The translations under genes and the position numbers were made by a program. From a virus (Duplodnaviria; Caudoviricetes), in IMG/VR virus record IMGVR_UViG_3300020045_011189, positions 1-31,487 of that record: a DNA stretch of 31,487 nucleotides. One strand, given 5' to 3'. Numbering within the stretch: position 1 is the first letter of the stretch; each line of letters opens with the position of its first letter. Shown piece by piece: positions 1-31,487 of the stretch. The notes below the pieces were generated by a model. It was given only the letters and a program-made list of their open reading frames with translations. It was not told the origin of the DNA and made no database searches.

Positions 1-179
1 TGTTGATTCTTTTTAAATAAATCAGCAAACCAATTATCTTGTTTTTTTAAAGCCCATTCATTTTTATTTTCCCATTGATTAGTTTTTTTATTTAAAACTT
101 TAGCTTTTTTTAATTTATCCACATAATCAATAAAAAATAAAACTTCTTCATTATTAAAGCCTTTTAATAGTTCTTTCAT
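1..179 (-). CDS. hypothetical phage protein (partial, runs off window)
   Basis: ATG at 179 after SD GGGGA; open frame MKELLKGFNNEEVLFFIDYVDKLKK... to position 1. Confidence 0.6.
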   Translation of the reverse strand, partial: MKELLKGFNNEEVLFFIDYVDKLKKAKVLNKKTNQWENKNEWALKKQDNWFADLFKKNQ

Positions 180-188
180 CACATCCCC

Positions 189-407
189 TTACTTAATTTC
201 TTTGATTATGTCAATCAAAACTTCTCTCATTGATTCTTTAAAATCGTAACCATTAAATAAATCTGATTCACTTAAAAACAATTTTACTTTGTCTTCAAAC
301 TCTTGTAAATCATCTGCTACTTTTTCAATTAACGAATCCCAACTAATCTCTTGACCTTTTAAAGATTCTTCTCTTTTTCTTAATGCGTTATCTACTGCAC
401 AATCCAT
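189..407 (-). CDS. hypothetical protein
   Basis: 72-aa ORF abutting the upstream gene, SD GAGG. Confidence 0.6.
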   Translation of the reverse strand: MDCAVDNALRKREESLKGQEISWDSLIEKVADDLQEFEDKVKLFLSESDLFNGYDFKESMREVLIDIIKEIK

Positions 408-620
408 TTAATTAACCTCTTTAAATACATAAGTAGTATTTTTAGTATCAATAGTAATGCAATCATTTTTAAAACTTATATTTTCTATTAATGAACTTCT
501 AAAATTTTCAAAAATAAACATTTTACCTATCCCTAATATTAAATTATCTACTTTCCAAAGACTTTTAAACCCTTTACTTTTAGTATTTGAGCAACTAATC
601 ATTTCGCATTTAAATTCCAT
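408..620 (-). CDS. hypothetical protein
   Basis: 70-aa ORF with SD AAGGGGA directly downstream of a sigma70-type promoter. Confidence 0.65.
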   Translation of the reverse strand: MEFKCEMISCSNTKSKGFKSLWKVDNLILGIGKMFIFENFRSSLIENISFKNDCITIDTKNTTYVFKEVN

Positions 621-648
621 TCAATCCCCTTTTCTTTTGATATATCCC

Positions 649-719
649 ATTATAAAACAACTCTAAACTAAAAGCAATATTTATCTTTAAATTTGTAAAA
701 AACTTTTATTTAGTGTTAC
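649..719 (-). promoter_or_regulatory. sigma70-type promoter with upstream GTAACA box
   Basis: TTGCTT(677-672)-17 bp-TATAAT(654-649); GTAACACTAAATAAAAGTTTTT starts 42 bp before the -35. Confidence 0.7.
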
Positions 720-910
720 TTTTTGGAACTTTTGTCATAAGTTTCTAAAACTTGTTTGCTCCACATATCTGTTTCTTCACATTTATCTTTAATACACCAT
801 CCTAAACCACAACCACTTATATAGTCTTTTGCATCTTGTAAATCTTGTTTTACATCTCCACTATCAAACTCATATTGTAAAATTCCAAAGGAATATACTT
901 GAATAGCCAT
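716..910 (-). CDS. hypothetical protein
   Basis: 64-aa ORF, SD AGGAG. Confidence 0.6.
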   Translation of the reverse strand: MAIQVYSFGILQYEFDSGDVKQDLQDAKDYISGCGLGWCIKDKCEETDMWSKQVLETYDKSSKK

Positions 911-912
911 TT

Positions 913-1446
913 TTAGCTCCTAAATTTTCTTTCATATAATTTTGTTTTCTTTCTAAATACTTTAATTAATCTTTGTAAGTATTCAACTGTGTAATTTCCT
1001 CTTTCTTGATTTGCTTCAATTTTTTCAATTTTTTCTAATCCTAACTTTTTAATTAAATTAATTCTGTAATTAGCCAAATTTCCAGACAAATAGTTATTGC
1101 AAATACTGCATTGAGCGAAAATATTAAGTGTATAAAATCTTAATTGTTGATTATTTCCCATTGGTCTATAATGACCAGCGTGTATTTGTCTTTCTCCTAT
1201 ATGTTCACAGCTTATACAAGGTTTATTTAAATCTCTTAATCTAATATATTTATTTGCAACTGTTTGAGCTAATTTTAAAAGTGTACTTTTATCACTTTCT
1301 TTAAACTCTTTTTTTACTTTTCTAGCTTTCTTTTCTCTTGTAACTTTATTATGTTCTTGTATGCACTCTGTTTTAAAGCAGAAAGGCTGTAATGAATTAA
1401 ACGGAGTGAAAGTATCTTTACAGTACCTACACTTCTTTTGCTTCAA
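913..1446 (-). CDS. ninG: NinG/Rap-family recombination endonuclease
   Basis: Motifs KKCRYC, YIRLRD..PCISC, HAGHYR, LRF...NIFAQCSICNNYLSGN; start more likely TTG at 1446 than ATG at 1500. Confidence 0.85.
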   Translation of the reverse strand: MKQKKCRYCKDTFTPFNSLQPFCFKTECIQEHNKVTREKKARKVKKEFKESDKSTLLKLAQTVANKYIRLRDLNKPCISCEHIGERQIHAGHYRPMGNNQQLRFYTLNIFAQCSICNNYLSGNLANYRINLIKKLGLEKIEKIEANQERGNYTVEYLQRLIKVFRKKTKLYERKFRS

Positions 1447-1771
1447 AATAACACCCGTAAAATCTTTTACAATTACTACATATTTCTTGATATGTTCCAT
1501 CTATTTTGTTTTTACAATCTTCACAACTTGTAAATGTAAAATTATTATCAACATAACTACAAGCTATCGGCTTACAAAAAGAACAACCACATTCTATATG
1601 ATGGTCTTTTGATAATTGTTTTTTTAGTCTTATGTTTTCTTTTTGTAGCAATTCTAAATTTTCTACTAATAATATAAAATTGTATCTAGCTAAATGCAAA
1701 ACTTCAATTGGAGTATTAATAAAATATCCAGTATCTTTATCAAATTTATTTATTAATTTTTCTCTATTCAT
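1427..1771 (-). CDS. hypothetical Cys-rich protein
   Basis: GGAGG SD places start at ATG 1771 (MNREKL...); C-terminal CxxC motifs. Confidence 0.55.
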   Translation of the reverse strand: MNREKLINKFDKDTGYFINTPIEVLHLARYNFILLVENLELLQKENIRLKKQLSKDHHIECGCSFCKPIACSYVDNNFTFTSCEDCKNKIDGTYQEICSNCKRFYGCYFEAKEV

Positions 1772-2015
1772 TAAATAATCCTCCATCTTCATTTTCATAT
1801 TCCAAAGACTCTTTTTTATAAAAATTACAGCCCTCACACTTAAACACATCAAGTTCATACATTAGACTTAAGCTATGAGTACAAACATAATCTAGTTTTT
1901 TAGTAGCTCCAACAAATAAACAAGTTTTACATTTGTATTTGTTTTTGTCTTCATAGTCGTTTAAATAATCTTCAATGTTTGTTTGGTCTTTGTGTATTAT
2001 TATTTCATTATTCAC
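1764..2015 (-). CDS. hypothetical Cys-rich protein
   Basis: GTG start after AGGAG; CKTC and CEGC motifs. Confidence 0.6.
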   Translation of the reverse strand: MNNEIIIHKDQTNIEDYLNDYEDKNKYKCKTCLFVGATKKLDYVCTHSLSLMYELDVFKCEGCNFYKKESLEYENEDGGLFNE

Positions 2016-2220
2016 AATACTCTCCTAATTTTTCAATATTACTACAAGGTAAATTATTATCACTTCGATTTAATGCTTTTCTAAGTGAATCTTTTTCCCT
2101 CACCTTATCTCTCTTTTTTTCATTGCAACTTCCACAAGTATCAACAGTTGCATTAACTACATTTAAATCGTATGTTCTTTTACATTTAGTGCATTGATTT
2201 AGTTATAATTTTCTTTTCAT
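2008..2220 (-). pseudogene. small Zn-finger protein gene with in-frame TAA at codon 6
   Basis: SD AGAGGA and ATGA overlap with upstream gene; reads MKRKL*LNQCTKC...CGSC...GEYCE* (stop at 2203-2205). Confidence 0.55.
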
Positions 2221-2390
2221 TTATTCCTCTTTATGTACCAAATACAATCAATAGCTTTATCAGCTTTTGAAGATTTAGCTTTTTTATTTTCTTCAATAAT
2301 TTTTAACTTACAATTTAATTCATCTAAGTAAACTGAATTTATACAATCTTTACAATCATATATTTGTTGTACTTTTACTTTTTTAGCCAC
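2217..2390 (-). CDS. hypothetical 57-aa protein (not in ORF track)
   Basis: GTG start, MAKKVKVQQIYDCKDC...WYIKRNK*, overlapping stop/start with both neighbours. Confidence 0.55.
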   Translation of the reverse strand: MAKKVKVQQIYDCKDCINSVYLDELNCKLKIIEENKKAKSSKADKAIDCIWYIKRNK

Positions 2391-2433
2391 TATTTAATCA
2401 AATCTTTAATGGCATCATAGAAAGATTCTTCTT

Positions 2434-2604
2434 TCATTTCGCGTCCATTATTAGCTCTAAATCAAATACATATAACTCTAACCCTTTAGCTAGTTGCACT
2501 CTCAATTCTTCATCAAACATTTCATTATGTTTTAATTCTTCAACCTCTTTTTTATATCTTTCAATTAAAAACTTAATTGATATTATTTTTGCTTTATCGC
2601 TCAT
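2434..2604 (-). CDS. hypothetical 56-aa protein (not in ORF track)
   Basis: SD AAGGA, MSDKAKIISIKFLIERYKKE...MDAK*, first gene after a promoter. Confidence 0.6.
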   Translation of the reverse strand: MSDKAKIISIKFLIERYKKEVEELKHNEMFDEELRVQLAKGLELYVFDLELIMDAK

Positions 2605-2622
2605 AATCTTCCTTTTTATTTT

Positions 2623-2707
2623 ATTATTGCAAATTTAAACTATTTTGTAAAGTTTTCCCTATTATTGATTGAGTAAAACTTTTATTTTGTTACTTTTATT
2701 TTGTTAC
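2623..2707 (-). promoter_or_regulatory. promoter with tandem GTAACAAAATAAAA boxes
   Basis: TTTACA(2651-2646)-17-AATAAT with upstream TG; 14-bp tandem repeat, proximal copy starts 42 bp before the -35. Confidence 0.55.
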
Positions 2708-2711
2708 TTTT

Positions 2712-2939
2712 TTACTCGATAATTAAAGTATTATTTTGAAATGTAATACTTTTTATTCCTAAATGTAAAGATGCCATACAAGCATTTCTAAAAAAATCTT
2801 TATGCTCTGGACTAAAAATAACATTCGGAATATCTTTTGTTACTATCTTATTTATATTACAATAATCAATTATTTCATTTATTTTTTCTTCGTCTTTTCT
2901 ATATGGTATTGGCATTATTTTTATAATTTCACTTCTCAC
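2712..2939 (-). CDS. hypothetical protein
   Basis: GTG start after SD AAGGGGA, downstream of a promoter. Confidence 0.55.
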   Translation of the reverse strand: MRSEIIKIMPIPYRKDEEKINEIIDYCNINKIVTKDIPNVIFSPEHKDFFRNACMASLHLGIKSITFQNNTLIIE

Positions 2940-2968
2940 ATTGTCCCCTTAATTTTTTTCTTAATCCC

Positions 2969-3039
2969 ATAATAACAACATTTCAAAAACATAGCAACAA
3001 AATAAACAAAATTTATTAAAAACTTTTATTTAGTGTTAC
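2969..3039 (-). promoter_or_regulatory. sigma70-type promoter with upstream GTAACA box
   Basis: TTGCTA(2997-2992)-17-TATTAT(2974-2969); 22-bp box identical to the one at 698-719. Confidence 0.7.
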
Positions 3040-3382
3040 ATAATGTTACTTTTTTATTATGATAATTTTGTCTAGCTAAGTTTTTTTGATGAATGCTACT
3101 ACATTTATCGCTACAAGTGCATTTAATAGCGTGGCTTGTTTTAAACTCTACTTTGCAAATCACGCAAACTCTATTATCTGGATTTACTCTTCTTTTTAAT
3201 TTTCTATTTGCACTATAAGTTTCTTTTCTTTTTAATAGTTTCTTCTTTAATTTTCTAGTTGTATTATATACATCTTTTTTAAAATGATAAGCTTCTCTTT
3301 GTTCTTGCTTTAAGCAATCAGTACATAATCTTCTTTTTCTATTATGAGTTATTTCTGAGTTACATTGTTTGCATAGATTCAC
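3026..3382 (-). CDS. hypothetical Zn-finger protein
   Basis: CKQC/CTDC and CVIC/CSDKC motifs, basic. Confidence 0.6.
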   Translation of the reverse strand: MNLCKQCNSEITHNRKRRLCTDCLKQEQREAYHFKKDVYNTTRKLKKKLLKRKETYSANRKLKRRVNPDNRVCVICKVEFKTSHAIKCTCSDKCSSIHQKNLARQNYHNKKVTLCNTK

Positions 3383-3872
3383 TTTTAAAACCTTTATTAA
3401 CTATCCTTAATCCTTTTTTATTGATACATCTATTTTTAACTGGCATAGCAGCTTTTTTAATAATTTGTTTTCTATCGATAGATTCTTTTATAAAACATTC
3501 TAAAGTCATACTATTATCATAATAAAAACTTTTATTTTTATTAACTATATAACTTTTGTCTATATCTTTTTTTAATTTTACTATCATTATTTCTTTTTTA
3601 TTTGTATTTATTTCAAACTTAATTAAAAATTTTTTATTATCAATATCATTTTGTCTAAAAGTATATATATAAACTCCATTATATTTTATACTTTCAATTA
3701 AATATTTTGACATTATTTTTATGACATCATCTGGTATTATGAAAGCAAAAGATAATCTTATAAATTGCATTTTTTTATCAATAATAACTTTCCATTTTTC
3801 CATATCTGCATTAATTATAAAAGTTCTTGATTCTAAATCTCGCAACTCTTCTATATTTATTGTTTTTTTCAT
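3360..3872 (-). CDS. hypothetical protein
   Basis: 170-aa ORF in co-directional operon. Confidence 0.55.
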   Translation of the reverse strand: MKKTINIEELRDLESRTFIINADMEKWKVIIDKKMQFIRLSFAFIIPDDVIKIMSKYLIESIKYNGVYIYTFRQNDIDNKKFLIKFEINTNKKEIMIVKLKKDIDKSYIVNKNKSFYYDNSMTLECFIKESIDRKQIIKKAAMPVKNRCINKKGLRIVNKGFKSESMQTM

Positions 3873-3881
3873 TTTCTTACC

Positions 3882-4352
3882 TTACCTATAATCATTTACA
3901 ATATTAAAAACTTTTTCCAAAGTCTTAACCGATTTTAGTGAGTCCATTCTAAAATTTTGCTTGTATATCTCGTATCTTTTATAAAACATAGTTTCAATCA
4001 TTTTAGGTGTAATAACTACGAATGAATAGCTTTTGGTTACTCCATCATTTCTTTTAATCTTAATATCTTTTTTACTTGTCAAATTATATTCTCTAAGTAA
4101 TAATTTTAAATGTGTACTTACTGAATTTGTAAATCCAAGTTTATTGATAGGTATTTTTCTATTATGCTTTATTTTTCCTATTTCTATTACTACATAATTC
4201 CAGTTCTCTTTTTGTTTAAGATGTTTTTGTTTTGCAATATCTTTAGAAATGTTATTTTTTATTTTTTTATTTTCAGTTACACATTCATCACTACAATAAA
4301 TCCATCTTTTTGTATCTGCTATTTCTTTGTTGCATATTTTACATAGTTTCAT
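3882..4352 (-). CDS. hypothetical Zn-finger protein
   Basis: N-terminal CKIC...YCSDEC motif. Confidence 0.6.
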   Translation of the reverse strand: MKLCKICNKEIADTKRWIYCSDECVTENKKIKNNISKDIAKQKHLKQKENWNYVVIEIGKIKHNRKIPINKLGFTNSVSTHLKLLLREYNLTSKKDIKIKRNDGVTKSYSFVVITPKMIETMFYKRYEIYKQNFRMDSLKSVKTLEKVFNIVNDYR

Positions 4353-4375
4353 TAATAAAATCCTATCTTAATTCC

Positions 4376-4801
4376 TTACATAAAAATTACTATTTCTGCA
4401 AGTTTTTCATCTTCTTTGTTTTGCTTTGTAATTGCAAATGGAACTTTATTTTGTTTTACAAGTTTTATAAATTCATCTGATAATTTAAATAATCTAGCTC
4501 TATTGCTAGATAGCTTAATACAATCGTATTTTTTACCAAGTCTTTCATTTACAAATAAATAAGAATCGCTTAATCCAAGTTCTTTACATAAAGGAACAAA
4601 AGGAATATAACTTGATAAATCAATACATTTTAATCCGTATGGTTTATCTTCATCAGCTAAATTATCTTTATTCATATATGCAAATGAACCTAAATTATTA
4701 ATATATGGTCTTTTGTTTGCATTTGAATAAAAAGTATTTTTTGTTTTTCCTTTTACTTCTGCTAAATCTGAAATAGAAATGCAGTTCGTTAATAGTGTCA
4801 T
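4376..4801 (-). CDS. hypothetical protein, possible HTH DNA-binding
   Basis: ISDLAEVKGKTKNTFY and LCKELGLSDSYL resemble HTH recognition helices; TAATG overlap with methylase stop. Confidence 0.55.
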   Translation of the reverse strand: MTLLTNCISISDLAEVKGKTKNTFYSNANKRPYINNLGSFAYMNKDNLADEDKPYGLKCIDLSSYIPFVPLCKELGLSDSYLFVNERLGKKYDCIKLSSNRARLFKLSDEFIKLVKQNKVPFAITKQNKEDEKLAEIVIFM

Positions 4802-5424
4802 TATGAATCCTTATTAGCTTCATAAAAAGCCTTAGCAAATCCATCGCTACACATACTTCTTAAACTCATATCATCATTAATTTTATCCCAAGCCCATTGA
4901 TATTCAGTCATTTTAAATTTATCATTTTTATGTAAATATGCTAAACAAGGCTTATCTCTATCTTTTCTTTTCCATAAATCCAATTTATTAGGTACATCTA
5001 TCCACTTATAATAAATTTTATCAGGCATATTAAAATTACCCCATAAAGCTGTTTGTTTACTCCAAGAGCTACCAAAGTGCCAAGGTTGATATATTGATTT
5101 GGGTTTCCCTAAAATCTCTTTTAATCTTCCTTTTGCTGGATTTTCTAATATCCAAAATTTAGGACTAGATTCTTTAATTATTCTCAAACAATGATTTACT
5201 AAAAACATTCCACCTTCTAAATTGCCAACTTTATTAAATCCTGCAACTGTTGAGAATTCAGTACATACTGGATTAGCAATAATTCCAAATACATTTTTAG
5301 GTGGATGATAATTTTCTACTCCAATATCTTTACCAATTTTTATAACTTCAAATTCATTATCCAATTGGAAATATCTGCTATCACTTCCAATATCTGCACA
5401 TAAATGTAGTATTATTTTTTTCAT
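4801..5424 (-). CDS. phage DNA cytosine-5 methyltransferase (short Dcm-like)
   Basis: Motif I-like ILHLCADIGSDS, catalytic ANPVCTEFS, ENP, K.T.LWG. Confidence 0.75.
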   Translation of the reverse strand: MKKIILHLCADIGSDSRYFQLDNEFEVIKIGKDIGVENYHPPKNVFGIIANPVCTEFSTVAGFNKVGNLEGGMFLVNHCLRIIKESSPKFWILENPAKGRLKEILGKPKSIYQPWHFGSSWSKQTALWGNFNMPDKIYYKWIDVPNKLDLWKRKDRDKPCLAYLHKNDKFKMTEYQWAWDKINDDMSLRSMCSDGFAKAFYEANKDS

Positions 5425-6065
5425 AATTTACCCCTTAAGCTTTCACTATTTAAAGTTACTCTACTAATTTTATTATCTTTTAATCTATCCGTTACCCTAT
5501 CACCTAAAAATTGCTTAAATTCATCTGTTTCTAAATTAGAAATATAAATAGTTGGAAGTAGCTCATTGTATCTGTAACTAATTAACTCTTCTAATTGTAT
5601 TTTTTGCCAGTCTTGTAATTCTCTTTTTCCTATTTCATCTAATACCAGTATATCAACCTTTTTAAAGCCATTAAACGAGTCAAACTTTTTTTGTGTATAA
5701 AGTTCCAATAATTCAAATTCTGTCACATATCGGCAGTATATGAGTGCTTTATGTATGATATTATTAATAAGTCCGATTGATAAATGAGTTTTTCCAGTTC
5801 CAACACTTCCAATGATTAATAAATCTGACATTTCATTCACTTGCTTTTTACTAAAACAATTTTTCATTTTATCAACTAATTTGACTTGATAATCATTTAT
5901 TGGTTCGGGTTTTGCATTTTCATATCTCTTTGGAATATTTGCAAACTCTAAAATGTTAGTTATTCTAGTGCTTTTAAATTCATTTTCTTGTTTTTCTTTT
6001 TCTAATCTATCAAGTTCTTTTTGTTCGTTTGTAATTGGTGTTATTAGCTGTTTAATATCTTGCAT
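5421..6065 (-). CDS. DnaC/IstB-like AAA+ helicase loader
   Basis: Walker A GSVGTGKT, Walker B LVLDEIG, PTIYISN, R..DRL, SLR; follows initiator. Confidence 0.9.
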   Translation of the reverse strand: MQDIKQLITPITNEQKELDRLEKEKQENEFKSTRITNILEFANIPKRYENAKPEPINDYQVKLVDKMKNCFSKKQVNEMSDLLIIGSVGTGKTHLSIGLINNIIHKALIYCRYVTEFELLELYTQKKFDSFNGFKKVDILVLDEIGKRELQDWQKIQLEELISYRYNELLPTIYISNLETDEFKQFLGDRVTDRLKDNKISRVTLNSESLRGKL

Positions 6066-6832
6066 TAAAATTCCTCATCATCACGATTAGTATCGTAAGT
6101 TTTTCCACTTAAATCCAAAGTACTTTTAGCTACTACTTGATTTAAATATCCTTCGAACTTATTACTAAATAATGTTTCAGGTCTTAGGTATGCACTCATT
6201 TTTTTATCTTTTAACCATTCAGTAGTTTTTTTATCAATTACTATTTTAAAATCTTCAAAATTAAATCCATCATTAAATCTAGCTTTTATTAAATCTTTAG
6301 TTTTACTACTAGTAGATTTATATTTTGTATTTGCTTTTACATTTAGATAATTAACTATTTCAGAAAAAGGATATATATATTTATTCTCTTCTTGTCTTAT
6401 CTCTTCTCTTCTCTTCTCTTCTTGCATGACTTTATCATGACTATCTACTGATTTAATCATGATTGAGTCATGATTTTGTTCTTTTATCTGCGAGATTAAG
6501 TTTCTAAATTTAGAATTTGAAGTCATACTTTGGTCTAGTCTTTTAGCTAAAGCATAACAAGCTAACTTATTATTTTTAGTAATACTAAATAGTTCTAATT
6601 TAATCATTTTTTGCATCATATCTTTCGTTTCTTGAACTGTTAAATTCAAATTTCTTGCTATTATTCTAGCATCATGTTCTAATTCAAAAGTAATATTTGC
6701 ATCACTAATGTTTTGAGCAATTAACTCTACACAATACCAATATAAACCATAACCGCTTGCACCATAATCAAGTAATAATTCTTGAAGTTTTGCATCTATT
6801 GAAGCATCTGTGTCATGCTTAAACCATTTGAT
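6065..6832 (-). CDS. phage replication initiator (N-terminal DUF4373/Lin1244-like, conserved phage C-terminal domain), probable ATC start
   Basis: Frame is open upstream of 6649: IKWFKHDTDASIDAKLQELLLDYGASGYGLYWYCVELI; C-terminal YLRPETLFSNKFEGYLNQ; SD GGAGG 6 nt before ATC at 6832, in-frame TAG at 6847-6845. Confidence 0.8.
   Translation of the reverse strand: MKWFKHDTDASIDAKLQELLLDYGASGYGLYWYCVELIAQNISDANITFELEHDARIIARNLNLTVQETKDMMQKMIKLELFSITKNNKLACYALAKRLDQSMTSNSKFRNLISQIKEQNHDSIMIKSVDSHDKVMQEEKRREEIRQEENKYIYPFSEIVNYLNVKANTKYKSTSSKTKDLIKARFNDGFNFEDFKIVIDKKTTEWLKDKKMSAYLRPETLFSNKFEGYLNQVVAKSTLDLSGKTYDTNRDDEEF
6400..6478. repeat. probable replication origin: 11-bp-phased iterons plus (CTCTT)n tract
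   Basis: CATGA cores at 6425, 6436, 6458, 6469 (degenerate at 6447) next to a pyrimidine tract, inside the initiator gene as in lambdoid phages. Confidence 0.65.
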
Positions 6833-7349
6833 AACACACCTCCTCTAGTAATTTAGAACCTTTTCTTCTATTGCATCTTACACAAGCCATTTTACAATTA
6901 TCTTTTTTATGTTTACCGCCTTTTGATATTGGTAAAACATGGTCTAATTCCATTTTTTTAAATTCAAAATTTTGATTACAAATATAGCAAATTCCATTTT
7001 GTTCATTATATAGCTCGAGAGGACTAACATTTTCAACAAAAGCTAATTTTTTTAAAGCATATCTTTTTTGCGTATATTTTCTATATGATGATTGTCCAGA
7101 TTCTGTTTTTAAATATTCTTTTCTTTTTTGCTTGTGATGTTCTTTATTTAACTCCATACTTTTTTTAACTATACTTTTTCTTTTTTCTTTATTTTTTTCT
7201 CTATACTCTTTTTCATAATTTGCTCTATTTTCTTTATTTAATGATAAAGAATCACATTGTTTACATCTTGGCTTATATCCTATTTTACTATGTTTATCTT
7301 TATAAAATAAACTAACATCTTTTTCTTCTTTGCAATAACAACATATCAT
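6819..7349 (-). CDS. HNH homing endonuclease
   Basis: N-terminal CCYC..CKQC finger, charged helix, C-terminal CYIC..ELDHVLPISKGGKH..DN..ACVRCNRRKG. Confidence 0.9.
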   Translation of the reverse strand: MICCYCKEEKDVSLFYKDKHSKIGYKPRCKQCDSLSLNKENRANYEKEYREKNKEKRKSIVKKSMELNKEHHKQKRKEYLKTESGQSSYRKYTQKRYALKKLAFVENVSPLELYNEQNGICYICNQNFEFKKMELDHVLPISKGGKHKKDNCKMACVRCNRRKGSKLLEEVCYQMV

Positions 7350-7376
7350 AGAATGCCCCTAGAAATTAATTTATGA

Positions 7377-7399
7377 ATTATATCATAAGTTTGTTTAAA
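7377..7399 (-). promoter_or_regulatory. extended -10 promoter for HNH
   Basis: TTTAAACAAACTTA-TG-A-TATAAT. Confidence 0.6.
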
Positions 7400-7407
7400 C
7401 CACTTCA

Positions 7408-7764
7408 TTATTTAATCTCGTTTGAATTATTTATAATTGATTCAATTTGTTTTAAATCTTCAAAAGACAAATTACTTAAGTTTTGTTCGTATCTTAACTT
7501 AAATAAAAATTTTTGACTCCAAAGATAGTTAAGGGCATCTTGTTTTGTAATGAATAAAATTCCACTACAATTGTGCTTATCCCATTGATTGTCTAACCTA
7601 ATCTTTTCATTCAAAAAAATAGCATTAGCAGAACTAAGATTAATTAATTTTTTAGATATCAAAGACTCCTCATCTGTTTTACTTCTTGACTTATTGTTTC
7701 CAGTTGGTAGAATCCAAATATCTTGATTGATATTTTGTTTAAGTTGTTTTCTTGTAGCAATCAT
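7408..7764 (-). CDS. hypothetical protein
   Basis: 118-aa ORF coupled by TAATG overlaps on both sides. Confidence 0.6.
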   Translation of the reverse strand: MIATRKQLKQNINQDIWILPTGNNKSRSKTDEESLISKKLINLSSANAIFLNEKIRLDNQWDKHNCSGILFITKQDALNYLWSQKFLFKLRYEQNLSNLSFEDLKQIESIINNSNEIK

Positions 7765-7982
7765 TATTTCTCACCTTTATAAATATAAGTTGCATAACTA
7801 ACTAGCTCACTAAATCTATTGGTAGTCTTAGTCATTTTAGTTTCTATGTTGTGATTTTCTCTTAGCTTGTAAATAGTATCTGATAATCTATATACAGATA
7901 ATTCCATTAGAGAAACAAGTGGATTAATACTTCCGTTTTCTTTTAAGTAATTTAATACTCTTTGTTGTTGAGTTTGACTCAT
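7764..7982 (-). CDS. phage winged helix-turn-helix protein
   Basis: TQQQRVLNYLKENGSINPL...YRLSDTIYKLR...IET pattern; SD AGGAG. Confidence 0.8.
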   Translation of the reverse strand: MSQTQQQRVLNYLKENGSINPLVSLMELSVYRLSDTIYKLRENHNIETKMTKTTNRFSELVSYATYIYKGEK

Positions 7983-7991
7983 TTTGTACTC

Positions 7992-8441
7992 CTATAAACC
8001 GTATTTTTTATAAATACTATTAACTTCTTTTTTAATAGCTTCATCACTTTTTTCATATGCCCTTTTTGTTTTAGGCATAACCTTTAATTCTTCCTCAGAA
8101 CCAACATTAAAAGATTTATAATCGTCTTTATAGTCAATCTTTCTGTAAGTCAAATTTTTATTAAAGTTCTCAAATAAATAATCATTTAATTCTAAAATTA
8201 AGCCATTGTCTTTTTTAAACCATTCGTTGTTAAATTTTTTCGAGTGAAATAATTCTTTAGCAAATGTTTCCACTTGAAAAGCTATTTTTCTATTGGGTAG
8301 TGGAATAGTATAAATATAACCTATTTTATTTTGAGCAGAAGTATTTATAGTTTTCAATCTTTCATATACAGAAAAAGTTGTAACTCCTATTTTTACTGCT
8401 GATTTTGTACAAAACAAATATAAAATACCTGTATTATTCAT
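7992..8441 (-). CDS. GIY-YIG superfamily T5orf172/MUG113-domain protein
   Basis: GILYLF...VKIGVT..VYERL...E...H...NEWF. Confidence 0.8.
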   Translation of the reverse strand: MNNTGILYLFCTKSAVKIGVTTFSVYERLKTINTSAQNKIGYIYTIPLPNRKIAFQVETFAKELFHSKKFNNEWFKKDNGLILELNDYLFENFNKNLTYRKIDYKDDYKSFNVGSEEELKVMPKTKRAYEKSDEAIKKEVNSIYKKYGL

Positions 8442-8456
8442 TTAATATGGCGTCTT

Positions 8457-8525
8457 TCAAAAAGTATGGAATAAAATATTTTGTAGATTAGGGGAATAAA
8501 GAAGTGCCAATTTCGATATATTCAT
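8457..8525 (-). CDS. putative 22-aa leader peptide
   Basis: MNISKLALLYSPNLQNILFHTF*; its start region is complementary to the upstream structured RNA. Confidence 0.35.
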   Translation of the reverse strand: MNISKLALLYSPNLQNILFHTF

Positions 8526-8538
8526 CTAATCAATTTGT

Positions 8539-8618
8539 AAACCACCTAGCAAAGCTTTATCTGAAAGATAAAACCTTGCTGAATATATCAGGCATTGGCT
8601 AAGCCTTGCTAGATGTTT
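8539..8618 (-). ncRNA. C4/CI-like phage antisense RNA (~80 nt)
   Basis: Outer stem CAUCUAGCAAGGCUU/AAGCUUUGCUAGGUG with G-U pairs on the minus strand; internal GCCAAU and GAUAUAUUCA complementary to 8506-8511 and 8515-8524. Confidence 0.55.
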
Positions 8619-8704
8619 TAGTAAAATAATATTTCTGAAGTGTATTCGTTTGTGTAGAAATATTTTTCACATAGAACTACTAAATACACTATAAAAATAT
8701 TTGC

Positions 8705-8825
8705 GGTAAATATCGGATAGTTGCAATTCTATCCGATACTAAGAAAGGAGGTTTAAACGAAAAATGAATGTTACAATACCTAAAAGTAACCGTGTTATAA
8801 AGAAAATTTGAGAAAACTTTACAAC
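8705..8825 (-). ncRNA. putative sRNA with anti-SD motif CCUCCUUUCUU and 3' hairpin
   Basis: Promoter at 8832-8860, perfect 10-bp stem at 8711-8738. Confidence 0.45.
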
Positions 8826-8831
8826 AAGAGT

Positions 8832-8860
8832 ATTATAATACATTAAATCTAAAATGTAAA
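8832..8860 (-). promoter_or_regulatory. leftward early promoter
   Basis: TTTACA(8860-8855)-17-TATAAT(8837-8832). Confidence 0.7.
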
Positions 8861-8906
8861 GTGATATTTTACTAAATTTTGTAATTTATTATTTTTGAGT
8901 AGTATA

Positions 8907-8977
8907 GTAACATTATTAAAATTTATTTTGTTTTTTAAGTTGGATTACTTGACATTAGTTTGATTTTGGTTTATTAT
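8907..8977 (+). promoter_or_regulatory. rightward promoter with GTAACA box
   Basis: TTGACA(8949-8954)-17-TATTAT(8972-8977); GTAACA at 8907. Confidence 0.75.
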
Positions 8978-9006
8978 GTGGATAGAAAAAGATTAAAGGG
9001 GATATA

Positions 9007-9216
9007 ATGGCATGGGTAGCAGTAGACAAAAATGGTGATGAATTTATATACGATGTAATTCCAACAAGAGCAGAAAATAGAAAGTGGTATCCAAGCTTTA
9101 CAGTGTCAGATGGATATGTAAAACTACCAAAAGGTTCAATAAAAAAACTAATAAACATAAAGATAACATGGAAAGATGAACCAGTAGAATTATTAAGAGA
9201 AACAAATGAAAACTAA
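9007..9216 (+). CDS. hypothetical phage protein
   Basis: SD AAGGGGA; MAWVAVDKNGDE...ITWKDEPVEL. Confidence 0.7.
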   Translation: MAWVAVDKNGDEFIYDVIPTRAENRKWYPSFTVSDGYVKLPKGSIKKLINIKITWKDEPVELLRETNEN

Positions 9217-9568
9217 AAACAATTATTCAAAACTAAGAAGTCAAAAAAATAACTTACAAAATAGGCTAAACATAGCTAATAATACTGTTTGCTTACAGAT
9301 CGATGAAATTGAAAGACTTTTAAATGTTTTAGATGGTGAACAAAAAGCAAATCAATCTTTAGTAAATAGAGTTAATTTGGAAGTTGAAGAAAAGCAACTA
9401 GTATTTAAAAAGTTAGCTGATGTAACTAAAGAAAAAAATGATTATTATGATTGGTGTATTGAAGAAATTAAGAAAAAAAATAAGACTGAAAATAAGTTGA
9501 TTATTGGATTAACTATTTCCGTGTTTGTGATTACTGGTCTTGTTGCTACTGTAATTAAAGGATTTTAA
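9206..9568 (+). CDS. coiled-coil protein with C-terminal membrane anchor
   Basis: Heptad-rich body, hydrophobic LIIGLTISVFVITGLVATVI. Confidence 0.65.
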   Translation: MKTKNNYSKLRSQKNNLQNRLNIANNTVCLQIDEIERLLNVLDGEQKANQSLVNRVNLEVEEKQLVFKKLADVTKEKNDYYDWCIEEIKKKNKTENKLIIGLTISVFVITGLVATVIKGF

Positions 9569-9943
9569 ATGAATGAGTTTATAGTTTGGGACAAAAGATA
9601 TAGAGTTTTCAGAAAATTATTAAAAATTGATTTTGAATTAGGTTTATATTTTTGCATTGATACCGTAGTACCTTTTGAAAAAGGGGAGTTAGTAAAAGAT
9701 ATTGGAATAAAAGACATAAATGGAAAAAGTATTTATGCTAATAGTTCTATTGTTGAGTTTGAATGGGGTCAAGATAGGCATAACATTATTGGATACTTTG
9801 CTTTTAATAAAGAGTATTTATCTTATGAAATAATAATGCTAAATACTCAAAAAGGAAAATCAATGTGTTATGCTCCACATAATTGTTTCAATCTTAAAAT
9901 CATAGATACTATTCAAGAAAACAAATTAGGATTAATTAAATGA
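9569..9943 (+). CDS. yopX: YopX family protein
   Basis: F.VWDK, GIKDINGKSIY, KIIDTIQEN motifs. Confidence 0.75.
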   Translation: MNEFIVWDKRYRVFRKLLKIDFELGLYFCIDTVVPFEKGELVKDIGIKDINGKSIYANSSIVEFEWGQDRHNIIGYFAFNKEYLSYEIIMLNTQKGKSMCYAPHNCFNLKIIDTIQENKLGLIK

Positions 9944-10086
9944 AAACATCGTTTATTATATTAATAATGAGTATAATATTAGCTGCTGTATCTATTATTC
10001 AATGTAATAAATTTATTATGTTAATAAGTATAATATGGCTATGTATTGCACTTATTAAAGAAGAAATAGAAAGAAGAGTAAAATGA
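9940..10086 (+). CDS. 48-aa two-TM membrane protein (not in ORF track)
   Basis: MKTSFIILIMSIILAAVSIIQCNKFIMLISIIWLCIALIKEEIERRVK*, overlapping both neighbours. Confidence 0.6.
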   Translation: MKTSFIILIMSIILAAVSIIQCNKFIMLISIIWLCIALIKEEIERRVK

Positions 10087-10409
10087 AAGCAAAAAGAAAA
10101 AACATTAAAAAGAAAAAACTTGATGTTTGGTTGAAATGTGGGGAGTTGGAAAAATATTTATCGCTTAAAAAAAGATTGGTTAATAAGACAATTTATATGC
10201 CAAATAAAAAATTTGACATGGCTTGTACAAGTGGTATTTATATGAGTAATTGTAAGTTAATTATTACCAGATATTGGTTTTCATTTGGGTATCAAAATAA
10301 AAATAATGTTTTTAAAAACTCTATCTTTTTAGGAAATTATAGAAATGAACATGATATTTATATTAGCAACTATAAAGACAGACAAAAGTTTAAAAACAAA
10401 GGATTATAA
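10083..10409 (+). CDS. hypothetical basic protein
   Basis: 108-aa ORF, ATGA overlap. Confidence 0.55.
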   Translation: MKAKRKNIKKKKLDVWLKCGELEKYLSLKKRLVNKTIYMPNKKFDMACTSGIYMSNCKLIITRYWFSFGYQNKNNVFKNSIFLGNYRNEHDIYISNYKDRQKFKNKGL

Positions 10410-10410
10410 A

Positions 10411-10533
10411 ATGGCATATTTAGTAATTAACAACAAAATAAAATTTAATATCAGTAACTTAAATGCTAAAGAGCTTTTAAAAGTTACTGAGGTATTAAAA
10501 GATTATGATTTAAGGCTATTAAGATTTAGTTAA
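10411..10533 (+). CDS. hypothetical 40-aa protein
   Basis: SD AAGGA places start at 10411 (MAYLVINN...). Confidence 0.5.
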   Translation: MAYLVINNKIKFNISNLNAKELLKVTEVLKDYDLRLLRFS

Positions 10534-10544
10534 TAGCCTTAAAT
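10508..10544. terminator. bidirectional terminator between convergent operons
   Basis: Perfect 15-bp inverted repeat ATTTAAGGCTATTAA/TTAATAGCCTTAAAT. Confidence 0.75.
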
Positions 10545-11090
10545 ATAATCTGCCCTTGAATGCCATCCGTTCTTATAGATTTTAAATCTTTCTTTATCTT
10601 CTATAAGTTCGTTGTAGTATTCTTTTTCTTCTAGGTCAAATAACTTATCAAATAAAGACTCATCAAAGGCATTTAAAGCATTAATTGTTTGTTGTCCTAT
10701 GATTCCATCTATTGTTATACCTAATGTTTCTTGCAACACTTTAATAGCTGGTTTTATATTTACATTGTAAGTAAAACATAAAAGCTCTAATTGTTTATGT
10801 TCGCTAGTAACTAAATCGAGTTTCATTTTGTCCCAAAACTGTTTTTTAATAAACTCTTCTACTTTTATGTTTAAATCTGAAACATTTGATAAAATTACAC
10901 TACATTTTTCTAAATCAGGCTCTAATTCTAAATAAGCTTTTATTGTTTTCCATCCACTCCAATTAGGGTGAGCTTTTTCATATATTCCAAAGTATGTAAG
11001 CCCATTTTCTGTTGGATTTTTATGTAATAGTTTTTTATTATCATTTGAAAATTCAACTGCTTTTATTAATTCTAATGCTTTTGTAGTCAT
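10539..11090 (-). CDS. endolysin, glycoside hydrolase family 108 with peptidoglycan-binding domain
   Basis: ENGLTYFGI, LQ..LG...DGIIG..T, GW..R. Confidence 0.85.
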   Translation of the reverse strand: MTTKALELIKAVEFSNDNKKLLHKNPTENGLTYFGIYEKAHPNWSGWKTIKAYLELEPDLEKCSVILSNVSDLNIKVEEFIKKQFWDKMKLDLVTSEHKQLELLCFTYNVNIKPAIKVLQETLGITIDGIIGQQTINALNAFDESLFDKLFDLEEKEYYNELIEDKERFKIYKNGWHSRADYI

Positions 11091-11105
11091 TTATTTATCC
11101 TTTTT

Positions 11106-11612
11106 TTATTTTTTCCAAACTGATGTTCCAGTTCTTTTTTCATAAGTTCTTAATACAAAATATCCATTTACTGCAGTTAAACATAAAATAGTAAATAATT
11201 CAACCCAAACTTCTTTAATTGTGAAACTTCCAACATTACCATCAATGATTGCTAAAATAGTAACTACAACGATTAAATATGCAGTTAATACTGGTCTTAA
11301 TAGTTTAGCAAATCTACTATCACCTTTATTGTCGCTATCCCATCTTTGACTAATATTATTTTCTTGATTTTGTTCATTTTCATAATCAAGTCTTTTATTT
11401 GTAATTTGAGATTCTGTTTCTAATTTTATCTTTTCAAAATCAATTTTCATAATCTCAATTTGACTATCTAAAATCTTTTGTTTATCTTCATTTGTTAATT
11501 CTTCTTTAGATAAATCTACCCCAGTTAGTTTTTCAATACCTTTGACTACTAATTTTTCTCCGTAGTCATCTATTAGCTTTCCTATAAATGGAATATCAGA
11601 TAATATACTCAT
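11106..11612 (-). CDS. holin (GTA 3TM-holin-like)
   Basis: RW.SD...S...LRP, TM helices, YF..RT.EK; adjacent to lysin. Confidence 0.75.
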   Translation of the reverse strand: MSILSDIPFIGKLIDDYGEKLVVKGIEKLTGVDLSKEELTNEDKQKILDSQIEIMKIDFEKIKLETESQITNKRLDYENEQNQENNISQRWDSDNKGDSRFAKLLRPVLTAYLIVVVTILAIIDGNVGSFTIKEVWVELFTILCLTAVNGYFVLRTYEKRTGTSVWKK

Positions 11613-12073
11613 TAATTTACTCCTAATGATTGTAATTTACTAATTAAGTTTAATATCCACATAATTAAACCACCAAATGTTACAATAGCTAATATAATTC
11701 CAGAACCAATATAGAAAAATTTAAAACCTTGTTTAATAGCTTTATTATTTTGTTCTAGTTGAGTTTGAAATATCTTCATTTCATCTTTTGTTATATATTT
11801 TTCACTAATCTTTTCTTCTAATTTTTTAGTTTCTGATTGTGATTTTTCAAACATTTTAAGAATATCGTCATATTTTTGCATTTCATTATTGTCGTGATTT
11901 TTAAATGTTTCAATAAATGTGCTTAGTTTGTCAATAATTAATTTAACAGAAGTGTTTAATTCACTAACTGTTAAATTTGTACCATCTATTTTATTATAAA
12001 TATCTTTTTCTGATTTTCTTAGTGTATCAGCTAACTTGTCTATATCATTTTTTAAATTATCTATATCAGCCAT
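11612..12073 (-). CDS. coiled-coil membrane protein of lysis module
   Basis: Start MADIDN at 12073 after AGGA; C-terminal TM. Confidence 0.6.
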   Translation of the reverse strand: MADIDNLKNDIDKLADTLRKSEKDIYNKIDGTNLTVSELNTSVKLIIDKLSTFIETFKNHDNNEMQKYDDILKMFEKSQSETKKLEEKISEKYITKDEMKIFQTQLEQNNKAIKQGFKFFYIGSGIILAIVTFGGLIMWILNLISKLQSLGVN

Positions 12074-12081
12074 TAATATTC

Positions 12082-13686
12082 CTATAATGCACTTATGATA
12101 AAACAAAGTAGTTCATCATATCTAATTCCATATCTATTACCAGCTTTTTGAACTAGTACTTTTTCTACTTCCATAGTTTCTATTGTATTGCATTCTTCGT
12201 CTATTACAGCTTCTTTAATTACTTTAGTTTCATACTCATCTTCCCACTCATCATAGCAAAGCAATGCATAATCAAAAGCATTTAATCCATATTTTTCAAA
12301 CACTTCTTTTACAGATTGAGCTGATGTACCAAAATGTATTCTTGCTTTATCAAAACCTTTCTCTTCAATAGAGTCATTGAATTTAAATTTCTTCATTAAA
12401 GATTTTAATTCTTTAGCAATTAAAGTTTCTTTTTCGTCAATGTCTAAATAAGTTTTTAATCTATCATCAGATGTATTGATTGTTCCAGTTCCAGCATATA
12501 CAGTAGACCATCTTCTTGCAGCTGCTCCTAGAGTTACATTATTATCTGTGTTAGCAGAGAATGTACTAAATACTCTTAATTCATTTGTACCAGTAGGCAT
12601 TGCTAATGCATAAAGTGTACTTCCATTATTCATAACCGAATAATCGTATGTTGTTCCAGTTATAGCTCTACTTAATAATCCGGCTGCTGTACTTTTTGAA
12701 ATACTACCATTTCCAGCCAATGAACCAGTATAAGAAACTCCGCCACAGCTAACAGCACCGTTAAATATATTAGTTCCCGATTCGCCACTAGCTTGTGAAA
12801 TTGCTTTAACAGTAACCTCGCCTCCGAATCTCGATGGAGTGTTTCCTTGTGCATAAACTGCATAGTTATTTGTTCCGTTTACTAACTCAGGAATAAACAG
12901 ACCATAGTTGTTTACTACTGTACCACCCTCTTTTGCAATATCGGCTAGATAGCTACCATATCTATTAGTTATAGTACCTTGTTTTATTGTTGGTACATCT
13001 ACATATCCATATAGTATAGATAATGTACCAGTAGAGTTATATTCTAGTCCATTTTGAAATGGAGCAAAATGATTATAGTTGTTTGAGCCATTAACCGTTA
13101 TTCTGCAATCATAACTATTGTATGCAATATTTCCACTTCTTGTTATATTTGCACTATCTGAATAACAATGTGCATTTCCAGTATCTGAATCATCTACATT
13201 TCTAGTAACTGCCACTACGGAATCACTAGACCTAATTTCATTGTCATTATTACCAATTATAATATTTTGATTATCAGGGTTAAAAAATTTATAATCTAGT
13301 ATACTTCCATATAACCTCTTCCATCTTCCAGTAGTTACGCCAGTTGCTTGAATAATAGTACCGCCATTATCTGTTTCAGTTGAAGTTGAGTCCCAGTAAA
13401 AAGTTCCGCCTCCACCATCACCTTTTGTGTAGTAGCCTAATACATCAACTCTTCCCATATCTGAATTAAGCTTTAGCTGTGCTATATTATCAAAAGTAAT
13501 AACATTAATTGCATTTAAAGCAATATTATTTACATATTCTATTGCTTCATTCATTTTTGTAATTGAAGTATTTGCACTAGATATTACATTTGTACTTTCA
13601 AATAACCAAGTATTCATTAAAGTAAAATAGCCTACTTGTCCGTTTTGTGGAGTAACACTCCAATTTGTAATTAATGGTATTGCCAT
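12082..13686 (-). CDS. tail fibre/tailspike with C-terminal peptidase S74 intramolecular chaperone
   Basis: GYY..GDGGGG.FYWD domain, G/T/N-rich beta region, TSDDRLK...ARIHFG..AQ...YGIRYDELLCFI. Confidence 0.85.
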   Translation of the reverse strand: MAIPLITNWSVTPQNGQVGYFTLMNTWLFESTNVISSANTSITKMNEAIEYVNNIALNAINVITFDNIAQLKLNSDMGRVDVLGYYTKGDGGGGTFYWDSTSTETDNGGTIIQATGVTTGRWKRLYGSILDYKFFNPDNQNIIIGNNDNEIRSSDSVVAVTRNVDDSDTGNAHCYSDSANITRSGNIAYNSYDCRITVNGSNNYNHFAPFQNGLEYNSTGTLSILYGYVDVPTIKQGTITNRYGSYLADIAKEGGTVVNNYGLFIPELVNGTNNYAVYAQGNTPSRFGGEVTVKAISQASGESGTNIFNGAVSCGGVSYTGSLAGNGSISKSTAAGLLSRAITGTTYDYSVMNNGSTLYALAMPTGTNELRVFSTFSANTDNNVTLGAAARRWSTVYAGTGTINTSDDRLKTYLDIDEKETLIAKELKSLMKKFKFNDSIEEKGFDKARIHFGTSAQSVKEVFEKYGLNAFDYALLCYDEWEDEYETKVIKEAVIDEECNTIETMEVEKVLVQKAGNRYGIRYDELLCFIISAL

Positions 13687-15056
13687 TATAAAAGCTCCCT
13701 TATTTCTAAATTGTATTTGTTTAATTCATCATTAACTACTGCATTAAAGCCATAGCTTCTAATAAAACACCACGATAAAAGGAATGGCAAATCTTCTTTA
13801 TCGTCACTATCACCAGCAATTACAAGTCTTTTACTCATCAATGTTTTCATCAAATCCTTATAATAACTTGTTTGTTCCGATGGATAAACTAATCCTAACC
13901 TTTTACCGTCAAGAGTATTTATAGGACTTGTTTCATCTTGTAAATATATGTCTCCATTCTCTGCCTCAACCAATGGATTATAATTTTTCCCATCGATAGT
14001 TACACTATCTTCAACTTTTCCAAGATAAATAGATGGACCTTGAATTATCTCTCCTACTTCTTGAGAATTACCCAAAAAAGTTAATTCAAACTCTTGATTA
14101 AAATTAGCTGGAATAGTGATAATATGTGATAATTTCATAGATGGTTCATTAAAGCAAAATAATTGAAATGTATTTATCCAATCAGTATTCTCCGTCGTAT
14201 CGATAGTGTATGTATTTGTAAACCCACCAGCAGTTACTATTAGTTCTATGTCTTCACAAACTATGTTAAATATTGCAACTTTATCAATTCCAAAATCAGC
14301 CCATTTAATATAAGTTTGGGTATATAAAGCAACTACAGATATAACTGTTTCAGATACTGTTAATCTGTCAAGTGTAATTGTTAATCTATCGACTGAAATT
14401 AAATCTATTTTATAGACTCCATCATTTAAAGCTGTTCCAACTATTTTTATTTTATCGCCTACATAAATATTTGAAGATAATGCACTTGATAAAGTTATTG
14501 TTCCAGTATTTGAAAATGTAGTAGTTCCAGTAGTTGTAAAATATCTATTGTTTATACTTCTCTTATTTATAACTTCATCAAACATTATATTTCTATTTGT
14601 TCCGTATTTGTATTCCCAAAAAAGAGTATTTTTTTTACCATCAGGATAATTTAATTCAGCTCTGTATAATGGAGTTGGAGTTGCACCTAAATCATTAAAA
14701 TCTGCTGGGGCTAATGGGTCTTGAGTTGTAAAATTTACATATCCGTTCACTTTTGCTTGATAATATTTTTTATTTCTAATTGACCATACTATCGTGCTAG
14801 TTGTACAATATACATTCGTTGGGTCTGGTATTTTAATATCGTTGTATAAATCATATCCAAATTTGTTAGATACATCGGTACTATTCCAAATAAATTGAAC
14901 TGTCGGTGTGATGTCAGTTAATGCTTCATAAACATTATTAGAGTAGATAACTAATTGACCTTTAATATAAGCACTATTTTTATTAAAAGCACTTATATTT
15001 TCAAGAGGAATACTATTAAAAGTTGTATTTATTTTTTTGCTTTCAAAAACTATCAA
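13686..15056 (-). CDS. tail tip/baseplate protein
   Basis: Lies between TMP and fibre; W...GTNR..MFD motif. Confidence 0.6.
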   Translation of the reverse strand: MIVFESKKINTTFNSIPLENISAFNKNSAYIKGQLVIYSNNVYEALTDITPTVQFIWNSTDVSNKFGYDLYNDIKIPDPTNVYCTTSTIVWSIRNKKYYQAKVNGYVNFTTQDPLAPADFNDLGATPTPLYRAELNYPDGKKNTLFWEYKYGTNRNIMFDEVINKRSINNRYFTTTGTTTFSNTGTITLSSALSSNIYVGDKIKIVGTALNDGVYKIDLISVDRLTITLDRLTVSETVISVVALYTQTYIKWADFGIDKVAIFNIVCEDIELIVTAGGFTNTYTIDTTENTDWINTFQLFCFNEPSMKLSHIITIPANFNQEFELTFLGNSQEVGEIIQGPSIYLGKVEDSVTIDGKNYNPLVEAENGDIYLQDETSPINTLDGKRLGLVYPSEQTSYYKDLMKTLMSKRLVIAGDSDDKEDLPFLLSWCFIRSYGFNAVVNDELNKYNLEIRELL

Positions 15057-18000
15057 TTTGTTTGCACCTTTACTCTTTGACTTCCATTAATTACATCATC
15101 TAACATCTCGTATGTTTTTTGTGGATATGTAGATAAATTATTCTTAATTGTAGTTAAAATATCTTTAATTTCTGTTGATAATTCAGAAGATGTTACATAA
15201 TTACTCGTATTATTTACCAAACTCGGAACGGTTGCACTTATTCCAGCTATATTTTCTATTAAAGAAACATTTGAAGCAACTCCTACAATATTAACACTAA
15301 GTATCTGATTTTCAAGATTTAAGCTATTTTGTAAGCCAGCAAGGTTGCTTATTAATTCATTTGTAATCCCAGAACTTGATGCACTATTTCCTTGTATATT
15401 TGTTGCTAAACTATTAACTTCTCCAACTAATTTACTTAATTTGCTTTGTTGGTCTTGCGTTAAATTACCATTTAAAGCTAATAAATTATCTATTTCTTTT
15501 CTTTTCTCCCAAAAAGATTTTATTTGAGATGTTGCACTTTGAGAATCAGAAGTTGAACCAGCTAAAGTTGCTATTGTTTGAGCTACTGAATCACCCAAGC
15601 TTGAAAAAGTATTAATTAAAGATGATAAATTATCTTCTATTTCGCCAATTGTCGTGTTATAGCTATCGCTTATACCTATTAATCTTCCATATGCCTTAGC
15701 ACCAACTTCTGTTGATGTATCTATGCTTTTAATTAAATCAATAAATCCTTGTCTAGTTTTAGGCATAGTATAACCAGCTTTTACAAACTCTTCAGATAGA
15801 TTTTCTAATTGAATATTTAATCTTTCATTGTCGGATAAAAAGTTTTCCATATATGACTTTGTACCTGATTCTAAAGCTGATATGCTTCCAGCTCCTAAAA
15901 TCATTGAACTTGATAAATTACTTGCACTTTGATTAGTGACTTCAAGAATATCTCTAATATTTCCAAAAGTTAAATATGTATTGTAAAGCTCCTCGGTAGT
16001 CAAATTAAGATTATCTATCATTTTAACTACACCATTATTTAATCCGTATGTAGCTTCATCTGCTTTGATAATAGATTGAGCTAATGCTTCGAATCCTACT
16101 GTACCTTGTTTGTTGATAATATCTGTATATTTAACTGTGCTTGTGCCTAATCTATCAATATAAAACTTTGACTCTTCCATTCCAGTCGCAACTCTTGTAA
16201 GAGTTTCAAATAATCCCTCGCCTACTTGTTGAAAGCCAGTTAAATTTGGAATTGTTGCACTTGCTAAATCATCTCCAACTTTTGAAAAAATATTAGTCAG
16301 TAGTTCTTGTATTTGTTCGCCGGTTTTATCTTTTAATGATAATTTTCCAATAGAAACAACAAAATTATTTAAACTATTATTTAAATTTGCCGATGATAAA
16401 TCTAGTGCCTTTCCTGATTCTTGAACTGTATTATATAAATTTGCCAATACTAAAGAAAATTGATTATTTACATTTTTATCCAATGCTAAAAAAGATGTAT
16501 TTAATGATGTACTTGTTGAGCTGCTAAACCAAGACTTTTTACTTACGGTTGTAGCTATTGTTTGATACGCACTTCCATCTAATTGTGTTATTGCATTTTT
16601 TAAATAAGCATCTGCAAAAGTAATTCCAGAATCTTTTAAACTTTGAGATACTGATGTTTTTCCAAATATTCCACCAAGTGCTGAATTGATTATATTCCCA
16701 AACAATCCATTTATCTGACCTATAACTGGGATTTTCGAAAGAATAGGTTCTATTGGATTGACTACTGAATTTATTAATGAATTTGAAGATATATTGTTTT
16801 TAAATCCAGTATTAAAACCACCACTATAATTAGTTCCCAGAGCAGTAGCTGAATTTTGAACTAATATTGAAGATACTCCACCTATTGAAGTAGCAATATT
16901 TTTTAAATAATTGTTCATACTTTGTAAAGTTTGGAATTGTGGTTGTGCAAAATCTTCTAAAGTATTTAAAGCATTTGTAATTGACTCACTTGCTTTTTTG
17001 CTATCTCCTAATGATGAACCAGTTCCAGTATTTGCAACTTGAGCAGAAAAAGCATCGCTAGAAGTCGAACTTTTATTCATTCCAAAAGCTACACCGATAT
17101 TACCTAATAGAGAAGATACCATTGCACCCATTGCTATCATTCTAGGTATTGCAGTATATGGGTCTCCAGTTCCAGCAGTTAAAATTGCTCTTGTACCTTC
17201 AACCAATGCGAGTGATGTTTGAGCAACTTGAAAAGATGCAGCTTCTTTACTTCCCGTTTCATATAGTGAACCAATAGCACCAGTCATATTTATATAACCA
17301 TTTATTTGGTCTTTTCTAAACATTTCCTCGTTTTGTGCTTCTTCTTCTGAACCTTTTTTTATTTTTGCACGATTATCTTCATATTTTTTAGTAGCTTTTT
17401 GTAATTCATCAAAAGACTTAGTTATTCTTTGAACTGATTTATCATCACCGATAATATCTAATTCGATAGTATTTGAAAAGTCTAATTTTTCTTTTGTTTT
17501 GTCGATTTCATCTTGCCATTTTTTATAGAACTCCATCATTTTTTCATCATCAAATAACGGATTATCTTTTATGGCTTCAAACATTTCTAAATACTTATTA
17601 TTTATAGTATCTATTTCATTTGTTGCAACTGATAAAGCTTGATTAATTAAATCTTGTTTTTCTTTTTGCTTATCAAGTGTTCCGTTAGCTTTATCGACTG
17701 ATTCTTGCCAACTTGCATTAAATGCGTTTAATTGCTCAGGATTAAATGTATTTTTTATAACCTCGTACATTTCCATATATTTAGCATTTATTTTATCTAC
17801 TTCACTTGTAGCTAATTCAGTAGCTTCTTTTGTTAAATCTTTTATCCTATCTTGTGCATCTTTTACAGCTTTTTCTTTGTCGCTTTCTGCTTTTTTTCTT
17901 TTTTCTACTGCATCTTTATCAAGATTTGCTATTTCTTCATTCATTTTAGAAGTAATTAAAGCCATATTTTCAGCTGTTGCTTTTCCTGATTCTGTTAAAT

Positions 18001-19450
18001 TTTGAAACAATTTCGCATATTTTTCAGTTATAACATCAATTGGAGTAATTATATTTTTAACATCATCAGATAGTGGAGTTTTTAAATTTTTATTGTCAGC
18101 ACCAGTATTTCCACTTTTTAAAGCTTCATTTTTTTTATCAATTAATGCAATACTTTTTTCAAGTTGGATTTTTTCTTTATATGCTAAATCATATCCACCT
18201 TGATACATCATTTTTTGAGTATCATTATACCCTTTGATGTTTTCATCCATTTTTTTAAGTTCTTTATTGACATCAACTAGTCTTGCTTTTAATTCTAAAG
18301 CATCAAAATTATTAGCTAATTCCTCAACTGATAAACTTAAATTATCACTTCTTTTTTTTGCTTCAATAAAGCTTTCAGATAATCCATAAATAGCAGTTAC
18401 TGCAATTCCTAAAGCTGATAACTTCATCGCCTTATTGAATGCAACTTGTGAAGCTGTTGCCAATACTATTGCACTATTTACTGCTCCATAACTTCCAGCA
18501 AATATAGCATTGTAAGCTGTTGCTATTTGAACTGCTGTATTATATGATTTTACTCCTACTGCTAAAGCTCCAGCACTTAAAGCAACTTTTCCAATTGTTT
18601 CAGCTGTATCTGCGATAGCTTGTATATCTTCCCCATTAATAGATTCTAAGTATTTAGAAATATCATTAAAAACAGATGCTACACTTTTGCTAACACCTGA
18701 CATTTTATCAAAATCACCAATTATTTTTTGAATTGAATTTGATATATTCTGAGAGGATTGGGCAATAGTTTTTTCCATTTTTTTATAATTGGAATCAACT
18801 GAACCAGCAACTTTTTCAAGTGCTTTAGCTAATATTTCAGATGTTATTTTTCCATCTGCTCCAAGTTGTTTAAGTTCACCAACTACAACACCCATTCCTT
18901 CTGCTATTGCTTTAGACAATCCTTGTGCATTTTCATTAATAGATTTAAGTTCATCACCTTGTAATAATCCACTTCCAAAAGCTTGGCCTAGTTGTAAAAC
19001 TGCTGCACTCGCTTCTTCTGCACTTGAACCTGATAACGCAATGGCTTTATTTACTGTTTCAACTGTTCTAAATATATCGCTTTGAGATTTACCCATATTC
19101 AACATTGAATCAGATAATTTTGAATATAAACTTACAGTTTCACTATAACCTTGATTAGTAATTTGTGCAACTTCAAAAAGTCTTTTTTGTGCTATTGTAA
19201 ATTCTTCTGTTGTTTTGGTTACTAATTTAAGTTTATTATTTGCACTTGTAATTTTATCTAATTGAGTAGTGAAGTTTTTAGCAATATCAAGGGTATTTAA
19301 TCCAACAAAAGCACCAATAAGTCCTTTTACTGCGTATGACATTTGCTTCGTGGTTTTATCTATGGCTCTTTCGGCTTTATTAAATCCTTGTATTAGTTGC
19401 TGCGTGTCAGCTTTTACATCTATTAATAAAGTTCCGAGTGTATTTGCCAT
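15053..19450 (-). CDS. tail tape measure protein
   Basis: 1465 aa; tape-measure N-terminal motif QLGQAFGSGLLQGDELKSI; follows chaperones. Confidence 0.93.
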   Translation of the reverse strand: MANTLGTLLIDVKADTQQLIQGFNKAERAIDKTTKQMSYAVKGLIGAFVGLNTLDIAKNFTTQLDKITSANNKLKLVTKTTEEFTIAQKRLFEVAQITNQGYSETVSLYSKLSDSMLNMGKSQSDIFRTVETVNKAIALSGSSAEEASAAVLQLGQAFGSGLLQGDELKSINENAQGLSKAIAEGMGVVVGELKQLGADGKITSEILAKALEKVAGSVDSNYKKMEKTIAQSSQNISNSIQKIIGDFDKMSGVSKSVASVFNDISKYLESINGEDIQAIADTAETIGKVALSAGALAVGVKSYNTAVQIATAYNAIFAGSYGAVNSAIVLATASQVAFNKAMKLSALGIAVTAIYGLSESFIEAKKRSDNLSLSVEELANNFDALELKARLVDVNKELKKMDENIKGYNDTQKMMYQGGYDLAYKEKIQLEKSIALIDKKNEALKSGNTGADNKNLKTPLSDDVKNIITPIDVITEKYAKLFQNLTESGKATAENMALITSKMNEEIANLDKDAVEKRKKAESDKEKAVKDAQDRIKDLTKEATELATSEVDKINAKYMEMYEVIKNTFNPEQLNAFNASWQESVDKANGTLDKQKEKQDLINQALSVATNEIDTINNKYLEMFEAIKDNPLFDDEKMMEFYKKWQDEIDKTKEKLDFSNTIELDIIGDDKSVQRITKSFDELQKATKKYEDNRAKIKKGSEEEAQNEEMFRKDQINGYINMTGAIGSLYETGSKEAASFQVAQTSLALVEGTRAILTAGTGDPYTAIPRMIAMGAMVSSLLGNIGVAFGMNKSSTSSDAFSAQVANTGTGSSLGDSKKASESITNALNTLEDFAQPQFQTLQSMNNYLKNIATSIGGVSSILVQNSATALGTNYSGGFNTGFKNNISSNSLINSVVNPIEPILSKIPVIGQINGLFGNIINSALGGIFGKTSVSQSLKDSGITFADAYLKNAITQLDGSAYQTIATTVSKKSWFSSSTSTSLNTSFLALDKNVNNQFSLVLANLYNTVQESGKALDLSSANLNNSLNNFVVSIGKLSLKDKTGEQIQELLTNIFSKVGDDLASATIPNLTGFQQVGEGLFETLTRVATGMEESKFYIDRLGTSTVKYTDIINKQGTVGFEALAQSIIKADEATYGLNNGVVKMIDNLNLTTEELYNTYLTFGNIRDILEVTNQSASNLSSSMILGAGSISALESGTKSYMENFLSDNERLNIQLENLSEEFVKAGYTMPKTRQGFIDLIKSIDTSTEVGAKAYGRLIGISDSYNTTIGEIEDNLSSLINTFSSLGDSVAQTIATLAGSTSDSQSATSQIKSFWEKRKEIDNLLALNGNLTQDQQSKLSKLVGEVNSLATNIQGNSASSSGITNELISNLAGLQNSLNLENQILSVNIVGVASNVSLIENIAGISATVPSLVNNTSNYVTSSELSTEIKDILTTIKNNLSTYPQKTYEMLDDVINGSQRVKVQTN

Positions 19451-19462
19451 AAATAAATCCTT

Positions 19463-19762
19463 TTATATGCCTTTAAAAGCATTAATTAATTGTTTGTTTT
19501 TTTCTTCTTGTGTAAGTATAGGTTTAGGTCTTTTACATATCATAAAATCTTCGTGCTTAGCTTTAGACTTTCCAAATCCACTTATCATAAGACAAATAGT
19601 TGCTAGTTGATTTTCAAATCTATCTGCAAAAAATGGCTCTTCTGAATAGTATTCATACCACTCATAAAGCTCTCTCAAACTCATGCAATTTTCAAGTTCT
19701 GTAACTGTTCTAAATCCAGTTACTCCAATTAGTTTAAAGAGGAATTTTCGTTCCTCTTTTAC
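19463..19762 (-). CDS. tail assembly chaperone GT C-terminal part (-1 frameshift product)
   Basis: -1 frame after A AAA AAG reads VKEERKFLFKLIGVTGFRTVTELENCMSLRELYEW... Confidence 0.8.
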   Translation of the reverse strand, partial: VKEERKFLFKLIGVTGFRTVTELENCMSLRELYEWYEYYSEEPFFADRFENQLATICLMISGFGKSKAKHEDFMICKRPKPILTQEEKNKQLINAFKGI

Positions 19763-19768
19763 TTTTTT
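19736..19768 (-). promoter_or_regulatory. programmed -1 frameshift signal
   Basis: Slippery A AAA AAG (19768-19762), then hairpin AAAGAGGAA-CGAAAA-TTCCTCTTT. Confidence 0.8.
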
Positions 19769-20148
19769 TCTTCTTCTTCTTTTGTTAATTCAGATTTAGA
19801 AGTTTTTAAAGTTTCAGGTTGCTGATTAAAAAAATCTTCTTTTTGCTGTTCTGTTTTTCCAATTACTTGAATATTTGAGAAAATTTCATTTAATCCTGAT
19901 GTAGCAGTCGAATTAAGATTTTTTATTTCTTCTTCTGTAAACATTTCAGGCGATACCATAGTACACTTACAAGCATACTTAATAATTTCTTCTAATGATT
20001 TGTTATCTTTAATCATTTGATGATAAATACTAGCTTCTGCGATTGTTAATTCTCTTACAATAACTTCACTATTTCCCCATGATGGAACTTTAAAAACTTC
20101 TTGTTTTAAATTTACTAATTTTAATAAATCTTCTTTACTGATTGCCAT
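19759..20148 (-). CDS. tail assembly chaperone G
   Basis: VPSWG..V.VRELT motif, between tail tube and TMP. Confidence 0.8.
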   Translation of the reverse strand: MAISKEDLLKLVNLKQEVFKVPSWGNSEVIVRELTIAEASIYHQMIKDNKSLEEIIKYACKCTMVSPEMFTEEEIKNLNSTATSGLNEIFSNIQVIGKTEQQKEDFFNQQPETLKTSKSELTKEEEEKK

Positions 20149-20185
20149 ATTATTTCCTTGTAGTTTTTATTTTGTAGTTTTTAAA

Positions 20186-20201
20186 TGTTTCATGTGAAAC
20201 A
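20186..20201. promoter_or_regulatory. parS-like palindrome
   Basis: TGTTTCATGTGAAACA, 15/16 to consensus TGTTTCACGTGAAACA. Confidence 0.6.
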
Positions 20202-20232
20202 AAATGACGGGATAACTACAAACCCGTCATTT
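20195..20232 (-). terminator. intrinsic terminator/attenuator after major tail gene
   Basis: Stem AAATGACGGG/CCCGTCATTT followed by a T-rich run. Confidence 0.65.
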
Positions 20233-20234
20233 AA

Positions 20235-20717
20235 TTAAGCTGCTAAAATAACATTTGGCTTTGTGCAAATCTCAATAGTAGGATTATACATAACTGCTGA
20301 ATCTTTAGCTATTCCCATAGTTGGTGAACTGATTGCAGCTTCAAAAGTTATTGATGTTGGATTACCAGTTGTTGGAGTAATTTGGTCGTTTAGAACGATA
20401 ATTAACTTTCTTCTAGTATTGTTGTCCCACATATCTCTTAAATCATCTTGTCCTGCTGTATCTGACGGGTCAAATAATAATTGAGGTGTAATATTTGCTA
20501 AAGATATTGCCCCTAAACTTTTATAAGCTGAGTCACTTGACATACAAGTGTATTCTGTTGCACTTCTTGAGCCTAAAGAAATATCACCTAAATCTAATAA
20601 ACAATTAATTTGTTTTGCTGATGAAATTGCAGTTGTAATTTCTGCTGCTGTTGTTGTTGCTACTGATGTAGCTACTAAATAAGCTTTTGTCCCTTGACTT
20701 TCTACTATGTTTGGCAT
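20235..20717 (-). CDS. major tail (tube) protein
   Basis: SQGT, EYTCM, K.LG, FDP.D.AGQ motifs; synteny. Confidence 0.8.
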   Translation of the reverse strand: MPNIVESQGTKAYLVATSVATTTAAEITTAISSAKQINCLLDLGDISLGSRSATEYTCMSSDSAYKSLGAISLANITPQLLFDPSDTAGQDDLRDMWDNNTRRKLIIVLNDQITPTTGNPTSITFEAAISSPTMGIAKDSAVMYNPTIEICTKPNVILAA

Positions 20718-20719
20718 AA

Positions 20720-21073
20720 TTAATCCTTGATTTTAAAATCTATTATTTGTTTAAAAAGTGCTGTTTCGTCTTCATAATCGTCCATAATACTGATATTATT
20801 TGAATCCATAAATCCTACTAACGCATTTTTAACCGCTTCACTCATAGCCTTAACATTTGAATATGTAAGACTAAAACAATCTATTTGCATTCTATAATCG
20901 CCTTGATAAATTTGACCCCCCATACATTGTAGTTTAAGTCCAGTTATTACTCTATAAGTAATATATGGTTTAGGTACATTTTGTGGAGCCACAAGAGGAT
21001 AAACCCTCTCATTTATCAAAGCTTTTATAGTTGCAGTATTTTTTAATAATAGATATACTTCACTTTCCGTCAT
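20720..21073 (-). CDS. tail terminator/completion protein (DUF3168-like)
   Basis: RVYPLVAPQ...PYITY, RMQID. Confidence 0.8.
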   Translation of the reverse strand: MTESEVYLLLKNTATIKALINERVYPLVAPQNVPKPYITYRVITGLKLQCMGGQIYQGDYRMQIDCFSLTYSNVKAMSEAVKNALVGFMDSNNISIMDDYEDETALFKQIIDFKIKD

Positions 21074-21483
21074 TGTTTAGCCTTTGCCAGTTCTTTTGGA
21101 ATTCTTTCAGCTATATATTTTTTACTAGCTTCAAGACTCTCATTATTTGATTGTTCAAAGGCTGGTCTTAAAAATGGTTTAGCACTCATTTTTGAAGTAC
21201 CGAATTCTATGAATTGTGCATACCAACCGCTATTTTTACCACCTTTTGATGGAGTTACTGAAAATTTAATTTCACCTTGTTTTGCTTTTCGTTGCATAGA
21301 TATAATAGATTTAGCTAATGTTCCAGTTTTTTTTGGTACTCTTCTTCTTGCTTCATCTCTTACCACATTTGCACCAGCTCTAATTGCTCCAGTCATTACA
21401 TTTTTTTGAATGTTTTGAGGTAAAGTATTTAAAGTTTTCAATAATGCTTTTGTATCAAAAGTTGCACTTATAGAATTAGCCAT
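21070..21483 (-). CDS. HK97 gp10-family morphogenesis protein
   Basis: P.KTGTL..SI, YAQFIEFGTSKMSAKPFLRPAF. Confidence 0.9.
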   Translation of the reverse strand: MANSISATFDTKALLKTLNTLPQNIQKNVMTGAIRAGANVVRDEARRRVPKKTGTLAKSIISMQRKAKQGEIKFSVTPSKGGKNSGWYAQFIEFGTSKMSAKPFLRPAFEQSNNESLEASKKYIAERIPKELAKAKQ

Positions 21484-21805
21484 TAACAACCTCTTCTGCT
21501 AAAATTTCAATCTCTTTGTTTAATTCCATAAAGTTACGACCACCATTAATAAAATTAAAAACTCGACCTTTCCAAACTAAACGCATTGAAGCATTTAATC
21601 CCTCTGTGTATCTAATTTTTATTTTATGTGTAGTTTTTGCAAAATCTGTATTAGATAAAAAGCTTTCTTTTCCACTAATAGGATTGATTGAACACCAAAC
21701 ATCTTTAAACTTTGTAAACTGACCTTGTTCGATTTCTCCAAAGTCATTTTGTGTACTTCCAAGATGTTGAATTTCTGCTTTATTTCTTAAAATTCCAGCT
21801 CTCAT
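21476..21805 (-). CDS. head closure/head-tail joining protein (SPP1 gp16-like)
   Basis: MRAG.LR, VW..I.P.SG.E, I.IRY. Confidence 0.85.
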   Translation of the reverse strand: MRAGILRNKAEIQHLGSTQNDFGEIEQGQFTKFKDVWCSINPISGKESFLSNTDFAKTTHKIKIRYTEGLNASMRLVWKGRVFNFINGGRNFMELNKEIEILAEEVVNG

Positions 21806-22356
21806 ATTGGTTGAATCCTATATATATTAAGCATTTTATCTAGTAAAGGATTAGCACTTTTATCAACGCTAACACCAATTACATAAGATTCTCTGTTTTC
21901 GTACATAGTAGAAACAGCCATTTTTATATAAGATATTATTGAAGATGGAACAACATCATAACCACTAACAAAAGTAATTTTAAACGCTCTTTTATCGCAT
22001 TTATAACTAGGCATTTTATTAATGTGTAGTTTTGAAATTCCATTATCAACATAAACATAATAATCAGTATTAGGCATAATCTGATATGTTCCGTTTAAGT
22101 CCATATATTCAATTTTTGTAACACTTTGAACTGGATTTTTAGGAAGTGCAAAACCACAATAAATAATTTCATTTGTTAATTCAAAAGTAGCCACTTCTAG
22201 TTGTCTATTAGTGTAATTTTCTGCGTATTCTCTTGCACCACTTATAAATGACTCAATTAGTGTATCTTCGTCATCTTCTAATATGTGCATAAAAGTTTTT
22301 GCATCTTCTAAACTTAATGGCTCTGATAATGGTGCTACTGTTTGAATTAAATTCAT
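21802..22356 (-). CDS. head-tail connector (HK97 gp6-like)
   Basis: EPLSLEDAK, AR.YAE.YT.R, YENRE. Confidence 0.85.
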   Translation of the reverse strand: MNLIQTVAPLSEPLSLEDAKTFMHILEDDEDTLIESFISGAREYAENYTNRQLEVATFELTNEIIYCGFALPKNPVQSVTKIEYMDLNGTYQIMPNTDYYVYVDNGISKLHINKMPSYKCDKRAFKITFVSGYDVVPSSIISYIKMAVSTMYENRESYVIGVSVDKSANPLLDKMLNIYRIQPI

Positions 22357-22751
22357 TATTTACCTTCTAAATCTTCATCTTTTTTTGTTTCTACTCTTAA
22401 TAAAAGCTCTTCAACTTTTGATAAGATTTCATTTTCTTCATAAACTAAACCTAACAATTCAGCTTCTTTTTTAACTACATTTTCATACATTGCAATTAAA
22501 TCATTCTTAATTGTTTCATGTTCTAAAATAGCTTTTGCTTTTGCTTCATTTTCAGATTGTTCTCTTTTTGACTCTTCAAGTTCAACCAAATAAGACTCTA
22601 ACTCTTTTTTAGTTTTAAATGAAGCACTATCATCTAAAAGGTATCTTTCTACTTGTATCGGAGTAAGATTTTTAATCTCATCTCCGATATTTATATCAAT
22701 ACCTACACCGCTAAAATGAGTTTTAGCAATTAGAGTATATGACTTAGCCAT
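22356..22751 (-). CDS. hypothetical head-region protein
   Basis: 131-aa ORF between capsid and connector. Confidence 0.6.
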   Translation of the reverse strand: MAKSYTLIAKTHFSGVGIDINIGDEIKNLTPIQVERYLLDDSASFKTKKELESYLVELEESKREQSENEAKAKAILEHETIKNDLIAMYENVVKKEAELLGLVYEENEILSKVEELLLRVETKKDEDLEGK

Positions 22752-22755
22752 TTAA

Positions 22756-23913
22756 TTACGCAGCTGCATTTTTAGCGATATTAAATGCTTCATCAAGTAG
22801 TCTTTTTGCATCAACTCTAGCAGTTACTTTGTAACCAACCATTCCATTTTCGGCATATAACTCATTAAGTCTTTGAATAGACATAACACCTCTATCTGCA
22901 ACTTGATAATATGAGAAGTCACCAACACAAATAAAAGTATTACCAGCACCCATAACAGCCATATTTGAATCAGTTACAATTGGTCTTCCAAATAATGTAG
23001 GAACAGAACCATCTCTTAATGTAGGGAAAATATAATTTCCTTGACCATCTTTTAAGGCACTAATAGCTTTTAAAGTTAAGTCATTCATTCTCCATGTAGA
23101 ATTAGCTCTATACTCTTCTTTTAAATCCCAAAAGATTTTATATAACTCATCAGAAGTTACAGCAGCAACAGCAGCAGTAGTTGAATTTGCACCAGCAGCT
23201 AATCCAGTCAAATATCCAGTAGGTTTATTTACTCCGTTTCCAGTTGTGAATGCAGTAGATTCTAATTTATCCATAGCTTTTGCAATTTTTAAGGCGATAT
23301 AAGCCTCAATATTGATAGCTGAATCAGATAATAACTCTTCTGAAATTTGAATAATTCCACCCATTTTGTATGCACTAATAGAAGTTTGTCCAAATGTAGG
23401 ATTAGATTTTGGATATGCTGCTAATTCTTCAACCCAACCAAAAGTAGGAGTATCTCCCTCAACTGGAATTTTTGTTAAACTTGTAGTTCTAATTGAACTT
23501 GAAATGTTTCTTGTTTTAGAGAAAGTATAAAGTTTCATTAAAACAGTATTTTGGAATGTTTCAGGAACAGTATATCCACCATCAGCAGCAACACCAACAG
23601 ACATAGCAGCTTTTGCATCTTGTAATGACATTTCACCTTTAAAGTAAGTCATGAAATCTTTAGCATAAGCCATCGCTTCATCTGAAATTCCAGCAGCATT
23701 TGCACCTAAAACAGCATCAGTTTCATTTGATAATTTAAGAGTAGCTTTACCTATCTCAATATCTCTATCTGCTTTATCATATTTTGCTTGTAATTGTTCG
23801 AATGTAGCTGTTTCCGCTTCATCTAAAGAATCTTTAGCATTTAAATCAGTCATAAGTTTAAGAGTTTCAGCTCTTGCCTTATATAAGTTTTCTAAGTCTT
23901 CAATTGTAAACAT
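22756..23913 (-). CDS. major capsid protein, HK97 fold
   Basis: DGGYTVPE, ISEELLSDS, G.G.NKP.G, LKDGQG.Y, L.GRP, GDFS.Y. Confidence 0.95.
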   Translation of the reverse strand: MFTIEDLENLYKARAETLKLMTDLNAKDSLDEAETATFEQLQAKYDKADRDIEIGKATLKLSNETDAVLGANAAGISDEAMAYAKDFMTYFKGEMSLQDAKAAMSVGVAADGGYTVPETFQNTVLMKLYTFSKTRNISSSIRTTSLTKIPVEGDTPTFGWVEELAAYPKSNPTFGQTSISAYKMGGIIQISEELLSDSAINIEAYIALKIAKAMDKLESTAFTTGNGVNKPTGYLTGLAAGANSTTAAVAAVTSDELYKIFWDLKEEYRANSTWRMNDLTLKAISALKDGQGNYIFPTLRDGSVPTLFGRPIVTDSNMAVMGAGNTFICVGDFSYYQVADRGVMSIQRLNELYAENGMVGYKVTARVDAKRLLDEAFNIAKNAAA

Positions 23914-23915
23914 AT

Positions 23916-24656
23916 TTATTTCCTTTTTAGTAAGTTAAGAGTTCTTTCTCTTTTTTGTTTAGCTGTTAAATCAGCAATAGAGTTTTGAACTTCTTCAATT
24001 TCTACTATTTGATTTTCAACCACCTCAATTGGAATTACCTCATCTTTAGATGGTAACATTTGAGCTACCATTTCAAAAGATACATTTTCATTTGCAATAA
24101 TTGCGTTATTACACGCTTTTAATGTTTCAATAGTTAATGCCATTGCTGCATTTTTATCTAAGTCTGTTTGTGTATCTTTCATCTCATCGGCAAATCCTTT
24201 CTCTTTGATTTCCATACCATAATAATATGATTCTTCACTCATTAAAGCTTTGATTTCTTTTTCATCAATTTTTGATTTTTTAGAATAATCTTTCGCTAAT
24301 ATTGAAGATAATCCCTCTGATAAATCAGCTGCTTTTCTTAATGAGTTATAATCTCCTATAACTGGCAACCACGCATTATGAATCATAAATGTAGTATTAT
24401 CTCTAACTGTGAATGATGTTCCTTGCATAGCAATATATGTAGCAATTGAAGCAACAACCGCACCACCCACAATATGAACTTCATTACCTTTTGCAATATA
24501 GTCTCTTATTGCATTAGCTATTTTAATTCCACCGATAACACTACCACCAACTGAATCAATCTCAACATCTAGTCTTCCTATTGAGTTGGAAATTTCATAT
24601 ACTACTTCTTCGGGGTCAACTTCCCACCCACCAATTACACCGCTAATTCTAATCAT
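23916..24656 (-). CDS. ClpP-like prohead protease
   Basis: IDSVGGSV, ASIA, FMIHNAW, GFADE. Confidence 0.88.
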   Translation of the reverse strand: MIRISGVIGGWEVDPEEVVYEISNSIGRLDVEIDSVGGSVIGGIKIANAIRDYIAKGNEVHIVGGAVVASIATYIAMQGTSFTVRDNTTFMIHNAWLPVIGDYNSLRKAADLSEGLSSILAKDYSKKSKIDEKEIKALMSEESYYYGMEIKEKGFADEMKDTQTDLDKNAAMALTIETLKACNNAIIANENVSFEMVAQMLPSKDEVIPIEVVENQIVEIEEVQNSIADLTAKQKRERTLNLLKRK

Positions 24657-25840
24657 ACGATTCCTTTGTTATCAGGTACTTGACCAACTGGAGTTAAATT
24701 ATTACTTTGATAGTAATATTCATCTCCACCATCAAATCCATTTTCATTTTCAAATCTTCTTATTTCATTTGGAGATATTGAAGCTGTTTCAAATCTACCT
24801 TTAAAATATTCCATTCTTGTTTTTGCATCTACTCTCATTAAATTGTTATATTCAAATTTAATTGATAAAGTTTTCTTTTCTTCAGGAGTTAGTAATTTTT
24901 GTCTAAATCTTTCTTCAATATTTGTAGTAAGTGGGAAAATAGTATTATCTTTAAACTCTAAATATTTCTGTTCTAAATTTCCATAGCTTGTGTTCTCTGA
25001 ATCATTTAACATAGCAACTGGAACACCAAAGATTGAGGCTATTTCTTCTCTATTAAATTTTCTACTTGCTAACCATTCAGCATCACTATTTTTGATTGAT
25101 AATTCTTTAAAGTCTAAACCATCATCTAATAACATTGGTTTTCCAACATTTCTAAGACCAGTATAATTTTTGCCTAGCTGTTCTTTTAATCTTGCGTGTG
25201 ATTCTGCTGTTAGTGCTTTTTCATTTCTGAATATACCCGTAGGCATTGCACCATTTTTAAATAGCATATTTCCATGTTGAGCTGTATTGTTTGCAAATTC
25301 TAAAGAGTTTTTAGCGTATTCAATAGGACTTAATCCGATTAAGTTTTCTTTGTCGGGAATATCGTAAACATGAAGTATTCTATCTTCTCTAATTCCTACA
25401 CCATTATAAGTATAAACTTTTTTATTAGGAGATTGAATATCCCACATTACAGTCATATTATCAGCTCTTAAAGGATATAAGGCTACTATTTGCCATAATC
25501 CATTTCTAACTATTTGAGAGTAGTGATTACCTCTTAAGTCTAAATCTTGAGATATGATTTTTTTATAAGTTGATGAAGTTAAATCTTTATTTGGTTCGTA
25601 TCTTAAAATATTATATAAAAGATTATCTACAAATTCAGATTTATCTACTCCATTGTTTTTGTAAAGTTTTAAGGGGATTACAGATAGTGCGTTCATCTTG
25701 ATTCTTACACAAGAGTAAACAACCGCTATTTTTTGAGCATTAGTTATTGTAATTTTATTTGATGGATTTAAAAAACTGTCATTTGCACTTTCAGTTTCTT
25801 TTAATTCTGCTTTAATAGTTAATCCATCAAAAAAACTCAT
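24653..25840 (-). CDS. portal protein, HK97 family
   Basis: GN.Y, GLSPI, F.NGAMP.G, IA..FGVP, SPNEIR..EN...DGGD. Confidence 0.95.
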   Translation of the reverse strand: MSFFDGLTIKAELKETESANDSFLNPSNKITITNAQKIAVVYSCVRIKMNALSVIPLKLYKNNGVDKSEFVDNLLYNILRYEPNKDLTSSTYKKIISQDLDLRGNHYSQIVRNGLWQIVALYPLRADNMTVMWDIQSPNKKVYTYNGVGIREDRILHVYDIPDKENLIGLSPIEYAKNSLEFANNTAQHGNMLFKNGAMPTGIFRNEKALTAESHARLKEQLGKNYTGLRNVGKPMLLDDGLDFKELSIKNSDAEWLASRKFNREEIASIFGVPVAMLNDSENTSYGNLEQKYLEFKDNTIFPLTTNIEERFRQKLLTPEEKKTLSIKFEYNNLMRVDAKTRMEYFKGRFETASISPNEIRRFENENGFDGGDEYYYQSNNLTPVGQVPDNKGIV

Positions 25841-26025
25841 TTAATAGCCTTTTTAAGTTGATAGATTAAAGTTGAAATTGTTAAAATCGGGATTATAAAA
25901 AGGATTGCACCTATTGAGTAAATTCCAACAATAGAATTAATTAAATAAATTCCATAGCTAGAAATTAGTAAGCATATTAAAACAATAGTATAAAAATAAA
26001 GAATGTCTTTAATTGCTTTTGTCAT
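25837..26025 (-). CDS. small two-TM membrane protein
   Basis: Hydrophobic 62-aa ORF directly before portal. Confidence 0.6.
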   Translation of the reverse strand: MTKAIKDILYFYTIVLICLLISSYGIYLINSIVGIYSIGAILFIIPILTISTLIYQLKKAIK

Positions 26026-26088
26026 TTAGTACCTTTACATCATAATTACAGATGTGTTGTATGTTGCCATTTGATTGGACTTACTGAA

Positions 26089-26116
26089 ATTTTAGCTATT
26101 TAAAGATTAATTTAAA
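26089..26116 (-). promoter_or_regulatory. probable promoter for head/tail operon
   Basis: Phased TTTAAA tracts then GCTAAAAT, Campylobacterota RpoD-like. Confidence 0.4.
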
Positions 26117-26133
26117 CTTAGTTGTGTATTTAT

Positions 26134-26204
26134 GAAACATTAAAGTAAATTTATTTTGATATTTGTTTAGAATATTTGACTTTTGGTTTTGTTGGTTGTA
26201 TAGT
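26134..26204 (+). promoter_or_regulatory. moron promoter with GAAACA box
   Basis: TTGACT(26176-26181)-17-TATAGT(26199-26204); GAAACA starts 42 bp before the -35. Confidence 0.65.
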
Positions 26205-26224
26205 TAAGAAAAAAAGGAACAATA

Positions 26225-26617
26225 ATGAATGATTTATATAATATATCTAAAGATGAGCTTATAGAAAAAGTATATGACATATTTGATACATCTTTTATAT
26301 ATAAAGAAAACGAACTTATATTGCATAAAAAATGGAATATCTATTTTAGATTAGATGATATTTCCGATAATTATGATTTTAATTATAAGATTCTTTCTTA
26401 TTGTTCTTTTTATTGTGCTTCAAATCATTTTAAAAAGAACTCTAAAGAATGTAAATATATTTGGAATAGACTTAATAGATGGTTTAAAATAGATTTTACA
26501 TATGAACAATTACAAATTATATATACAAAATTTGGATGTGGAGCAAATAGAACATTAGGGAATGAATTTATAAAAAATGGATTAGATTTTTCTATATTAA
26601 ATAAAGCCACTTCATAG
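26225..26617 (+). CDS. moron, conserved phage hypothetical protein
   Basis: Antisense to the structural operon, own promoter, SD AAGGA and terminator. Confidence 0.7.
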   Translation: MNDLYNISKDELIEKVYDIFDTSFIYKENELILHKKWNIYFRLDDISDNYDFNYKILSYCSFYCASNHFKKNSKECKYIWNRLNRWFKIDFTYEQLQIIYTKFGCGANRTLGNEFIKNGLDFSILNKATS

Positions 26618-26623
26618 TGGCTT
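26604..26623. terminator. bidirectional terminator between moron and terL
   Basis: AAGCCACT-TCAT-AGTGGCTT hairpin. Confidence 0.55.
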
Positions 26624-28310
26624 ATAACTCCAATAATCCCCTAGTATTATAAATGCTTTCTTCTTCTTTTTCTTCGATGTCTTTTATTGCAATTCCTAGT
26701 GCCATAGCTATGGCTACCATTCCATCGACCTTGTCAATAGACTTATCTTTGTCTATTTTGATATTATCTGATGGATCACGCCTTAACACTACATTTGAAC
26801 ACATCCAATTTAAAACTTCATTTTTGTCATGATTTAGTTTTCCTTGAAGTGCTAAAACTTCTATTTGTTTTGTTGGGGCGGACATTGAAGCATAACCTTG
26901 CCCAAACTGTATCATTTCAGTAACTTCATCTTCTGTTAATCTTCTAACCAAGTCTGAACTGTTCCATCTATCATAGGCTATCATTTTTACATTAAAGAAA
27001 TTACACAATCTCTTAATGTGTTTCTCAATAAAAGCATAATCAACTACATTTCCCTCAGTAGTTTTGATTAATCCTTTTTTTACCCAGTCAAAATAAGGTA
27101 CTTTATCTCTTCGGACTCTTTCAATCATATTATCTTTAGGTATCCAAAAGTAAGGAATTACATCAAAACCACTATTTCCATCATCAAAAATAAGAACTAA
27201 TGCGGTAATATCTGTACAAGATGATAAGTCAAGTCCACCATAACATTTTCTATTTTTAAGTTGTTTTAGTTTATTGAATCCTATTTTTTGTTGGTTATTG
27301 TTCCAAACACTATTTTTAATCCAAACATCTGCTTTATCACACCAAACGCTCAAGTGCTTTGTTAAAAACGATATTCTTGATTGCTCACTTTGTTCTGCTT
27401 GTAAAACTTTGTTTCTCATATATGAAGATGTTGGAGAAAGAGGATATCCTGGATTTGCCTTTTTCCATACTTCTTCGTTTTTCCAAAAATCAGGGTCTTC
27501 TAAATCTTCTTCACTAGGCTCAAATAAAACAGAATAAAAACTTTCATCTTTAATTATTCCTTGCTGTATTTTTTTAGCATATAGATAAATATCTTTATAA
27601 AAAAAACCTTGAAGATTGTAACCAGCTGTACTCATTATAATCTCTAAAGGATTATTTCTACCAGCTTGTCCATCTGTGATGATTTGATATAAATTCTTAT
27701 TTGCGTAGCTATGTGGCTCATCTATTAAGGCTAAAGATACATTTAATCCATCTTTACTGTCTGCTGTACTTGACAATGCTATATACTCATCTATAAAAGC
27801 ACCATTATATTTTGATACTCTAGGAGGTTGAATTGTAGTTTTAACCATTTCTTGAAGTTCTGGGGTTTGTTTTATCATTGTAGTGAAAGCTTTATGAAGT
27901 ATTTTAGCTTGTTCCAAATCACTAGCCATTGAATAGCATTCTTTCGCTTTTTCATCATCTAAAAAAAAATATAAGATAGTTAATAACGCTCCAAAAGTGG
28001 ATTTACCACCTTTTTTACTCATAAATAATAAGACTCTTTGATATCTCCTTAGTCCTTTAAATTCTCCTTGTCTGTGCTTTGTTGCAAATACATCAATAAT
28101 TAATTTTATTTGAAAGTCCATAAACTGAAATGTTATACCTCCAAACTCTCCCGCTGGCAATTTCATTAAAGAAGCAAATTTTATATATTTATATGCTAAT
28201 TCTTTATCTAAATAATATTTAGGCTCACTCACATCTAAAAATTTACTTTGTTTTACTATATAATCTTTTGCAATTTTCCAAAAATACTCAGGTGGTTTTA
28301 TTTCTATCAA
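26622..28310 (-). CDS. terL: terminase large subunit
   Basis: Walker A KKGGKST, Walker B LIDEPH, STAG, W.KANP, GGLDLS..D, YDRW, DKVDG. Confidence 0.95.
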   Translation of the reverse strand: MIEIKPPEYFWKIAKDYIVKQSKFLDVSEPKYYLDKELAYKYIKFASLMKLPAGEFGGITFQFMDFQIKLIIDVFATKHRQGEFKGLRRYQRVLLFMSKKGGKSTFGALLTILYFFLDDEKAKECYSMASDLEQAKILHKAFTTMIKQTPELQEMVKTTIQPPRVSKYNGAFIDEYIALSSTADSKDGLNVSLALIDEPHSYANKNLYQIITDGQAGRNNPLEIIMSTAGYNLQGFFYKDIYLYAKKIQQGIIKDESFYSVLFEPSEEDLEDPDFWKNEEVWKKANPGYPLSPTSSYMRNKVLQAEQSEQSRISFLTKHLSVWCDKADVWIKNSVWNNNQQKIGFNKLKQLKNRKCYGGLDLSSCTDITALVLIFDDGNSGFDVIPYFWIPKDNMIERVRRDKVPYFDWVKKGLIKTTEGNVVDYAFIEKHIKRLCNFFNVKMIAYDRWNSSDLVRRLTEDEVTEMIQFGQGYASMSAPTKQIEVLALQGKLNHDKNEVLNWMCSNVVLRRDPSDNIKIDKDKSIDKVDGMVAIAMALGIAIKDIEEKEEESIYNTRGLLEL

Positions 28311-29053
28311 AGTAATCTTCCTAATGAATTTGCATATTCTTGCGGGTCTTTTGCTCTTTTATCTAAATTACATTTGCTACAAGATGCAACAAGGTTGCTA
28401 ATAGTGTGCTTTCCACCTTTTGATATGGGTATATAATGGTCAATATTTAAATCATTTTCTTTTATTTTACAATTGCACCAATAGCATATTTTTGTTTTTT
28501 GTAGTTCTATCATTTCATTAGTAGTTACATCTCCTTCTTCTCTTCTTGTTCTTCTAAGTGAGTGTGCATTTCTTTGTATAGCTTTGCCTTTGTCTGTTTT
28601 TCTATAATTTTTACTATATTCTTTAGTTTTTCCTAAATTATTTAATCTATACTTTCTATTTCTTTCAAGAATTTCTTTAGTTTTTTGTAAATATCTTTCT
28701 CTTTGGTATTTTTTTTGCTTTAATGCTATTGTTTCTTTGTTTTTTTCTCTATATCTTCTATTTCTTTCCAATAGTTTTTCTTTATTATTCTCTGCATATT
28801 TTTTAACTTGTGATTTTATAATATCTTTATCTCTTTGATATCTTTCTTTTTTTTGTTGTGAAATTTGTTCTTTATTTTCCTCGTAGTATTTTTTTTGATT
28901 ATCTTTATATTTATCTATTTTACTATTCATATAATTTTTAATACACTCTTTACAATGATGATTTTTACCATCTTTTGTTCTGTTACTTTTATTGAACTCA
29001 GTTAATTCTTTCTCGCAGTTGCACTTAGTGCATATTTTAGTAGTATATTCCAT
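28307..29053 (-). CDS. HNH homing endonuclease
   Basis: KICTKC..K..EF...DG...CKEC finger, Y/K/E/N repeats, CYWC..IDHYIPISKGGKH..NLV.SC..CN..K. Confidence 0.9.
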   Translation of the reverse strand: MEYTTKICTKCNCEKELTEFNKSNRTKDGKNHHCKECIKNYMNSKIDKYKDNQKKYYEENKEQISQQKKERYQRDKDIIKSQVKKYAENNKEKLLERNRRYREKNKETIALKQKKYQRERYLQKTKEILERNRKYRLNNLGKTKEYSKNYRKTDKGKAIQRNAHSLRRTRREEGDVTTNEMIELQKTKICYWCNCKIKENDLNIDHYIPISKGGKHTISNLVASCSKCNLDKRAKDPQEYANSLGRLL

Positions 29054-29059
29054 TGAAGC

Positions 29060-29139
29060 CCCTCAGCTCATTAATTTAGTAGAGAGATAGCTGAGGGATT
29101 GTATCTCTCAACTAAATCAATAACAAGGGTATTATAGCA
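29060..29139 (-). promoter_or_regulatory. HNH promoter and RBS-sequestering structured leader
   Basis: TG-C-TATAAT (29139-29131); 19-bp stem 29071-29089/29102-29120, loop CCCUCAGC complementary to GCUGAGGG at the RBS. Confidence 0.65.
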
Positions 29140-29141
29140 TA

Positions 29142-29879
29142 TCATTCTTCAAAACTCTCTTTACTATTTAATATATCAAAAATTGATTCTTTCTTCTCTT
29201 GTTTAATCTCTAATCCAATTCTTGAACGAATTCCAATTCCTAGCATATTAGCAATTTTTGTCATTTGAGATAAACACTTGTCAAGCACCATAAAATATGG
29301 ATGTAATTTTAAATTACCAAAACTATCAGTAGTTGTATTGTCTTGTTTTGCACTTGCAACTGTTGCAAATACCCAATTCTGATAAGAAACTGCATAAGTC
29401 AAGACTAACGCTCTATCTTGCTCTTTATAAGTGCCATTCTCTTTTAAAAGCTCTACGACTCGATTAAATTCATCTTGACCAATTTCATTTAATAAATCTG
29501 ACATTGTAAAATCTTTTGTGTCTAGTAGTGGTGGTTTGATTATGTCTTCATCATCGAAAAGATTATAATCTTCTATATCTTCGCTAATTATTTTTAAATC
29601 TTTTTTAACTTCAACTTTAAGCTTTTTATTTTTAACTTTTTTCTCTTTAATATCTTTTACAATCTTTTCAGCTTTTTCTATCACTTGTGGGTTTTTCTTT
29701 TTTTCTATATTTTTAGCATTATCTTTTTTATATCTTTCTAAATCTGTTTTTAGATATAGGTTAGGTTTTCCAGCTCCTTGTGATTTAACAGTTATATTAT
29801 GATTTTTAACTATCTTATGTAACCCTTGACGCGTTGTTATTTGTAGGAGTTGCATTGATTCGTGAGGATTTAGGTACAT
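29142..29879 (-). CDS. terS: terminase small subunit (P27-like) with N-terminal HTH-like extension
   Basis: D...L..Y...Y, G....HP, LG.G.RSR motifs; upstream of terL. Confidence 0.8.
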   Translation of the reverse strand: MYLNPHESMQLLQITTRQGLHKIVKNHNITVKSQGAGKPNLYLKTDLERYKKDNAKNIEKKKNPQVIEKAEKIVKDIKEKKVKNKKLKVEVKKDLKIISEDIEDYNLFDDEDIIKPPLLDTKDFTMSDLLNEIGQDEFNRVVELLKENGTYKEQDRALVLTYAVSYQNWVFATVASAKQDNTTTDSFGNLKLHPYFMVLDKCLSQMTKIANMLGIGIRSRIGLEIKQEKKESIFDILNSKESFEE

Positions 29880-30160
29880 TAGTTTTTAATTGCTTTTTCT
29901 ATTTCATTCTTGCATTGAGTCAATAAATCATCTCCATTATCTGTAAATTCTATTTTATACTCTATATTTTTATATAAAATAGTAAAACTATGTTCAAATG
30001 GTCTAATGTCTTTATAACTTTCAAAAAACTCATATTCTTTATAAGTAGCTGGAATAAAACCTTTATCGTACATAGTTTCCACTTTTCTTGTTGATGTAAT
30101 ATCAGTTTTGAAACTGATATTATTTTCAGTAATCCATTTTATAAAATCTTTAACTTCCAT
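29879..30160 (-). CDS. hypothetical protein
   Basis: Start MEVKDF at 30160 after GGAG. Confidence 0.55.
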   Translation of the reverse strand: MEVKDFIKWITENNISFKTDITSTRKVETMYDKGFIPATYKEYEFFESYKDIRPFEHSFTILYKNIEYKIEFTDNGDDLLTQCKNEIEKAIKN

Positions 30161-30161
30161 A

Positions 30162-30380
30162 TTAAAACTCCATCTTAATAAATAAAGCTTTATGAATGCC
30201 ACATCCTTTTATTTCATATTTTATTTTTATATTTTTATAAATTTCTTCCCATTTGGTAATATTTACATCTTCAATAAATGAAGCATATTTATCGCTAATA
30301 TTGAAATTATCATCTAAAACATCAATATAAAACTCTTTTACTTTACAGTCAATCATTCCATCTAAAATTTTTGTTTTCAT
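30162..30380 (-). CDS. hypothetical protein
   Basis: 72-aa ORF, SD AAGGA. Confidence 0.55.
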   Translation of the reverse strand: MKTKILDGMIDCKVKEFYIDVLDDNFNISDKYASFIEDVNITKWEEIYKNIKIKYEIKGCGIHKALFIKMEF

Positions 30381-30766
30381 TTAATAATCCTTATTTCTTC
30401 AATATCACTAGTTCTATTGATATTGATATACCATATTCCCTCAACTTCATTAAACCCCGTAATAATTCCTTTAAACATTAAAAGGTCATCTCTGTATTGT
30501 AATACTATGTTTTTTTCTTTTAAGTCTAAATTTTTATCTAAAAAATAGTCGAAGTGTTCTTTATTATGTTTTAAAACATATTCATCATAATGAAAATGAG
30601 AATTTATTTTTTCTACTTCTCCAAAACTTGTTTTATTAATCATTAGATTTTGCATTTTATTTGTATCCTTTGCATCTCTTAATTCTTTTTCTCTTTTTTG
30701 CTGTTCATATTTTCTTACACCTTCATCCCAATTTGCTAGGTATCCATTTTGTTCATCGTGTTGCAT
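30377..30766 (-). CDS. hypothetical protein
   Basis: 129-aa ORF, SD AAGG. Confidence 0.6.
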   Translation of the reverse strand: MQHDEQNGYLANWDEGVRKYEQQKREKELRDAKDTNKMQNLMINKTSFGEVEKINSHFHYDEYVLKHNKEHFDYFLDKNLDLKEKNIVLQYRDDLLMFKGIITGFNEVEGIWYININRTSDIEEIRIIK

Positions 30767-30780
30767 TTTTAACCTTTTCC

Positions 30781-30975
30781 TTATATTGTTTCTTCTAAAA
30801 AATCAGCAAATTCTCTCAAGGTTTTAATAAAATCTTGTTTGTTGTGTTCTTCACCATATACACCCGAAGAAGTATCTTCAATATCAACCGTATCTTTTTT
30901 TATTTCAATTCTTATACTTACTAAATTATATTGACCTTTGAAGTCTTCGTCTTCTGTGATTATTTTATTTTTCAT
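30781..30975 (-). CDS. hypothetical protein
   Basis: 64-aa ORF, SD AAGGA. Confidence 0.6.
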   Translation of the reverse strand: MKNKIITEDEDFKGQYNLVSIRIEIKKDTVDIEDTSSGVYGEEHNKQDFIKTLREFADFLEETI

Positions 30976-30985
30976 TTTAATCCTT

Positions 30986-31273
30986 TTATTTTAATATAGT
31001 ATAATTCCAGCCAAGCTTATTAAGTTCACTTTCTATATGTTCAGAAACTTTTGCATATTCACCACTGCAATACCAATCCATATAGCTACCACTTCCTCTA
31101 ATATCTGCAATTAAAGCCCCAGCATATCTAAAACTAACGGAGAAAATAGAACTATCATTATTTATCCATTCTACATTAGCTAAAGCACTCCATAGCTCCT
31201 TACAAAATTCATCATCATTTTTTATTTTATCTGAAAATAAAAGTTCAATATCTTTTTCAAAATCTCTTTTCAT
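30986..31273 (-). CDS. conserved phage hypothetical protein
   Basis: LWSALAN..W, SFRYAG.LIADIR..G.YMDWYCSG motif recalled from diverse phages. Confidence 0.65.
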   Translation of the reverse strand: MKRDFEKDIELLFSDKIKNDDEFCKELWSALANVEWINNDSSIFSVSFRYAGALIADIRGSGSYMDWYCSGEYAKVSEHIESELNKLGWNYTILK

Positions 31274-31288
31274 TTTTAATCCTCAATA

Positions 31289-31351
31289 GGTGTAAACTAC
31301 ACCAATTATTTTAAAATTGTAGCATAAGTTTTTTTAAATTGAGTTTACACC
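31289..31351 (-). promoter_or_regulatory. promoter flanked by GGTGTAAACT inverted repeats
   Basis: TTTAAAAAAACTTA-TG-C-TACAAT (31338-31316); inverted repeat at 31289-31298 and 31342-31351. Confidence 0.5.
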
Positions 31352-31383
31352 CTTAGTTTTTAAAAGTATCATCGAAAAAGATG

Positions 31384-31487
31384 GATATCAAAGAGATAAA
31401 GATATTATAAAATCACAAGTTAAAAAATATGCAGAGAATAATAAAGAAAAACTATTGGAAAGAAATAGAAGATATAAAGAAAAAAAC
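31384..31487 (+). repeat. inverted copy of HNH gene segment 28739-28842
   Basis: 104 bp, one mismatch to the reverse complement of 28739-28842. Confidence 0.85.

What the first reader, a model, noticed from the sequence alone, without database searches (positions are those of the whole stretch)
6819..7408. HNH cassette inserted at the start of the replication initiator, leaving a recoded duplicate N-terminus and an ATC start
Seen: upstream of the HNH, ATG AAG TGG TTT AAA CA (MKWFK, 7408) is coupled to the previous gene. Downstream, ATC AAA TGG TTT AAG CAT GAC (IKWFKHD, 6832) begins the real initiator frame. The copies share TGGTTTAA and differ only at third codon positions. The old start now reads a 20-aa leader whose TGA overlaps the HNH ATG. 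The HNH 3' end supplies GGAGG 6 nt before ATC, and there is no ATG/GTG/TTG in frame between the upstream TAG and the conserved domain. There is no room for a group I/II intron core. Inference: an intron-less homing element that stays neutral by rebuilding the host gene's RBS and start, with synonymous changes possibly giving cleavage immunity. The initiator would then depend on a non-canonical ATC start, or on precise excision or frameshifting.
Basis: partly seen in the sequence, partly recalled or inferred. Interest (0 to 1): 0.8.

Follow-up and report, generated by a model that had tools for sequence, protein, structure and literature searches.

The report
Nuclease cassette swaps initiator's start codon
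A nuclease gene sits on the first codons of a phage replication gene, leaves the old ATG start as a stub, and ends in a strong ribosome-binding sequence followed by ATC; the same layout, always with ATC or ATT, recurs in more than 20 other phage and metagenome sequences, so it is likely a selfish homing element, and the replication gene is likely read from this rare start codon, which may protect the element from cutting itself.

Summary
Confirmed and extended. A 576-bp cassette (7408-6833, minus strand) lies between two 17-nt copies of the start of a Lin1244_N/DUF4373 replication-initiator gene: old ATG, 20-codon leader, zinc-finger/HNH gene, AGGAGG, then ATC. All 24 filled loci examined without presupposing the codon start at ATC or ATT, none at ATG. 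In 49 of 54 HNH homologues the tail fits ATC/ATT and never ATG, so this is no sequencing error. Cultured Vibrio breoganii phages give an empty/filled pair (1.082.O versus 1.147.O and 1.162.O). About a tenth of matching initiator starts in IMG/VR are ATH without a full family HNH, and 16 of 19 of these carry the cassette's SD-spacer: footprints of the element. Synonymous recoding is not supported as the immunity; the only fixed difference from empty alleles is loss of the start codon's G. Splicing, frameshifting and an internal start fit poorly. Best reading: an intron-less homing cassette whose stub serves as the left homology arm and whose near-cognate start keeps the host gene working and likely blocks self-cleavage. 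Cleavage, homing and initiation at ATC are untested. It mirrors mitochondrial mORF gene hybrids; I found no published phage case. New variant of a known kind.

The parts
7408..7764 (-). Upstream 118-aa gene of unknown function; its TAA overlaps the old initiator ATG (TAATG coupling)
   Evidence: no PHROG match; only a sub-threshold Pfam hit
6833..7408 (-). The 576-bp cassette, from the old start to the base before the new start
   Evidence: repeat spacing 576; contigs of three runs stop matching at 7407/7408; filled/empty pairs
7392..7408 (-). Left copy of the initiator start (MKWFK); inferred left homology arm
   Evidence: left copies match empty alleles for 14 nt and 8 nt in two pairs
7346..7408 (-). 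20-codon leader from the old ATG; its TGA overlaps the HNH ATG
   Evidence: in 10 of 54 homologues the HNH is instead fused directly to M-K/Q-W/C-F
6819..7349 (-). HNH endonuclease gene, 176 aa: N-terminal CxxC/CxxC zinc finger, long helical segment, C-terminal McrA/Cas9-type HNH domain
   Evidence: D136, H137, H147, N151, N160 and eight Cys invariant; mean pLDDT 91
6839..6844 (-). Shine-Dalgarno-like AGGAGG inside the HNH's E-E codons, 6 nt before ATC
   Evidence: duplex energy -15.9 kcal/mol
6830..6832 (-). ATC, the inferred start codon of the initiator
   Evidence: ATC or ATT in 24 of 24 filled loci and 5 of 5 true hits of a codon-unbiased scan
6816..6832 (-). Right copy of the initiator start (IKWFKH), overlapped by the HNH's last codons and stop
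6065..6832 (-). Replication initiator, 255 aa: Lin1244_N (DUF4373) residues 3-85 and Phg_2220_C residues 159-231
   Evidence: (phrog_428 replication initiation protein)
6425..6474 (.). Four TCATG repeats in inverted arrangement inside the initiator gene; likely origin iterons (inferred from lambdoid layout, recalled)
   Evidence: I4, I6
5421..6065 (-). DnaC-like helicase loader coupled to the initiator's stop

Best explanation
The 576-bp segment is an intron-less HNH cassette that sits on the start codon of Lin1244_N/DUF4373 initiator genes and ends in an SD plus ATC; it is likely a homing element, and the initiator is likely translated from that near-cognate ATC, which likely also makes the filled allele resistant to its own nuclease. 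Steps: (1, shown) Empty alleles begin NTG AAR TGG NTN AAR CAY behind unrelated upstream genes. (2, inferred) In co-infection the HNH nicks or cuts this conserved start region of an empty allele. (3, inferred from two pairs) The DNA upstream of the initiator is not shared between phages, so the left end is repaired through the 8-17-nt copy of the start carried at the cassette's 5' end. The right end is repaired through the initiator gene and can carry along donor initiator sequence. Off-register repeats of this step would explain the 1-3 stacked start copies in leaders. (4, shown) The old ATG now opens a leader or the HNH itself, and the HNH's last codons encode SD, spacer and AT(C/T). (5, inferred) Ribosomes start at ATC/ATT, with a stronger-than-usual SD offsetting a weak codon. 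(6, inferred, about 0.55) Loss of the start codon's G, the only fixed difference from targets, blocks re-cleavage. (7) The SD-ATH end occurs without the HNH (shown); it likely outlives the HNH as an immune footprint (inferred).
For: Site constancy: the 20 best metagenome hits (L148-L167, of 53), two cultured phages and an internally deleted copy (L208) all put the HNH tail on a K-W-x-K-H start. The gene behind is Lin1244_N from residue 3 in 12 of 14 tested. Of 115 weaker HNH loci, 2 had the motif: one more deleted copy (L184) and one chance match. Codon: ATC 21, ATT 3, ATG 0 of 24. A scan with NNN at the start gave 11 hits; its 5 true initiators all had ATC. In 49 of 54 HNH proteins with a Y/H tail, the next residue is Q 40, stop 7, P 2, E 0; E is what ATG would encode. 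SD: -9.2 to -15.9 kcal/mol at ATH in 16 of 16 distinct filled loci, versus -3.7 to +1.3 at the first downstream canonical codon. ATH SDs are stronger than canonical ones (median -10.4 versus -8.3, p 6e-5). Selection on codons 2-61, window versus L001 (both ATH): pS 0.81, pN 0.05. Pair 1.082.O/1.147.O: 605-bp insert, flanks about 95-97% identical. Pair L318/L153: left flank 204 of 205 identical up to an 8-nt junction, then a diverged initiator N-terminus. Recent transfer: a contig in run X1 matches 6648-7408 and ends at 7408; 26 of its 47 differences fall in 6682-6797. Footprints: 16 of 19 distinct ATH upstreams score above the 95th percentile of 79 canonical ones on the cassette's SD-spacer profile. 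AUC/AUU initiate at about 1-2% of AUG in E. coli (10.1101/063800, passages).
Against: No cleavage, crossing, transcript or protein data. HNH and initiator identities co-vary across 14 loci (Mantel rho 0.60, p 0.0008) and the trees are mostly unresolved. Only one conflict is supported: L201's HNH groups with L152/154/155 (100/100) while its initiator groups with L148 (93/91). Much inheritance may therefore be vertical or carry the initiator along. Absence of ATG could be descent from one event: position -1 also varies only by transitions (T/C). 5 of 54 homologues lack the tail and their context is unknown. 3 of 19 ATH alleles do not resemble the cassette end, and 5 of 19 have an in-frame canonical codon upstream; L229 probably starts there. 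A 1-2% start codon on a presumably essential gene implies a cost. The structurally closest solved HNH (4H9D) is labelled a nicking enzyme, and small phage HNHs have 3-7-bp specificity (PMC3592412, abstract), so site-specific homing is not guaranteed.
Confidence: 0.75

Rival explanations
1. Same cassette and ATC start, but ATH is expression tuning or a frozen accident rather than immunity: the HNH-embedded SD is strong, so a weak codon keeps initiator levels low, or ATH arose once and was inherited.
For: ATH alleles have stronger SDs. Position -1 also varies only by transitions, and ATH persists without a family HNH. HNH and initiator co-vary.
Against: Transversions are common at -2 to -4, and HNH proteins are only 44-84% identical to the window's, yet +3 is never G. 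The right junction otherwise recreates a normal target (3 of 16 right copies match an empty allele exactly over +4..+21), so an active nuclease needs some discriminator. Some canonical alleles have SDs as strong and keep ATG (L277, L298).
Confidence: 0.3
2. The HNH is a resident accessory nuclease beside the initiator, not a homing element, and ATH starts are an old property of the initiator family that the HNH tail merely overlaps.
For: Other HNH genes lie before ATG-started initiators (1.042.O, 2E1, 1.134.O), and some are joined to the same tail (L222, L241). HNH-less ATH alleles exist.
Against: Precise presence/absence in near-identical backgrounds. Sharp homology edge at 7407/7408 in three runs. 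Stranded start copies, MKWF fusions, and deleted copies that keep both ends (L208, L184). HNH-less ATH alleles often still read as the HNH tail (L225, L223, L238).
Confidence: 0.08
3. The initiator is restored after transcription or by DNA excision: splicing, a +1 frameshift from the HNH, ribosomal bypass from the leader, or recombination between the two copies.
For: The direct repeats would allow in-frame excision, and 1.147.O has an exact 11-nt repeat (+4..+14). The HNH stop overlaps the initiator's first codons in the +1 frame.
Against: 531 of the 576 bp are HNH coding. No Rfam hit. No in-register position has the U-before/G-last pattern of group I junctions (read). Cassette length runs from 76 to about 610 bp and the HNH stop position varies. 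An in-frame stop directly precedes the SD in many loci. ATH alleles without the left copy or HNH exist. One search shows no joint that skips the cassette, but contigs cannot show absence.
Confidence: 0.07
4. The initiator starts at an internal canonical codon (TTG 6649 here; GenBank calls ATG at codon 20 in 1.147.O), or is dead.
For: Automatic calls choose these starts.
Against: The first canonical codon lies anywhere from codon 12 to 64 and never has an SD. The Pfam domain starts at residue 3. Codons 2-61 are under purifying selection. The empty sister phage is annotated from the homologous ATG.
Confidence: 0.07

Closest known systems
Mobile endonuclease ORF (mORF) gene hybrids of fungal mitochondria: Allomyces macrogynus atp6; Glomus sp. 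atp6, atp9, cox2, nad3 (PMC3630166, passages)
   Same: An endonuclease gene inserts in a coding gene without an intron and keeps it whole by carrying a replacement terminus; the displaced native terminus stays as a duplicate.
   Different: Those replace the C-terminus, use LAGLIDADG or GIY-YIG enzymes, and carry tens to hundreds of bases. This one replaces only the translation-initiation region at the N-terminus, is a zinc-finger/HNH in phages, imposes a near-cognate start codon, and leaves an SD-ATH footprint.
Free-standing homing endonucleases of T4-like phages (seg and mob genes; 'intronless homing'; PMC2988022, passages)
   Same: Intron-less, promoter-less nuclease cassette translationally coupled to its neighbours (mobE uses UAAUGA), with patchy presence at a cognate site.
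   Different: The review describes intergenic insertions that cleave hundreds to thousands of bp away, or insertions that split a gene into two polypeptides (Aeh1 nrdA, T4 gene 60). Here the insertion is on the start codon, the gene stays whole, and the HNH domain is C-terminal rather than N-terminal.
ShiLan domain, a hidden HNH in a mycobacteriophage methylase (PMC11855218: abstract, Discussion, figure legends)
   Same: Intron-less, intein-less HNH/zinc-finger insertion inside a phage gene; its 5' end is compared with host sequence beyond the insertion site.
   Different: ShiLan stays neutral by being read through in frame as a protein loop. This cassette has stops in the host frame and restarts the gene.
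Zinc-ribbon HNH nicking endonucleases of phages, for example the Gme HNH in PDB 4H9D (PMC3592412, abstract)
   Same: HNH domain with CxxC pairs plus an additional zinc-binding module.
   Different: Those are mostly next to cos/terminase genes, with 3-7-bp nicking specificity. This family has a long helical segment and one constant insertion site.
Non-AUG starts in E. coli: infC and pcnB begin with AUU (10.1101/063800, passages)
   Same: AUU/AUC can initiate, at about 0.1-3% of AUG.
   Different: Here the non-AUG start appears to be imposed by a mobile element on a replication gene across many phages.

Membership tests
Free-standing homing endonuclease (intronless homing) | Intact nuclease domain with catalytic residues | tested here: met
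   D136, H137, H147, N151, N160 invariant in 54 sequences; HNH fold
Free-standing homing endonuclease (intronless homing) | Not inside a self-splicing intron or intein | tested here: met
   No Rfam hit; 45 non-HNH bases in the cassette; stops in the host frame
Free-standing homing endonuclease (intronless homing) | Present or absent at one cognate site among related phages | tested here: met
   1.082.O versus 1.147.O/1.162.O; L318 versus L153
Free-standing homing endonuclease (intronless homing) | Lateral movement independent of the flanks | tested here: inconclusive
   For: common left edge with different upstream DNA in three runs and one supported tree conflict. Against: Mantel rho 0.60
Free-standing homing endonuclease (intronless homing) | Cleaves the empty allele and spares its own | not testable with these tools
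   needs a cleavage assay
Free-standing homing endonuclease (intronless homing) | Biased inheritance in mixed infection | not testable with these tools
   needs phage crosses
Mitochondrial mORF gene hybrids | Endonuclease ORF inserted in a gene with a duplicated terminus that keeps it whole | tested here: met
   N-terminal mirror form
Mitochondrial mORF gene hybrids | The carried terminus is foreign to the recipient gene | tested here: inconclusive
   Diverged in L153/L318; identical but for +3 in 1.147.O/1.082.O
Mitochondrial mORF gene hybrids | C-terminal replacement by a LAGLIDADG or GIY-YIG element in mitochondrial DNA | tested here: not met
   HNH, phage, N-terminus
Group I intron | Catalytic core (P3-P7) outside or overlapping the ORF | tested here: not met
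   Rfam scan empty; a 76-bp derivative keeps the same ends
Group I intron | Upstream exon ends in U and the intron ends in G at a frame-restoring junction | tested here: not met
   None of the 17 in-register positions of the two copies has T on the left and G on the right (read)
ShiLan-type hidden HNH insertion | Insertion read through in the host frame without stops | tested here: not met
   The leader stops after 20 codons; TAG precedes the SD
Insertion sequence / transposon | Transposase and terminal inverted repeats | tested here: not met
   Only HNH families; no inverted repeat pairing the two cassette ends among the 25 longest listed
Lin1244_N (DUF4373) phage replication initiator (host gene) | Lin1244_N domain followed by a helicase loader or helicase gene | tested here: met
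   biochemical initiator activity not testable here

The most novel reading that the evidence does not exclude
A homing nuclease that reads the G of its host gene's start codon. The element gains immunity by moving an essential replication gene onto the best start codons that lack that G (AUC/AUU), carries the gene's first codons as a portable homology arm so it can enter phages with unrelated upstream DNA, and leaves immune SD-ATH alleles behind. Selfish nucleases would then be a systematic, unannotated source of non-AUG starts in phages (about a tenth of this initiator family) and could drive swaps of whole initiator/origin modules.
Probability: 0.45. Interest if true: 0.82.

Novelty: new variant of a known kind. 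Interest (0 to 1): 0.7.

Why it matters
It shows a further way for a homing nuclease to sit inside an essential gene without splicing: restart the gene. It offers a concrete origin for non-AUG start codons, of which only infC and pcnB were confirmed in E. coli according to the paper consulted. It also explains a systematic annotation error: GenBank truncates the initiator of 1.147.O and 1.162.O by 19 codons. A cultured empty/filled phage pair on the same host species makes cleavage, immunity, homing and AUU initiation directly testable.

Tried and rejected
Synonymous-recoding immunity: rejected. Sequencing error at the ATC: rejected on homologues; raw reads were not seen. My interim idea that ATH is simply native to the initiator family (after): largely rejected, since 16 of 19 such alleles carry the cassette's 3' end and all 13 cassette-free cultured phages fetched start ATG or GTG (15 of the 48 records were fetched). 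RNA structure at the two start regions: no better than shuffles (z -0.56 and -0.17). Promoter and terminator scan of 6700-9000: at chance level. Rfam: nothing. Joints (none skipping the cassette) and runs with small word shares were not used as evidence. Trees are mostly unresolved. The precedent of GIY-YIG homing enzymes depending on one critical G is recalled; it was not found in the review searched.
Full report
Observation. On the minus strand, a 118-aa gene ends in TAA overlapping ATG AAG TGG TTT AAA CA at 7408. That ATG opens 20 codons whose TGA overlaps the HNH ATG at 7349. The HNH gene ends at 6819. Its last codons hold an initiator-frame TAG, AGGAGG (6844-6839), six bases and ATC AAA TGG TTT AAG CA at 6832. 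The copies are 14 of 17 identical at a spacing of 576; the pattern occurs twice in the window and in none of 100 shuffles. The ATC frame gives 255 aa with Pfam Lin1244_N at residues 3-85 and Phg_2220_C at 159-231 and matches phrog_428, replication initiation protein. A DnaC-like loader follows.

The HNH belongs to a site-specific family. One search returned 63 proteins. I aligned the 54 full-length ones at E 3.7e-37 or better, including the query, and left out two partial and seven distant ones. Catalytic and zinc-binding residues are invariant. The model (mean pLDDT 91) has an N-terminal zinc finger, long helices and a C-terminal HNH domain whose best solved matches are Cas9 HNH domains and the Gme nicking enzyme 4H9D. 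In 49 of 54 the tail has Y or H followed by Q (40), stop (7) or P (2), never E. In the initiator frame these residues correspond to a third base C or T; ATG would need E. Ten of 54 begin M-K/Q-W/C-F, so the HNH is fused to the initiator's own first codons. A wider profile search found the same tail in 8 of 148 further representatives, all among the top hits.

Context. Of 53 metagenome loci I analysed the 20 best, L148-L167. All have the HNH end overlapping a K-W-x-K-H start; L165 has a frameshift inside the HNH. Together with the window, phages 1.147.O and 1.162.O and L208, the codon before K-W was ATC in 21 and ATT in 3 of 24, with the codon left free in the search. A collection scan with NNN at that codon gave 11 hits; 5 were true initiators, all ATC, two of them full elements (L381, L382), and 6 were chance. 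The gene behind the cassette is Lin1244_N from residue 3 in 12 of 14 tested; L161 and L162 share only the first residues. As a control, of 115 weaker HNH loci (the other 33, 80, 2), 2 had the motif: L184, a further internally deleted copy with ATC, and L186, a chance match. Leaders often hold two or three stacked start copies (L148, L152, L154, L155, L201, L382).

Empty alleles and mobility. Vibrio phage 1.082.O (MG592457) has rha coupled to an ATG-started initiator. 1.147.O (MG592516) and 1.162.O (MG592530), recorded from the same host species, carry a 605-bp cassette at that point; the flanks differ at 32 of 600 bases on the left and 25 of 760 on the right. The left copy equals the empty allele for 14 nt. 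The right copy differs only at +3 until +45. GenBank starts the filled gene 19 codons late. That these isolates form plaques, and so must replicate, is recalled and not shown by a call. L318 (empty) and L153 (filled) share 204 of 205 left-flank bases up to an 8-nt junction in the start; L153's initiator N-terminus is then synonymously diverged while later residues read nearly the same (the gene aligns at 87.6% overall). In one search, contigs of runs X1, X2 and X4 stop matching at 7407/7408, with different upstream letters shown for X1 and X4. The X1 contig has 47 differences over 6648-7408, and 26 of them are listed in 6682-6797, so the cassette is far closer than the initiator behind it. Against free movement: HNH and initiator identities correlate over 14 loci (Mantel rho 0.60, p 0.0008), and the trees show only one supported conflict.

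Is ATC the start? In 16 of 16 distinct filled loci the SD duplex at ATH is -9.2 to -15.9 kcal/mol. The first downstream canonical codon lies at codon 12-64 and scores -3.7 to +1.3. Fourteen loci have no upstream in-frame canonical codon, and the two that do lack an SD there (the anti-SD motif used is recalled). Codons 2-61 of the window and L001, both ATH with nearly the same spacer, give pS 0.81 and pN 0.05; that they were ATH throughout their divergence is inferred. AUC/AUU/AUA initiate at 1-2% (0.1-3% in a second system) of AUG in E. coli, and AUC gave N-terminal Met (10.1101/063800, passages). Splicing, frameshifting and bypass fit poorly: no Rfam hit, no group I junction pattern, cassette lengths of 76 to about 610 bp, and variable HNH stop positions.

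Footprints. A complete IMG/VR scan for ATH starts gave 40 hits, 25 of them true initiators with 19 distinct upstreams. The canonical scan fetched 120 of about 220 hits, 115 true with 79 distinct upstreams. ATH is thus roughly a tenth of starts matching this pattern. None of the 25 has a full family HNH. They form a series: a deleted copy with both ends (L208), HNH remnants or other HNH genes joined to the tail (L211, L222, L232, L241), short tail relics (L223, L225, L238), and SD-spacer alone. Sixteen of 19 score above the 95th percentile of canonical alleles on a profile from 15 filled ends (p 2e-8). Three do not, and 5 of 19 have an upstream in-frame canonical codon. All 13 cassette-free cultured phages fetched start ATG or GTG. 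The footprints could be decay products or partial repair products; the data do not separate these.

Immunity. Filled right copies (16) and empty alleles (79) use the same synonymous bases at +6, +12, +15 and +18; only +3 is fixed (C/T versus G), and 3 of 16 right copies occur exactly in an empty allele over +4..+21. Upstream DNA differs among targets, so a nuclease must read the coding side, where this G is the only constant discriminator. ATG, GTG and TTG all have it, and AUC/AUU are among the strongest starts that lack it. This is inference (about 0.55); expression tuning or descent from one event remain possible.

Mechanism and comparison. The best reading (0.75) is a homing cassette that cuts the empty start region, repairs its left end through the carried start copy and its right end through the initiator gene, and restarts the gene at SD-ATH. 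It works like the fungal mORF gene hybrids (PMC3630166, passages), mirrored to the N-terminus and shrunk to the initiation region, but it is not a member. It meets the testable criteria of intronless homing (PMC2988022, passages); cleavage and inheritance were not testable. It differs from the read-through ShiLan insertion (PMC11855218: abstract, Discussion, legends).

Literature seen. Ten searches of the held library found no description of this family or of an HNH-imposed ATC/ATT start. 'DUF4373 + HNH' and 'Lin1244 + phage + replication initiat' returned 0 papers. Subscription papers and supplements were not seen. Also consulted: PMC7487136 and PMC10448857 (passages), PMC12724721 and PMC3592412 (abstracts). 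Earlier AI notes of this scan describe similar start-replacing nuclease cassettes at other genes, two with ATC. I did not test them; they suggest a recurring strategy and are not counted as support.

Verdict. Real, conserved and testable in cultured phages; a new variant of intron-less homing. Interest 0.70.

Noticed in passing
window 28307-29145 (- strand): A second HNH lies between a terS-like gene and terL. Its last codons supply terL's SD and overlap a TTG start, while the terS-like stop overlaps an ATG ATA resembling terL's TTG ATA. A strong hairpin (z -4.2) pairs with the HNH's SD, just after an extended -10-like motif. Homologues end alike (P0058, P0138, P0176, P0181). Possibly a second start-replacing cassette.
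   Followed up: partly
window 5421-7989 versus L004: L004 is 97% identical over 5421-6381 and 94% over 7762-7989 but has a different initiator N-terminal domain and no cassette in between. The window's 6382-7761 looks like a swapped initiator/origin module.
   Followed up: partly
L222, L241, L211 (upstream of the ATH start): A different, resident type of HNH gene is joined to this cassette's tail near the C-N-x-x-K-G codons, suggesting recombination between two HNH motifs.
   Followed up: partly
L208 and L184: Internally deleted copies (76 bp and about 145 bp) keep both ends of the cassette, like non-autonomous elements.
   Followed up: yes
window 7992-8441 (- strand): MUG113/T5orf172-type nuclease-like ORF upstream in the same gene run.
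   Followed up: no
window 6425-6474: Four TCATG repeats followed by an AG-rich tract inside the initiator gene; probable origin iterons about 360 bp from the insertion site.
   Followed up: no
L201 (MG592516) and L377 (MG592530): GenBank starts the initiator at an internal ATG, 19 codons after the ATT that matches the sister phage's start.
   Followed up: yes
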